From: a bacterium | GTDB lineage: Bacteria; UBA8248 | Reading direction: 5' to 3' | Length of the DNA stretch: 64,000 nucleotides | Assembly (NCBI GenBank): GCA_965213625.1 | Contig: CBDBZU010000004.1 | Location: 3,968,001 to 4,032,000, forward strand | In this document: positions 1 through 64,000 of the stretch, piece after piece | Layout: every line of letters starts with the position of its first letter | Position numbering within the stretch: position 1 is the stretch's first letter | Position numbers and translations under genes: made by a program | The notes under the pieces: model-generated | What the model saw: the letters and a program-made list of their open reading frames with translations, nothing else | What the model was told of the DNA's origin: nothing | Databases searched by the model: none

Positions 1-1536
1 CGTAACGATCAGCATCGCCAGGAAGCCCACGCCCACCTCCGCCGCCAGCAATATGGGGAACGAAGGCGGCTTGCCGTCCCAATGGAGATAGAGGGCGGTA
101 GCGCCGGCGGCCAGCATTCCTGATATCTCCGTCCAGGCGTTCGCCCGCCACCACAGCCAGCGCAGGATCACGGGCAGCCCCAGCCCCGCACCGAGAGAGA
201 TATGGAACTTCCACGCCACCTCGAGGCTGCCTATCCGCCCCGCCACGGCGAAGGAGCCGAGCGCCATGATCAGCACGCCCAGGCGGCTCACAAAGACGAC
301 CTCCCGCGCCCCCGCTCCTTTTCTGATAAAGCGCGCATACACGTCGTTCACCAGATAGCTCATCCCCCAGTTCAGGTGGGTGTCCACCGTGCTCATGAAC
401 GCGCCCAGCAGACCCACCAACACCAGCCCCAATACCCCCGCCGGCAGCAGCATCTCCATCAGGAGGGGATAGGCCGCCTCGCGGTCGGCCAGGATTTTCG
501 CCTCCAGTGAGCCCGGGAGCGCGTCCATCCCCTTGGGCACGAGGATCAGGCTCACCAGGCCGATGAGTATCCACGGCCAGGGCCTCAAGACGTAGTTCCC
601 GACCGTGAAGAGGAAGGCGCCCGCCTGGGCGTCTCTCGGCGAGCGCGCCGAGCACAGCCTCTGGCCGATATAGCCGCCACCGTCTGCGTTGTTGTGCGCC
701 CACCAGACCACGAACAGATAGATGAGAATCACCTGCGCCCCCGCCCATCCCGCACCCTCGGGCGGCAAGAAGGAGAGGATGTTCGCAGCGCCCTCTGCGC
801 CGTAAATCTCGCCCAGCTTTGCGCTCAGGCCCGAAAGCCCGCCCACGGCCTCGACGGCGTACCAGGCGAACAGGCAACTACCCGCCATCGCGATGACGAA
901 CTGGAACAAATCGGTGAGCATGACGCCGCGGATGCCGCCCGCGCTCGCGTAAAGCGCAATCATCAAGACGAGCAGGGCGACCGTTACGCTTTCGTTCACG
1001 CTTCCCATCGTGAGGACGACGGGCCAGTTCGCCTCGATGGCCGTCCACAAGTTCGGGGGAAGAATCTCCTCCCACCGCAGGAAGGGCTGGACTATCTTCG
1101 CCATGGCGCGGAATACCCAGCCCATGACGATCAGGTTCACGATGAGGGAGGAATAGACGGCCTTGAAGCCGCGCAGGAACGCGCCGGGGCCGCTCCCGTA
1201 GCGCAGTTCGATGAGTTCGGCGTCGGTCACCACGCCCGCTCGCCGCCACAGGGGGGCGAAGAATACCGCGACGCCCACGTTGCCGATGACCCACGCCCAC
1301 CAGAACCAGTTTCCCGAAATGCCGCGCTTGGCGACGATGCCGGCCACGACGAGGGGGGTGTCGGAGGCGAAGGTTGTCGCCACCATGGAAATGCCAATCC
1401 ACCACCAGGGGAGGCTGCGTCCAGCCACGAAGTAAGAAGCCAGACTCCTGGACGCCGAGCGCGAAGTGAGCACGCCGATAAGCACCGCGAACGCGATGTA
1501 GGCGAGGATGAGCGACCAGTCCAGAGTCGAGAGCAT
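1..1536 (-). CDS. Sodium:solute symporter (SSF/PutP-like) family protein, 3' end runs off the window
   Basis: Not in the ORF track because there is no stop in the window. Manual translation from ATG 1536 gives MLSTLDWSLILAYIAFAVLIGVL...YFVAGRSLPWWWIGISMVATTFASDTPLVVAG...ELIELRYG, typical SSF N-terminal motifs with many TM segments. Confidence 0.9.
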   Translation of the reverse strand, partial: MLSTLDWSLILAYIAFAVLIGVLTSRSASRSLASYFVAGRSLPWWWIGISMVATTFASDTPLVVAGIVAKRGISGNWFWWAWVIGNVGVAVFFAPLWRRAGVVTDAELIELRYGSGPGAFLRGFKAVYSSLIVNLIVMGWVFRAMAKIVQPFLRWEEILPPNLWTAIEANWPVVLTMGSVNESVTVALLVLMIALYASAGGIRGVMLTDLFQFVIAMAGSCLFAWYAVEAVGGLSGLSAKLGEIYGAEGAANILSFLPPEGAGWAGAQVILIYLFVVWWAHNNADGGGYIGQRLCSARSPRDAQAGAFLFTVGNYVLRPWPWILIGLVSLILVPKGMDALPGSLEAKILADREAAYPLLMEMLLPAGVLGLVLVGLLGAFMSTVDTHLNWGMSYLVNDVYARFIRKGAGAREVVFVSRLGVLIMALGSFAVAGRIGSLEVAWKFHISLGAGLGLPVILRWLWWRANAWTEISGMLAAGATALYLHWDGKPPSFPILLAAEVGVGFLAMLIVT

Positions 1537-1712
1537 GGCGTAGATCTCTACGAATGGGCGGGCTTCACGCGCATCCTACAAGGAAAAGAAGATGCAATAC
1601 AGCAGGCCTTGCATCGTGAAACGCAAAAACGCCCCGCACCCTTGCGGGGCGCTCGCTCTTCAAGCGCGTTGTCCAGGCCTGCTCTTTGTTGGTGAGCAGG
1701 CGACTGGGCGCG

Positions 1713-1735
1713 CCATGAGGGGTTGTTGAAAAAAT
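1713..1735. repeat. Copy of the GGGTTGTTGAAAAA terminal repeat (MITE/IS-end-like)
   Basis: CCATGAGGGGTTGTTGAAAAA; matches the element ends at 3725, 10628/10919 and 13132/13388. Confidence 0.65.
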
Positions 1736-1860
1736 CCTTGCAATTCGTTCGGATCTGACGCCTGAATGACGTCAAAACCGCAGTTGTCGGGACAAGCCCC
1801 CGTGCCTGTCCGGTGTCCGCCCGCAGTCGCCCGATTGGCCGGAAACAACGAGGGAGAAGT

Positions 1861-2015
1861 GTAGGGGTCGCATATATGCGACCATTCCTGTTCGCGAAAT
1901 GCGTCCCGCGATTTGATATTTGCCCTTTTGGGTCAAGGACGAGATTCAGGCGGTGGGACTACCAATGAGCGTGGTTTTGGTTCATCCGCATGGGTCGCAT
2001 ATATGCGACCCCTAC
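1861..2015. repeat. Inverted GTAG-type REP doublet
   Basis: GTAGGGGTCGCATATATGCGACC (1861-1883) and its inverted copy GGGTCGCATATATGCGACCCCTAC (1992-2015). Confidence 0.8.
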
Positions 2016-2047
2016 AATATGTATGCGTGGGACGTTCCCGAGGGGAT

Positions 2048-2121
2048 GGGCGGACACACAGGTCCGCCCCTACAACCCCATCGCGTATTGCGTAGCCGGA
2101 CAGGCGCAGGTGCCTGTCCGG
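2048..2121. repeat. Additional GTAG-type REP hairpins
   Basis: GGGCGGACACACAGGTCCGCCCCTAC (2048-2073) and GTAGCCGGACAGGCGCAGGTGCCTGTCCGG (from 2092). A related hairpin lies at ~1788-1813. Confidence 0.7.
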
Positions 2122-2250
2122 GGGCCTGTGTATCCGCCCTGCCACCTGTGGTTGTCCCTTACGGTACGGGGGATCTCTATAGGCCGCTGCCTCGGGCCGT
2201 TCACAAGAACGACCCACTACATCTAAAAGAGGCAGTGCGGTTTTGTTCGC

Positions 2251-2274
2251 CATTCCGGCGAAAGCCGGAATCCA
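2251..2274. repeat. ATTCCGGC-GAAA-GCCGGAAT palindromic repeat (dRS3/RPE-like)
   Basis: The same motif recurs as an inverted pair at 13201-13227 and 13317-13343. Confidence 0.7.
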
Positions 2275-2302
2275 TTCTCAAGCAAAATGTCAATGCTCCG
2301 GG

Positions 2303-3466
2303 CTATTGGGCGATGAACTGCCGGTGCACCCAGTGGTCGTTTCCCCGGCGGATTTCCATGTAGAACGACCCGCTCGCCTTGCGCGTCTCAAGATTAATGC
2401 CACCCGGCATCGCACTCAAAGCGGGCTTTGCGGCGCGCGCGGAGTCGATGAATCCGGCGACCTCGACGAGCGTCGGCTGCCTGCGCTGCGACGCGCTTTT
2501 TTCCGCGATGGCTTCCGTCGCCGCCGCCTTTAACTGCCGCGACCACAGTTTCCGGAACAAACCGGCGCTTCCGAACTCATCGCCGCTGTTGATCCGGCCG
2601 TTCACTGCGAAGACATAGCCCACGGCGTCGGGATATTTTTCCAAAAGAGAGCCTAAGGTTTTTTCATAGTCGGCCTGGGCGGAGGCGAGCCGCTTGTTCT
2701 CCAGTGACAACTGGAGGCTCGTGCGCGAGCGCTCATCTGTGACCTGCGACCGCACGGCGCGTTCCAGCGACTTCTGCATCGCCCCGACCGAGCGCCATAC
2801 ATCGTCCTGATGGTATGAGCCCATGCGCCGCCGCGTCCCCTGCGAAATTCTCAATCCGGGCCATCTCTCCCTCAACCTCTCGAGCCTGTCGGTTTCGGGA
2901 GCGCTCTCTCGCCCCATGCTTTTCATGATTGCGATCTTCCCCGCCCGCGAGGGCATGCGGTACGCGGACGCCGAAAATGCGCCCACGTTCTCCAGGCCGC
3001 GCGGCGCCCATCGTCCCGCCTCGACGCAAAAGGCGCCGATGGGGATGTAGCCCGAGTTCGGGGGTATGATCATGCTGGCGACCAGCACGCGATCCTGCTT
3101 GCCGCCCTTGACGATGTCGCCCGACTGGATGAAGACCTCACGGTCGCCCAGGTTTCGGACCTCGAGGCGCCTGACGCTGCCGGTTTCGACGACCTTGACG
3201 AGGCCCCGCTTCATCGCCTCTTCCAGCGTGATCGGCGCAGGGACGGCTTTTCGGCCTTCGCGGTGAATCAGATAGACGGCGAGGTTGTTCTGCTCGTAGG
3301 GACCGCTCAGGCGATAGTCCTTCCCTGCTTTGGCAATGGCCGCTTGCGGCGGCAGCCCAATTGCGACCGCGCATGCGAGAAAAGCGGCTACGCCATAGGC
3401 CCGGAACAGTCTCGATGCGGCCCGCGCCTAGTGGAGCGGGCGTTCTTTCGACAGTGTGGTGAACAT
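2303..3466 (-). pseudogene. Secreted ARPP-1/DUF6569-like domain protein with in-frame TAG at codon 13 (open frame from an ATG: 2303-3214)
   Basis: RBS AGGGGAG precedes ATG 3466: MFTTLSKERPLH*ARAASRLFRAYGVAAFLACAVAIGLPPQAAIAKAGKDYRLSGPYEQNNLAVYLIH...PITLEEAMKRGLVKV, in frame with the 303-aa ORF (VFIQSGDIVKGGKQDRVL, FCVEAGRW). Family name is from motif recall. Confidence 0.6.
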
Positions 3467-3676
3467 CGCCTGTCTCCCCTCGTGATCTCTCATCCCAGGC
3501 GGCGCTTATCTCCTGCGTAGGGATCGAAAAGCGGTATTGCCGTTCATTCTTATCCGGCAGCCGCTGCACGTATTCCTTCATTTCACACCATCTGGAATTT
3601 CGACGGGGTACGGTTCCATACGCCCATCATCCGGGCGGCGGAATGACGAGCATAGGCAAAAGGGGGCGGGGATTTT

Positions 3677-3704
3677 GTAGGGACAGGTCGCGACCTGTCC
3701 CTAC
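3677..3704. repeat. Perfect 28-bp GTAG REP palindrome
   Basis: GTAGGGACAGGTCGCGACCTGTCCCTAC. Confidence 0.85.
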
Positions 3705-3820
3705 GGTGGAATCCCGACCGAGGAGAGGGTTGTCGAAAAAGCCCTGTGCTGGGAGCGGGCGTATTTGACGCTCCATCATCGGTCGCGTCAAATCCTCGTC
3801 TCATCTGGCCGCCGTATCGA

Positions 3821-3923
3821 CCTCACCCTGAGTAGCCGCCGAAGGCGGCGTATCGAAGGGCGCTCCCGATGCGCCCAGGCTCTCCCTCGATACGGCGCGC
3901 GAGCGCGCCTACTCGGGATGAGG
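3821..3923. repeat. Palindromic repeat element (CCTCACCCTGAGTAG...GTATCGAAGGG family)
   Basis: Inverted ends CCTCACCCTGAGTAG / CTACTCGGGATGAGG with internal GTATCGAAGGG / CCCTCGATAC. A degenerate copy lies at ~11754-11833. Confidence 0.7.
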
Positions 3924-4000
3924 GATGGGTGAATTCCGACTGAGGAAGGAGTGGCTGCAAAACTTAAAAAGGCGCAAACACTCATTCCTCATTCGAGTTT

Positions 4001-4088
4001 TACTCCCCACCGATTCAGCCTTCGCCCAAACCGCTCGGCTTCATCGTCGGCTTTCCCCGAGGGAAGCCGACCCTCAAGGGGGGAGTGG
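4001..4088. repeat. Half copy of the 10683-10850 element with an extra hairpin inserted
   Basis: CCCCACCGATTCAGCCTTCGC...GCTCGGCTTCATCG...CCCTCAAGGGGGGAGTG is shared with 10780-10850. Confidence 0.8.
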
Positions 4089-4111
4089 TTCTTCTCTCTT
4101 TACGGACGACG

Positions 4112-4143
4112 AAAAAACGCCCCGCAGCGCGTGCGGGGCGTTT
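4112..4143 (-). terminator. Intrinsic terminator after the Mo-subunit gene
   Basis: CGCCCCGCA-loop-TGCGGGGCG hairpin followed by a U-tract on the minus strand. A similar hairpin lies at ~1625-1652. Confidence 0.7.
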
Positions 4144-4173
4144 CATGCAATCGGTAGTGAGTGGTACGTTCGT

Positions 4174-6420
4174 CTAGCCTTGGCTTCCGTTCGTCTTCAG
4201 GCGGCCGAGCACTTCCATGACGTGATCCGGCGTGATGGGAATTCGCGTGATGCGCGCTCCAATCGCCTGGCCCGCCGCGCAGGCTACCGCCGCGGCCCCC
4301 GCCGTGCAGGGAGGCTCGCCGATACCCTTCGCCCCGAAGGGACCGAGGCCCTCGCCGGACTCCATGATCACGTTGTCCCACTCGGGCGTATCCACCGAAG
4401 TGGGGATGAGGTAGCCGTGGAACTCGTTGTTCAGGAGCGCGCCCTTTTGCGTCAAGACCTCTTCGGCCAGTGCGTGGCCGACGCCCATCATCGTGCCGCC
4501 CTCGAACTGGCCTTCCACGTGCTGCACGTTGATGGACTGGCCCACGTCGTGGCCCGACCAGTAGTTGAGTACGCGAAGCTCGCCCGTATCAACGTTCACC
4601 TCGACTTCCGCTGCGTGGATGCCGAACACGTAATCCATCCAGCCGCCCGCGTCGCCGTACTGCTCGTGGCCCTCAAACTCGTGGACGCCGATTTTCGTCT
4701 TGCCCACGGTGTGGAGGTCGACCCCCATCTTCTTGCACTGGGCCGCGGCCTCGGCGAAGGCGACGCCACGTTCCTCGGCGGCCTTCACGTAAACGCGCCC
4801 CTCGCGGATATCGAGATCCTCAGGGTTCGCTTCGAGCAGTTCCGCAGCGCCTTTCAGTATTCTGTCTCTAAGCTCCGTCGACGCGCGGTAGCACGAGCCG
4901 CCCGAGATCATCGTCTGGCGCGAGCCCGCCGTAACCCCTACGAGCGGGGTAACGTGGGAATCGGACATCGTGACCGTCACGTCCTCAAGAGAAATGCCGA
5001 GAGCTTCTGCGGCAATCTGGCGGTTCGTCTGCGTCTGGCCGGCGCCTACGTCCGAAGCGCCCGTGCGCACGTTCACGCTGCCGTCGAGATCGATGGACAC
5101 ATAGACCTCGCCCTCGTTCCTGGGCCTCCCGTATCCGCCGATGTTCGCGACGTACCCCACGCCCACGCGCCAGGGGCCGTGGTCTTTCTCGGGCACACGG
5201 CCCGCCGGGCGGCCGATGAGCTTCCTGGTCTCCTCGGTCAGTTCGGGCAGCATCACGCGCGAGGGCACGGGCTGGTTCTGCATAAGGGTCTCGCCCCTGG
5301 TGATAAAGTTCTTCTCGCGGAACTCGAGCGGGTTCATCCCCAGCCTGTCCGCGAGCTCATCCATCTGCGCCTCGTAAGCGAAGCAAACCTGGTTCGCGCC
5401 CACGCCGCGCATCGCCTCGGTGAAGGGGTTGTTCGTCCTGACGGCGCGCGCGCGGCCCTTTGCGTTGGGAATCTCATAGGGACCGCCGCTCACCACGAGC
5501 GCGCCCAGCAGCAGGCCCTTGCTGTTGGCCGTGTAGCCGCCCGCATCGCCGATGATGTCGACTTCTATGGCGGTGAGTTTTCCGTCCTTCGTGGCGCCCG
5601 TCTTGTACTTCATGAGGAAGGGATGCTTCTTGCTGCCGGTGTTCATGGTCTCTTCGCGCGAGTAGGCCATGCGCACGGGCCGCCCCGTCCGGATCGACAG
5701 AAGCGCCATGAAGGCGCCGAGCAGGGGGTGCTCCTTGCCGCCGAAGGCGCCGCCCAGCATCGGGCATTCGTAGCGTACGCGGCTGAGCGGAAGATTCAGC
5801 GTCCGCGCCACGTTCTGGTAGTTCTCGATCATCTGGGTGGGCACGCGGATGTTCACCACCCCGCGCTCGTCCACCCAGGCCACGCCGCCTTCGGGCTCGA
5901 TGAAGGCGTGATCCAGACAGGCGGAAAAATAGGTATTCTCCACAATCACGTCCGCCTCGGCGAAGCCGGCCTCCAGGTCACCCTTGTCCGTCTTCCAGTC
6001 GCAGACCACCTCGCCCTCTTCGAGGCCTGCGAAGTCATAAGCGCCCGGCAGCGGCTCGTAGGCGACGCGCACGCGCGAAGCCGCCTCTTCGGCCAGATCA
6101 CGTGTGTCGGCGGCCACGAGCGCGACCGCATCGCCGATGTCCAGAACGACGTCTTCGGCCAGTACCGGGAAATCGGGATAGCGGCCCGCGTTCTGACCGG
6201 GAATGTCCTTCGCCGTCAGGACGCAGTGCACGCCCGGCAGCGCGAGCGCCTCGCTCGTGTCAATTTCCTTGATCTTCGCCGGCGTCATCGTGGCGCGGAC
6301 GGCTTTCCCGTATATCTCGCCCGGAAGGTGAAAATCATCGCCGTAAACGGTATCGCCGACCGCTTTCGCCAGAGCATCTTCTTTCGTCGGCGACGTGCCG
6401 ACGTGCGTCATCTGAGCCAT
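4174..6420 (-). CDS. Xanthine dehydrogenase/CO dehydrogenase family molybdopterin-binding large subunit
   Basis: Motifs GGAFGGK, AMRGVG, GASDVGAG, AGSRQT and GAKGIGEP. Start reassigned to ATG 6420 (MAQMTHVG), which follows the RBS GGAGG. Confidence 0.93.
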   Translation of the reverse strand: MAQMTHVGTSPTKEDALAKAVGDTVYGDDFHLPGEIYGKAVRATMTPAKIKEIDTSEALALPGVHCVLTAKDIPGQNAGRYPDFPVLAEDVVLDIGDAVALVAADTRDLAEEAASRVRVAYEPLPGAYDFAGLEEGEVVCDWKTDKGDLEAGFAEADVIVENTYFSACLDHAFIEPEGGVAWVDERGVVNIRVPTQMIENYQNVARTLNLPLSRVRYECPMLGGAFGGKEHPLLGAFMALLSIRTGRPVRMAYSREETMNTGSKKHPFLMKYKTGATKDGKLTAIEVDIIGDAGGYTANSKGLLLGALVVSGGPYEIPNAKGRARAVRTNNPFTEAMRGVGANQVCFAYEAQMDELADRLGMNPLEFREKNFITRGETLMQNQPVPSRVMLPELTEETRKLIGRPAGRVPEKDHGPWRVGVGYVANIGGYGRPRNEGEVYVSIDLDGSVNVRTGASDVGAGQTQTNRQIAAEALGISLEDVTVTMSDSHVTPLVGVTAGSRQTMISGGSCYRASTELRDRILKGAAELLEANPEDLDIREGRVYVKAAEERGVAFAEAAAQCKKMGVDLHTVGKTKIGVHEFEGHEQYGDAGGWMDYVFGIHAAEVEVNVDTGELRVLNYWSGHDVGQSINVQHVEGQFEGGTMMGVGHALAEEVLTQKGALLNNEFHGYLIPTSVDTPEWDNVIMESGEGLGPFGAKGIGEPPCTAGAAAVACAAGQAIGARITRIPITPDHVMEVLGRLKTNGSQG

Positions 6421-6446
6421 CGTTTCCTCCAGATAAATGCCAAAAG

Positions 6447-7445
6447 CTATCCGCGAAGGGCCGCCACGTCGACCACCTGACCCGTCGTCGCACTCTGTAC
6501 GACCGCCTCGAGCACGGCGACGACTTCGAGCCCCTCGGGCCCGCCCGTTTCGGGCGTCGCCTCGCCCCGGATGCACTTGCAGAACTCATCCATCTCATCC
6601 GCGAGCGCGTCCCCGCCCTCGACCTCGACTTCCGTCCGAGCATCCTCGCCCACCTTGGCCACGTAGAGCTTGCCGCCTTCTTCTTCGCTGTAGGCGCGCA
6701 TCTTCGTGCCGAAGGCCGCGGTGTCGCAGATTTTGGGAACCACGAAACAACTGCCGATATGGCCCAGCGGTCCGCCCTCGTATTCGATGATGATGCTCGT
6801 CGCATCGTCGAGGTTCGTCTTGCCGAGCAGCTTCTTGCTGAATGCGGCCACCCGCTTCGCGGGGCCGGCGAGGTACTGCAGGTTGTCGATCATGTGGACG
6901 CCCAGGCCCGTCATCGAGCCCGCGGGGCATTCGGCGGGATCGTTGCGCCAGCCGTCTCTTGCTTCGAAACCCATGGGAAGCGAGAGGTTGGCTTCGAGCT
7001 GATGCACCACGCCGAGTTCGTCATTGTCGATCATCTCGCGCATCTTGCGGTTCGCGCCTTGGCGGCGGCGGTGGTGTCCGACTTGCAAGGTGACGTTTGC
7101 GGCGGAAGTCACCTCGTTCGCCTTCTTAGCCTCATCGACGGTGAGGGTGAGCGGCTTTTCGACAAAAACGTGTTTCCCGGCCGATGCGGCCGAGGAAATC
7201 ATGTCCAGATGCGTGGAATGGGGCGTCGCGACGATGACGCCTTCCACCTCCGGGTCGTTCCACAAATCGTCCAGGCTGTCCGCCGTCCGGCAGCCGTGTT
7301 TCTCCGAAAACGCTTTTCTGGCGTCCTCGCTGCGCGCGAAGCCCGAAACCACTTCGCCCGAACCGCTGCGGTTCAGGGCGTCCACCAGAACGCCGCCCCA
7401 CCAGCCAAGCCCGATAGAGGCGAGGCGCACCTTATCCGTAGCCAT
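6447..7445 (-). CDS. Gfo/Idh/MocA family NAD(P)-dependent oxidoreductase
   Basis: Rossmann motif IGLGWWG, VATPHSTH, HVFVEKP and GVHMID. Confidence 0.92.
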   Translation of the reverse strand: MATDKVRLASIGLGWWGGVLVDALNRSGSGEVVSGFARSEDARKAFSEKHGCRTADSLDDLWNDPEVEGVIVATPHSTHLDMISSAASAGKHVFVEKPLTLTVDEAKKANEVTSAANVTLQVGHHRRRQGANRKMREMIDNDELGVVHQLEANLSLPMGFEARDGWRNDPAECPAGSMTGLGVHMIDNLQYLAGPAKRVAAFSKKLLGKTNLDDATSIIIEYEGGPLGHIGSCFVVPKICDTAAFGTKMRAYSEEEGGKLYVAKVGEDARTEVEVEGGDALADEMDEFCKCIRGEATPETGGPEGLEVVAVLEAVVQSATTGQVVDVAALRG

Positions 7446-7602
7446 TTTTCTGCTCCTTATTTCCTGAATAGATGAGTTACCGGCATCTTTTTGAAAATTT
7501 TATTGAGTAGAGTTCGCCTGATTGCATGCAGGGCGCACCATAACCCAAAGGCGCGCGCTTGAAAACCACACCAGAAGAAATTGATCTGCATAAATGCCTG
7601 CC

Positions 7603-7634
7603 AAAAAAAACCTCCTCCCGTCTCCGGGAGGAGG
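7603..7634 (-). terminator. Intrinsic terminator
   Basis: CCUCCUCCCG-GAGA-CGGGAGGAGG followed by UUUUUUUU. Confidence 0.85.
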
Positions 7635-7755
7635 CTCTCGCAGGGGGTAGTTGCGAGAAGTATGAGTGCGTGGCGGAGGAGCGCCGACCCGATCAGCTAC
7701 TCCTTCCGCCGGCTAATTGAGGCGTGCCGCCTAAGAACGCCGCGATTAGCTCTGT
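7603..7755 (-). ncRNA. Putative sigma54-dependent small RNA (or attenuator leader), ~150 nt, four hairpins
   Basis: Begins 12 nt after a consensus -24/-12 box. Hairpins at 7712-7750, 7672-7710 and 7636-7658 (loop ACUACCCCC), then a terminator at 7611-7634 with U8. Confidence 0.65.
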
Positions 7756-7764
7756 TCATATATT

Positions 7765-7781
7765 ATGCAAGCATCGTGCCA
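7765..7781 (-). promoter_or_regulatory. sigma54 (RpoN) -24/-12 promoter
   Basis: The minus strand reads TGGCACGATGCTTGCAT, a match to the consensus TGGCAC-N5-TTGCW. Confidence 0.85.
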
Positions 7782-7844
7782 TTTTCCCCATCATCAAAAA
7801 CTCGTTATTTTTCAACAATATACTATTTTTAACGATAGGTCAAA

Positions 7845-7889
7845 ATGACATTTTGTCATAGGCCGCACAGAAAAACGACAATTCGTCAT
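7845..7889. promoter_or_regulatory. Paired upstream activator sites (bEBP enhancer)
   Basis: ATGACA-TTT-TGTCAT (7845-7859, perfect) and ACGACA-ATT-CGTCAT (7875-7889), 30 bp apart and ~90-135 bp upstream of the predicted TSS. An AT-rich, IHF-like stretch lies at 7805-7832. Confidence 0.65.
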
Positions 7890-7926
7890 GGCTGGGGAGC
7901 GTTTTACGCCTGAAAACTACCTGCGA

Positions 7927-8559
7927 TTAACTCGAGCCGGGTGATTTATCGGGAAATGCGTCGAACGCTTCTGAAACGGCGGCTTTCATCTCATCGCCCT
8001 GGGAGAGCGCCGTCGTCGCGGCGGCTTGCGATTCCCACAGCGTCTCCCGAGAAACCAGGTCAACCAGGCGAATTTTCACCCTCGCCACGCACACCTCGAC
8101 GTCTTCGCAGGTGCGCCCGCCTTCGGCCAGTAACACCGCCTGGGCGCCCGAACGCTTAAGCGCCGCCAGATGAGTTCCTGCGATTTCGCCACTCGCGTTC
8201 AGCAGATCATCCGCCTCTTTCTTTTTGAGTTCCTCCGGCCAGCGAAGCGCCAGATAGCCCTTTTCACTCAAGGCTTCGCGAATCAGAAATGCGCCCGCTA
8301 TCGTCTCGATCTTCCTCACATCGGGCGCCTTCAGCCCCGCCTGCGCGTAGACGTCGCGGAAAAGCCCCGTCCAGTCGCTCGGGTAGCGAAACGGGGCGAC
8401 GACGACCCGCTCGAGCGTCTGTATTTTCTTTGGCCTGGCGACGCCCTGTATCGTCGATATCTCATAGGCGCAGCCCGGGACCACCAGGAGCAGGACGATG
8501 ATCAGTCCCGTACGAAACCGCGATGCGGCAATCAAGCGTTTCAAGTGCCGACATTCCAT
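7927..8559 (-). CDS. Hypothetical lipoprotein
   Basis: Hydrophobic stretch GLIIVLLLVVPG-C with a lipobox-like Cys, followed by an alpha/beta domain (RVVVAPF...VKIRLVDLVSRETLWES). Start uncertain. Confidence 0.65.
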   Translation of the reverse strand: MECRHLKRLIAASRFRTGLIIVLLLVVPGCAYEISTIQGVARPKKIQTLERVVVAPFRYPSDWTGLFRDVYAQAGLKAPDVRKIETIAGAFLIREALSEKGYLALRWPEELKKKEADDLLNASGEIAGTHLAALKRSGAQAVLLAEGGRTCEDVEVCVARVKIRLVDLVSRETLWESQAAATTALSQGDEMKAAVSEAFDAFPDKSPGSS

Positions 8560-9269
8560 GCGATTCGCTCCACCAGGCCGAGGAGCAGCGCATACGCATC
8601 CAGGCTTTCGCGCCAGATCGACACGCCGTACAAGGCCGCCACCGCCCACCCTCCCGTCGAGACGAGCACTGCGCCGCCGATGAAAACGAACCCGAAAAAA
8701 CAAATGAAGGCCCAGGAGAAAGCCCGGCCGCCGCGCGCGATGTCCGGCTGCGACGCGCCCAGCGCCCGGAGCGTCATAAGTACGTGCAGGCACAGCGTCA
8801 ACCCTGAGAGAAACGCCGTCGCCCAGCCAATCTGCGGGTACCCGAATGCCCAGCCGAGCAGCGCGCCCAGAAGCAGGACCATGATCGTCGGCAGCGGGAA
8901 GAAATAAGGACCGAGCGTGATGAGGGGGTTCGTTCCGCTCAGGCCCACCTTGCCGCTGCCCTCGTTCACCTCGAACGAACTCACCTTCTTGCCCGTGAGC
9001 AGGGCGAAGGCCAGGTGCGTGAACTCGTGCACGAAGGCGTATAGAAATTCAGGGGGCGCCAGGCGATGCCAGACGGCGTATGCCACAACACCGATGATGA
9101 AGGCCCAGCCTTCCGGCGCGGGCATAAATGAGCCTTCGCTGCCTACGAAAAATGCGGCCGGGAGAATCTTCCCGAATGCGAGCGCTGCCCCCCAGCAGGC
9201 GGGCAGCAGCAGGGCCGCGACCATCCAGACCAGGGGTCTGAAGAGAATCGTTTTCATCCACTCCACCAT
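8541..9269 (-). CDS. Membrane metallopeptidase, M50B-like
   Basis: HEFTH motif in a TM helix, NPLITLGPYFFP, and a downstream Asp (SQPDI). Confidence 0.75.
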   Translation of the reverse strand: MVEWMKTILFRPLVWMVAALLLPACWGAALAFGKILPAAFFVGSEGSFMPAPEGWAFIIGVVAYAVWHRLAPPEFLYAFVHEFTHLAFALLTGKKVSSFEVNEGSGKVGLSGTNPLITLGPYFFPLPTIMVLLLGALLGWAFGYPQIGWATAFLSGLTLCLHVLMTLRALGASQPDIARGGRAFSWAFICFFGFVFIGGAVLVSTGGWAVAALYGVSIWRESLDAYALLLGLVERIAWNVGT

Positions 9270-9378
9270 TTCACGTTGCCTCGGGCTTTCAGGCGCCGAA
9301 ACGAATCATAACGCCTGCATGGCTCAAAGCCTAATCTCCAATAAATAAAGCAACCGCTGCTCCAGGTCCGGCAGCAAG

Positions 9379-9427
9379 TTGACCGAATTTACGGAATGTC
9401 ATATATTTAACCATATGGTTAATCATT
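9379..9427 (+). promoter_or_regulatory. sigma70-like promoter overlapped by a perfect 16-bp palindromic operator (ArsR/SdpR-type)
   Basis: TTGACC at 9379-9384, TATATT at 9402-9407, and TTAACCATATGGTTAA at 9407-9422. Confidence 0.7.
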
Positions 9428-9596
9428 TATCCTCATGGGTTTATTAACGACAGGAGCTTTACTTGAACAACGCAAGAATTATTTCATGCATCCCGGGCCG
9501 AACCATCGCAGCTGGAAACGACCCGGAGAGAAGGCTGCACTCCGCAGCTTCAGTGCCGAACGAGGTACGCCCATTGCATTCGAACGTGGTGGGGTG

Positions 9597-10010
9597 ATGA
9601 TGGACGTCAAAAAACTGACTCTGGGAACCGCCGCCTATACGATCTGCACGTTCTCGCTCGCCGTGGTCTGGCATGTGCTCTTTTTCAAGGAGAGATACGA
9701 ATCGTTCGGCTACTTCGAGGGAGAGCCGAACTTTCTCCTCGGTCTGCTCACCATCGTGCTTCAGGGCATCCTGCTCTGCGTCCTGTTTCCGATGCTGAAA
9801 ACGGAGGGAAGCAGTTTTCGTCGAGGGTTCAGGTTCGCCCTGATCACCGGCGCCTTCTTCTGGACTTCCCACGTGCTCGCCTTCGTCGCCAAGCAGGAGA
9901 TGACGGGCGCGCCTGCGTTCATCTTTATGGAAACGCTCTATCTGCTGCTGCAATTCGGAGTGTTCGGCCTGAGCATCGGCATCATCCACCGCGAAGAGAA
10001 ATTCATCTGA
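9597..10010 (+). CDS. Hypothetical 4-TM membrane protein
   Basis: MMDVKKLTLGTAAYTICTFSLAVVWHVLFF..., four hydrophobic segments. Start chosen at the ATG after GGGG. Confidence 0.7.
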   Translation: MMDVKKLTLGTAAYTICTFSLAVVWHVLFFKERYESFGYFEGEPNFLLGLLTIVLQGILLCVLFPMLKTEGSSFRRGFRFALITGAFFWTSHVLAFVAKQEMTGAPAFIFMETLYLLLQFGVFGLSIGIIHREEKFI

Positions 10011-10090
10011 CAAACATAGAACCGCAAGCCGGGAGTTATATGGTTAATCATTAAATTCTTCCACGCATAATTCAATGACAGGAGCTTCAC

Positions 10091-10609
10091 ATGAACGGAG
10101 CACAGATGATCGCCTTCACCCTGGAGATGAGCGACGGACTCGTGAAACGGGCGCTCAAAGGTCTCGATGATGCGGACCTCATGAAACGGCCCAGCGATCA
10201 GGACAACCCCATCGGCTGGCTGATGTGGCACAAGACGAGGGTCGAGGACTGCGCCTTTGCGGCCGTCGCCGGGGAGGAGCAGGTCTGGATCGCCGGGAAA
10301 TGGCACGAGAAGTTCGACATGGCGCCCGAGGCGATGCAGATCGGATTCGGGGACTCGCTCGAACAGGTGATGAACCTCAAATTCACGAAACAAGACCTGA
10401 TCGGCTACGCCAACGCCGTTCGGGCGAGGACGTCTTCGGTCCTGGAATCACTCTCGGCGGAGGACCTTGAAAAGGAAATGACCGACATCGGGGGCAACGC
10501 CGCCAAGACCGGAGAATACCTGGGGAGGGTGGCCTCGGACTATCACCAGCATTGCGGGCAGATCTGCTATCTCCGGGGACACATTACCGGATTCGGCTGG
10601 GCGTTTTAG
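10091..10609 (+). CDS. DinB/YfiT family protein
   Basis: NPIGWLMWH...ED and HQHCGQICYLRG; RBS AGGAG. Confidence 0.88.
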   Translation: MNGAQMIAFTLEMSDGLVKRALKGLDDADLMKRPSDQDNPIGWLMWHKTRVEDCAFAAVAGEEQVWIAGKWHEKFDMAPEAMQIGFGDSLEQVMNLKFTKQDLIGYANAVRARTSSVLESLSAEDLEKEMTDIGGNAAKTGEYLGRVASDYHQHCGQICYLRGHITGFGWAF

Positions 10610-10627
10610 GCTAATCCCGACCGGGGA

Positions 10628-10919
10628 GGGGTTGTTGAAAAAGCCCTGGAAGCGATTTTGAATTGCGCGGATGCTATTGAAGTTCACTCCCCCCTTGAGG
10701 GGGAGTCAGTGAACTGAGGGCGTAAGCCCGAAAGTGAACTGGTGGGGGGTATGATTCGGAATGGCAAGAAAACGCATTTTACCCCCCACCGATTCAGCCT
10801 TCGCAAAATATCGCTCGGCTTCATCGACTCCCCCTCAAGGGGGGAGTGAAATTTCCCACCTTCCCGCCAGGTGGGCAACATACGCTGAATCACGAAATCA
10901 GGAGTTTTTCAACAACTCC
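10628..10919. mobile_element. MITE-like element with ~21-bp TIRs containing a nested palindromic element
   Basis: Outer TIRs GGGGTTGTTGAAAAAGCCCTG / CAGGAGTTTTTCAACAACTCC. Inner element 10683-10850 has a perfect 25-bp inverted repeat TTCACTCCCCCCTTGAGGGGGAGTC. Confidence 0.7.
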
Positions 10920-10964
10920 GATGAGGGAGGGTCGCTCCCGACCAAGAAGGAGGGATTGCTGACC

Positions 10965-11300
10965 ATGAATGCAGGAGCCGGTCTCGACGCGACTTTCTCC
11001 GCTCTTTCCGATCCCACGAGGCGGGCGATACTCTCGCGCCTCCGCCGGGGAGAAGCCACCGTCACCAGCCTCGCCGCGCCATTTGATATTTCCCTTCCTG
11101 CGATCTCGAAACACTTGCGCGTGCTGGAGCGCGCCGGCCTGATTCGCAGGGAAAAAAAAGGCCGCGTCCATCACCTGAGTCTCGAAGCCGAACCGATGCG
11201 CAAGGCGTCCGAGTGGCTCGATTTCCACCAGCGATTCTGGGAGGAGGGATTCGATGCCCTCGCCCGCTACCTCGATGAAACAACAGACACGGAGACTTAG
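10965..11300 (+). CDS. ArsR/SmtB family transcriptional regulator
   Basis: [17 protein letters not shown]...[19 protein letters not shown]; ATG 10965 follows AGGAGGG. Confidence 0.92.
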
Positions 11301-11303
11301 AAC

Positions 11304-11747
11304 ATGCTCGATACGAAATGCACGCTCATCATCAAACGAACATTCCGGGCCCCGAGGGAAAAAGTATTCGCCGCTTGGACGCAAGCGGATGCGCTAAAGC
11401 AATGGTGGGGGACGGAGGGACACACCGTGCCCAGCGCCGAGATGGATTTTCGCGTCGGCGGGAAATACCGCATCGAGATGCGGACGGATGAGGAAGAGTC
11501 GTTTTACCTGAACGGGGCATTCGTCGAGATACGGACACCTGAGCGGCTCGTCTTCACCTTCCGGTGGGAACGGGGGGAATGGGATTACCCCGAGACCCGG
11601 GTGAGCATAAAATTCATCGATAAGGGCGACGAAACCGAAGTAACCCTCACGCACGAGGGCTTCCCGGACGAGAACATGCGCGACGAGCACCAGGGAGGCT
11701 GGGACGAGTGTCTGGGTAATCTGCGCGCGTACCTGGGAGGAGGATAG
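11304..11747 (+). CDS. SRPBCC/AHSA1 (Activator of Hsp90 ATPase 1-like) domain protein
   Basis: IKRTFRAPREKVFAAWT...DFRVGGKYR...HQGGW; classic ArsR-SRPBCC pair. Confidence 0.92.
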   Translation: MLDTKCTLIIKRTFRAPREKVFAAWTQADALKQWWGTEGHTVPSAEMDFRVGGKYRIEMRTDEEESFYLNGAFVEIRTPERLVFTFRWERGEWDYPETRVSIKFIDKGDETEVTLTHEGFPDENMRDEHQGGWDECLGNLRAYLGGG

Positions 11748-11839
11748 GGGGAAGCGGCGGTGAAACCGCGTATCGAAGGATGCCCTCTCGCCCCTGAGAG
11801 AGGCGTTCGACTCCCCGCGCCCTTCGATACAATCGCTCC

Positions 11840-12799
11840 TTAATAAGTCGCGCTTGACCCCGAAAGGGACTGGTAGGTCTTCATCACGCCGTAGCTGTGA
11901 AGATCCTGGAAGAAATCGAACCGCGGGTGATCCGCAGGCGGGGCGTAGGGCCTGTCGAGGTCGAGCGGGATTCGCTCCATCGCCTCGGCGAGCGTCCATC
12001 CGGCGCCGACGGCTCCGCGCACGGCTTGGGTCACGTCGCTCAGGTATTGCATGTAACCGCCCAGGAGCTCCGGCCCCGACATGGGGTTGTGGGCGGGTAT
12101 GAGGGTTTCGATCTCGAGCGTCTGCGCGAGTCGCGCGATCGAGTTCATATAGGTCGGCGCGTCGCTCTCCAGGGGAATGATGAGGTTCCCGCCCGTCATG
12201 TTGCCCGTCCAGGCGGCCTTCGCCTCGGGAACGTAGGTGATGGTGTCGCCGGGGGTGTTCGCCGGGCCGAAATAGTGCAGCTCCACCACCTTTCCCCCGA
12301 GGTCGATCCGCAGGTAGTCATCGAAGACGACGTCGGCGCGGCGCAGCTCCACCTCCTCTAATATCTTCGAGTCGTTCCCCACGCAGGGCAGCATGAAGCG
12401 CCGCTCTTCCTCGTGCCAGGGAACGAGGTCCGCCGTCCGTCGGTGCTGGATAATCACCGTCTCGGCCGGAAACGCGCAGTTCCCGAACGTGTGGTCCCCG
12501 TGGTAGTTGGAGTTGACGAGGTAGCGGATGGGCTTGTCGGTCACTTCGCGCACCCGCTCCAGAATCTGGCGCCCCATGGCCGGGTTGATGTGGGCGTCGA
12601 CCACCAGCACGTCCCTGTCGCCCACGACGAAGCCGGCGTTATCCACATTGGGTACGGAGGAAAGAAGCGCGTACACCCCCGGAGAGAGCTCCTTCGCGTC
12701 AAGCCGCACACCCGTCGGGTCGAGGAAGAAGGGGGTAAAACCTTCCGGGAAATCCGCCCACTCCAGGCATTTCCTGCCATCATTCGCAGAAGCGTCCAT
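11840..12799 (-). CDS. MBL-fold metallo-hydrolase/cyclase-like protein with atypical metal ligands
   Basis: NAGFVVGDRDVLVVD, SNYHGDH, GPANTPGD and LIPAH. Start at ATG 12799 after AAGGAG. Confidence 0.85.
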   Translation of the reverse strand: MDASANDGRKCLEWADFPEGFTPFFLDPTGVRLDAKELSPGVYALLSSVPNVDNAGFVVGDRDVLVVDAHINPAMGRQILERVREVTDKPIRYLVNSNYHGDHTFGNCAFPAETVIIQHRRTADLVPWHEEERRFMLPCVGNDSKILEEVELRRADVVFDDYLRIDLGGKVVELHYFGPANTPGDTITYVPEAKAAWTGNMTGGNLIIPLESDAPTYMNSIARLAQTLEIETLIPAHNPMSGPELLGGYMQYLSDVTQAVRGAVGAGWTLAEAMERIPLDLDRPYAPPADHPRFDFFQDLHSYGVMKTYQSLSGSSATY

Positions 12800-13061
12800 C
12801 TCTGACTCCTTTCCGCTATCGGCCGGCATGCGCGCCTCGCCACCCTGGCCGGCCAAAAAAATCGCAAAGGCCTAATATCAGCTTTTTCCAGGCCATTTGC
12901 AATGATTTCCGCTTCCCCGGGCCGGACCTTTCCGGTTCCCGGAAGACCGGGTCCTTCCTTTCGGCTCCGAACGCATCGGTATTCTGCGCTGGCATATGGG
13001 GGGGATTGGGGGTGCGGCGGCGGGGAGAACGCCATCGACTTTCCCGACCACCGCCTCGCGC

Positions 13062-13085
13062 GGGTGGCTCGCAAGCCGTCCCTAC
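13062..13085 (-). repeat. GTAG REP, degenerate
   Basis: The minus strand reads GTAGGGACGGCTTGCGAGCCACCC. Confidence 0.6.
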
Positions 13086-13131
13086 GGAACCCCCGCATTG
13101 AAACGAGGCGCACTCGAAATTCATTCCCCCA

Positions 13132-13388
13132 TGAGGGGGTTGTTGAAGATGCCGCAAGAACAGTTCTCGCTACAAATTTTTTTCGACCGGGCAAAGGCAA
13201 CGTCATTCCGGCGAAAGACGGAATCCAATCTAATGCAAAATGACAATCCGCCGGCATTACAACTCCCCATCATTGGCGGGAGCCAATCAGAAAATAAAAA
13301 ACAAAGACAAAACAAATGGCTTCCGGCTTTCGCCGGAATGACGTCGGTGGTTAATTCCGAGTGATGAGGGGTATTTCAACAACTCTCA
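13132..13388. mobile_element. MITE-like element (GTTGTTGAA TIRs) carrying an inverted dRS3-like pair
   Basis: Ends TGAGGGGGTTGTTGAAGAT / ATTTCAACAACTCTCA. Inner repeats CGTCATTCCGGCGAAAGACGGAATCCA (13201-13227) and TGGCTTCCGGCTTTCGCCGGAATGACG (13317-13343). Confidence 0.65.
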
Positions 13389-13604
13389 AGGGGAAGTCAT
13401 TTCTGGATTCCGGCATGCGCCGTCATTTTGTCGACCTCGAAGCAAGGCGCGGATTTCACCCCATGGCGAGCGGCGCGGCGTTTTGTTATACTCGCAAAAA
13501 CTAAAGACAATCCGCATATGAAGAGGTTCTTTCGATCCTGAGCCGGGAGATATGCCGGGGACGGAGCGGTTCCCCGCATTTCCTGCAGCATGGAGGAAAA
13601 CGTC

Positions 13605-14573
13605 ATGTCTCGTCGTTCCCTGTTTCTCCTGTTCGTCGTCGCGCTTGTCTGTCTGCCCTTACAAAGCGCGCATTCGGCGAACTACCCCAGCTACCCCGTG
13701 CAGTTCATCATCTCCTTCCCGCCGGGAGGGCCGGGAGACAGTACGATCCGCATCATCCACCCCGCGCTCCAGAAGAATTTCGGCGGGGCGATCCAACTCG
13801 TCAACAAGCCCGGCGCCGGCGGCGCCATCGCCTACAACTACGTCAAGAAGGCCAAGCCAGACGGCTACACCATTCTCTCGACCATGTCCGCGCCCCTCAC
13901 CGTGGGAACGGCGCTGCGCACGCTCTCCTTCGGGCTGGATGATTACGAGTACATCGGCGCATACGCCTTCGGCGCGACGGGCATCGTTTCCAAGCCAGAC
14001 AAGCGGTGGAAGGACCTGGACGGCCTGCTCGCCTACATCAAGAAAAACCCCGGAAAACTGAACTACGGCACGAGCGGGGCGCCAACCGCGCCGTATCTCA
14101 CCATGGCGGCGGTTCTCGCCATACGGGGCCTGAAAGCCACGCCGGTGCACTACAAGGGTTCCGGCCCCGCGCGAAACGCCGCTCTGGGTGGACACGTGGA
14201 CTTCTCGGCGGGCGGATTCGGCGCGATGCAGGCGCTGCTGCGGGCGGGCAAGCTGGTGGGACTGGCCATCACGGACAACGCGCGTGATCCAAAGTTCCCC
14301 AAAATTCCGACATTAAAGGAAAAGGGACTTGGACGGGCGAGCATCGGTCTGTGGGCCGGTCTGTGGGCGCCGAAAGGAACGCCCAAGGCCGTTCTCGCCA
14401 AGATGTCCGCAGCCCTCAAGAAGACGGCCAGTGACCCGGCCGTGGTGAAAAAACTGAACAAGGCGGGCTTCCGGGTGGAATTCGTGGACGGGGCGGGAGC
14501 GAAGAAGCTCGCCCGCCAGGACCACGAGACTTCCAAGGAGATCATGAAGGCCGTCGGCATCAAGAAAAAATAG
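13605..14573 (+). CDS. tctC: Tripartite tricarboxylate transporter substrate-binding protein (Bug/TctC)
   Basis: Signal peptide, YPSYPVQFIISFPPGGPGD, VNKPGAGG, KPDGYT and VHYKGSG; RBS GGAGG. Confidence 0.92.
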   Translation: MSRRSLFLLFVVALVCLPLQSAHSANYPSYPVQFIISFPPGGPGDSTIRIIHPALQKNFGGAIQLVNKPGAGGAIAYNYVKKAKPDGYTILSTMSAPLTVGTALRTLSFGLDDYEYIGAYAFGATGIVSKPDKRWKDLDGLLAYIKKNPGKLNYGTSGAPTAPYLTMAAVLAIRGLKATPVHYKGSGPARNAALGGHVDFSAGGFGAMQALLRAGKLVGLAITDNARDPKFPKIPTLKEKGLGRASIGLWAGLWAPKGTPKAVLAKMSAALKKTASDPAVVKKLNKAGFRVEFVDGAGAKKLARQDHETSKEIMKAVGIKKK

Positions 14574-14583
14574 AGCGGACGAC

Positions 14584-15045
14584 GTGCGCAGGATTGCCCC
14601 GCCGGCGGCGCTGCTCGCCGTATCCTTGCTCATGGGCTGGTTCGCCTACCGGCTGGGTCTCGGGAGCATCTCCCGGCCCGACCCGGGATTCTTCCCGTTC
14701 TGGACATGCTTCGGGCTGGCGGCCACATCGGTCTACCTGATAACGCGACACCTCCGTCAAAACCCGGAGGATGAGGCGTCCACAGAACCTGAGGCCGTAT
14801 TCACGCTCGCCGGGTACCGGCGGGTTCTCGCCGTCATGGCGGGGACGGCGATCTTCGGGCTCCTGCTCGAAGTGTCCGGATTCCTGACCACGACTTTCAT
14901 TTTCATGGCGTTCTGCTGGCTCGTGATCGACCGGCAGTCGCTACTCCGGGGTCTCCTGATCTCGGCGGCGGCTTCGGCGGCGGCCTTCGTGCTCTTCGTC
15001 AAGTTGCTGAACGTGCACTTCCCCCGCGGCCTGCTGGGGTTCTGA
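14584..15045 (+). CDS. tctB: TTT small permease TctB
   Basis: LGSISRPDPGFFP, four TM segments, C-terminal LNVHFPRG. Confidence 0.88.
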   Translation: MRRIAPPAALLAVSLLMGWFAYRLGLGSISRPDPGFFPFWTCFGLAATSVYLITRHLRQNPEDEASTEPEAVFTLAGYRRVLAVMAGTAIFGLLLEVSGFLTTTFIFMAFCWLVIDRQSLLRGLLISAAASAAAFVLFVKLLNVHFPRGLLGF

Positions 15046-16553
15046 TGGGCGATCTTTTCGCAAACCTTTATTTCGGCTTCTCGGTGAGCCTCGCCCCGTA
15101 CAACCTCCTCGCCTGCTTCATGGGCGTTTTCGTGGGGACGGCCATCGGGGTGCTGCCGGGCTTAGGCCCGGTCGCCACCATGTCCCTCCTGCTCCCGATC
15201 ACCATCAAGATGGAGCCGACGGCCGCCATCATCATCATGGCGGGGGTGTTCTACGGGGCGATGTACGGCGGCTCCACCACTTCGATTCTGCTCAACCTGC
15301 CCGGCGAGGCGTCTTCGGTCGTGACGACACTGGACGGCTACCAGATGGCGCGGCAGGGACGAGCGGGACCCGCGCTCGCCATCTGCGCATGGGGTTCGTT
15401 CATCGCGGGAACGCTGGGGGTTCTGGGCATCACGCTCATGGCGCCCGCCCTGGCCGAGATGGCCGTGAAGATCGGCCCGCCGGAACTGGTCGCGCTCCTG
15501 TGCCTGAGCTTCCTGCTGGTCATCCAGTTCAGCGGCGGCTCGCGACCGCGCGCTGCGGCGTCCGCCCTGCTCGGGTTCCTCCTATCCACCATAGGCCTGG
15601 ACCCGGTGGAATCCACGCCGCGTTACGACTTCGGCACATTCACCCTGATGGACGGGGTGGGCTTCGCGCCCCTGGTGATCGGCCTGTTCGGCATCTCGGA
15701 GGTGCTGATCAACCTGGAGAAAGAGGAGAAGATGGAAGTGTTCAAGGGCCGCATCAAGGGGTTGTGGCCCACGCGCCAGGATTGGCGCGACTCCGCCCCG
15801 GCCATCGGGCGAGGGAGCGTCGTCGGTTTTTTCATGGGGATCCTGCCCGGCATGGGCACCATCGTGCCCCCTTTTCTCTCCTACTCTCTCGAGCGGCGCA
15901 TTTCCAAAAGACCCGAGAAATTCGGCACGGGCGTGATAGAAGGCGTGGCGGGGCCCGAGGCGGCCAACAACTCCGCCACGGCGGGCAGCATGATCCCCCT
16001 CCTTACGCTGGGCATCGCTCCGAGCGCTGCCGTGGCCGTTCTGACGGCGGCCTTTCTCACCCACGGCGTGCAGCCGGGGCCCCTCATGATCACCGAGCAC
16101 CCCGCCATCTTCTGGGGGGTGGTGACGAGCATGTACACCGGAAACGCGCTGCTTCTTCTGCTCAACCTGCCGCTGGTGGGCATGTGGGCGCGCCTGCTCA
16201 CCGTGCCCTACCGCTACCTGTGGCCCATGATTCTCCTGTTCTGCGGCATCGGCGCCTACAGCGTGAGCAACAACCCGACCGATGTCCTGCTCATGGCCGT
16301 TTTCGGGCTGCTGGGCTACATGATGCGCAAGGTGAACTATCCGGGCGCGCCGCTCGTGCTCGCGTTCGTCCTGGGAAGGCTTTTTGAGGAAAAGGTTCGC
16401 CAGTCGCTCGTCATATCGCGCGGGAGCTATGAAACCTTCATAGAGCACCCCCTCGCCCTGCTCGCGTGGATCGCCTCGGCGATCCTTTTGCTCTACCCCT
16501 TCTTTATGCGCGGCAGGAGCGCCCCGCACTTCCCGCCGGAGGAGGAAGAATGA
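15045..16553 (+). CDS. tctA: TTT large permease TctA
   Basis: GVLPGLG, YGAMYGGSTTSILLNLPG and GVAGPEAANN. Confidence 0.95.
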   Translation: MGDLFANLYFGFSVSLAPYNLLACFMGVFVGTAIGVLPGLGPVATMSLLLPITIKMEPTAAIIIMAGVFYGAMYGGSTTSILLNLPGEASSVVTTLDGYQMARQGRAGPALAICAWGSFIAGTLGVLGITLMAPALAEMAVKIGPPELVALLCLSFLLVIQFSGGSRPRAAASALLGFLLSTIGLDPVESTPRYDFGTFTLMDGVGFAPLVIGLFGISEVLINLEKEEKMEVFKGRIKGLWPTRQDWRDSAPAIGRGSVVGFFMGILPGMGTIVPPFLSYSLERRISKRPEKFGTGVIEGVAGPEAANNSATAGSMIPLLTLGIAPSAAVAVLTAAFLTHGVQPGPLMITEHPAIFWGVVTSMYTGNALLLLLNLPLVGMWARLLTVPYRYLWPMILLFCGIGAYSVSNNPTDVLLMAVFGLLGYMMRKVNYPGAPLVLAFVLGRLFEEKVRQSLVISRGSYETFIEHPLALLAWIASAILLLYPFFMRGRSAPHFPPEEEE

Positions 16554-17386
16554 AGATCACCCTGCTCGGCACGGGCGGCCCCCGGCCGGACCCGGCGCGC
16601 CTGGGGTCTTCCCTCGTGGTCCATGTCGGTGAGGAGCGGCTGCTCTTCGACTGCGGCCGCGGGGCGGTGACCCAACTCGTACGCGCAGGCGTGCCTCTCG
16701 CGCAAGTGAATCCCGTATTCATCACCCATCACCATTACGACCACATCAGCGACCTGGGCGACGTGATCCTGAGCACCTGGCTCCAGGGCCGTCCGGGTGA
16801 GTTGCGCGTATATGGGCCGGCGGGAACGGCGGACATCGTCACAGCCCTGATCGAGCGGGTCTACGCGAAGGACATCCGTTTCCGGGCGGAGGGAGAACCC
16901 GCCGTGGGGGGATGGAAGCCGGTGGAGGTGCGCGAGACAGGCGCGGGCCTGGTGCATGAGGGCGGCGGCTGGAAGGTGTACGCGGAGTTCGTCGAGCACG
17001 GCCAGGGTCTGGGAATCCCCGATTTCGACTGGACGACGCTGGGCTATCGCCTGGAAGCGGAGGGCAAAATCGTCGCCATCAGCGGGGATACGATTCCCTG
17101 CGAGGGGCTTTCGCGTCTGGCGCGGGGGGCGGACGTACTCGTGCTGTGCTGTTATCTGGCCCAGGCTGAGGTGACCGACCCACACACCGAACGCCTGACC
17201 CGGCACCTGTTCCCCTCATCGGCGCAGGCGGGGAAGATAGCCGCGAGCGCGGGTGTCAAGAAACTCGTCCTCACCCACTTCCGCGAGAAGCCCGAGCGCC
17301 TCATGCGCGCTATCGAAGAAGACGTGCGGCGGGACTTTGCCGGGGAAATCATCCTGGGGCGCGACCTGCTGGAGATTGAGGTGTGA
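16550..17386 (+). CDS. MBL-fold hydrolase, RNase Z/AtsA-like
   Basis: MKITLLGTGGP, LFDCGRG, THHHYDH, ISGDT and LVLTH. ATGA overlap with the tctA stop. Confidence 0.88.
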   Translation: MKITLLGTGGPRPDPARLGSSLVVHVGEERLLFDCGRGAVTQLVRAGVPLAQVNPVFITHHHYDHISDLGDVILSTWLQGRPGELRVYGPAGTADIVTALIERVYAKDIRFRAEGEPAVGGWKPVEVRETGAGLVHEGGGWKVYAEFVEHGQGLGIPDFDWTTLGYRLEAEGKIVAISGDTIPCEGLSRLARGADVLVLCCYLAQAEVTDPHTERLTRHLFPSSAQAGKIAASAGVKKLVLTHFREKPERLMRAIEEDVRRDFAGEIILGRDLLEIEV

Positions 17387-17848
17387 GGGGGCGTTGGTGG
17401 TGAGTAGGTTTGGGGGCGTGGCAGCATATTACGAGTGGAGGCGGGGGCCAGCTCTACGGTGAACGTTGAAGTTGATCATCATCCCGGAATGCCTTGGTCC
17501 AAAATTCATTTCGGGCTGTTCGCGAACAACCCCTGAAATCAATTCTCCCGGTCATGACGCGAACTCTCGCTCCTTACTCGTCAAATGCTCGCTCCTCACT
17601 CGCGTCTGACCACGCAGAGAGGTGTTCGCAAGGATTCAGGAATGACGAATGATATGTAAATAATCCAATTTTCCGTAAAATTCGATAAATATAGATAAAT
17701 TCACGGGGTTTTTCGGCAAATAAATATAAATTGTTTTCAGGGGAAATGCCGCAGCCGGGTTGCGGCGCAGGGGAATTCTGCCATGGACCGCGACTCGCGG
17801 GATGACGGCAAATGCGGGGAAATGCGTGTTTGAAATGCGCGGAAAGCG

Positions 17849-18469
17849 CTAGTCGTGCTTCTCCCAGAAGAGCCAGAGGCCGTGTTCGGCGGCGATGCGG
17901 AAACTGCCAAGTCCAGCATTATCAGCGATCTGGCGCACATCGGCGCGAGAGAGGCGTTTCTTGCCCAGGCGGTTGTTCAACTCGCGCGCTTCGGGCAGGA
18001 GCGATTCGATGAGCTCATTCGACGCCCCCGCCCCGAAACCGCCGCCGTGCGCGCCCATTCCGCCGGGCTTCAGGACGCGGTTCATCTCGGCGACGATGCG
18101 CTCCTGCCCGTCCCAGAAGAAAAGCCCGCCCCGGAAAATGACGAGATCAAAAGAGGCCGCCTCGAACGGAAGGGCATATTTATCAAAGGGTTCCACACGA
18201 ACGCGCGCGGACATGCCCGCCGCCGCAATCGTCTCGGCGAGGTAGTCGTTGAGAACTCGCGTGTCATCCCCGCACGTGAAGCGCATTCCGGGACAGCGCT
18301 CCGCCAGGGCGAGCGCCACGCCGGGGCCGTAGGGGCCGATTTCCAGGACGTCGCCCGCATCACGCCCGTATTCAGCGTGAACCTCCGCCGCCGCGAAGGG
18401 ATAAAACGGCTGAAAACAATCGTTTACGGCGCGAATCAGCTCAAAATCCATGTCGGGGAATTCCCTCAT
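17849..18469 (-). CDS. Class I SAM-dependent methyltransferase
   Basis: VLEIGPYGPG, LPFEAASFDLV and RVLKPGG. Confidence 0.85.
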   Translation of the reverse strand: MREFPDMDFELIRAVNDCFQPFYPFAAAEVHAEYGRDAGDVLEIGPYGPGVALALAERCPGMRFTCGDDTRVLNDYLAETIAAAGMSARVRVEPFDKYALPFEAASFDLVIFRGGLFFWDGQERIVAEMNRVLKPGGMGAHGGGFGAGASNELIESLLPEARELNNRLGKKRLSRADVRQIADNAGLGSFRIAAEHGLWLFWEKHD

Positions 18470-18647
18470 CGATTGGAAGCGCCGCTCCCGAGGGTGACGG
18501 CTGGATACGAGATATCGAGGGGATGATATACCAACCCCGATGCGTTATTGAAACCCGTAGCCAGGGATATAAACCCGTATTTTCAAAACCGGCTCCCTGC
18601 GATATCCTGCGGCTCCATGAAGAAAAACCGACAAGACAGGAGACCAC

Positions 18648-19688
18648 ATGGAAGCGGTGAGCGAAGCGGCGGACGTATATGAAGCGATTGAGATGTATCA
18701 CGGGAAAGGCTGGACGGATGGTTTACCCGTAGTTCCCCCGACGCCCGAACTCCTAGAGCGCTTCCTGGAGGCCGCCGGACTGGACGCCGATGACGTCGTC
18801 TTTCATCTGGCAGAGCGAAAAAGAACCGTCCGGGCCGGAAAAGTGGCGTTAAACGCCATCATGGCGGGCTGTCAGCCCTCCTACATGCCCGTCATCATCG
18901 CCGCGCTCGAAGCCATGGCCGATCCGGCATACAACATTCACTCCAGCGCCACGAGCACGGGCGGGGCGGCCCCCTTCATGGTCGTGAACGGCCCGATTCG
19001 CCACGAGATAGGCCTCAACATGCAGGGAAACATCTACGGGCCGGGCAACCGCGCGAACGCGACGATTGGCCGCGCGCTCAGGCTCGGCATCATCAACTGC
19101 CTGGGCTCGAAGCCGGGCCTTCTGGATCGCTCCACCCAGGGAAATCCGGGCAAATACAGCTTCACATTCGCCGAGTGGGAGGAAACGAGCCCGTGGGAAC
19201 CTTTGAACGTCGAACTCGGATATGAGGCCGATACGAGCACGGTGACCCTACTCGCCGCCGAGGGTCCGCACAACATCCAGAACCACTACGGGAAAGGAGG
19301 CGGAATCGCGGAAACCGCCGCCGCCACCATGGCGGGTCTGGGCAGCATGAGCGAAGGGCAATCTTTTTTCGTATTCGCGCCCGAGCACGCGCATCTTCTG
19401 GCGGAAGAATTTCCCACGAAAAAGGAACTCAAGGAATATCTCTTTGAAAACGCAACGCTTCCCCTGAGTCAGCTTTTGCGCTCCGGCAAGCTCGACAAGC
19501 CCATCGACGCCGATGAAAACGGCAACGTGCGCCACGCACTCACACCCGACGATATTTACATCGTAGTCGCGGGAGGTGAGGCCGGGGGGCACTCCTCATG
19601 GGTACCCGCGTGGAGCAGGAGGCGAAACGGCGAGGCCGTCACCCGCCCGGTGCTGAGCGCGTCCGAGCGGCGGAAATCACGTGGTTGA
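18648..19688 (+). CDS. UGSC-associated large protein (GWTDGLPVVPPT family)
   Basis: GWTDGLPVVPPT, AIMAGC, GPGNRANATIGRALRL, QGNPGKY and IVVAGG; this family typically partners or fuses with UGSC selenoproteins. Confidence 0.85.
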   Translation: MEAVSEAADVYEAIEMYHGKGWTDGLPVVPPTPELLERFLEAAGLDADDVVFHLAERKRTVRAGKVALNAIMAGCQPSYMPVIIAALEAMADPAYNIHSSATSTGGAAPFMVVNGPIRHEIGLNMQGNIYGPGNRANATIGRALRLGIINCLGSKPGLLDRSTQGNPGKYSFTFAEWEETSPWEPLNVELGYEADTSTVTLLAAEGPHNIQNHYGKGGGIAETAAATMAGLGSMSEGQSFFVFAPEHAHLLAEEFPTKKELKEYLFENATLPLSQLLRSGKLDKPIDADENGNVRHALTPDDIYIVVAGGEAGGHSSWVPAWSRRRNGEAVTRPVLSASERRKSRG

Positions 19689-19778
19689 AGAAAAAAGCGT
19701 TAGCAGAGAAGATTGGTTGATGGATAACGAAACGAAATATCTTCTGCGCAGTGATATTTACACAGGAGGAGGTTTTCA

Positions 19779-20324
19779 ATGAACCCCGTAGTAGATACCG
19801 CGATACCGATTTACGACCCGACCGTAGAGCCGGAGATTGAAACTGAGGAGCGCACCAACCGCGACGGTGCCCTCACGGGCAAGCGCATCGGATTGCTCTG
19901 GAACTCCAAAGTGGGCGCGGACAAGCTCATGCGCTACATACTGGATGAATTGCGGGCGGACGGCGCGGACCCCGACCTCTCCGTCGAGCTATCGAAAGAA
20001 TATGATACCAGACCTGCCAAGCCTGAGGTGTACGCGGAGATGGCCCAGAGATGCGACCTCGCCATCACTGCAGTAGGTGACTGAGGCTCCTGCTCTTCGT
20101 GCAGTGTGCACGACGGAATCGAACTCGAGAAAAAAGGCGTCCCCACGGCCGTCATCTGCACCGAACCCTTTCGTCCCACGGTTGAAATGGTCTCCAAGGT
20201 GCGAGGTATGCCGGACTATCCGGTGGCCTATATCCCCCATCCGGTGGGCAGCCTCACAGATGAGCAACTACGCGGGCGGGCGGAGGAGATTGCTCCCACG
20301 ATCAGGACGCTTCTAACGGGTTGA
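19779..20324 (+). CDS. UGSC family selenoprotein (181 aa, Sec at TGA 20082-20084)
   Basis: The 19779-20084 ORF continues in frame: AITAVGD-U-GSCSSCSVHDGIELEKKGVPTAVICTEPF...PHP. A SECIS-like hairpin follows the TGA. Confidence 0.88.
20097..20113 (+). promoter_or_regulatory. Bacterial SECIS-like hairpin
   Basis: UCGUGCA-GUG-UGCACGA, a 7-bp stem with a G/U apical loop, beginning 12 nt after the UGA. Confidence 0.75.
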
Positions 20325-20344
20325 GCCGTAAGCAAGACGACGCG

Positions 20345-21226
20345 CTACATCGCTTTCAAGGCGATGATCACTCCTCCCGCGACAACGCAGACAGTCCCCA
20401 ACAGAATGGGGAGCGTAATGCGCTCCATATCGCGCAGGAATATCCAGGAGTAAAAGAGCGCGAAAAGCGGCGCCGTGGATGAAAGCGGCGACACGACCGA
20501 AATATCCCCATACTTCAAGGCGGCGAAATGACTTAAAAACGCCAAGGTGTTGATGAGACCGCAGGGGCCATAGAAATGCCAGGCCTTTCCCCATTTGAGA
20601 GAGGGACGCTGGGGTTTTGGCAGAAACCACAAAACCGCGACCAGCGCCACCAAACCGAAAAAACTGGTGAGCGTGATGCCGAGCAGTGCGGAAGGAACAA
20701 CCTCGATCCCGATTTTTCTGAAAATGTTCGACGTGGAAAACCCCAAAACGGACAAGAGAGGCAACCAGATGGCGCGTCTGTCCCAGGGTGCGTCGCTTTT
20801 GCGCTGATAGGTAATTCCCACACAACCTAAAACGACCAGGAAAATTCCCGCCCACACATAAGGGCCCGGCCTCTCACCCAGAAAGATATAGGCGAAACCG
20901 GCTGAAAATAGCGGATTGGCCGCAAGGAGGGGAACTGCGCGTGATACGCCCAGGCGATGTATCGCCCGGAACATGAACACGCGGCCCAGCGAAGGCCCCG
21001 TGATTCCCGACAAGAAGAACCAGAACCAGGCCTCAGAATTCCAGTAGGCAGGTTCCCAGGTAAGGAAGGTCAGCGCCACCAGCCATGGAACATTCACAAT
21101 CAAGCCGATTACGACACCCGTGATGGCCGTGCCATGCTGTTGCCCGCGTCTGGCGATTAGGCTGAAAGCCGAGGACATCGACGCTGTACCCAGGGCGAAC
21201 CCCGCCGCCAGCAGCGCATCGTTCAT
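20345..21226 (-). CDS. DMT/EamA family transporter
   Basis: About 10 TM segments, GVSRAVPL, FLGERP and VSPLSSTAPLF. Confidence 0.9.
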   Translation of the reverse strand: MNDALLAAGFALGTASMSSAFSLIARRGQQHGTAITGVVIGLIVNVPWLVALTFLTWEPAYWNSEAWFWFFLSGITGPSLGRVFMFRAIHRLGVSRAVPLLAANPLFSAGFAYIFLGERPGPYVWAGIFLVVLGCVGITYQRKSDAPWDRRAIWLPLLSVLGFSTSNIFRKIGIEVVPSALLGITLTSFFGLVALVAVLWFLPKPQRPSLKWGKAWHFYGPCGLINTLAFLSHFAALKYGDISVVSPLSSTAPLFALFYSWIFLRDMERITLPILLGTVCVVAGGVIIALKAM

Positions 21227-21379
21227 GGAGCATCCCCCGGCCTACAAATAAAAAAAACCAATAGGTAAAAAATGGCGCAAGGGTGATGTCATATCAGAGG
21301 AGCGGGGACAAAGCCATGTTGAAGCGAGTGACTGCAGCGTAAGAGCTCTAAAATTTACCGCCAACTCGCCCGCAGGTCG

Positions 21380-22849
21380 TCAGCCCCCTGTAATAGGCTG
21401 TGCGATGATCCACAAGCTCACCATGGTGTAACCCACCATAAGGATGAGCATCGGATATTGGCTGCGCACGGCGGCGAAGCGGTTTTCCAGCGCGCGAAGC
21501 GCCGTCACGTGCGCCAGATAGAGGGCGCATATATGGCCGATGACGATCGCAGCTATCGAAGCATACCAGGTCGCCTTGGCACCTATGATCCCGATGTCGA
21601 CCTTATACGCGGCAGTTCCCCACAGGTTCCAGCCCACTCCGAAGGGGTCCGACAGCAGCGGGATGATGCGTTGTCCCTGTATGAAGAGAAAGGAGAAATA
21701 ATGCGCCACGTGGTATCCAATCGCGATGGGAACCAGCGAGAGCACGAAAAGGCGCGCGAATTCCCTCGTGGAGAGCGTGCTCCCGCTTATCGCGCGCATC
21801 AGCATGCAGAACAGGTAGTACACACCCAGGAAGAGCGCCGGAGTCGCGATGAGCGCGATGGTATCCGCCACGAGCAGAGCGTCGCGCCCAATCCAGATGA
21901 CCGCCTCGTATAACCCTGCGCGAATTTGGTGCCAAAGCGGCGTTTCGGTAAAACCGTCGAAACTCACCGTCGCCAACATCAACACCACGAACACCACCAT
22001 GGAGTTACTCATGCCATCCGTGTTCAGCAGGCCCACAGCCGGCGGCCTCAGACGCCATTCACTTCTTCCGTTTCCACCTGTACGCGTCTCGGTGATCGAG
22101 AATCGGCCCATCACGCCAAATAAGATGGAAAACGCCTCCCCCCGCTCGAGCCACGCCTCTTTGCCGTACAGATACATTCCCGCCCACGTGATGATGGAAT
22201 ACCCGAGGGTGGCGACTGCGAGGTTGCGGGGGAGGTCGTTGTGCGGCCAGACGATCTCAGCCCAGGCGAACCACAGGAACAAACCCACAGCCGGCCACAC
22301 GCCCGGGCGCTCGGAGAACGGCTGCTCGGGTGATAGGGAAGCGCCGGGCTTGATTTTCTGGTATAGCGCCTCCGCCCAGAAAAATATGACGCTCCATGGA
22401 TTCACCAACGACCACAAATTTCCCGCCAGCGCGCACACATAAGCCAGTCCCACCCACCAGATGATCCAGACCATGGTCGGCACGATATTCTTATCCGGGT
22501 TTACGCTCCCCCAGAAGCCCGCCGCCAGGGTCACGCAGAACAATACGACTGAAAGCACTCTTATGCCCGAGAGAAAAACTCGATTTCCCATCCATGCGAA
22601 AAGGGGGGATGCGAGAAGGTCACAACTCGGATAATCCACGCTCTCTTGTTTTCTGCGCACGAAAAACCCCATGCCCAGAAACGAAAGCACTACGGATGCG
22701 CCTGCTCCGAGCATGAACAGGCCCAGCGGTACCGGCAAGTCATACCTTTGGCCGAACCCATGCGCTGACACAGAGGTTGGTAGAAAAACGACTGCGGCTG
22801 CGAGCCAAAGCCATCGGGCATGGAAGTTCATGGACTCCCCCGTCGTCAT
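21380..22849 (-). CDS. Polytopic membrane protein ('fenitrothion hydrolase'/FedB-like family)
   Basis: Signal peptide then HGFGQRYDLPVPL, WIIWWVGL, VNPW, ATVSFDGF, LVPIAIGYHVAHY and SDPFGVGWNLWG. Confidence 0.75.
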   Translation of the reverse strand: MTTGESMNFHARWLWLAAAVVFLPTSVSAHGFGQRYDLPVPLGLFMLGAGASVVLSFLGMGFFVRRKQESVDYPSCDLLASPLFAWMGNRVFLSGIRVLSVVLFCVTLAAGFWGSVNPDKNIVPTMVWIIWWVGLAYVCALAGNLWSLVNPWSVIFFWAEALYQKIKPGASLSPEQPFSERPGVWPAVGLFLWFAWAEIVWPHNDLPRNLAVATLGYSIITWAGMYLYGKEAWLERGEAFSILFGVMGRFSITETRTGGNGRSEWRLRPPAVGLLNTDGMSNSMVVFVVLMLATVSFDGFTETPLWHQIRAGLYEAVIWIGRDALLVADTIALIATPALFLGVYYLFCMLMRAISGSTLSTREFARLFVLSLVPIAIGYHVAHYFSFLFIQGQRIIPLLSDPFGVGWNLWGTAAYKVDIGIIGAKATWYASIAAIVIGHICALYLAHVTALRALENRFAAVRSQYPMLILMVGYTMVSLWIIAQPITGG

Positions 22850-23286
22850 GGATGCACTTCCAGGTAGAACAATACCTTCTCGCCGTGGCCGCCGCTTTTT
22901 TTCTGCCCGTGGGAGTGAGCACCATGCACTGTTACGGGAAACCGGCCCGCCACTTTGGCCCGAAACGCCATCACGGCCACCCCGCCCGGAGAAACGGTCT
23001 TTTCGATGTCGTAGCCGTGGAGATGGACTTCGGTGGTTTTGTCGGCCATCAGATTCAGCCTGACCTCATCGCCTTGATTCACGCGAATCACTTTATGGTC
23101 TCCCTGAATCTCTCCTCCAGCGATTTTAAGGGTGATGCCGTTCTTCGCCTCGCCTTTCATGGGAGAATCCTTCATCACCGGCTTGCCCCCATGCTGGACG
23201 TGGCCCTTATTCGCACTCTGGGCGGGCATTGCCTGACAAAAAGCAATCAGTGCGAAAACGCAAAATACCTTGCAAATGAACTTCAT
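22846..23286 (-). CDS. Secreted His-rich cupredoxin-like protein
   Basis: Signal peptide from ATG 23286 (RBS GGAGG), IRVNQGDEVRL, VHLHGYDI and GRFPVTVHGAHSHG. Overlaps the next gene by 4 nt. Confidence 0.8.
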   Translation of the reverse strand: MKFICKVFCVFALIAFCQAMPAQSANKGHVQHGGKPVMKDSPMKGEAKNGITLKIAGGEIQGDHKVIRVNQGDEVRLNLMADKTTEVHLHGYDIEKTVSPGGVAVMAFRAKVAGRFPVTVHGAHSHGQKKSGGHGEKVLFYLEVHP

Positions 23287-23422
23287 ATCCACTCCTCCCC
23301 CCGAGCAATCTTGGCAAGAATGAATCCTCTTTACCTGCCATAGGAAATGATAGATTGGCGACGCGCGAAGTAAAAAACTGTGCTCGGCCTCACTATACCA
23401 GAACAGGCCGAAACCCGTCTCT

Positions 23423-24304
23423 TCAGAGTGCGCGGCCGGCCACGAGCGCACCACCCACGACGACCGCCAGCGTGCCCAGTAGAATCGGCCAGGTGATGCG
23501 CTCGATCTTGCGCAAGAAAATGGCCGTGAGCAGCAATGCCCATAAGGGAGCGGTGGCGGCGAGCGGAATCACGATGGTGAGGTCTCCGTAATGAAGCCCA
23601 TAGAGATGCAGGAGAACCGAAAGGGCGTTCAGCGAGCCTCCAATGCTGTACGTCACCCACGCTTTTTTGACCAACAGGGAAGGCCGTAAGCCAGGCGGCA
23701 GATACTGCCCGAAGACATAGAGGAAGACTCCCCCCGAGACACTCATGATCGATATGCCCAATAAAGGGTTGGGCGATGCGCTAACGCCGAGTTTTCGCAG
23801 CATGTGCGAGATAGAGAAGAACACCACGCTCCCTAGCGCGACAAGCAGGTATTCTCCCCGAATGGGCTGAGCCTCCCCTCTTTTCGCTGTAATTCCGATA
23901 CACCCCAAAACGATGAGCACCGTCCCCGCCAGAATGAACGGTCCAGGCCTCTCGCCCAGGATGAGGATGCCGATTATCGCCGAGAAAAGCGGCATGGTTG
24001 AGTTGAGCGGTACTGCGCGCGCCACGCCCATCAGATGAATCGAATGAAAAAAGCACACCCTTCCCACGGCGGGCCCCACGATGCCGGCCAGCGCGAAGAA
24101 CAACCAACCCAGAGGCTGATAGTGGACTGGTTCCCACGTCCAGACTGCGCCCGCGAGCAACGGCGGCAAGGAAACGATGATCCCGATGAGAACGCCCGAA
24201 ACCGCGTTCGCGTGCCGCTGCCCGCTTCTCACGAACAGGGTGAAAGAACCGACCACGAGCGCCGTGGAAAGCGAAAAGAGAACCGAGAGGGTGATGGTGG
24301 TCAT
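23423..24304 (-). CDS. DMT/EamA family transporter (paralog of 20345-21226)
   Basis: GVARAVPL, LGERPGP and ERITWPILLGT; same length (293 aa) as the paralog. Confidence 0.9.
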   Translation of the reverse strand: MTTITLSVLFSLSTALVVGSFTLFVRSGQRHANAVSGVLIGIIVSLPPLLAGAVWTWEPVHYQPLGWLFFALAGIVGPAVGRVCFFHSIHLMGVARAVPLNSTMPLFSAIIGILILGERPGPFILAGTVLIVLGCIGITAKRGEAQPIRGEYLLVALGSVVFFSISHMLRKLGVSASPNPLLGISIMSVSGGVFLYVFGQYLPPGLRPSLLVKKAWVTYSIGGSLNALSVLLHLYGLHYGDLTIVIPLAATAPLWALLLTAIFLRKIERITWPILLGTLAVVVGGALVAGRAL

Positions 24305-24351
24305 TCAGAATACGCCTTTGCACCAAAAACCAGAACTGTGAGGTGAAAAAT

Positions 24352-26391
24352 CTATACCCCTGCCATCTCGCAGGGGGCGTAGTGAGAAAAGCGCATGGTG
24401 TAGGTGGCGCGGCCCTGGGTAGCGGAGCGCAGGGAGGTAGCGTAGCCGAAAACCTTGGCGAGGGGCACCGAGGCGCGCACAACGCTCACAGGCGAAGCGC
24501 CGCCGCGTTCTTCAACACCGGACACCTTGCCGTCGCGCGCGTTGATGTCGCCGATGATTCCGCCCAGAAACTCACCAGGCGCCACGACTTCCACCGACAT
24601 GACGGGTTCCAAAAGCTGCCCACCCGCTGCGCGGCAGGCTTCGGTGAACGCGTTCGCCGCCGCAATGGAGAAGGCGGCCTCCGTGGCGCGCTCCGCGTCA
24701 TAGCCCGCCTCGAGCAAGGTGACACCCACGTCGGTCATCTCATAGCCCGCCATGGCGCCGCTCGAAGTAGACGCCCGCAGCGACTCCAACGCAGCGGCAA
24801 TCAGATTGTCAGGAATAGACGTGTTGCCCACTGCACTCTTGCACGAGACGCCTCCGCCGGGTCTGGGTACCACACCCACGCGCACCCTTGCGAACTGGGG
24901 CTCACCGGCCAATTCCCTGTCGAAGGTGGCCTCCGCCTCGGCTTTTTTCGCTAACGTCTCGCGGTAGACCACGCGAGGCGCGCCGACCCGAACGTTCACG
25001 CCGAAGTCCTCGTCTATCCGGCGTGTGAGCACCTCCAGATGAAGCTCGCCCATGCCGCTCATCACCGTCTGGCCGGATTCGGAATCCACTCTCACCTGAA
25101 ACGTCGGGTCTTCTGCCTGGAGTTTCGCCAGAGTCTCGCCCAGTTTCTTGGTCCCAGTGGCGTCCCTGGGTTCAATCGCAACCGAGATGACGGGCTGGGG
25201 CGCGAGAATCGACTCGTAGGCTATCGGCTCTTTGCGGTCACAAAGGGTATCCCCCGTAGCCGCATCCTTCATCCCGGCCGCCGCAACGATGTCGCCAGTC
25301 CCCACGGCATCGAGACGCTCGCGCTTGTGGGAATACATCCTGAACAACCGGGCGAAACGTTCGCTGTCTTCCCTCGCGGGGTTCCAGAGGCTCTCGCCCA
25401 CTTTGGCCCCGCCGCTGTACACCCGCAGATATGTGAGTCGCCTGCCCCCATCGATTTGAACCTTGAAGACCAGAGCGGAGAAAGGCGCATCTTCGGCAGG
25501 CGGACGGGTGATCGGCTCATTTTCACCCGGAGCAAAACCGATCGCGGACGGTGCATCCACCGGGGAGGGTAAAAAATCCAGTACGGCGTCCAGCAGTGGC
25601 TGCACCCCTTTATTCTTCAAGGATGAACCGCAAAAAACGGGTACGAGTTCGCACGCGAGAACAGCGCGCCGCAAACCCGCCTTGAGCGCTTCGGTATCGA
25701 TGGTGTTTCCTTCCAGATACGCCTCCATCACGGAATCGTCATGCTCCGCTACGGCTTCGATGAGGTCTTCTCTCAACTCCTCTGCTTTTTCCTTGAACTT
25801 CTCCGGGAGTTCGCTACGATTGGGTTCTCCCCCCTCCCAGGTGAGAAAATCACCGCTAAGCGCCTCCACCTGACCCGTATAGGCCTCACCCTCCCCATCT
25901 GGCCAGTGCATGAGTACGGGCCTGGCCCCTAATTTTTCGACCATCATCTCGACGGTTCTTTCGAAATCCGCACCCAGACGATCCAGCTTGTTGATGAAAG
26001 CGAGCCTGGGCACGCCGAACTTGTCCGCTTGTCGCCATACAGTCTCGCTCTGCGGCTCTACGCCTTCTACTGCACTGAAGATTGCGATTGCGCCATCGAG
26101 CACGCGCAGGCTTCTTTCCACCTCGATCGTGAAATCCACGTGGCCTGGAGTATCGATGATGGTAATCTCATGATCCTTCCAGGTGGTGGTGATGGCTGCG
26201 GAGGTGATGGTGATGCCTCGTTCGCGCTCCTGGCTCATCCAGTCCATTGTGGCCGAACCCTCATCCACCTCACCGATCCGGTGTACGGCTCCCGAGTAGA
26301 ACAACATGCGTTCGGTGGTCGTCGTCTTTCCGGCGTCGATGTGGGAGATGATGCCGATGTTTCTTCTCATATCGAGCGCGGGGCGCTTCAT
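24352..26391 (-). CDS. fusA: Elongation factor G paralog (stand-alone, EF-G2-like)
   Basis: SHIDAGKTT, ERGITI, DTPGHVDF, NKLD, GMGELHLE and LLEPVM; not in an rpsL-rpsG operon. Confidence 0.9.
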   Translation of the reverse strand: MKRPALDMRRNIGIISHIDAGKTTTTERMLFYSGAVHRIGEVDEGSATMDWMSQERERGITITSAAITTTWKDHEITIIDTPGHVDFTIEVERSLRVLDGAIAIFSAVEGVEPQSETVWRQADKFGVPRLAFINKLDRLGADFERTVEMMVEKLGARPVLMHWPDGEGEAYTGQVEALSGDFLTWEGGEPNRSELPEKFKEKAEELREDLIEAVAEHDDSVMEAYLEGNTIDTEALKAGLRRAVLACELVPVFCGSSLKNKGVQPLLDAVLDFLPSPVDAPSAIGFAPGENEPITRPPAEDAPFSALVFKVQIDGGRRLTYLRVYSGGAKVGESLWNPAREDSERFARLFRMYSHKRERLDAVGTGDIVAAAGMKDAATGDTLCDRKEPIAYESILAPQPVISVAIEPRDATGTKKLGETLAKLQAEDPTFQVRVDSESGQTVMSGMGELHLEVLTRRIDEDFGVNVRVGAPRVVYRETLAKKAEAEATFDRELAGEPQFARVRVGVVPRPGGGVSCKSAVGNTSIPDNLIAAALESLRASTSSGAMAGYEMTDVGVTLLEAGYDAERATEAAFSIAAANAFTEACRAAGGQLLEPVMSVEVVAPGEFLGGIIGDINARDGKVSGVEERGGASPVSVVRASVPLAKVFGYATSLRSATQGRATYTMRFSHYAPCEMAGV

Positions 26392-26463
26392 CGGAAAATC
26401 CTCATTTTGAGAAAACTGAAGCGCAGATTACCTTGGTAGGGAGAAGTTGGGAAAGTCCGAGAC

Positions 26464-26499
26464 AAAAAAAGTGGTGGCTGGAAACCAGCCACCACTTTT
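26464..26499. terminator. Bidirectional-type intrinsic terminator after csp
   Basis: AAAAAAAGTGGTGGCTGG-AAA-CCAGCCACCACTTTT. Confidence 0.85.
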
Positions 26500-26519
26500 C
26501 TGAAACGCCGGGTAAAGCT

Positions 26520-26723
26520 TTAGAGCTTGACGACGTTTTGCGCCTGAAGCCCTTTGGGGCCCTGGGCGACTTCGAACGAAACTTGATCGTCCTCGCTCAA
26601 GGATTTGAATCCTTCCGCCTGTATGGCCGTGTGATGGACAAACAAATCCTCACCACCATCCTCGGGCGTGATGAAACCATATCCTTTTGCATCGTTGAAC
26701 CACTTCACTGTTCCTGTTGACAT
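26520..26723 (-). CDS. cspA: Cold-shock protein (CspA family)
   Basis: [34 protein letters not shown] (RNP1/RNP2). Start at ATG 26723 after GAGG. Confidence 0.97.
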
Positions 26724-26857
26724 ACACTTCCTCAAAAAAAAAGAAACTGAACTGGGGGGATGTAATGATGAATGGAGTGTCTCTCTGAAGGGAATCTTCA
26801 TTCGTCCTGCATACCCACAAACCTTTTACTCACACCTGTTGTGAGAAAAGACACCAA

Positions 26858-26886
26858 ACCCTACCAGATACCCCTAACATTCGCAA
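26858..26886 (-). promoter_or_regulatory. sigma70 promoter of csp, giving a ~128-nt 5'UTR
   Basis: TTGCGA-17-TAGGGT with an AT-rich UP-like element; the UTR begins with the hairpin CUUUUCUCACA...UGUGAGUAAAAG. Confidence 0.6.
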
Positions 26887-27139
26887 GGGGTAAAAAATAT
26901 AGATATACAATCGTTTGCGCCATGCAGCTTGCATGACGAAAACGCGATTTCTCTCCAGGGTTTCGGAAATACATGGACCAAGGCAGAACAAGGGATGGTA
27001 TTCTGGAATCTCCCCATCCCTCATGCCGCCTACGGGCGATGCCCCGCTAATCACAGGGCCGAGCGGAGAAAGCGGCGTAAGCGCATCAGGGAGAAGCGAT
27101 GCGCTTGCCTGGACCGTTGCGCCCAGGCGAGGGAGGGAA

Positions 27140-27361
27140 TCAGGCAGCTTCGGGGGTTTTTGGCTCCCATGTTTCGAACGGAAGTTCGGGCTCGGGCGTA
27201 AGTCTCGATTCGAGTTCCTCTTGTCGGCTGCGCCAATCCTCATATGAGATTTGACCTTGCAGATAGAGGGCGAGATTCCGCATGCAGGCTTGATGAACGT
27301 GCTTCGAGATCTGGCTCGTCCCATGTGTCTTGTATCCTGATCTTTGAGCTCTCATCGCCAT
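27140..27361 (-). CDS. Small hypothetical protein (73 aa)
   Basis: Strong RBS AAAGGAGG 6 nt before the ATG; MAMRAQRSGYKTHGTSQISKHVHQACMRNLALYLQGQISYEDWRSRQEELESRL... Confidence 0.6.
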   Translation of the reverse strand: MAMRAQRSGYKTHGTSQISKHVHQACMRNLALYLQGQISYEDWRSRQEELESRLTPEPELPFETWEPKTPEAA

Positions 27362-27679
27362 GACGGGCCTCCTTTAAAGCTTCTCCTCCTACTTAGAGGA
27401 GAATGGTTCTTTAGTCTATATATAGTACCTCTCATACATTTTCGCACTACATTTTGTGTTAAAATTATGTTAAAAAATTGTGGCTATATGGAGAATTTTT
27501 ATTTTCTCCAATTGTACGAATATAATACGAAAATGCGGGGAGTGCAACCCTTTTTTCTTTCTAATTTGCCTAGCGCCACCATTTCAGTATGTTAAGATAT
27601 TATTATTTATGTTTTCCATTCATTTCTGTAGGACGAAATTCTTGGTCCAGAACTAGTGCAAAGGTGAAAAGGACTCGCC

Positions 27680-28546
27680 GTGATCTTGAGAAATATTTCA
27701 AAAAATATCCTCCACGGTGTTTTTTTTCTCTTCATTTCAACATTTCTGCTCGCAGGATGCGCCGCAGACCATGAAACGAAAACCCCTCGGGGAGAGTTGA
27801 TTCGCGAATGGTTCATGGAATTTCCATGGGGCCGCGTGGAGGCATATGCCGTTTGGCCTCCTGACAGTGGGCATTTTCCCGAGAAACGCTACCCGGCGAT
27901 TCTCCTCCTCCACGGTGCGGACGCCCGGGCCCAAAGATTCAGGCGCGCCATGCTGGATCACGTACAAGATGGCTTCATATTGATGAGCATCTCACTGCCC
28001 GGTTTCGGTGAATCTACCGGTCCGGAAGATTTCGCAGGCCCCAAAAGCGTGCAGGCCACACTGGGCGCAATCCGTTATCTAAGCGCAAGTGAGAAAATCA
28101 GAAAAGACGGCATTTTCGTCTATGGCATCGGCCAAGGCGCTTCGACCGCCGCCCTCGCGGCCGCGAGGAGCGTGAAAATTTCGGGTCTCATTCTTGAAAA
28201 CGGATTTTACGACCTAGAGAAGACCCTCCCGCTCTTAACCCAAAAACAGAAGAGCAGAATACGTGCGCTGCTCGGCGGTACGCCCGCTCAAAAAAATCAT
28301 GCCTACCGAGAACGCTCCCCTATCCGGGTGGCGGGTAAAGTTAAGACCGCGGTATTGCTTCTCCACAGCCAAGGTGGACCCTACCCACTCGACGACGCCG
28401 AGGCTTTCCAAAAAACCATCGCGGAAAAAGGAGGGGTTGCAGAATTACAAAGAATAAAAAACCAGGGCCCATTCGAATCACTCACACACCCCAACACCGC
28501 GAAGTGGGTCATCCCTTTCATCAAGAAAATACTCAAAACGCGCTAA
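27680..28546 (+). CDS. Alpha/beta-hydrolase-fold lipoprotein (S9/DPP-like), nucleophile Ser absent
   Basis: Lipobox LAGC, YPAILLLHG, SLPGFGESTG; the nucleophile elbow reads GIGQG. Confidence 0.8.
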   Translation: MILRNISKNILHGVFFLFISTFLLAGCAADHETKTPRGELIREWFMEFPWGRVEAYAVWPPDSGHFPEKRYPAILLLHGADARAQRFRRAMLDHVQDGFILMSISLPGFGESTGPEDFAGPKSVQATLGAIRYLSASEKIRKDGIFVYGIGQGASTAALAAARSVKISGLILENGFYDLEKTLPLLTQKQKSRIRALLGGTPAQKNHAYRERSPIRVAGKVKTAVLLLHSQGGPYPLDDAEAFQKTIAEKGGVAELQRIKNQGPFESLTHPNTAKWVIPFIKKILKTR

Positions 28547-28559
28547 ACTGAAATATCTT

Positions 28560-29693
28560 CTAGACTTTCTCCCAGGATTCGATTCTGGCCAAGCGATCGT
28601 AAACCGGGGGGTGCGAATGAAAGAGCGCAACCACCCAGCCGGGCGGATCGGGATCCGTCAGGTTTTGTTTGCACAACTTGACGAGGGCGGAAGACAAACC
28701 GCCCCGCGCTTCGGCGTATTCGGTGGAATAGCGATCGCAGTGGTATTCAAAAGCGCGTGAAATCACGAGAAACAAAGGAGACACGACCGCTCCCAGGAGA
28801 CTCAGCACAATCCATAAAACCACGACGCAAGCGGACTCTCCGGGCTGCACGAGAGCAGGGTCCACCCAATTCCCCAGCCATTCCAGTGCGTAGCTCGAGG
28901 TATACATCCCGAAAACAAGCATTACACTTTTCATTGCAATAAGAGCCGGGATGTGACGACTCACGTGATGCGCGATTTCATGGGCGAGGATCGCTTCGAT
29001 CTCATCGGGCGTGAAATCGAGCAGGGTATCGGAGAGCACCACCCGCCGGGATGGACCCCAACCGACAAGAGCAGCGTTCGCCGTCTTGCTCTTTGAACTC
29101 ATATCCATCTCCCACACGCCGCCGTACACATTCGCCCTCGTTCTCTCCAGTAAGGCGAGGAGCCGCTCCTTGAGGTCTTCATCTTCCAGGGGCTTGAAAC
29201 GGAAGAAAATGGGCGCGAGCAGTACCGGAGCGATGAGGGAGATAAATATGACCAGCAAGACCGAAGCCAGCGCGGCTATCCACCACCAATCGGCCGGCCA
29301 CGTGGTCATGATCATCAAAAAAATACCGCTGGCCGAGCCACCCAAAAACAGCAAAAGCGCAATCCCCTTGCATCTGTCCCAACACCAGCCAACTGGTGAT
29401 TGGTTCGATAAATTCTCCCGGAGGGCGAGCTTGTAGCCCCCGTAGAAGTCAAAGGGTAAAGAGACCAGTGTTTTCGAGAGGGCAATGAGAGAGAAAGTAG
29501 CAAATCCACTCACGAACGCTCCGTCCGCAGGCTTCCCGGCCTCTGCGCCCAGATACCAGAACAAAAACGCGAGCACGACGCCGAACTCGAGGGCGGAGGA
29601 CGTCAACCCCGCATACAAGCGCCGCATCTGATACAACCTCGCGCGCCTGAGGAAATCATCCTCGAAAACAGGAAATCCGTCGATATTCCGCAT
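28560..29693 (-). CDS. M48 family (Ste24/HtpX) zinc metallopeptidase
   Basis: DMSSKSKTANAA, RRVVLSDTLL, AILAHEIAH, EYHCD and HSHPP. Confidence 0.92.
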   Translation of the reverse strand: MRNIDGFPVFEDDFLRRARLYQMRRLYAGLTSSALEFGVVLAFLFWYLGAEAGKPADGAFVSGFATFSLIALSKTLVSLPFDFYGGYKLALRENLSNQSPVGWCWDRCKGIALLLFLGGSASGIFLMIMTTWPADWWWIAALASVLLVIFISLIAPVLLAPIFFRFKPLEDEDLKERLLALLERTRANVYGGVWEMDMSSKSKTANAALVGWGPSRRVVLSDTLLDFTPDEIEAILAHEIAHHVSRHIPALIAMKSVMLVFGMYTSSYALEWLGNWVDPALVQPGESACVVVLWIVLSLLGAVVSPLFLVISRAFEYHCDRYSTEYAEARGGLSSALVKLCKQNLTDPDPPGWVVALFHSHPPVYDRLARIESWEKV

Positions 29694-29871
29694 GTCGGCT
29701 CAGTCTATGGTCGTGTGCGATGGTTCAAAAAAGCTGGAAAATGACAAGTCGATAATTTGGCAAATCACTTGCGAATATGCAAATATACTCTCCACCAAGT
29801 GGATTATAAAAAACCGAGTGTTTAATACCCGACTCCCGGAGACGGGGGCCGGAAGCCGGGGGGTCCATTCT

Positions 29872-30906
29872 TTGTCCCGTCATTTCATCGATATGAGAAG
29901 CGACACCGCAACGCGCCCCACGCAGGCGATGCGCCAGGCCATCGCCGAGGCTCAAGTAGGCGACGACACGCTAAGAGAGGACCCGAGCGTCAACGAACTC
30001 ATCGAAAAGGCGGCTTCCCTGTTCGACAAGGAAGACGGCCTTTTCGTGTCATCGGGCTCGCTGGCCAATCAACTGGCCATCAAGGTTCACACGAACCCGG
30101 GCGATGAGATCATCGCAGATTCTCATTGCCACCCCTTTCGAAACGAACTGGGCGCAGGCCCTTTCTTATCGGGCGTTCAATTCGCCCTGATCTCGGCGAA
30201 CCGCGGGACATACGCCCGTGAAGATGCCGAGAAATGGCTTCGACCCGCAGGAAGGTACCCGAAAAGCGCCCTGCTATGGGTGGAGAACACGCACAACCAG
30301 GGCGGCGGCCACGTGTTTCCCCTCGAAAAACTCGACGAGTTGCGCGCCTTTTCGAAAGAGCTGAACATCCCCCTGCATATAGACGGCGCCCGCATCTTCA
30401 ACGCAATCGTCGCATCCGGCATCCCCCCAAAGGAATGGGCGAGGCGCTGTGATTCGATGTGCTTTTGCTTCTCCAAGGGATTGGGATGTCCCGTGGGGTC
30501 CATTCTGCTCGGGGGGAAGGCGTTCATTCAAGAAGCGCGCCGCTACTGGAAAATGTGGGGCGGCGGCTGGCGCCAGGCGGGTATTCTCGCCGCTGCGGGG
30601 CTTTACGCCCTGGAGCATCATGTGGAGCGCCTGGCGGACGACCACGCCAACGCCCAGCTATTCTCGGAACTTACCGCCGGAGTCCCGGGCATTCGGCCTG
30701 TTCATGACACCACGCCCACCAACCTCGTATTCCTGGACATTTCGGAAACCGGCAAGACGGCGCAACGAATCAACGAGGCGATGATGGAAAAAGGCGTCGC
30801 CTTCTCCATTCCGAACGCGAAAATGCTCCGCGCCGTCACTCATCTGGACGTATCGATGGAAGACGTGCAAACAGCCGCTCAGGTTCTGGCGGATTCGGTG
30901 AGATGA
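29872..30906 (+). CDS. ltaE: Low-specificity L-threonine aldolase
   Basis: IDMRSDT, VGDD...EDP, ENTHN, HIDGARIFNA and CFSKGLG (PLP Lys). Probable TTG start at 29872. Confidence 0.9.
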   Translation: MSRHFIDMRSDTATRPTQAMRQAIAEAQVGDDTLREDPSVNELIEKAASLFDKEDGLFVSSGSLANQLAIKVHTNPGDEIIADSHCHPFRNELGAGPFLSGVQFALISANRGTYAREDAEKWLRPAGRYPKSALLWVENTHNQGGGHVFPLEKLDELRAFSKELNIPLHIDGARIFNAIVASGIPPKEWARRCDSMCFCFSKGLGCPVGSILLGGKAFIQEARRYWKMWGGGWRQAGILAAAGLYALEHHVERLADDHANAQLFSELTAGVPGIRPVHDTTPTNLVFLDISETGKTAQRINEAMMEKGVAFSIPNAKMLRAVTHLDVSMEDVQTAAQVLADSVR

Positions 30907-31685
30907 GCTCTATCGCTCGGGTCACCGTTCTGGGCTGCGGCACTTCCACCGGCGTTCCCTCCATCGGGTGCAAAACCGCCGCATGTCTTTCGGATGACCC
31001 AAGGAACAAGCGACTGCGTCCGAGCATCATCATCGAACACGACGGGGGAAACCTGCTGGTGGATACAGGCCCGGATCTGCGCGAGCAGGCCCTCAGACAC
31101 CAAATCACCCGCGTTGACGCCGTAGTCTATACCCACTATCACGCGGACCATACCCACGGTATCGACGATTTGCGCGCCTTTAATTTTTTGATGGGTAAGC
31201 CGATTCCCTGTTATGCCTATCCCAATACGGTGAAGATTCTCCGTCAGAATTTCAGCTACATTTTCAATCACGCGAGAGACTACAGCGGCTTCAAGCCGCA
31301 ACTCACGCTGGCAGAGATTGGAGAATCTCCTTTTGTGGTGGGCGGCATGAACGTCGTTCCCTTCGAACTCGAACACGCCGGAATGAAAGTAATGGGACTG
31401 CGCGTGGGGGACTTCGCCTACGCCACGGACTGCAACGCCATTCCGGAGCAATCCATGGAAATCCTGAAAGGAGTGCGCGTCCTCATCCTGGACGCTCTGC
31501 GCCACCGGGAGCACCCCTCACACTTCACGGTCGCCGAGGCGCTGGAAATCGTCGAGGAGCTCAAGCCCGAGCAGACGTATTTCACCCACACCAATTTCGA
31601 GTTGGAATACTACGAAACGAACCGGAGCCTGCCCAGCGGAGTCGAACTTGCCTATGACGGGCAGAGTTTCGATGTCTACTTGTAG
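30903..31685 (+). CDS. MBL-fold hydrolase, PhnP/phosphoribosyl cyclic phosphodiesterase-like
   Basis: LGCGTSTGVP, VDTGPDLREQ, THYHADHTHG, YATD and HPSHF. Confidence 0.9.
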   Translation: MSSIARVTVLGCGTSTGVPSIGCKTAACLSDDPRNKRLRPSIIIEHDGGNLLVDTGPDLREQALRHQITRVDAVVYTHYHADHTHGIDDLRAFNFLMGKPIPCYAYPNTVKILRQNFSYIFNHARDYSGFKPQLTLAEIGESPFVVGGMNVVPFELEHAGMKVMGLRVGDFAYATDCNAIPEQSMEILKGVRVLILDALRHREHPSHFTVAEALEIVEELKPEQTYFTHTNFELEYYETNRSLPSGVELAYDGQSFDVYL

Positions 31686-31694
31686 GAACTTGCG

Positions 31695-32519
31695 CTAGGC
31701 GTCGCCCGCGTCTTCGGGAATTTCCTTTGTTTCATCCATGCGCCTCTCGCTTTCCGCCTGGCAGAGATCCGAAAACAAGAGATATCCCGCCAGATAATAT
31801 GAGATCGAAGTCACCATAACGCCCGTCTGGAGCAGGACTTGCCCCAGGAGACCCGCGCCGAATATCCCCTGAATCAGTTGCCAAAGAATGAACCAGACCA
31901 GCAAATATGTCATCGCCAGGACGACGACGGTTCTCTCGCCTCCGCTCGATATCGTACCTGCGCGCCGGAAAGCCTGGGCGAAGTCATCACCATACAACAG
32001 TGCAGTCAGCGTACAGAAATAATACCGAACCGCAGGCGTGAGAACGAGAAAAATCGTGACGGCGAACGAAAACGGAAGCCCGATGGGAGAGTCTCCGAAC
32101 AGAAAACCGAAGATGAACAACGCCGCCGCAAACCCGATCACGCCCAGCAATTGCAAGCCAAAGGTATACGCCAAGTCCACCTTGGCGACGGATTTGAGGC
32201 GATTCACGGCCTCGGCGATATCCCAAACGGCCCCATCGCCCGTGCGCTCTGACTCGACCCGCAAAATCAGGAGAATGAACAAGAACACCTGCAATACACG
32301 CAAGAGAAGCTGGGAGGCGATCATGAGCGGGAACAACAGCATGAGGTTCGCTTCGGGTTCCATCAGCGACTTGATAGAAGGATGCAAGGAGAGCGCAATC
32401 ATGGATACGGGCACGTAAATTGCGACGAAAAGGCGGGTAATCTGCGCAAAAGCCGACGCATGGTTGCGCACGCCGTACTCGATATATCTGGAAAGGGGTC
32501 CGAGCGCTGTATCTTTCAT
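31695..32519 (-). CDS. Hypothetical polytopic membrane protein
   Basis: About 6 hydrophobic segments; no motif recognised. Confidence 0.7.
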   Translation of the reverse strand: MKDTALGPLSRYIEYGVRNHASAFAQITRLFVAIYVPVSMIALSLHPSIKSLMEPEANLMLLFPLMIASQLLLRVLQVFLFILLILRVESERTGDGAVWDIAEAVNRLKSVAKVDLAYTFGLQLLGVIGFAAALFIFGFLFGDSPIGLPFSFAVTIFLVLTPAVRYYFCTLTALLYGDDFAQAFRRAGTISSGGERTVVVLAMTYLLVWFILWQLIQGIFGAGLLGQVLLQTGVMVTSISYYLAGYLLFSDLCQAESERRMDETKEIPEDAGDA

Positions 32520-32702
32520 ATAAAAAACAAACCCTTAGAAGAATATGGCCATTTGCACCTGCGTTGATCTTCATCCTTCAGGAACGATACACTAGGAACC
32601 TGCATCCGCCGCCCTGCGAATCGCGAGACCGCGCGTGGAAACCAACCCGCAATCGATAACGACACTATACTCGCTCATGATGAGGAATAGAAGGCAAACC
32701 CC

Positions 32703-33491
32703 ATGAGTACCGCGACAATGGTGACGCAAGGCATCCGGGCGCTTGGCCGGCGCGCGATGGAGATTATCGCCGGCATGGGAAGCGCCGCGATCTTCCTGCT
32801 CGAATCCGTACGGTGGATTTTCGCACCGCCCTGGCGACCATCGCTCTTGATCCGCCAGATTTACATTATCGGCACTGGTTCGCTCTCCATCGTCTTGCTG
32901 AGCGGCCTGTTCACCGGAATGGTGCTGGCGCTACAGGGCATTTACGCTTTCAGAAAATTCGGCTCCGAAGCCTTTCTCGGTCCCGCAGTCGCATTCAGCC
33001 TTATCCGCGAACTCGGGCCCGTGCTCACCGCGCTCGTCGTAACCGGAAGGGCGGGCTCCGCTATGACGGCCGAAATCGGCATCATGCAAATTACCGAACA
33101 AGTGGACGCCTTGAAAAGCATGGCCGTGAACCCCCTGCAGCGCCTCGTCTCTCCCCGGCTGCTCGCGGGCGTGATAGTATTTCCCCTGCTGACGGCGCTT
33201 TGCGACCTCATCGGCATATTCGGTGCCTACCTCGTGGGCGTGGAACTGATGGGCCTGAGTTCGGGCACCTTTTTCGGAGAAATGCAGGACAAGATTGAAA
33301 TGGTCGACATCACTGTAGGCTTCTGGAAGTCCATCGTCTTCGGCCTGATCGTCACATGGGTCTGCTGCTATAAGGGGTATCACTGCGGTCACGGGGCCGA
33401 GGGAGTGGGCAAGGCGACCACCTCTGCCGTTGTGCTCTCTTCCGTCCTGATACTGGTGGGTGATTATTTCCTCACCTCGATTCTCATTTGA
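32703..33491 (+). CDS. mlaE: MlaE family lipid ABC transporter permease
   Basis: RELGPVLTALVVTGRAGSAMTAEIG and EQVDAL. Confidence 0.95.
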   Translation: MSTATMVTQGIRALGRRAMEIIAGMGSAAIFLLESVRWIFAPPWRPSLLIRQIYIIGTGSLSIVLLSGLFTGMVLALQGIYAFRKFGSEAFLGPAVAFSLIRELGPVLTALVVTGRAGSAMTAEIGIMQITEQVDALKSMAVNPLQRLVSPRLLAGVIVFPLLTALCDLIGIFGAYLVGVELMGLSSGTFFGEMQDKIEMVDITVGFWKSIVFGLIVTWVCCYKGYHCGHGAEGVGKATTSAVVLSSVLILVGDYFLTSILI

Positions 33492-33952
33492 AGAAGGAAC
33501 GGGCCTTGTACCGAAAAAACGTGGAATTCGGCGTCGGCATATTCGTTCTGGCGGGAATCCTCGCGCTCGCCTATCTCTCGATCAATCTCGGCGGCCTGGA
33601 AATTTTCGATGACGGCACCTATGAAGTCTCGGCGAATTTCACGACCGCCACGGGTTTGAGAAAGGGCGCGTCGGTGGAAATGGCAGGCGTACGCGTCGGA
33701 CGTGTGAGCGGAATCTCCCTCGACGGGGAGGATGCAAAAATTTCGCTCCGCATCAATGAACACTTAAAACTATCGCGGGATTCCATCGCCTCCATCCGCA
33801 CGAAAGGTGTTCTCGGCGACAAATACGTGAGCTTAAGCCAAGGGGGGGCGGAAAAAATCATCCCTCCGGGCGGACGAATCCGCGAGACGGAACCCCCGGT
33901 TGACATCGAGAAACTCATCGGCGACTTTGTTTTCGGCAAGGTGAAGAAATAA
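33488..33952 (+). CDS. mlaD: MlaD (MCE domain) protein
   Basis: GLRKGASVEMAGVRVGRV and IRTKGVLGDKYV. Confidence 0.93.
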   Translation: MKKERALYRKNVEFGVGIFVLAGILALAYLSINLGGLEIFDDGTYEVSANFTTATGLRKGASVEMAGVRVGRVSGISLDGEDAKISLRINEHLKLSRDSIASIRTKGVLGDKYVSLSQGGAEKIIPPGGRIRETEPPVDIEKLIGDFVFGKVKK

Positions 33953-34125
33953 AGGGCCATCGCCGCCTGAAGCAACGACAGACAATGGCCTAGTACCCCC
34001 CTCTCCAGCGAGGGATTCGCGCAGTTTGATTCAGCATCAAGAGGGCCGGCTCAAACAAAAACATCTTGTCATCATCCCGGTTTCGCCACTCCCGGATTCA
34101 GGATTTTACCGTACGAGGAGGACCC

Positions 34126-34731
34126 ATGTTGTCGAAAAAGCGTTTGCCGCTGCTCATCGCCACACTTCTCACCTGTTTGCTTCTCACGCCTCCCGCCCAA
34201 GCGGGAGAGCCGTCCGAAGTTGTGCGCAAGGGGATCCACGGGGTGCTGGAGATCCTCGGCCAACCCGAATTGAAAACTCCCGAGAAAAAAGCGGAGCGCA
34301 GAAACCAAATGCGCAAAGTCATTCACCGTTATTTCGATTTCGAAGAAATGTCCAGGCGAAGCCTTGCGAGGGCGTGGAGAAAACGCACACCCAATGAGAA
34401 GTCCGAATTCATCGAGCTATTCAGCTATTTCATGGAGCGCAACTACGCCGGCACGCTGGAAAGCTACACCAATGAGAAAGTTGTTCTCGGCAAAGAAACC
34501 ATCGACGCGGAATTCGCCAAGGTCGACACCGTCATTATCACAACGGACAAGAAAGAAGTAGATATCTTCTACCGCCTGCACAAAGTAGGTGGGGAATGGC
34601 GCGTCTACGACGTTGTAGTGGAGGGCGTAAGCCTGGTGAAAAACTACCGCGACCAGTTCCGTTCCATCATCCGGAGAACTTCCTACGCCAACCTCGTGAA
34701 AATCCTCCGGGCCAAGCGAGACGAGGGCTAG
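34126..34731 (+). CDS. mlaC: MlaC/Ttg2D phospholipid-binding protein
   Basis: Signal peptide, FDFEEMSRRSL and WRVYDVVVEGVSLVKNYRDQF. ATG 34126 follows GAGGAGG. Confidence 0.92.
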   Translation: MLSKKRLPLLIATLLTCLLLTPPAQAGEPSEVVRKGIHGVLEILGQPELKTPEKKAERRNQMRKVIHRYFDFEEMSRRSLARAWRKRTPNEKSEFIELFSYFMERNYAGTLESYTNEKVVLGKETIDAEFAKVDTVIITTDKKEVDIFYRLHKVGGEWRVYDVVVEGVSLVKNYRDQFRSIIRRTSYANLVKILRAKRDEG

Positions 34732-35059
34732 TGGGGTCGCCCGCAGCGGGCGGTCTGCCCGGCACGCGGGGAAGCGGATATTTGCGGTTAACTTCCGCAT
34801 GGTTTCGAAGTCCCATCGCCTCTCTTTGCACGATGAGGAAATACCGGTAGCGCTCCGCCTCATCCATCGCGTGATGGAGGGCGCGCTCTAGCCTTTCCCT
34901 GATTTTATCGCTGAACTCCTGACCCTTTTCCCATGCGCGCCAGGCGGCCCATGCCCTTTGATGACGCTTGGAGAACTCGCTGCCGATGCGGCCGAGCGAA
35001 GTGGCCATTTCCTCGGCTATCTCGCGCTCCACGGCCAGGGGTTTGAATTTTCCGCTCAT
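34667..35059 (-). CDS. DUF6665-like hypothetical protein
   Basis: EREIAEEMATSLGRIG...YFLIVQREAMGLRNH; the 3' end overlaps mlaC. Confidence 0.7.
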   Translation of the reverse strand: MSGKFKPLAVEREIAEEMATSLGRIGSEFSKRHQRAWAAWRAWEKGQEFSDKIRERLERALHHAMDEAERYRYFLIVQREAMGLRNHAEVNRKYPLPRVPGRPPAAGDPTSPRLAWPGGFSRGWRRKFSG

Positions 35060-35063
35060 GATT

Positions 35064-36263
35064 CTACGCCGTTTCCTTGGGCAGTCCGAGAGAGAGGAAC
35101 GAGCCCACGACGCCGAACGCCATGCAAACCAGCGGCAGGGCCGTTTCCACGCCGATGTAGTCGGCGAGGCCGCCCACGGCGATCATCCCGATGCTCGCCA
35201 CGAACCAGACCACGCCGAGCATAAAACTGCTTACCAGGGCGGCGTGTTCGGGAGCGATTTCCTGCGCGTACGTCACGGAAACTCCCATCTGCGCGTAGAA
35301 TGCCGCACCCGAGAGTATGACGAAGACAGTCCGCAATGGCTCGTCAAACAGAAAGGCCATGCCCAACGCGGGCGTACCCACGCAGATGGCCATGATCGTC
35401 ACGATCCGTCTGCCGAAGATGTCGGAGAGATGCCCGCCGTAGATGCCGCCCACCGCCGCGGCGACCAGGAACAGGGTAATGGCCGTTCCGCCCGCGGCCA
35501 GCGAACCACCCTTGGCGATGATGTATATCGGCAAGAATACCTGCACCGTCATCGTCACCGTGGTGCGGCAGAGATTCACGACCCACAGCAGAAAAAGCGG
35601 ACGGAACACGAGCCTGAGCATACGCATCGTCTGCGTGAAACTCTGCGGCGCGCCGCTTCCCACCTCCCGGATAGGTGGAGAGAAGAAAAGCAAAGGCGCC
35701 CCGATGATAATGCCGACGAGGCTCGCATAGGGTATCGCGTCTATCCCCCAACGGATGACGATGAACGTCGCCATCCCGGATCCCAGACCAACGCCCAGTC
35801 GACCGCCGGCGACGTAGAGCGACATACCGAACCCTTTTCTCGCGCCCGCTGACTGCCCGGCGATGACCGAAGCTACGGGATGAAAACAAGCCGACCCCGA
35901 GCCCGCGATCAGCATGAGAAGCATAAGCATCCAGAAATTCGGCATGTAGAGCATGAACGCCAAGAGCGCGCCGCCCAGTGGACCGAGCGCCAGTAGCCAC
36001 CCTTTTTTGATCCTGTCGGCGAAATAGCCGAAAAGGGGCTGGCCCACGGCGCCGGTGATGGAAAGCGTGGTGGCCAGAAGACCCGCCAGGCTCAATGGCA
36101 GGTCCAAGCGTTCCACGATGAGAGGTAGCAGCGGCGGGAGAAAACCGAAATAGCTGTCGTTCGCGACGTGGGCGACGATAAGCAGGGAAATTCTTCTTTT
36201 CTTGAGGCGCTCTGGAACCGCACCCGCCACGGCCGTATCACTCAAAGACGTTCTCCGAAACAA
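35064..36263 (-). CDS. MFS transporter (Fsr-like)
   Basis: HVANDSY, QPLFGYFADR, SACFHP and GHLSDIFGRR. Start uncertain. Confidence 0.9.
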   Translation of the reverse strand: MFRRTSLSDTAVAGAVPERLKKRRISLLIVAHVANDSYFGFLPPLLPLIVERLDLPLSLAGLLATTLSITGAVGQPLFGYFADRIKKGWLLALGPLGGALLAFMLYMPNFWMLMLLMLIAGSGSACFHPVASVIAGQSAGARKGFGMSLYVAGGRLGVGLGSGMATFIVIRWGIDAIPYASLVGIIIGAPLLFFSPPIREVGSGAPQSFTQTMRMLRLVFRPLFLLWVVNLCRTTVTMTVQVFLPIYIIAKGGSLAAGGTAITLFLVAAAVGGIYGGHLSDIFGRRIVTIMAICVGTPALGMAFLFDEPLRTVFVILSGAAFYAQMGVSVTYAQEIAPEHAALVSSFMLGVVWFVASIGMIAVGGLADYIGVETALPLVCMAFGVVGSFLSLGLPKETA

Positions 36264-36309
36264 AATTGCTGCGATGAACCCGCCTGAACCGGGCGCGGAT
36301 GTGAGGCGA

Positions 36310-38955
36310 TTATGTCATTTTTTCAATGAGTCCGGGAACGGCGGCGAGGGCGTCGTCCACCTTTTCGACGTCTTTGCCGCCCGCTTGTGCGAAGTCCTGC
36401 CTGCCGCCTCCTCTGCCGCCGACGAGCGAAGCCACCTCTTTCACCAGATTGCCGGCATGAATGCGAGAGGTGAGGTCTTTCGTGACGCCCGCGGCGATGG
36501 CGACCTTCCCGTCCGTCACCGCGGCAACCACTGCGACGCCACTTTTAAGCTTGCCCTTTGCCGCGTCGATGATTCCGCGTAAATCGCCCGCCTGAAGACC
36601 GTCGCGCCTCACGGCGATGAGCTTAACGCCAGAAATTTCCTGGGCGTCAGAAGCCAGATCGCCCATCTCGTCGCGCGATTGCCTATCGCGCGAATCCTTG
36701 AGTTCACGCTCGAGCGTCTTCACGCGATCGAGCAGACGCCTCACACGCTCGGCCTCTTCCAGTGGCGCCGCCCTGGTCAGTTCCCCGATCTCGGAAAGCG
36801 CATGTTGTTCCTTTCGCGCCTGGAGAAGCGCGCCCTCGCCCGTCAAGGCCTCGATGCGCCTTACGCCGGCAGCCACGCTGCCCTCGTGCAGGATGCGGAA
36901 TAATCCGATGTCGCCGGCGGCGCGCGCGTGGGTGCCCCCGCAAAGCTCCATACTAAAATCTCCCACAGAGACGACCCGCACGTCCTCACCGTAACGCTCT
37001 CCGAAGAGCGCCGTCGCTCCTGCGGCCAACGCGTCGTCTATCGACATATGCCGCGTTTCCACGTTCGCGTTCTCGCGAATGCGCTCGTTCACGATGTCCT
37101 CCACCCTTTCGCGCTCACGGGCCGTCATCGCCGCGAAATGGGTGTAGTCGAACCGCAACCTCTCGGGCGAGAGATGAGAACCCGCCTGCTTGACGTGATC
37201 TCCCAAAACCTGACGCAGCGCGTATTGCAGTAAGTGGGTGGCCGAGTGGTTGCGCCTCAAAAGTTCGCGTCTATCTACGTCGATTCGCGCGGTGAGGCTC
37301 TGTCCTTTTTTGAGGGTTCCTTCCATCACCTTGACGTGATGGACGTATACATCGGGAAGCGGCTTCTGCGTATCGAGTACGACCCCGGCGCCATCGGACC
37401 AGGAGATCCCGCCCTTGTCGCCTTCTTGTCCACCCGCTTCGCCGTAAAACGGCGTTTTATCCAGAACGACGCGCGCCTCAACTCCCGTGCCGGCTTCATC
37501 GCTCAGCGCACCATCCACGATGAGGGCGCAGGCGCAGGCTTCTTCCTCATCGTGATCATAACCGGTGAATTCGCAGGCGCCGGCCTTATCGCGCACCTGA
37601 TGCCAGATTTCATCGACTGCGGCCTCACCCGAACCCTTCCAGTGGGCGCGGGCACGTTCACGCTGCTGCTCCATCGCCTCATCAAAACCGCCCTGGTCTA
37701 TATCGAGGTCGTGGTAGGCTGCCGTCTCCACCGCCAAATCCCATGGATAGCCATAGGTATCGAGCAGGGTGAACACCTCCCCGCCCGGGATTGTGGCACT
37801 GCCCGAAGACTTCACTTGATCCGCCAGCGCGTCCATACGCGGCTGGCCCTGCGCCAGAGTGTTGGCGAACCTCTCTTCTTCGGCCAGCGTGACGCGAGAG
37901 ATGTAACTCAAGCTCTCTCTCAGTTCGGGGAACGCATCGCCCATCATGTCGGCCACTACACCTGCTGTCTGATGCAGGAACGGACCATCGATGCCCAGCA
38001 TCCTGCCGTGGCGCAAGGCCCGCCTCGCCACGCGCCTTAACACGTAGCCCCGCCCCTCGTTGCTGGGTAATACGCCGTCCGCCACCAAAAAGCTGACCGC
38101 GCGAACGTGATCCGCAATGACGCGGAACGAAACGTCGTTCGGTGCGTCAGTGCCGGTGTATTCCTTGCCGCAACGCTCCTCGACTGAATGAATGAGCGGC
38201 ATCAGGAGATCGGTGTGGTAATTGCTGTCCTCTTTCTGCACCACCGCCGCGAGCCGCTCCAGTCCCATTCCCGTATCGACGGAGGGCTTGGGCAGCGGTT
38301 CCATTTTGCCCGAAGACTCCCGGTTAAACTGCATGAACACCAGGTTCCAGAGCTCGAGATAGCGATCCCCGTCTTCATCCTCGTGACCGCTGCCCGGTGG
38401 CGCACCGACGATGTGATCGCCCTGATCATAAATGAGCTCCGAGCAGGGGCCGCAGGGCCCGGTATCCCCCATCGCCCAAAAGTTGTCCTTCTCGTCCATG
38501 CGGACTATGCGCTCGGGCGGAACACCCACGATCCGCTCCCAAAGTTCTGCCGCCTCGTCGTCCTCCCGGAATACCGTGATCCACATGCGATCTCCGTCGA
38601 GCCCCACGCGATTGATCAGAAACTCCCAGCCGAACTCGATAGCATTTTCCTTGAAATACTGGCCGAAAGAGAAGTTGCCCAGCATTTCGAAAAACGTGTG
38701 ATGCCGGGCCGTTCGCCCGACGTTTTCGAGGTCGTTGTGCTTGCCGCTCACCCGCAGGCATTTCTGGGAACTCACCGCCCGGGAGTAGTCGCGCTTTTCC
38801 AGACCCGTGAACACGTCCTTGAACTGGACCATGCCGGCGTTGGTGAATAACAAGGTGGGATCGTTCATGGGCACCAGGCTGGAACTGCGTACGATCCTGT
38901 GCGCCTCGTCGGAGAAGAATTCGAGAAATTTTTGGCGGACCTCATTGCCCTTCAT
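36310..38955 (-). CDS. alaS: Alanine--tRNA ligase
   Basis: DPTLLFTNAGMVQFK, HHTFFEMLGNFSFG, DTGMGLER, HSATHLL and ELCGGTH. Confidence 0.99.
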   Translation of the reverse strand: MKGNEVRQKFLEFFSDEAHRIVRSSSLVPMNDPTLLFTNAGMVQFKDVFTGLEKRDYSRAVSSQKCLRVSGKHNDLENVGRTARHHTFFEMLGNFSFGQYFKENAIEFGWEFLINRVGLDGDRMWITVFREDDEAAELWERIVGVPPERIVRMDEKDNFWAMGDTGPCGPCSELIYDQGDHIVGAPPGSGHEDEDGDRYLELWNLVFMQFNRESSGKMEPLPKPSVDTGMGLERLAAVVQKEDSNYHTDLLMPLIHSVEERCGKEYTGTDAPNDVSFRVIADHVRAVSFLVADGVLPSNEGRGYVLRRVARRALRHGRMLGIDGPFLHQTAGVVADMMGDAFPELRESLSYISRVTLAEEERFANTLAQGQPRMDALADQVKSSGSATIPGGEVFTLLDTYGYPWDLAVETAAYHDLDIDQGGFDEAMEQQRERARAHWKGSGEAAVDEIWHQVRDKAGACEFTGYDHDEEEACACALIVDGALSDEAGTGVEARVVLDKTPFYGEAGGQEGDKGGISWSDGAGVVLDTQKPLPDVYVHHVKVMEGTLKKGQSLTARIDVDRRELLRRNHSATHLLQYALRQVLGDHVKQAGSHLSPERLRFDYTHFAAMTARERERVEDIVNERIRENANVETRHMSIDDALAAGATALFGERYGEDVRVVSVGDFSMELCGGTHARAAGDIGLFRILHEGSVAAGVRRIEALTGEGALLQARKEQHALSEIGELTRAAPLEEAERVRRLLDRVKTLERELKDSRDRQSRDEMGDLASDAQEISGVKLIAVRRDGLQAGDLRGIIDAAKGKLKSGVAVVAAVTDGKVAIAAGVTKDLTSRIHAGNLVKEVASLVGGRGGGRQDFAQAGGKDVEKVDDALAAVPGLIEKMT

Positions 38956-39022
38956 AAATTGATTTCTCCAAATTACGCTCTTTTATCTGAAAATCTTTGT
39001 GGCGAGAATACGCCTTCACGCT

Positions 39023-40651
39023 TCAGATGGCGACGTCTTGTTGATAAAGGCCGAATACTTCGCGCAGTGTGTCTGCGATCTCTCCGACAGTGGCCTCGGC
39101 CTGCACCGCTCTCAGGATGTAGGGCAGAAGATTGTCATCACCCCTGGCAGCGTGGCTCAAAGCGTCGAGCGCAAAGCTCGTTCTATCAGCGTGGCGCCGT
39201 ATTCTCAGCGAGGCGACGCGCTCTTTTTGCTCTCCCTCGACCTCCGGGCGAATCTGAAGCGTCGAGATGCGTGACTCTTCTTCCTGTTGATACTGGTTCA
39301 CGCCGACGACGACCATCTCCCCCTCATCGACGAGACGCTGGTAGGCATAGGCGCTTTCTTGAATCTGGCGTTGCACCCAACCCGTCTCGATGGCTTGGAG
39401 CATGCCGCCGGAATCGTCGATTTGCCGGATTAACTCCTCGGCACGGGAAACGATTTCCGACGTCAGCGCTTCGATGGCGTAGGCCCCCCCGCACGGATCC
39501 GCCACGTTCGGCACGTTCGATTCCTCGGCGATAATCTGCTGGGTTCTGAGCGCGAGCCTCGCCGCATCCTCCGTGGGCAGGGACAGCGCCTCGTCCATCG
39601 AATTCGTGTGAAGTGATTGCGTACCCCCCAGCACGGCGGCCATTGCCTGAAGTGCGACGCGCACGACGTTATTTTTCGGTTGTTGCGCGGTCAGCGCACT
39701 GCCGGCGGTCTGGGAGTGAAATCGCAGCATACAAGCCTTCTCCGAACGCGCCCCGAAGCGCTCGCGCATGATCCGCGCCCAAAGCCTTCTCGCGGCGCGG
39801 AATTTTGCGATTTCCTCCAGAAAATGATTATGGACGTTGAAGAAAAAAGATATCTGTGAAGCGAGCTCATCTACATTCAGGCCTGCGTCGACCGCGGCCT
39901 CCACATAGGTGATGGCATTCGCGAGCGTGAAGGCCACCTCCTGAACTGCGGTCGAGCCCGCCTCGCGGATGTGGTAGCCGCTGATCGATATGGCGTTCCA
40001 TTTGGGAACCCTGTCCTTGCAGAACTCCATGGTATCGGTGATCAGGCGCAGGCTCGCCTCGGGCGGATAAATATAAGTTCCGCGCGATATGTATTCCTTC
40101 AAGATGTCGTTCTGGACGGTTCCCCGGAGCGCTTCGGAGGGAATGCCGTGCTTCTCGGCCACCGCGACGTAGAGGGCCAGTAAAATGGGCGCGGTGGCGT
40201 TGATGGTCATCGACGTGGAAATCTTGTCCAGAGGGATGTCTTCGAGAAGAACCTCCATGTCCTCGATGGAGGCGATGGATACCCCCACGCGGCCCACTTC
40301 GCCGTATACCAGGGGATGATCGGGGTCGTAACCTATCTGGGTGGGCAGATCGAACGCCACGGAGATTCCCATCTGCCCGTGATCTAGGAGGTAGCGATAG
40401 CGGTGGTTGCTCTCCCGCGCGCTGCCGAAACCGGCGTATTGGCGCATCGTCCAGAGCCTGCCCCGGTACATATTTCCGTAGATGCCCCGTGTATAGGGAT
40501 GCGCGCCCGGCTCCTCGGCGAGGTTTTCCGAATCCACCTCTCCCGGTCCGAAATACGCCGGAAGCGTGATGCCAGAGAGGGTAGATCGACCCTCTTCTTC
40601 GGCACGTTCACTCCAGGCCCTTTGGGCCATGGCGATGCTCGGCTCGCTCAT
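39023..40651 (-). CDS. Methylmalonyl-CoA mutase, substrate-binding (large) subunit without the B12 domain
   Basis: [38 protein letters not shown] and GGTQSLHTN. Start reassigned to MSEPS at 40651. Confidence 0.93.
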
Positions 40652-40846
40652 CCTGGACCCCAAAAAAAAAGAGAACTCGGAAAACGACTTGGTCTTTAAG
40701 GAAAATAAAATAGCATATTTGCGCATAATCAGACCAGCTAGAGGCGGATTGCATGACCCTTGCAGGGAGCGATAGCGCCGGATGTTACGCCTCCTGGACA
40801 TTCCTCGTGAATTCCAAAAACAAACGATTCAAGCTACAATTTTCAC

Positions 40847-41452
40847 ATGACTACCTATCGCCTGCCCCTGTTCCCGCTTCAAGTCGTACTCCTGCCGGGA
40901 CAGCGACTGCCCCTGCACATATTTGAGGAACGCTACAAAATCATGATCGGCGAGTGCGTTGAAGATGAGTCCCTCTTCGGTGTTGTTCTCGTGGGTAAAG
41001 GCGGCATCCACAAAATCGGATGCACGGCTCGCATCACGCAGGTGCTCGAAAGGTTTCCCGACGGCAGGATGAACATCCTCACCCAAGGAGAGAAGCGCTT
41101 CGAGGTTTATCGCGTATATGACACCCGGCCCTATTTCGAGGGGGAGGTGAGCGATTTTCATGATGAGGAAGGGGACGACTCCACGGAATTATGCCGCATG
41201 GTGTGGGAGGCTCTCGAAAAAAGTGGTTCGGCGCCCCCGAACCTGCCCGAGGAGTTGCTTGAAGATCCGTTCCGGCTCTCTTTCTCCGTCGCCGAGGTTC
41301 TCAGGCTGCCGCTTCGTGAAAAGCAGTCATTCCTGGGATCGCGCTCCCTCAGGTGGAGACTGAAACGTTTGCTCGCGTTTCTCAGAAAGGATAAACCTTC
41401 CAGATTCAACATCACCGACTACGAGAAGTCCGCCCATAGGAACGGGCACTGA
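40847..41452 (+). CDS. Stand-alone Lon protease N-terminal (substrate-binding) domain protein
   Basis: LPLFPLQVVLLPGQRLPLHIFEERY and DGRMNI. Confidence 0.9.
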   Translation: MTTYRLPLFPLQVVLLPGQRLPLHIFEERYKIMIGECVEDESLFGVVLVGKGGIHKIGCTARITQVLERFPDGRMNILTQGEKRFEVYRVYDTRPYFEGEVSDFHDEEGDDSTELCRMVWEALEKSGSAPPNLPEELLEDPFRLSFSVAEVLRLPLREKQSFLGSRSLRWRLKRLLAFLRKDKPSRFNITDYEKSAHRNGH

Positions 41453-41489
41453 AACCCTTTTGGGGTTGAAGGGTAATTGAGCGTGATCC

Positions 41490-42275
41490 CTAGCCCTCTC
41501 CCTCCAGTACCTGGACGCGCTCGATGGAAAGCGCCTTCCCGGTATCCGGGGCTATCTCGACGAGCGCGCCGTTGAGCTGCCCATCCCCTCCGGCCACCTC
41601 GAAGCGACGCGGTAGCCCGGATATGAATTTATCCAGAACAATCTCCGTTTTCATGCCGATGATGGAGTTGCGCGGCCCTGTCATACCGACGTCCGTGATG
41701 AATGCCGTGCCCTTGGGCAGCACCCGCTCATCCGCCGTCTGAATGTGGGTATGTGTGCCGAAGACGGCGCTCACGCGGCCGTCGAGATGCCAGCCCATGG
41801 CCACCTTCTCGCTCGTGGCCTCCGCGTGAAAATCGACCATGATCATTTTCGTCTCCGGGCTCACCCGCCTGATGAGATCATCGGCTTCTCTGAATGGACA
41901 TTCGATGGGCGGCATGAAAACACGACCCATGAGATTCAAGACGGCGAGGCTTCCTTTTGCGGATTCCAGGACGAAGATACCCTTGCCCGGCGTTCGGGGA
42001 GGGTAGTTCCCGGGTCTGAGCAGGCGGGGTTCACGCAAGATGAAATCGGCCGTCTCTTTACGGTTCCAGATGTGATTCCCCGATGTGATGACGTCCGCGC
42101 CCGCATCGAGCAATTCATCGACGTGCGCGTTGTTGATCCCGAAGCCACCGGCCGCGTTTTCCCCGTTGATGACGCACACGTCGACTTCGTGTTTTTCCTT
42201 GAGCGCACCCAAGTGGGCGCATGCCATGCGGCGTCCCACTTTTCCCGTGATATCTCCGACAAACAAAAGCCTCAA
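41490..42275 (-). CDS. ymdB: YmdB metallophosphoesterase
   Basis: GDITG, NGENAAGG, TSGNHIW, DFHAEATSEK and GTHTH. Confidence 0.95.
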   Translation of the reverse strand: MRLLFVGDITGKVGRRMACAHLGALKEKHEVDVCVINGENAAGGFGINNAHVDELLDAGADVITSGNHIWNRKETADFILREPRLLRPGNYPPRTPGKGIFVLESAKGSLAVLNLMGRVFMPPIECPFREADDLIRRVSPETKMIMVDFHAEATSEKVAMGWHLDGRVSAVFGTHTHIQTADERVLPKGTAFITDVGMTGPRNSIIGMKTEIVLDKFISGLPRRFEVAGGDGQLNGALVEIAPDTGKALSIERVQVLEGEG

Positions 42276-42282
42276 GACTACC

Positions 42283-43866
42283 TCAACGCGCAGTGGCCAT
42301 GTGGCGGGTTTCGCGAATGACGGTCACGAGTATCTCGCCCGGATACGTGCGTTCGCTTTCGATCCTCTTGGCGATGTCCCGCGCCAGGAAGGTCGCCTGC
42401 GAATCGGTAATCTCATCGGGCAGGACCGACACGCGAATCTCCCGGCCTGCCTGTATGGCGAAGCACTTCTCCACGCCATTGAAGGATTCAGCGATTTTCT
42501 CGAGCGCCTCCAGGCGCTTGATGTAGCTCTCCACCATCTCGCGCCTCGCCCCCGGCCGGGCGGCGGATAGCGTATCGGCCGCCTTCACAAGGACGGATTC
42601 GATGCAATTCGCCTCCTCGTCCTCATGGTGGGAGACGATGGCGTTCAAGACCTCGGGGGGTTCGTTGTAGCGCTTGGCAATGTCGTAGCCTATCTGGACA
42701 TGGGAGCCCTCGACCTCATGCGTCGCCGCCTTACCGATGTCATGAAACAAGCCGGCACGCTTCGCCATCGTGGGGTCGATTCGCAGCTCATCGGCCAGCA
42801 TGCCGGATAGATAGGCCACTTCCTTGGAGTGCATGAGCGCATTCTGGCTGTAGCTCGTTCGGTATTTAAGACGCCCCAGCATTTTCACGAGTTCAGGATG
42901 AACGTCGCCGACGCCGAGTTCCATCACGGCCTCCTCTCCCGCCTGGCGGATCTGGGAGTCGATGTCTCTTTTCGTCTTGTTGACGATGTCCTCGATTCTA
43001 CCCGGGTGGATTCGCCCGTCCTGCACGAGCGCTTCGAGCGCCAGGCGCGCCGTCTCGCGGCGAACCTTGTCGAAGCCCGAGACGACGACGGCCTCGGGCG
43101 TATCGTCGATGATCACGTCCACGCCGGTCGCCATCTCGAGGGCGCGTATGTTCCGGCCCTCGCGGCCGATGATGCGGCCTTTCATCTCATCGGTCGGCAA
43201 ATCCACCACACTCACCAGATTTTCCGCCACGTGCTCGGAGGAGAAGCGCTCCACGGCCAGGGCGAGCGCCTTTTTCGCCTCGGCATCCACGGTGTTCCTG
43301 GCCCGGCGTTCGAGACGCTGCACCTCGGCGGCGATGTCCTGTTTCGCCTCCTCCATAAAGCGATCCTTGAGTTCTTTCTTCGCGTTCTCGACGCTGAGGC
43401 CCGAAATTTCCTCGAGCTTTTTTATCTCCTCATCCTGGAGTTGCTTGTAGCGCGCCTCCTCACGCTTCAGTTCCTGTTCCTTTACGCTCAACTCGGCATC
43501 GCGGCGCTCGACCGCCGCCTCTTTGCCGTCGAGGTTCTCGCGGCGCCTGTCCAGTATTTCTTCGCGCTGGTTCACCCTTTGTTCGAACTTTTGAAGTTCA
43601 TCCACGCGGGATTTGTTCTCCCGCTCAATGCGCTCTCTCTCCTGCAGCAACTCCGCCTTGTGCGCGACCTGCGACTCCTGAATCTTTTGTGAGAGTTCCT
43701 TGGCCGCGCTCTCGTTGATCTGCTGAACCCGCTTATCGGCGTCCGCCTCCAAGCGGGCGACCGTCTCTTCATTCCGGCGCTTCATCGACCGCATGCTCAC
43801 AAACATCGCCACGCACACGACGGCAACTGCAACAACGGTTATCTGCAACAAAACCACGTTATCCAT
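42283..43866 (-). CDS. rny: Ribonuclease Y
   Basis: N-terminal TM segment, coiled coil, KH domain (MKGRIIGREGRNIR) and HD domain (FHDIGK). Confidence 0.98.
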   Translation of the reverse strand: MDNVVLLQITVVAVAVVCVAMFVSMRSMKRRNEETVARLEADADKRVQQINESAAKELSQKIQESQVAHKAELLQERERIERENKSRVDELQKFEQRVNQREEILDRRRENLDGKEAAVERRDAELSVKEQELKREEARYKQLQDEEIKKLEEISGLSVENAKKELKDRFMEEAKQDIAAEVQRLERRARNTVDAEAKKALALAVERFSSEHVAENLVSVVDLPTDEMKGRIIGREGRNIRALEMATGVDVIIDDTPEAVVVSGFDKVRRETARLALEALVQDGRIHPGRIEDIVNKTKRDIDSQIRQAGEEAVMELGVGDVHPELVKMLGRLKYRTSYSQNALMHSKEVAYLSGMLADELRIDPTMAKRAGLFHDIGKAATHEVEGSHVQIGYDIAKRYNEPPEVLNAIVSHHEDEEANCIESVLVKAADTLSAARPGARREMVESYIKRLEALEKIAESFNGVEKCFAIQAGREIRVSVLPDEITDSQATFLARDIAKRIESERTYPGEILVTVIRETRHMATAR

Positions 43867-43875
43867 ATTCGCCTC

Positions 43876-44493
43876 CTAGGGCATATATTCACGTGGGAGG
43901 CAACGCAGCGCCCCCCGATCGGTTATCACCCAATCAACGTCGACATCCCAAGCTTCATGCTTCCAGGATTTACCGACGAGCAACTGAAACGCAAAACCGG
44001 CGCCAACCAGCAGAGGGCCGGACCCTCCCACGCCGCCTTGGCGCCCCTGAAAAGTGCGATCATAGTACCCGCCGCCGGTTCCCAGGCGACCGCCGTACAG
44101 ATCGAACGCAAGGCCGGGGATTACGACCACATCGAGTTCGTTCACATCCAGGGGAGAAATATCGCGAACTGGTTCTGGAATTTGAAGCGTGCCTGGCTGA
44201 AGCTCCACCTCGGGATGATTCACCGGACAGAAGTGCAAAACATCTTTCCCCACCCGGGGGAAGCAAAATATCCTTTTCGAATCGTTGCCTTCACTCCAGA
44301 GCGATGAAAAATCCATCTCACCGCGAACCGCCGCATATATCCCCACCCTGCGCGCGCCCATGAAAACCAGCAATGCAGCCAAGCGCCGTCCCGCCAAGCG
44401 GCTCAACACGCCGGCCTCGGCAGGGGGAAATTGTTCTCTCATCTCCTTCATTTTCAGCCGAACGTCACATTTCTCCATGTATGATTCGGCCAT
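43876..44493 (-). CDS. ygfA: 5-formyltetrahydrofolate cyclo-ligase
   Basis: IPEP, PGLAFD, RLGTGGGYYDR and WDVDVD. Confidence 0.92.
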   Translation of the reverse strand: MAESYMEKCDVRLKMKEMREQFPPAEAGVLSRLAGRRLAALLVFMGARRVGIYAAVRGEMDFSSLWSEGNDSKRIFCFPRVGKDVLHFCPVNHPEVELQPGTLQIPEPVRDISPLDVNELDVVVIPGLAFDLYGGRLGTGGGYYDRTFQGRQGGVGGSGPLLVGAGFAFQLLVGKSWKHEAWDVDVDWVITDRGALRCLPREYMP

Positions 44494-44575
44494 GAATCCT
44501 CTTTCAACGCCAAATCCGAGTCTTCATGAGCAGGAGCGGAAATTCCATCTGCAGACTCGAGGTCCATATCTATAA

Positions 44576-44755
44576 TGACCCCGCCTTGTGCCGTGTGAGG
44601 TTCGCTTTGAACCCAGCTTTCGCCAGGTGGGCGTCCACGTCCATGGCTTTAGGCCGAACTCCCCGAGAGGAATAGCTCACCACCGTGGGGCAGGACTCCC
44701 GGTACATTAGTACTGGGTCAAAATGCTTTCCCCCATCACGAACACGGCAGGGTCA
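44576..44755 (-). ncRNA. ssrS: 6S RNA
   Basis: About 180 nt with complementary ends (UGACCCUGCCGUGUUCGU... / ...CACGGCACAAGGCGGGGUCA), in the conserved zapA-ssrS-ygfA position. Confidence 0.9.
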
Positions 44756-44831
44756 AAGCAAAAGAGTATTATGACACTAAAATCTGGGGATGAATACAGG
44801 GAAAAGCCATCGCGTGGGAAGAAACTTCTGT

Positions 44832-45110
44832 TCAGCCCGCTTTTCTCACCATCTCCAACAGAGAATCAGCGCGCTGCGAGAGGGTTTCCTCGCTTTCTTC
44901 ATTCGATTTTCTCTGCTCGAACAACTCATTGGCGATGTTCATCGACGCCAGCAGAACGACCTTTATCGGATCATTCGATTGGCGTGAAACCTTGTGAATT
45001 TGAGAATCAACATATTCGGCGAGTTGCAACGTGTATTCCGAGTCGGCCGAACTTCTCAGGTTCAGTGAATGACCAAATATCTCCACCACGAATTTATTCT
45101 CCCCGGCCAT
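44832..45110 (-). CDS. zapA: Cell division protein ZapA
   Basis: VEIFG...LAEYVD...VLLASMNIANEL. Confidence 0.93.
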   Translation of the reverse strand: MAGENKFVVEIFGHSLNLRSSADSEYTLQLAEYVDSQIHKVSRQSNDPIKVVLLASMNIANELFEQRKSNEESEETLSQRADSLLEMVRKAG

Positions 45111-45152
45111 AAGCTGTCTCCTTATGCCGTTATACTGCAGACCTGCGTCAAA

Positions 45153-45407
45153 CTACTCGATGTGCGTCAAAATCTTCTCCACGCGCTCTCGAACCTCGTC
45201 CTGCTCTTTTTGAAGCCGCACGTTTTCCGCCTGGCATTTCGCCAATTCGTCGGCCTGAGCGCGCACGGACTCCGTATCGGAGCGGGCCTCTTCTCTCATC
45301 CTCTGTAGCTGCGACTCCAATTCCGCCCGGGAGCGCCTAAGAGAGTTGCGTTCCTCCAAAAGATTCGAGAGCGCTGTTTCTAGCGCGTTTAATTTATCAA
45401 TGACCAT
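45153..45407 (-). CDS. zapB: ZapB-like coiled-coil protein
   Basis: Short all-coiled-coil protein (LNALE...VRERVEKIL) upstream of zapA. Confidence 0.75.
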   Translation of the reverse strand: MVIDKLNALETALSNLLEERNSLRRSRAELESQLQRMREEARSDTESVRAQADELAKCQAENVRLQKEQDEVRERVEKILTHIE

Positions 45408-45466
45408 TCTGACACTCTTTCCACGGGCGCAAGACAAGAAATGAGTTTCGATGATGCTAGAAAATA

Positions 45467-45495
45467 ATTCTAGGTTCGGAAAAATGCGGTGTCAA
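45467..45495 (-). promoter_or_regulatory. sigma70 promoter for zapB-zapA
   Basis: TTGACA-17-TAGAAT. Confidence 0.75.
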
Positions 45496-45503
45496 GGAAA
45501 CTA

Positions 45504-47915
45504 TCAAGAGCGAAGTCGCGCACCTAGGCGCGCGCTCAAGGCCCCTACGATTCCATCGAAGGCCTCGCTGACCTGCTCGTCGGTGAGCGTCGCTTCGGAG
45601 TGACGGAATACAAGCGAATACGCCAGGCTCTTCTCCCCCGAGTCCTTGAGAGCAGCATCCTGGTAGACATCGAACAGATGCACCGACTCGAGCCAGTCTC
45701 CACCCGCCTGGTGGATGACATCCTCGATCTCCCCATTGGTCCGCACGGCATCCACTACGACCGCCAGATCGCGCAGCGAAGCCGGGTACCTCGGCAAGGG
45801 CGTCAGGCGGCGAGGGGCGGGGTCGATTTCGGCCAAAGCGGCGAGGTTTATCTCGAAAGCGGCTACACCCGTTTCGATATCCCAGACGCCCAGCGCCTCG
45901 GGCGCCACCAAACCAACGTGGCCGAGCGCCACCTCACCGGCCAGAACCTTCGAAACCGCCGACGGCTCCCAGCCCGGAGCGGCGTCGACCGATTCGAACA
46001 GGAGGTCCTCCAGCCCCAGGGATTCCAGGAATCGCTCAAGCACCCCTTTGAGTTCAGACAAAGCCTCCGGAAGCGAGACGTCATCCCGAGACGCCGCGCT
46101 CCCCACTACGACGCCGGCCAAACGCAACATCTGACCCGGCAAGGCTTCTCCATTCGCGGGATGAAACGAGCGTCCCAACTCGAACAGGCGAATCTCGTCC
46201 ACTCCCCGGCTCAGGTTGTGCGCCACGTTCGCCAGCAAACCGGCAACCAGCGTTGTCCTGAGCATGTCCATCTCGCCGCTCAGCGGATTGCGCAGCGCCA
46301 CCATCTGCTCATCGCGCCACCCCATGCTCTGCAGGGACTCTCTGCTGATAAAGCTGTAGTTGAGCGCCTCGCTGAACCCGCCGGCCACCATGATACGGCG
46401 CGCCTGAAGTTCCAGAGTGCGGGTGCGCGTCGGTCTTGCGGCAGGGTTTCCCGAAGCCGGCAGGGTGGCGGGAATGTTCTCGTAGCCCACCCTTCTGGCC
46501 ACTTCTTCGATGAGGTCGATCTCGCGTTCGATGTCGGGCCGGAAGGTGGGGACTTCGACGCTGAAAACGCCGTCTTCTTTATCACTCACAAGGAGTCCCA
46601 AGGATGCGAGGCTCTCCCTCACGCGGGGGCCGTCCAGGGATACGCCGAGCAGGCTCGATGCGCGCGCCACACGAATCGGCACCTGCTTTGGCGCTACCGG
46701 CGCCGGATGCGCGTCCACGGCCCCTTGGGCGATTACGCCTCCCGCCGTCTGGCGGATCAGTTCGGCGGCCAGATCCGCAGCGCGAACCGTGCCCGAGGGG
46801 TCCACCCCGCGCTCGAAGCGATACGACGCCTCCGTGGACATGCCCAGACGCCTGCGGGTGCGGCGGATGGTCTGGGGCGTGAAATAGGCGCTCTCGAGAA
46901 GGATGTCGCGGGTGTCGTCGCTCACCTCGGAGAAGAGCCCTCCCATCACCCCGCCGATGGCGACGGGCTTTTTATCGTCGCAGATCATGAGGTCCTCACT
47001 GTCCATCTCGCGCTTTTGTCCGTCGAGCGTTGTGAACGGGCCGTCGCTCTCGGCCCACCTTCTCACGATGATTTTTTGCTCGGCCAGGCGGTGCAAGTCG
47101 AACGCGTGGAGCGGCTGACCCTGAGAGAGCATTACATAGTTCGTCACGTCGACCACGTTGTTGATCGGCCGCATCCCCGCCGCTCTCAAGCGCCGCGCCA
47201 TCCAGCCGGGCGATGAGCCGATCTGCACCCCCTGGATAATGCGTGCTGCGTAGCGCGGGCATTTGTCCGGGTCCCATATCTCCACCGCGCAGACCGAAGC
47301 CGCGGATGTACTCTCATCCTCTTTGACGGTGATATCAGGCGCTCTGAGCGAGGTCCCCAAAAGAGCCGACGCCTCGCGCGCCACGCCCAGGACGGAGAGG
47401 CAATCCGCGCGGTTCGGCGTAATCGAGATGTCGAAAATCACGTCGTTCAGCCCGAGAAGCTCAGCCGCGTCGCTCCCGATGGCGGGCCCATCCCCAAGCA
47501 CCATGATGCCGCTATGGTCCGTGCCCAGACCGAGTTCGCGCTCCGAGCAGATCATCCCCTCGCTCTGCTCGCCGCGAATGCGCGCGATTTCTACCTTCAT
47601 CCCCCCCGGCATCCGCACACCAGGGGTGGCTAGGACGACACGTCGGCCAGCCGCAACGTTGGGCGCGCCACAGACCACGGAGCGCTCTCCTGCGCCATCC
47701 GCCACGCGGCAAAGTTTGAGCCTGTCCGCGTTGGGATGAGGGTCCACGGACAAGACTTCAGCCACCACCAGCCCGTCGAACGACGCTTCGGGTCGCTCAA
47801 GCGCCTCGACTTCCAGACCTGCGAGCAGAAGCCCGTTCGCGAGGCGTTCGGGCAGATCGGCATCCTCCAAGTCCAGGTCGATAAAATCGGCGAGCCATTC
47901 CAGGCTAATCCGCAT
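45504..47915 (-). CDS. pheT: Phenylalanine--tRNA ligase beta subunit
   Basis: HPNADRL, VCGAPN, TPNRADCLS, RFERGVD, DLIEEVAR and a C-terminal FDX-ACB domain. Confidence 0.98.
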   Translation of the reverse strand: MRISLEWLADFIDLDLEDADLPERLANGLLLAGLEVEALERPEASFDGLVVAEVLSVDPHPNADRLKLCRVADGAGERSVVCGAPNVAAGRRVVLATPGVRMPGGMKVEIARIRGEQSEGMICSERELGLGTDHSGIMVLGDGPAIGSDAAELLGLNDVIFDISITPNRADCLSVLGVAREASALLGTSLRAPDITVKEDESTSAASVCAVEIWDPDKCPRYAARIIQGVQIGSSPGWMARRLRAAGMRPINNVVDVTNYVMLSQGQPLHAFDLHRLAEQKIIVRRWAESDGPFTTLDGQKREMDSEDLMICDDKKPVAIGGVMGGLFSEVSDDTRDILLESAYFTPQTIRRTRRRLGMSTEASYRFERGVDPSGTVRAADLAAELIRQTAGGVIAQGAVDAHPAPVAPKQVPIRVARASSLLGVSLDGPRVRESLASLGLLVSDKEDGVFSVEVPTFRPDIEREIDLIEEVARRVGYENIPATLPASGNPAARPTRTRTLELQARRIMVAGGFSEALNYSFISRESLQSMGWRDEQMVALRNPLSGEMDMLRTTLVAGLLANVAHNLSRGVDEIRLFELGRSFHPANGEALPGQMLRLAGVVVGSAASRDDVSLPEALSELKGVLERFLESLGLEDLLFESVDAAPGWEPSAVSKVLAGEVALGHVGLVAPEALGVWDIETGVAAFEINLAALAEIDPAPRRLTPLPRYPASLRDLAVVVDAVRTNGEIEDVIHQAGGDWLESVHLFDVYQDAALKDSGEKSLAYSLVFRHSEATLTDEQVSEAFDGIVGALSARLGARLRS

Positions 47916-47948
47916 CTGGGTTCCTCATCGCGCGTTTAAACCGGATAA

Positions 47949-49061
47949 TCAGAATTGCCGCAGCATTCTCAAATCGTTCTCAAAGAAAAGACGGATATCG
48001 CTGATGCCGTAGCGCAGCATTGTGATGCGCTCCACGCCCAGCCCCCAGGCGAATCCGGTCCACCGCTCGGGGTCATACCCCACCGCCTCGAAGACCGCCG
48101 GGTCCACCATGCCTGCGCCCAAAACTTCCATCCACTCCCCGCCGGCCACATACTCGCTGGCGATGTCCACTTCGACGCTCGGCTCGGTGAACGGGAAGAA
48201 GCTGGGCCTCAGCCGCACGCGGTATTCAGGCCCGAAGATTTCGCGCACGAAAGCCTCGAGCGTTCCCTTCAAGTCGGCGAACGTTACGCCTTCATCCACG
48301 TACAGGCCCTCGATCTGGTGAAACATGGGCGAATGCGTGACATCGGCGTCGCATCGAAAAACCTTGCCTGGGGCGATGACCTTCACAGGCGGCGGCTGAC
48401 TCTCCATCACCCGAATCTGGACGGGCGAGGTGTGCGTGCGCAAAAGAGCGTCGCCGGCGAGATAAAACGTGTCCTGCATGTCGCGCGCGGGGTGGTCCTT
48501 GGGGATGTTCAGGGCTTCAAAGTTATAGTAATCGAGTTCCGCCTCCGGGCCTTCGGCAACGGAATAGCCCAGGCGCGTGAGCACCTCGATCAAATCCTCC
48601 ATCGTCTGCACGAGCGGGTGCTCGTAACCGATGAGCGGGGCGCGTCCTGGAATCGTGAGGTCGAGCCGCGAGCGTGAAGTATCGGCGGCTTCCCCGGCGG
48701 CGAGAATCTCGCTCGTCCTTTGCTCGATCATCTCGCCCAACGCGCCACCCTCTTCCCTGCCACTCAGGCGCTCGCCGAGGGTGCGGTGCGCTTCGATTAT
48801 CTTATCCTTGTCATCTTCCTTGATGGCCGAAACGCTCGCCTCGATGTAGGCGCGAACCGAGTTGGCCAGCGGACCCACAATGCGCTTCTCCTCGGCGGAC
48901 AGATCCTTGAGGCCCCGCATCACCTCATTGAGTTCACCGCCCTTGCGGCCCAGGTAGCGGATGCGCACTCCCTCGGCCGCGCCTGCGTCGCGAGCGGCCC
49001 AGGCGTCTGACAAGACGCCAGAGGATTCACGGATAATGCCGACAAGCAGGTCTTCGCTCAT
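47949..49061 (-). CDS. pheS: Phenylalanine--tRNA ligase alpha subunit
   Basis: HPARDMQDTF, LRTHTSPVQ, FHQIEG, FPFTEPS and GLGVER. Confidence 0.98.
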   Translation of the reverse strand: MSEDLLVGIIRESSGVLSDAWAARDAGAAEGVRIRYLGRKGGELNEVMRGLKDLSAEEKRIVGPLANSVRAYIEASVSAIKEDDKDKIIEAHRTLGERLSGREEGGALGEMIEQRTSEILAAGEAADTSRSRLDLTIPGRAPLIGYEHPLVQTMEDLIEVLTRLGYSVAEGPEAELDYYNFEALNIPKDHPARDMQDTFYLAGDALLRTHTSPVQIRVMESQPPPVKVIAPGKVFRCDADVTHSPMFHQIEGLYVDEGVTFADLKGTLEAFVREIFGPEYRVRLRPSFFPFTEPSVEVDIASEYVAGGEWMEVLGAGMVDPAVFEAVGYDPERWTGFAWGLGVERITMLRYGISDIRLFFENDLRMLRQF

Positions 49062-49097
49062 GCTCGTTCCTCAATCCCCATTCTTACGGGGCCGCAT

Positions 49098-49128
49098 AAA
49101 AAAGGCCCCACCCGGCAGGGTGGAGCCT
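49098..49128 (-). terminator. Intrinsic terminator between rplT and pheS
   Basis: AGGCUCCACCC-UGCC-GGGUGGGGCCU followed by a U-tract. Confidence 0.75.
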
Positions 49129-49151
49129 GAAGCACTTTTTCTCGCCCGGCT

Positions 49152-49508
49152 CTAGGCGGCCTGCGCCTTGGCGATTTCCACGAGTTTGCCGAATGCCTGG
49201 GGGTCCTCTATCGCCAATTCGGCCAGAATCTTGCGGTTCACTTCCACGCCCGCCTGGCCCAGCCCCCAGATGAAACGGCTGTAATTGAGACCATGCAGAC
49301 GGGCCGCCGCATTGATGCGAACATTCCAAAGACGCCTGAACTCGCGCTTGCGCACCCGGCGGTCGCGGTAGGCGTAGGCGCGGGCGCGATGCACGGACTC
49401 CCGCGCGGAGCGGAACCGCTTCGAGCGCGCGCCCCGGTAGCCCTTCGCTTCCTTGAGAATCCTGCGATGTCGTTCCCTGCTCGCCGGTTTTCCTGTCGAA
49501 CGCGGCAT
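49152..49508 (-). CDS. rplT: 50S ribosomal protein L20
   Basis: [24 protein letters not shown] and RINAAAR. Confidence 0.98.
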
Positions 49509-49658
49509 GATTCGGTTACTCCCCTAATCAATGAATATCTTCCATTTACTCGGTGGCCGCTTCGAATTCTCAAGCAATTCCGGCGACCGACCGAGGGAAT
49601 ATACCCGCACGCACGGATGACCGCAAGCCCGAAATGACAAATGAGGAAAAGGGAGGTG

Positions 49659-49808
49659 TTACTTTCGGGCGCGCCTGATGGTGCGCCTGAGAATTATGGC
49701 AAAGATAAGGACCGCCCCTGCAGCATAAGGATATTCACCCACCATTGACCCGATGCCGCCCAATATCGACTTGATAAAGTCATTCAGAGCGCCAACCGGA
49801 TTGCTCAT
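49659..49808 (-). CDS. Unannotated 49-aa membrane microprotein between rpmI and rplT
   Basis: GGAG RBS then MSNPVGALNDFIKSILGGIGSMVGEYPYAAGAVLIFAIILRRTIRRARK*; below the ORF-track cutoff. Confidence 0.6.
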   Translation of the reverse strand: MSNPVGALNDFIKSILGGIGSMVGEYPYAAGAVLIFAIILRRTIRRARK

Positions 49809-49893
49809 TGCTTCGCTACTCCACTCCGGCGAAATGAAGGCGCAGTGTCACTCGCGCGCCCGGATCGAAGCCATCACCATATCTGCAAAAAGG

Positions 49894-50091
49894 CTACATG
49901 TAAGGTATCAGCCGCTTGATCATCTTCGCATCCGTGGAATTCGCGATGATGCTGTGGCGGAGTTCTCTTTTTCTTTTCGTCGACTTCTTCGTCAGTATAT
50001 GACGGTGATGAGAGCGGTTGCGCTTCACCTTGCCCGTGGCCGTTATCTTGAAACGCTTGGCCGCTCCGCGGTTCGTCTTCATCTTAGGCAT
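49894..50091 (-). CDS. rpmI: 50S ribosomal protein L35
   Basis: [21 protein letters not shown]. Confidence 0.98.
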
Positions 50092-50788
50092 CTTCTTTCA
50101 CTTCTCCTTCGGATTTCCCGTCATCCGCCCCGTCAGCCGGGCTGATATCAATGTCCGCTCCCTTGAGCGCATCGGCCAGAGGAGCCGTCAGTTTTCCATC
50201 GTCCACCGAGACTTCTTCGGCTTTCCTGCCGGATTTCTTGCGCGGCGTTGTATCCTTTTTGGGCGGTTTTGTCGATTTCGGCGCGAGAACCATCGTCATG
50301 TTGCGTCCCTCGAGGTTGGGGAACTGCTCCACCGTGCCGATTTCGATGAGTTCGTTCGCCATTCTCTCCAAGAGTTTTCGCCCCAGTTCGGGGTGGGTAA
50401 CCTCGCGTCCGCGAAACATGATGGTGACCTTCGCCTTGTTCCCGTCGTTCAAAAACCGCTCCGCGTGTTTTCTCTTGATCGCGTAGTCATGCTCTTCAAT
50501 CTTGATGCGAAGCTTGACCTCTTTCACCTCCACCACGCGCTGTTTCTTCTTGGCTTCCTGCGCCTTTTTCTGCTGCGTGTACTTGTAGCGGCCGAGGTCC
50601 ATGATCTTGCAAACGGGCGGGTCCGCGTTGGGAGATACCTCGACGAGGTCCAGATCCCTGTCCTCTGCGGCCTCCACCGCCTCCTCCACGGGGAGTACGC
50701 CGAGCTGCTGACCGTCCTCGTCGATGACCCGCACCATCGGTACGCGTATGTCCCGGTTGGCTCTGGGGCCTGTGGCCGTCGGGTGAAT
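50084..50788 (-). CDS. infC: Translation initiation factor IF-3 (probable ATT start; C-terminal extension)
   Basis: [27 protein letters not shown] and FRGRE. AGAGG precedes an in-frame ATT at 50788; an alternative ATG is at 50815. Confidence 0.95.
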
Positions 50789-50816
50789 ATCCCGTCCTCT
50801 GAAGCGTGACGCCATA

Positions 50817-52694
50817 TCAGACTGCTCCCGCGGTGAGTGATTTGTTATCGATGTCGCTTCGCATTCTCTGCATAAGTTCCTCCAATGAGATGGACCCCAC
50901 GTCGCCTTGTTCGCGAAGCCTCAAGGAAACTTCTCCCGTTTCCGCTTCGCGCGCGCCGAGGATGAGCATGTACGGTATCTTGTCTCTCTGGGCTTCCCTT
51001 ATTTTATACCCAATCTTCTCATTTCGGAAATCCCCCTCAGCGCGGAAGCCGGCGGCGAGCAGCTTGCTCTCCACCTCGCGGCCGTAGGGAATGTGATCGT
51101 CAGTGATCGTCATGAGGCGCGCCTGCTCAGGCGCGAGCCAGGTCGGGAACGCGCCCGCGTAGTGTTCGATCAGCCCTCCCACGAAGCGCTCCATCGAACC
51201 CATGACGGTTCTGTGGATCATGATGACCTTGTGGCGCGCGCCGTCCGCGCCGACGTAGTTGAGATCGAAACGCTTGGGCAGGTTGAAGTCGAACTGGATG
51301 GTGGGCCCCTGCCAGCCGCGGCCCAGGGCGTCGCGCATCTTGATGTCGATTTTCGGGCCGTAGAACGCCGCCTCGCCCTCGATGCGCTTATAAGAGATGT
51401 TCCGCTTCTCGAGCGCGCGGGTGAGCGCCTCCTCCGCCGCCTCCCAGTCCTCGAGCACGCCGGCGTACTTGCTGAAATCGGAAGAATCGTGCACCGAGAG
51501 TTCGGTCTCGAACTCCGCATACCCGAATGTATTCAGCATGTAGTGCGCCAGATCGATGACGCCCAGCACCTCGTCTTCGGCCTGTTCCGGCGTGCAGAAG
51601 ATGTGCGCGTCGTCCTGGGTGAAGCCCCGCACCCGGAGCATGCCGTGAAGCGCGCCGCTTCGCTCGTAGCGGTAGACCGTGCCCAGTTCCGCCAGTCGGT
51701 AGGGCAGATCGCGGTAGCTGTGTATCTTCTGCTGATAGATGAGGATGTGGCCCGGGCAGTTCATGGGCTTCAGGACGTATTCATCCTCGTCGATGTTCAG
51801 GACATACATGTTTTCCCGATAAAAATCATAATGACCCGAGGTCTTGAAGAGCACGTCGCGCGTAATGTGGGGGATGGAGACGAGCTGGTAGCCGCGCTTC
51901 ACGTGTTCATCTTCCCAGAAGCGCTCGATCACCTTTTTGACCGTCGTGCCACGGGGCTGCCAGTAGATGAGGCCGCCGCCCGCATCCTCATCGACCAGGA
52001 AGATGCCGAGTTGCTTGCCGATGACGCGGTGGTCTCTCTTTTTCGCGTCCTCGAGCTTTTGCAGATGATCGGCCAAGCCATCTTTCGTCGCAAAGGCGGT
52101 GCCGTAGATGCGCTGTAGCATCTTGTTCTTCTCGTCGCCGCGCCAGTAGGCGCCCGCCACGCTCAGGAGCTTGAAGTTGCGCAGCCAGCCCGTGCCGGGC
52201 ACGTGCGGCCCACGGCAGAGATCCACAAAATCGCCCTGGCGGTAGATGGAAAGCGCCTCGTCCTCGGGCAGGTCGTGGATCATCTCTATCTTGTAGTTCT
52301 CGCCCCTTTCCTCGAAAAGGGACAATGCGTCTTCGCGGGAGATGTCCTCGCGCTCGATGGCGTATTTCTTCTTGGCGAGTTTTTTCATTCTCGCCTGAAT
52401 CGACTTCAAATCCTCGGGCGTGAAGGTGACGTCGACGTCGATGTCGTAATAAAACCCGTTTTCGATCGGGGGGCCGATAGTGAGCTGCGCGCCCGGGTAG
52501 AGTTCCTGCACGGCCTGGGCCATGAGGTGCGCCGTGCTGTGGCGCAGAATCTCCAAGCCCTCCTCGGAATCGAGGAGGATGAACTCCGGCTCGGCGTCGT
52601 CGGGAAGGCCGCGATTCAAATCAACGGGCGCGCCGTCAATCTTCTGCGCGATGGCGTCTTTGGGTAAGTCTTTTTGCTTGGTTTGCTGAGACAT
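50817..52694 (-). CDS. thrS: Threonine--tRNA ligase
   Basis: RHSTAHLMAQA, DLCRGPH, KPMNCP, LRVRGFTQDDAH and GSMERF. Confidence 0.99.
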   Translation of the reverse strand: MSQQTKQKDLPKDAIAQKIDGAPVDLNRGLPDDAEPEFILLDSEEGLEILRHSTAHLMAQAVQELYPGAQLTIGPPIENGFYYDIDVDVTFTPEDLKSIQARMKKLAKKKYAIEREDISREDALSLFEERGENYKIEMIHDLPEDEALSIYRQGDFVDLCRGPHVPGTGWLRNFKLLSVAGAYWRGDEKNKMLQRIYGTAFATKDGLADHLQKLEDAKKRDHRVIGKQLGIFLVDEDAGGGLIYWQPRGTTVKKVIERFWEDEHVKRGYQLVSIPHITRDVLFKTSGHYDFYRENMYVLNIDEDEYVLKPMNCPGHILIYQQKIHSYRDLPYRLAELGTVYRYERSGALHGMLRVRGFTQDDAHIFCTPEQAEDEVLGVIDLAHYMLNTFGYAEFETELSVHDSSDFSKYAGVLEDWEAAEEALTRALEKRNISYKRIEGEAAFYGPKIDIKMRDALGRGWQGPTIQFDFNLPKRFDLNYVGADGARHKVIMIHRTVMGSMERFVGGLIEHYAGAFPTWLAPEQARLMTITDDHIPYGREVESKLLAAGFRAEGDFRNEKIGYKIREAQRDKIPYMLILGAREAETGEVSLRLREQGDVGSISLEELMQRMRSDIDNKSLTAGAV

Positions 52695-52788
52695 AAACGG
52701 GCGTTGGCTGGCGCCGCAATCTCCTCTTGTAGTTCCTCGAATTATCCACGCGATGGGGCGGCGATTCGCCTCATCGTCAATTCCAAAT

Positions 52789-52863
52789 TGGTAGGCGCGG
52801 GCGGTTTTGAACCGCCGACCTCTTGCGTGTCAAGCAAGCGCTCTCCCCCTGAGCTACGCGCCT
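52789..52863 (-). tRNA. tRNA-Val(GAC)
   Basis: AGGCGCGTAGCTCAGGGGGAGAGCGCTTGCTTGACACGCAAGAGGTCGGCGGTTCAAAACCGCCCGCGCCTACCA; cloverleaf with encoded CCA. Confidence 0.97.
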
Positions 52864-52889
52864 TAGTCCGGTATATCCAATATAGTGAA

Positions 52890-52919
52890 ATGATAGGAAA
52901 GCGGCCCGCGCATTGTCAA
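52890..52919 (-). promoter_or_regulatory. sigma70 promoter for tRNA-Val/thrS
   Basis: TTGACA-18-TATCAT. Confidence 0.7.
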
Positions 52920-53075
52920 CGCGCGATTTCCACTCGTCGTTGAAAAATAACTCCCCTCATGAAAAAAACCAACCCGCCGCCGTGGATCGGACTCTTCAAA
53001 AGCCGCGTGAGGCAGTCCCCGCGGCCCCAGGCTCACGAAACGCTCAACTGACGGAGAGATGATGCGGGAGATGAC

Positions 53076-54317
<1,242 letters not shown>

Positions 54318-54369
54318 CGATCATTCCCCCTCGGTGAAGAGCACTTCCAAAAACGAATCCCGCTTCCTG

Positions 54370-55020
54370 CTAGGAGCCGTTGTTCTCCTCATTCGTGCCG
54401 TCATCGCCGCCGACGTCCGGTATGCCGCCTATTGAATCCGAGCGCGCGATAATCACGTCGTCGAGCAAGCCGTAGTCCTTCGCTTGTTCGGCCGTCATAA
54501 AATTATCACGATCGGTGTCTTTTTCAATCTTCTTGATCGACTGACCGGAGTGTCTCGCGAGAATGTCGTTCAGTTCTTCGCGCATGCGGAGAATCTCGCG
54601 CGCCTGGATGTCGATGTCGCTCGCCTGTCCCTGAACGCCGCCCAGGGGCTGATGGATCAGGATGCGCGAGTTGGGCAGGGCGTAGCGCTTGCCCTTGGCG
54701 CCCGCCGTCAGCAGGAGCGCGCCCATGCTCGCCGCCTGGCCGATGCAGATGGTCGAAACGTCGGGCTTGATGTACTGCATCGTGTCGTAAATCGCTAGAC
54801 CCGCCGTGACGGCCCCGCCCGGGCTGTTCACGTACATGGCGATGTCGCGTTCGGGTTCCTCCGCCTCCAGGAAAAGCAGCTGGGCCGTCACGAGGTTCGC
54901 GATGGTGTCGTCTATCGCCGTGCCCAGAAAGATGATTCTCTCCTTGAGCAGGCGGCTGTAGATGTCATACGCCCGCTCGCCTCTGTTCGTCTGTTCCACC
55001 ACCATGGGTACGAGTGCCAC
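54370..55020 (-). CDS. clpP: ATP-dependent Clp protease proteolytic subunit
   Basis: DIYSRLL, NSPGG, GQAASMG and IHQP. Confidence 0.99.
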
Positions 55021-55023
55021 TTT

Positions 55024-56400
55024 TTATCCATCCTCTTTCGAATCGCCGGCTGGCGCTTGCTCCTCCCTCGCCTCCTCCTCGGAGTCGTGGGAATGCGCTT
55101 CATGGTCGGCGGCATCGTGAACGTCGAATTCCACGTCGGCCTGATCATAGAGCCAACTCACCGTCTTGTTGTAGTTGATGTTCGAGACGAGCGAAGACAT
55201 CGCCCCGGTCGTCATCATTCTCTCGCGAAGTTTCTCGGGCGTCATGCCGTAGCGCGCGGCCGAGACTCTGAGCTGCGCCTCGACCTCCTCGGCGCTCGCC
55301 TCGATCTCCTCGGCCTCCCGGATGCGCTCCACGAGGATGAGCCGGCGCACTTGCTCCTCGGCCTGGGGTCTCACCTCCTCGCGCAACTCCTCGATCCTGG
55401 CTTCGGAAAGCTGAACGTCGGGGTTCTCCTGGCGCATCCTGCGCTCGTATTCACGAATCTGCTCATCCGCCTCCCCCTTGACCAGCGTCGGAGGCACCTC
55501 GAATGGATGCGCTTCCAAGAGAGCGGCCAGAAGCTCGGAGATTCCGTGTCCGCGCGCATTGGAATCCTCCATGGATTCCATCTCTTTGACGACGTCCGCC
55601 CGCAAATCCTCCGTGCTCGTGTAGCCTCTCCCTAAGGATTTCACGAATTCCTCATCCAGCTCGGGCGGATGCGCTTCCTTGATCTCTTTCAGATGCAGGT
55701 GGAACCGCAAGCTCTTGCCCGCAATGTTGGGCGAGGCGCCCTCGGGAACGTCGACTTCGACATCCGCCTCCTCGCCTATCTTCATGCCGGTGAGCGCGTC
55801 GCTCAACTCCTTTTCGCTCTCATCGCCGCCGATCATGAGGGCCTGGTTCTCTCCCCGGGTGCCGGGCACGGAGGCATCGTCTTCGAAACCCTCGATGTCG
55901 AAGAGAACGTAATCTCCCGCCCGGGCTTCCCTGTCCACGTCCTCGAACGTGGCGGCCCGCTGCCGGAGGGCCTCAATTTGCTTGTCGACCATCTCGTCCG
56001 TCACCGTTTGGCGGTGGACCTTGACATTGAGCCCCTTGTACTCGCCGAGTTCGAAGGGGGGGATGACCTCCACCGTCGCCTTGTAAGTCAACTCGGGCGC
56101 GTCGTCGTCCATATTGATGTCGGTCACGTTCGGCTCGCCCACCGGACGCATGCCCCTGTCTTCCAGGAGGCTGCGGTAGGAAGTCGATATCACGTGGTTC
56201 AGCACCTCCGCCTGCACCTCCTCGCCGTAGTAGCGCTCGAGCACGCGGCGGGGGATTTTCCCCTTCCGGAAACCCTTCATCTTGACGCGCCCCGAGAGCC
56301 GCCTGTAGGCGCGCTCTATCTCGTCGGCGACCTCCGTGCGCGGAACGGCGACTTCGAGACGCTTCGTGCAGGCGTCGATGTCGCTCACTGTACCGGTCAT
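55024..56400 (-). CDS. tig: Trigger factor
   Basis: Ribosome-binding motif GFRKGKIP; tig-clpP-clpX synteny. Confidence 0.97.
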   Translation of the reverse strand: MTGTVSDIDACTKRLEVAVPRTEVADEIERAYRRLSGRVKMKGFRKGKIPRRVLERYYGEEVQAEVLNHVISTSYRSLLEDRGMRPVGEPNVTDINMDDDAPELTYKATVEVIPPFELGEYKGLNVKVHRQTVTDEMVDKQIEALRQRAATFEDVDREARAGDYVLFDIEGFEDDASVPGTRGENQALMIGGDESEKELSDALTGMKIGEEADVEVDVPEGASPNIAGKSLRFHLHLKEIKEAHPPELDEEFVKSLGRGYTSTEDLRADVVKEMESMEDSNARGHGISELLAALLEAHPFEVPPTLVKGEADEQIREYERRMRQENPDVQLSEARIEELREEVRPQAEEQVRRLILVERIREAEEIEASAEEVEAQLRVSAARYGMTPEKLRERMMTTGAMSSLVSNINYNKTVSWLYDQADVEFDVHDAADHEAHSHDSEEEAREEQAPAGDSKEDG

Positions 56401-56460
56401 GCTTCACTCTCCAGAATCAAAACGAAATCAAAATCGAACATCATGAATAATCAAGGCATT

Positions 56461-56545
56461 TGGTGCGAAGGGGGGGACTCGAACCCCCACGCCCGAAGGC
56501 ACTGGAACCTAAATCCAGCGCGTCTACCAGTTCCGCCACCCTCGC
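56461..56545 (-). tRNA. tRNA-Leu(TAG)
   Basis: GCGAGGGTGGCGGAACTGGTAGACGCGCTGGATTTAGGTTCCAGTGCCTTCGGGCGTGGGGGTTCGAGTCCCCCCCTTCGCACCA; long variable arm. Confidence 0.97.
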
Positions 56546-56636
56546 ATCCCCTTGGCGAGCAAAGGCTTATACTCGAAAATCACTGCCGAATCCACCGCCC
56601 ACCGAGAGTCCCACGGGCCGGGATTCTGCGACTCTC

Positions 56637-56665
56637 AATCTAGTCGCACAGGGGCGGGCCGTCAA
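56637..56665 (-). promoter_or_regulatory. sigma70 promoter for tRNA-Leu/tig
   Basis: TTGACG-17-TAGATT. Confidence 0.6.
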
Positions 56666-56723
56666 CGGGGAAATCCCAACGCGGCCATCCGTCCGGGCGT
56701 GATGCGCGATGTGGAAAAGAAAG

Positions 56724-60497
<3,774 letters not shown>

Positions 60498-60633
60498 AAA
60501 CCACCTCGATTCAAACGCTTAAAGGTTCAATCCCGAACCAAAGGATGGTTATAAGAGATTTTCCGGCGCGAGCAAAGCGTGAGATTTTGATAGTGAGATT
60601 AGAAAGAGGTGAATAAACAGAAACGAACTACCC

Positions 60634-61437
60634 CTAATCGCGCACATCTTCCTCGATGAAGGCGTAGGCGTTGTGGTCGTGGATGGACTCGAAGTTCTCG
60701 ACCTCCACCTGGAACCAACGGATGCGCTTGTCGTTTCTGAGCAAAAGGGCCGCCTCGCGCACCACGTCCTCCACGAAGCGGGGGTTGTCGAAAGCCGTCT
60801 CGGTGACGAATTTTTCATCTTCGCGCTTTAAGATCGGATAGAGCGCGCAACTGCCCGCGCTCTCTGCAACCTCGACGAGTTCCTCTATCCAGAACTCGCC
60901 GTCGAAGCGCACCTTGATGCGCACGTGCCCCCGCTGGTTGTGCGCGCCGCGCAGGCTGATTTCCTTGGAACACGGACACAATGTGGCGATGCGCACCATG
61001 ATGCTCAGGACGAAGTCGTCCTCCGCACCCGCGGAAGCCTCGAAGCCGCATTCGAGCGCCATCAGGCCCTCCGCGCCCGTCACCGGGGCGGCCTTTTGCA
61101 TGAAGTAGGGAAAAGTGACAGAAAAATGCGCCGTCTGGGCGTCCAGGCGCTCGCGAATCGTCTGCAGGAGCGAGGGCACGCTGTCCACGCCGATGGCGTC
61201 GGTGTGCTCGTTCAGCACTTCCAGGAAGCGGCTCATGTGGGTGCCCTTGAAGTGGTGCGGCAAATCCACATACATGTTGACGTTGCCGATGGTGTGCTGG
61301 GCGTCCTTCGCCCGGTCCTTCACCACGATGGGGTAGCGGATGTTCTTGACACCCACCTTGTCTATCTTGACGTTGCGTTCATCGGAACTCGCCTGCACGT
61401 CGGCGAGGTCGGCCGGCTCCGTCGGGAGGCCTGACAT
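60634..61437 (-). CDS. folE2: GTP cyclohydrolase IB (FolE2)
   Basis: KGTHMSRF, TLCPCSKEIS, AHNQR, FVEDVVR and ESIHDHNA. Confidence 0.96.
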   Translation of the reverse strand: MSGLPTEPADLADVQASSDERNVKIDKVGVKNIRYPIVVKDRAKDAQHTIGNVNMYVDLPHHFKGTHMSRFLEVLNEHTDAIGVDSVPSLLQTIRERLDAQTAHFSVTFPYFMQKAAPVTGAEGLMALECGFEASAGAEDDFVLSIMVRIATLCPCSKEISLRGAHNQRGHVRIKVRFDGEFWIEELVEVAESAGSCALYPILKREDEKFVTETAFDNPRFVEDVVREAALLLRNDKRIRWFQVEVENFESIHDHNAYAFIEEDVRD

Positions 61438-61551
61438 CGAATCTCATCCTTTCCGCTCTGTTTCCAGAACATTGGTTCAGCGACTGTTCAACTTCTCAGT
61501 TTTACCGGCGCCGCCCCTAGCGCCGAACCATAAAGCTGCGGGGTCTCGCGG

Positions 61552-61887
61552 CTATTTCTCGGGCCGCTCTTTTCTGATGCGCTCGATTTTGGCCATTTTC
61601 TCGGAAACGGCCGCGCCCAAATCGATCCCCCGCGCGTTGGCGTAGTTCATCACGGCGATCATGACATCCGCCGCCTCGTCCGTATAGGCCGCAGGCTCCA
61701 CCTCGCGGCCCTTCCATTCCTTTTTCTCCAGGTTCGCGAGTTCACCCGTCTCGCCCGCAAGTTCGAGGGCAAAAAACCTGGGCTTACGAACCGGAAACGC
61801 CTCTTCCTGATAGCGCGCGAATTCGGCTTGCAGGGCGCGAAGCCCCTCGTAGGAACGCGGCAGCCTGGGTGCGTCCTCGCCATTCAC
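61552..61887 (-). CDS. MazG-like all-alpha NTP pyrophosphohydrolase
   Basis: LELAGETGELAN...DEAADV...GIDL...KM (ExxE...ExxD). Probable GTG start at 61887. Confidence 0.8.
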   Translation of the reverse strand: MNGEDAPRLPRSYEGLRALQAEFARYQEEAFPVRKPRFFALELAGETGELANLEKKEWKGREVEPAAYTDEAADVMIAVMNYANARGIDLGAAVSEKMAKIERIRKERPEK

Positions 61888-62122
61888 CGGAATCGTCCCC
61901 CCAACGCAAGCCCAGGAGCCGGAAAACTCTCTCCGGCGCACCCGGTCGAGCACGCAGAGTCCAAGTTTCTCACTCAGAATCAAGGGCGTCAATCGACGAG
62001 CGCGAATCTCGATTGACGCAGGATTCGCCAGATTCTACTCTCTCCCCAAAAGGCAACCATCATTTCTACAGCCAAGCGGGCGCGAAGACGCCCCGAAAGC
62101 ACTCAAACGGAGGGAAGTCCCC

Positions 62123-63118
62123 TTGCCCAACATCGATCTACATCACCATATCTACATCCCCGAGGCGGAAGCGCTCGCCGCCAAAGAGCGCGAAAGACGC
62201 CCCCAGCACGCCGACAGCTTCGAAGGGTTTTTCCCGCCCGTCTCCTCGCGCTACAACGCGAAGATGACGGAGGAGAGCTGGGCCGTGCAACTCGCCGACG
62301 CCGAGCGCAAGCTGAGCGACATGAAGGCGGACAGGCTCGACATGGCGCTGGCCTCACCGCCGCCGCCCACGTTTTATTACTGGATCGGCGGGCGAGCGGG
62401 CGAGGAGATCATCCAGATCCAAAACGACGGCGTGGTCGATTTCTGCAACCAGAACGCCGCGTACTTCCGGGGCCTTTGCAACCTGCCCATGCAGAATGGG
62501 GGCGAAGCCGCCGCGGCCGAACTCGAGCGCGCGATGGGCAAGGGCCTGCTCGGCTGCATCATCTCCGACCGCATCGGCGCCCATGCGCTGGACGAGCCCC
62601 AGTACGAGGAATTCTGGGCGGCGGCGGAGCGGCTCGGCGCCCTGGTGTTCATCCATCCCGATTTCGCGGACTACAAGCCGCTGTTCCCCTTCTACATGGC
62701 GAACTGCATCGGCAACCCGTTGTCCACCACTATCGCCATCACCAGGCTCATTCTCTCGGGCCACTTCGAGCGCTACCCGAACTTGCAACTCCTGCTCGCC
62801 CACGCGGGCGGAAACCTCCCCTGGTCGGTCGGGCGCATCCAGCACTGCTGGGAGGTGCGTCCGGAAACCAAGGTGCACACGCCGCATCCGCCCCGGCACT
62901 ATTTCAAGAACCTCTATTTCGACGTCATCACCTTCAACCCCTCGGCGCTGAAGTGGATGGTCGACGAGGTGGGGGCCGACCGCGTCGTGTGCGGCACGGA
63001 CTACCCCTACGACATGATGCAGCAGCGCGTCGTGGATTATGTGGAGGGAGCGGGCCTGACCGAAGAGGCGCAGGAGAAAATCCTGCGCGAGACGCCCGCC
63101 AAGCTCATGAAGCTCTAA
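62123..63118 (+). CDS. Amidohydrolase_2 family (ACMSD-like decarboxylase/hydrolase)
   Basis: IDLHHH, VFIHP, LAHAGG and GTDYP. Confidence 0.9.
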   Translation: MPNIDLHHHIYIPEAEALAAKERERRPQHADSFEGFFPPVSSRYNAKMTEESWAVQLADAERKLSDMKADRLDMALASPPPPTFYYWIGGRAGEEIIQIQNDGVVDFCNQNAAYFRGLCNLPMQNGGEAAAAELERAMGKGLLGCIISDRIGAHALDEPQYEEFWAAAERLGALVFIHPDFADYKPLFPFYMANCIGNPLSTTIAITRLILSGHFERYPNLQLLLAHAGGNLPWSVGRIQHCWEVRPETKVHTPHPPRHYFKNLYFDVITFNPSALKWMVDEVGADRVVCGTDYPYDMMQQRVVDYVEGAGLTEEAQEKILRETPAKLMKL

Positions 63119-63204
63119 GACGCGCGCAGTGAGGAGGAGGTATTTAGGAACGGCTATCCGAGAAAGATGATTCGCCGAAACCATTTTCGAGCGGAGGAAT
63201 CGAC

Positions 63205-64000
63205 ATGTACATCGCCACGAGTGACCTCATACTTCCCACCACCATCACGGGCTCCCTGCCCCGGCCGGCCTGGTTCCGCCAGAACATCGGGCGCAGGACG
63301 TTCCGACAGGCGATGATCGACGCGGACTTCCGCGAGCAGTACCTCGACAACGTTTCCTGCGTGATCCGGGATCAGGAGCGCGCAGGGCTGGACATCGTGA
63401 CCGACGGGGATGCGCGCTTCGACACCAACGTGGGCGGGCGCGACTGGGTGGGCTACATCGTCGACAGGCTCAGTGGCTTCTCAGGCTATGAAACATCGAG
63501 GAGCCACACCACCTGGGGCGGGTCCGTGCCCGGCGAGATCATGTACGAGGTACTCGAGGCCAGGATGCTGCCCAAGGTCACCTCGAAAGTGGGCGAAGGC
63601 CCCCTCGAATACGCCCAGATGTGGCGATGCGCGCAGGCGATGACGGACAAGGCGCTCAAGTTCGGCTCCATTAGTGCGGATTGCGTGGAATCCATCGTCT
63701 CGAACGAGTTCTATGACGACAGGCGCGAGCTTTGCCTGGATTTGTGCGAAATCATGCACGCGGAATTCCACCGCCTGGCGGACGCGGGCTGCCAGGTATT
63801 CCAGGTGGAGGAACCTTGGGTGCACCGCTTCGATTTACACGCCGAGGATTCGGAGATGTCGATGGAGTTCTACGTCGATGCGTTCAACAGGAGCGTGGCG
63901 GGTCTCAGGGACAAGCTCGAGCTCTGGTGCCACACCTGCTGGGGGAACCCCGCCCAGCAGCGGTTCTATGAGGCGTCCAAGAGCTATGCACCCGCGCTGG
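63205..64000 (+). CDS. Cobalamin-independent methionine synthase II (MetE C-terminal-like) family protein, partial
   Basis: GGAGG then MYIATSDLILPTTITGSLPRPAW...DQERAGLDIVTDG...FQVEEP...HTCWGNP (Zn HxC); runs off the window. Confidence 0.88.
   Translation, partial: MYIATSDLILPTTITGSLPRPAWFRQNIGRRTFRQAMIDADFREQYLDNVSCVIRDQERAGLDIVTDGDARFDTNVGGRDWVGYIVDRLSGFSGYETSRSHTTWGGSVPGEIMYEVLEARMLPKVTSKVGEGPLEYAQMWRCAQAMTDKALKFGSISADCVESIVSNEFYDDRRELCLDLCEIMHAEFHRLADAGCQVFQVEEPWVHRFDLHAEDSEMSMEFYVDAFNRSVAGLRDKLELWCHTCWGNPAQQRFYEASKSYAPAL

Follow-up and report, generated by a model that had tools for sequence, protein, structure and literature searches.

A conserved, predicted sigma-54-dependent gene for a structured RNA of ~150 nt in one family of uncultured bacteria

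Results

The window, the 64,000-nt stretch of DNA analysed here, carries on its minus strand, in the direction of transcription, two putative upstream activator sites (UAS1 and UAS2), an A/T-rich element, a sigma-54 -24/-12 promoter and a predicted small RNA of ~153 nt (7603..7755; 5' end from the promoter geometry, 3' end within the U-tract). A Gfo/Idh/MocA oxidoreductase gene (gfo; 6447..7445, minus strand, assigned by Pfam) is the conserved downstream neighbour and lies outside the RNA. An initial annotation had read the region as a sigma-54 transcription unit, complete in its parts, whose product would be a structured RNA, and the palindromes, the -24/-12 box, the hairpins and the GC stem with U8 that it listed were all found on the minus strand where it had placed them.

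From the GG at 7780-7779 and the GC at 7768-7767 of the promoter, TGGCACGATGCTTGCAT (7765..7781, minus strand), +1 is expected near 7755; within the promoter, TGGCACGATGCTTGCA at 7781-7766 shows 0 mismatches to the canonical TGGCACG-N4-TTGCW. Taken alone, the box is not a significant feature of the window (1 match at ≤1 mismatch versus 0.51 expected; 42 of 100 shuffles contained at least one). The strict form TGGYAY-N5-TTGCW occurs 5 times in the 4.15 Mb genome, and the promoter of the RNA is one of the five. What lends the box credibility is its conservation: a TGGYAY-N5-YTGC box is retained in 38 of 43 tabulated copies of the element, and it stands 29–39 nt from the hairpin-1 loop, the exception being one copy in which an insertion has extended the distance to 101 nt.

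UAS2 (ATGACAAAATGTCAT, 7845..7859, minus strand) is centred at ~-97 and UAS1 (ATGACGAATTGTCGT, 7875..7889, minus strand) at ~-127 from the predicted start, with a centre-to-centre spacing of 30 bp. Both positions fall within the ~80–200 bp expected for sigma-54 upstream activator sites. The palindrome pattern TGACRWWWYGTCR occurs 3 times in the window versus 0.13 expected, at two sites of which the symmetric one counts on both strands, and none of 100 shuffles reached 3. For UAS2 the family consensus is (T/G)TGACA-WWW-TG(T/G/A)CAA, and a site with at most three substitutions from TTGACAWWWTGTCAA is present upstream of the sigma-54 box in all 38 box-bearing copies. UAS1 is kept as ATGACGATTTGTCGT in most of 30 aligned loci. 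Its presence upstream agrees with the initial annotation, but the palindrome is imperfect and fits class A (TTGACA-N3-TGTCAA-like) or class B (TACGA-N4-TCGTA-like). The A/T-rich element in the enhancer-promoter interval (7802..7823, minus strand) reads TATCTCATTGATAAATAAGG in most relatives in the alignment. Previously called IHF-like, it is indeed conserved, but matches the IHF consensus given in PMC3045617 (WATCARNNNNTTR) only in part; a DNA-bending or IHF/HU-type site is possible, and eight HU/IHF-family ORFs were counted in the genome.

The predicted transcript folds with a minimum free energy (MFE) of -77.4 kcal/mol (RNAfold; z = -5.24, none of 200 shuffles being as good) into four hairpins, the last of which is the terminator. 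Hairpin 1 (7712..7750, minus strand) has a nearly invariant upper stem and loop, GGCG-UUCWUAGGCGGCA-CGCC, above a lower stem that covaries freely (helix 1: both sides change in 9/16 pairs, 96.9% of cells paired). Hairpin 2 (7672..7710, minus strand; GGCGG..GGAG..GAUYGGGUCGRC..CUCCUCCGCC) is almost invariant in sequence across eight genera: in its helices 2 and 3, 10/15 pairs never vary and one changes on both sides, and exact matches to the core pattern number 29 in public genome contigs. Invariance thus lies in the upper part of hairpin 1 and in almost the whole of hairpin 2. A single-stranded linker follows (ACGCACUCAUACU, 7659..7671, minus strand; unpaired probability at least 0.9; consensus CACGCAAUCAUAC), with an AUYAU core that is retained in the alignments of all genera. 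Hairpin 3 (7636..7658, minus strand) presents the C-rich loop ACUACCCCC and is variable, 5/7 pairs of its helix 4 changing on both sides. The initial annotation had singled out this loop; it is present here, but it is not a universal feature, as several genera (L026, the copies of genus g2, L027/L028) lack hairpin 3 or have a replacement for it. As far as the alignments reach, the C-rich loop is kept chiefly among members of the genus. The intrinsic terminator, CCUCCUCCCG-GAGA-CGGGAGGAGG plus U8 (7603..7634, minus strand; stem-loop 7634-7611, U8 7610-7603), changes on both sides in 4/10 pairs of its helix 5, with 98.1% of cells paired.

Across the whole structure 96.8% of cells are paired, versus 43–52% in controls with slid partners, and both sides change in 19/48 pairs, versus 5–10 in the same controls; 0/500 shuffles reached any of five measures. 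These results bear out the initial description of a structured RNA. A simple terminator scan reported no terminator-like site over the locus in either of two runs; the hairpin and U8 are nonetheless plain in the sequence, lie within the MFE fold and covary. The negative scan is what would speak for a DNA-level element, either a protein-binding region or a remnant, whose likeness to a promoter and a terminator is incidental. Against such an element, compensatory changes keep RNA-type pairing, G-U included, on one strand and in four helices; promoter, spacing and terminator are conserved jointly in 38 copies; and the paralogues described below keep exactly the segment from hairpin 1 through the U-tract. 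We regard a DNA-level element as highly improbable.

Homologs were collected, as the initial annotation had suggested, with a covariance model (R1), which found the element in 37 of 42 family genomes, representing 7/9 genera, and gave no match at E <1e-3 in nine genomes of the phylum outside the family. The only other R1 match (27 bits, E 0.0013) is inside the genus. By BLAST the element was detected in 22/22 genus genomes and in 8/14 other genomes of the family. The main copy lies upstream of gfo in 29/29 relatives and again in 7/7 further loci (37/37 loci overall, in eight genera). Six extra copies were found, none with gfo downstream, and in four of them the next gene is convergent. Five are paralogues in genus g1 (L060-L064), which follow an ARPP-1 domain gene and are without a sigma-54 box; the next gene is convergent in three. 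The sixth (L065), from another genus, is preceded by palindromes and a sigma-54 box of its own, and its next gene is convergent. In five genomes, paralogues under different promoters retain the same core.

No conserved ORF was found among 36 distinct RNA bodies, 15 of which are without any sense ORF, the others having frames of at most 31 codons in inconsistent registers; the initial statement that no credible ORF follows the start therefore stands. A small ORF on either strand was considered and rejected: an antisense frame of 24 codons recurs in many copies and shifts frame or vanishes in others. Rfam gave no hit at the gathering score anywhere in the window, so no Rfam family claims the RNA. 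A permissive search (E up to 10, positions 6500-9000) returned seven matches, all sub-threshold and driven by the terminator; the best alignment, to anti-hemB (RF02837), reached 23.4 bits where the gathering score is 49.5, and it covers hairpin 3 and the terminator only. Contigs from four RNA runs of four studies reach positions 7300-7548 only (gfo with its leader), leaving all of 7603-7889 uncovered; being contigs, they have no bearing on expression. A literature search for regulatory RNAs of this lineage (Nitrospinota/Tectomicrobia) gave no paper among the matches listed, which is not proof of absence. Anatomy, conservation, covariation and the lack of an Rfam match support the proposed sigma-54 transcription unit and the structured, non-coding nature of its product. 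On these sequence criteria the unit appears to be a genuine conserved gene, predicted and previously uncatalogued, for a ~150-nt regulatory RNA; it is carried by a single family of uncultured bacteria and placed under a sigma-54 promoter.

The constant neighbourhood of gfo raises the question of whether the RNA is instead a cis-acting leader. As an attenuator, which the initial annotation had offered as its alternative, the unit would let the sigma-54 promoter serve the gfo-xdh operon through regulated read-through of the terminator; in a weaker form, occasional read-through would add sigma-54-dependent expression of gfo. The main copy is directly upstream of and co-oriented with gfo at each of its loci, an adjacency that could mean a cis link rather than mere synteny, and a pairing between GAGGAG (5' arm of hairpin 2) and CUCCUC (5' arm of the terminator) is conceivable. 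In a relative, an RNA-library contig runs from gfo past the sigma-70-like element described below to ~15 nt before the terminator, although contigs cannot show transcript ends and the library may contain DNA. These points are opposed by the energetics, since nascent hairpin 2 is more stable than the alternative by 15.6 kcal/mol (-57.3 versus -41.7), and by the lack of conservation of GGAAGGAG, the pairing partner named in the initial annotation, in place of which most relatives have GAGAGGAG or GCGAGGAG. The terminator itself is near ideal (10 G/C-rich pairs, a 4-nt loop, U8), no junction resembling a ligand pocket is present, and no known riboswitch matched. The hallmark of an attenuator, a position always before the co-oriented regulated gene, holds with respect to gfo for the 37 main copies and fails for all six extra ones.

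Between the terminator and gfo the alignment further contains a conserved sigma-70-like element (TTTCAA, 16 nt, TATGGT; 7537..7564, minus strand), whose TTG-N4-TAT core is kept in other genera too, although this is a consensus resemblance only. A sigma-70 scan did not list it. From its sequence and position, the element is likely to be gfo's own promoter. We conclude that the RNA is a free-standing gene and not a gfo-specific leader, because six extra copies occur without gfo, the antiterminator is much the weaker structure, and a sigma-70-like promoter precedes gfo. The attenuator for gfo-xdh is accordingly disfavoured, and we judge it improbable.

We asked which activator could serve the promoter of the free-standing gene. 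The genome encodes RpoN (rpoN; DNA-binding domain, 201 bits) and only two GAFTGA-bearing activators with full Sigma54_activat domains (239 and 242 bits, Pfam scan), together with two activator paralogues that lack GAFTGA. An NtrC-type response regulator is encoded at C4:536388-537764, in one operon with a PAS histidine kinase of 800 aa; the other candidate is a GAF-type activator. Two other good sigma-54 promoters, at C4:836592 and C4:837209, lie upstream of a Usp/RimK-type operon and carry another palindrome, ACGAT-AWAT-ATCGT. Of 20 matching genus-g1 genomes, 17 have both coordinates on one contig, and in these the promoters are 1–9 kb from the GAF-type activator gene. Likewise, in genus g5 exact TACGA-W4-TCGTA sites occur only ~5 kb from the GAF-type activator gene (4/4 genomes).

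The palindrome scan proposed in the initial annotation found a single other A/T-spaced TGACA-N3-TGTCA palindrome in the genome. A further sigma-54 box follows it after 165 nt and precedes a second ORF-less, terminator-ended unit that is kept in 21/22 genus genomes. This second sigma-54 RNA candidate (~190 nt, C4:1338214) is unrelated to the first and has a TATCTCATTGAWA A/T-rich motif upstream, as here. The credible sigma-54 promoters of the genome thus number four, and two of them are predicted to drive non-coding RNAs.

By elimination and from the phyletic pattern, genus g5 having the GAF-type activator only and lacking the RNA, the NtrC-type regulator is, on the sequence comparisons, the somewhat likelier activator. 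The phyletic part of this argument amounts in effect to one independent loss event, that of genus g5. Ten class A-like palindromes of this low-GC genus were inspected, none of them with a sigma-54 box within 500 nt, and they have no bearing on the activator. UAS1 resembles the GAF-linked class about as well as the other, and the imperfect distal site may also admit the GAF-type activator.

Homologues of Hfq and CsrA were not detected in the genome. Nucleotides 83-121 of the RNA were screened as a duplex-forming query, with opening energies added, against 3555 heuristic start regions (from crude GC3-based gene calls in a single genome), and gave no signal above shuffles: the percentiles were -39.4, -33.9 and -29.4, compared with -39.7 ± 2.5, -34.9 ± 1.7 and -30.4 ± 1.5 for 10 shuffled queries. 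Complement searches with five invariant or exposed stretches yielded many 2-mismatch matches inside genes, none convincing at a start. One exact 14-mer complement, of the 3' arm of hairpin 2, occurs near C4:4032609, inside a gene.

Discussion

We consider it probable, from the comparative sequence data, that the minus-strand segment 7603-7889 is an independent gene whose product is a structured RNA of ~150 nt. Its transcription would proceed as follows. A dimeric enhancer-binding protein would occupy the two sites ~97 and ~127 bp upstream of the start, and the conserved A/T-rich element between these sites and the promoter would probably aid DNA looping. Sigma-54 RNA polymerase on the perfect -24/-12 box would then be remodelled to start near 7755, and transcription would end at the GC-rich hairpin and U8 (7603-7634). 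If the activator is of the NtrC type, the RNA would be the output of a two-component signal.

What the RNA does is a closer call. We give nearly even odds to an Hfq-independent regulator that would act in trans by base pairing, its pyrimidine-rich exposed stretches facing G-rich or ribosome-binding regions of mRNAs; proposed for this role are the linker, the CUCCUCC motifs and, in this genus, the C-rich loop of hairpin 3. Alternatively, the product of the same sigma-54 gene could bind or sequester a protein, as GlmY, 6S and CsrB-type RNAs do, with the invariant loop of hairpin 1 and hairpin 2 as contact sites. Invariance even where pairing tolerates change, as in the hairpin-2 pairs that are fixed across eight genera, fits a protein-binding RNA, and invariant paired stems suit such an RNA at least as well as a pairing seed; the loop of hairpin 3, which would be the seed, varies or is absent, the target screen was without signal, and paralogues under different promoters share the core in five genomes. 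This reading is countered by the lack of a detected CsrA or Hfq homologue and of repeated GGA-type motifs, and by the fact that invariant stems can also stem from pairing with several targets. Overall we think protein binding unlikely, and prefer regulation by base pairing.

Sigma-54-driven sRNAs are known from a few well-studied systems (Qrr, GlmY), in each of which the RNA is the key output of a signalling pathway. The Qrr sRNAs of Vibrionaceae are roughly 100 nt long and function with Hfq. Like these RNAs, controlled by LuxO and sigma-54, the present one is specified by a small terminator-ended gene behind a sigma-54 promoter, with two upstream palindromes of 13–15 bp (5–6 nt, W3, 5–6 nt; here TTGACAWWWTGTCAA); its likely activator is an NtrC-type response regulator, and some genomes have several copies. 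The resemblance does not extend further: sequence and structure are not similar to Qrr (RF00378), which is absent from the seven Rfam matches at E up to 10, the RNA is ~150 nt with four hairpins, the phylum is different, and no Hfq gene was detected. The LuxO site given in PMC10162802 (TTGCAWWWTGCAA) is not present, the sites here being TGACA-W3-TGTCA and TGACG-W3-TGTCG. According to the same paper, two enhancer-binding proteins whose sites overlap activate Qrr1 of V. fischeri, and the hybrid distal site described above could be a similar case.

In the GlmY/GlmZ system of Enterobacteriaceae, as described in PMC3045617, the GlrK/GlrR two-component system drives a sigma-54 sRNA from upstream activator sites with IHF-type sites between, and homologous copies are wired to sigma-54 or to sigma-70 promoters. 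The sigma-54 main copy and the sigma-54-less paralogues described here echo this mixed wiring, and sequestration of a protein, by which GlmY acts, is the rival mechanism weighed above. The GlrR site pattern (TGTC-N10-GACA in the same paper) is absent, there is no Rfam match, and the context is gfo/xdh and not glmS control.

Two further families share features of the RNA body. The alphaproteobacterial cuckoo RNAs (alpha-r14, CcsR/RSs0680), as described in PMC4615179, have 2–4 adjacent hairpins with the anti-Shine-Dalgarno-like CCUCCUCCC in each loop, and variable stems, only the loops being conserved. Adjacent hairpins and the exact nonamer are also found here, but the nonamer occurs once and in the paired 5' arm of the terminator, the loops being UUAGG, CGG and ACUACCCCC; hairpin 2 is invariant, the taxon is another, and a sigma-54 promoter does not define the cuckoo family. 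In Burkholderia anti-hemB (RF02837), too, a hairpin with a C-rich loop precedes a CCU-rich terminator and its U-tract. The alignment is limited to the last 57 nt, skips 26 model positions and scores less than half of the gathering value, and the likeness is one of composition and terminator, not of homology.

A more far-reaching reading, which we find rather unlikely, would be a tiny sigma-54 regulon of which half is RNA. One PAS kinase/NtrC-type system would have two unrelated sRNAs as its only direct outputs, through a shared TTGACA-W3-TGTCAA enhancer and A/T-rich bending element, in an RNA-only design of the LuxO/Qrr style that would have evolved independently; a second signal would enter through the hybrid UAS1, bound by the GAF-type activator of the neighbouring Usp/RimK stress operon.

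The RNA is a further instance of a kind of regulator already known, and the finding changes no principle. The covariance model R1 is directly usable for annotation of metagenomes. With two functional-looking activators and four credible promoters, the whole enhancer-dependent network of this organism could be solved with a few reporter assays in a surrogate host. What is added is an RNA family that is well delimited and shows structural covariation, from an uncultured lineage whose public records bear sponge-metagenome and other environmental labels.

Promoter and layout of the predicted RNA gene

Direct reading of the minus strand bore out the sigma-54 transcription unit described in the initial annotation. 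A distal palindrome (UAS1, ATGACGAATTGTCGT, 7889–7875) and a proximal one (UAS2, ATGACAAAATGTCAT, 7859–7845) are followed by an A/T-rich stretch (7823–7802), a sigma-54 box (TGGCACGATGCTTGCAT, 7781–7765), a region of ~153 nt in which sequence and fold give four hairpins, and a U8 tract (7610–7603). From the –24 GG at 7780–7779 and the –12 GC at 7768–7767, transcription is predicted to start near 7755. The palindrome pattern was matched three times in the window against 0.13 expected, and three or more matches were seen in 0 of 100 shuffles. The sigma-54 box alone was no commoner in the window than chance (1 match vs. 0.51 expected); its weight derives from its rarity genome-wide (5 matches to the strict box in 4.15 Mb) and its conservation in relatives. 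TGGYAY-N5-YTGC was kept in 38 of 43 tabulated copies, ending 29–39 nt upstream of the hairpin-1 loop anchor with a single outlier (101 nt), which results from a ~70-nt insertion. The main copy of one relative, G014 (L018/L066), has an insertion of ~70 nt between box and hairpin 1 that would lengthen the RNA at its 5' end if the same start were used.

All 38 box-bearing copies have, further upstream, a site within three substitutions of TTGACAWWWTGTCAA. The distal site of genus g2 reads TGCCA-CAC-TGGCA, a symmetric change that keeps the dyad, as expected if a dimer binds there. The spacer had been called IHF-like: the A/T-rich element is indeed conserved (TATCTCATTGATAAATAAGG in most relatives in the alignment), but it matches the IHF consensus WATCARNNNNTTR, as quoted in PMC3045617, only in part. 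The genome encodes eight HU/IHF-family ORFs.

Structure and coding potential of the RNA

The RNA folds with –77.4 kcal/mol (z = –5.24). When the structure of hairpins 1–3 and the terminator was laid over an alignment of 36 sequences, 96.8% of cells were paired, compared with 43–52% when partners were slid by 1–3 columns, and changes on both sides were found in 19 of 48 pairs (5–10 in the slid controls); on none of the measures were the observed values attained by any of 500 shuffles. No conserved sense ORF was found in the RNA copies. The earlier reading of a structured RNA without a credible ORF is supported. Covariation is free in the lower stem of hairpin 1; the top of this hairpin (GGCG-UUCWUAGGCGGCA-CGCC) is invariant in sequence across eight genera and hairpin 2 (…GGAG…GAUYGGGUCGRC…CUCCUCCGCC) almost wholly so. 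The C-rich loop of hairpin 3, to which the initial annotation had drawn attention, is present here, but hairpin 3 and its loop are variable among relatives; they are missing or replaced at loci L026 and L027/L028 and in each of the five copies of genus g2, in which the C-rich terminator directly follows a U/A-rich linker. A simple terminator scan flagged no terminator-like site at the RNA 3' end in either of two runs, so the terminator call relies on sequence, fold and covariation.

A comparison with Rfam had been proposed, and the RNA matched no family at threshold; the best match, anti-hemB, reached 23.4 bits (gathering score 49.5) and covered the last 57 nt only. The only matches in the window at or above the gathering score lie away from the RNA locus, all on the minus strand: a 6S RNA (RF00013, 44574–44756, 79.8 bits vs. 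46.4) and two tRNAs (52792–52863 and 56464–56545).

Distribution

The assembly that holds the window comprises 4.15 Mb with 59% G+C and is 96.6% complete. Homologues, which the initial annotation had suggested collecting, were recovered both by BLAST, in 22/22 genomes of the genus and 8/14 other genomes of the family, and by a covariance model built from 36 distinct copies, which matched 37 of 42 family genomes in seven of nine genera. The model did not find the RNA in the four genomes of genus g5 (2.0–2.2 Mb, 90–97% complete) or in the single genome of genus g3 (87% complete), and in nine genomes from other families of the phylum it had no match at E below 1e-3. In public genome contigs the RNA core recurs exactly in 29 stretches, all of them from uncultured MAGs; where a taxon label is given, it is Nitrospinota, Nitrospinaceae or Candidatus Tectomicrobia.

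Free-standing gene or gfo leader

The RNA might instead be a leader or attenuator of the downstream Gfo/Idh/MocA oxidoreductase gene (gfo), an alternative raised at the outset and one with which gene order agrees: the main copy is always upstream of this same gene, in 29/29 relatives and at 7/7 further loci where the gfo start was read downstream. However, six extra copies are situated elsewhere. Five genus-g1 paralogues lie 5–7 kb off, immediately after an ARPP-1-domain gene, with neither sigma-54 box, palindromes nor gfo; the next gene encodes a sodium:solute symporter in two of the five and is convergent in three. L065, a locus in another genus, carries palindromes and a sigma-54 box of its own, with a convergent gene next to it. 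The paralogues retain precisely the segment from hairpin 1 to the U-tract, and their hairpin-1 stem is fully compensated. Furthermore, hairpin 2 is favoured over the proposed antiterminator by 15.6 kcal/mol in the nascent RNA, the antiterminator partner GGAAGGAG is not conserved, the terminator is strong (10-bp G/C-rich stem, 4-nt loop, U8), and a conserved sigma-70-like element (TTTCAA, 16 nt, TATGGT; 7564–7537) lies between terminator and gfo. This element, whose TTG-N4-TAT core is kept in other genera too, is a putative promoter by its resemblance to the consensus. Together these observations make the attenuator unlikely and favour a free-standing RNA gene.

The sigma-54-less paralogues at L060–L064 (relatives G002, G013, G016, G012 and G011) start ~110 nt past the stop codon of the ARPP-1-domain gene, behind a GC hairpin; their RNAs may come from the 3' UTR of that gene or from an unrecognised promoter. 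The gfo 5' leader (7470–7535, minus strand) and its counterparts in relatives contain a small hairpin with a covarying stem (CCUG/CAGG, CCGUA/UACGG, CCAAGUG/CACUCGG) and a conserved loop, GMAAUCA; in several relatives this loop and the sRNA linker have AAUCAUAC in common.

Candidate activators and other sigma-54 promoters

A genome search with PF00158 returned two complete sigma-54 interaction domains, scoring 245.5 and 241.8 bits. Both proteins, a GAF-type activator (contig C4, which also holds the window: 845443–846921) and an NtrC-type response regulator (C4:536388–537764) co-operonic with an 800-aa PAS/HisKA kinase, carry GAFTGA. Two weaker matches are NtrC-family paralogues lacking GAFTGA, without which sigma-54 activation is generally considered to be lost. 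One is a 463-aa protein (C4:1743130–1744521; L128:631–2022) with a degenerate Walker A motif, an intact Fis-type HTH and no Pfam match in its N-terminal 147 aa; it probably does not act as a sigma-54 activator. The other belongs to a single 711-codon ORF (C4:2846316–2848451; L129:817–2952) that joins a receiver domain, a degenerate sigma-54 AAA+ domain and a Fis-type HTH to a complete LpxC deacetylase domain, an apparent fusion for which a missed stop or frameshift would be the alternative.

Other credible sigma-54 promoters in A/T-rich intergenic DNA lie at C4:1338214 and, as a tandem paralogous pair outside the window (L074), at C4:836592–836607 and 837209–837224. Each of the pair is followed by a small membrane ORF (MEF…), and 3' of them lie genes for Usp, a 100-aa ORF, a RimK-type ATP-grasp enzyme and an aldehyde-dehydrogenase-like protein. 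The pair, matched in 20/22 other genus genomes, has a different upstream dyad (ACGATAAATCGT and ACGATATATCGT) and lies 1–9 kb from the GAF-type gene in all 17 genomes with both coordinates on one contig. Genus g5, which has the GAF-type activator alone, without the RNA, shows exact TACGA-W4-TCGTA sites only ~5 kb from the GAF-type gene (4/4 genomes; 0 matches to a reversed control pattern). This proximity indicates that the GAF-type activator most likely owns the TACGA-W4-TCGTA-like class. By elimination, we lean towards the response regulator as the activator for the TTGACA-W3-TGTCAA class; in many relatives, 20–50 kb separate its gene from the RNA. UAS1 resembles both classes (ACGATTTGTCGT inside ATGACGATTTGTCGT), so dual input there is possible. 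None of ten TTGACA-W3-TGTCAA-like dyads examined in the low-GC g5 genomes adjoined a sigma-54 box, and these dyads were left out of the assignment.

A second sigma-54 RNA candidate

A scan for further TGACA-N3-TGTCA sites, akin to one proposed initially, yielded one other A/T-spaced dyad in the genome (TTGACATATTGTCAG, C4:1338038–1338050), 165 nt upstream of the box TGGCACGATTCGTGCA (C4:1338214–1338229). This candidate unit (C4:1338030–1338430; L098:4030–4430), outside the window, comprises dyad, A/T-rich element, box and hairpin. No ORF was found in the ~190 nt after the box, at the end of which stand a GC hairpin (GGGGCAUGUCC…GGGCGUGCCCC) and a U-rich tail, ahead of a convergent gene. Its fold scored z = –2.86, and nothing in Rfam matched. 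The unit occurs in 21/22 genus genomes. Where the upstream region was recovered, copies carry GATTGACATTTTGTCAG without variation, the TATCTCATTGAAATA element known from the first RNA and several stretches rich in C. The unit and the first RNA are not homologous: the covariance model finds one copy in this genome.

Mode of action and comparison with known systems

The main initial reading is largely right: the locus quite probably specifies a sigma-54-controlled, free-standing regulatory RNA. Four parts of it are exposed: the hairpin-1 loop, the linker (reading CACGCAAUCAUAC in most copies), the loop of hairpin 3 and the tail. By analogy with other C-rich sRNAs, its pyrimidine-rich stretches and three motifs of the CUCC type might pair with G-rich or Shine–Dalgarno regions. 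A single-genome target screen showed no enrichment over shuffled queries, and neither Hfq nor CsrA was detected in the 96.6% complete assembly. With paired hairpins invariant in sequence, a protein-binding role fits equally well, and we favour base pairing only modestly. An exact 14-nt complement of the hairpin-2 3' arm, CGTGGCGGAGGAGC, occurs near C4:4032609 (minus strand), ~600 nt past the window end; the site is intragenic, with the next start on the same strand 3.5 kb off, and may be chance in GC-rich coding DNA.

The nonamer CCUCCUCCC is common to the RNA and the cuckoo family, whose hairpin loops it defines according to PMC4615179; here it is a paired terminator arm. The predicted arrangement of NtrC-family regulator, sigma-54, dyad enhancers, sRNA and paralogues with other promoters resembles Qrr/LuxO and GlmY/GlrR. 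We take the LuxO motif TTGCAWWWTGCAA and the control of Qrr1 by two activators from PMC10162802, and the GlrR and IHF sites compared from PMC3045617. The RNA, lacking an Rfam match, is a member of neither the Qrr nor the GlmY family; it is an addition to a known kind, the sigma-54-driven sRNA.
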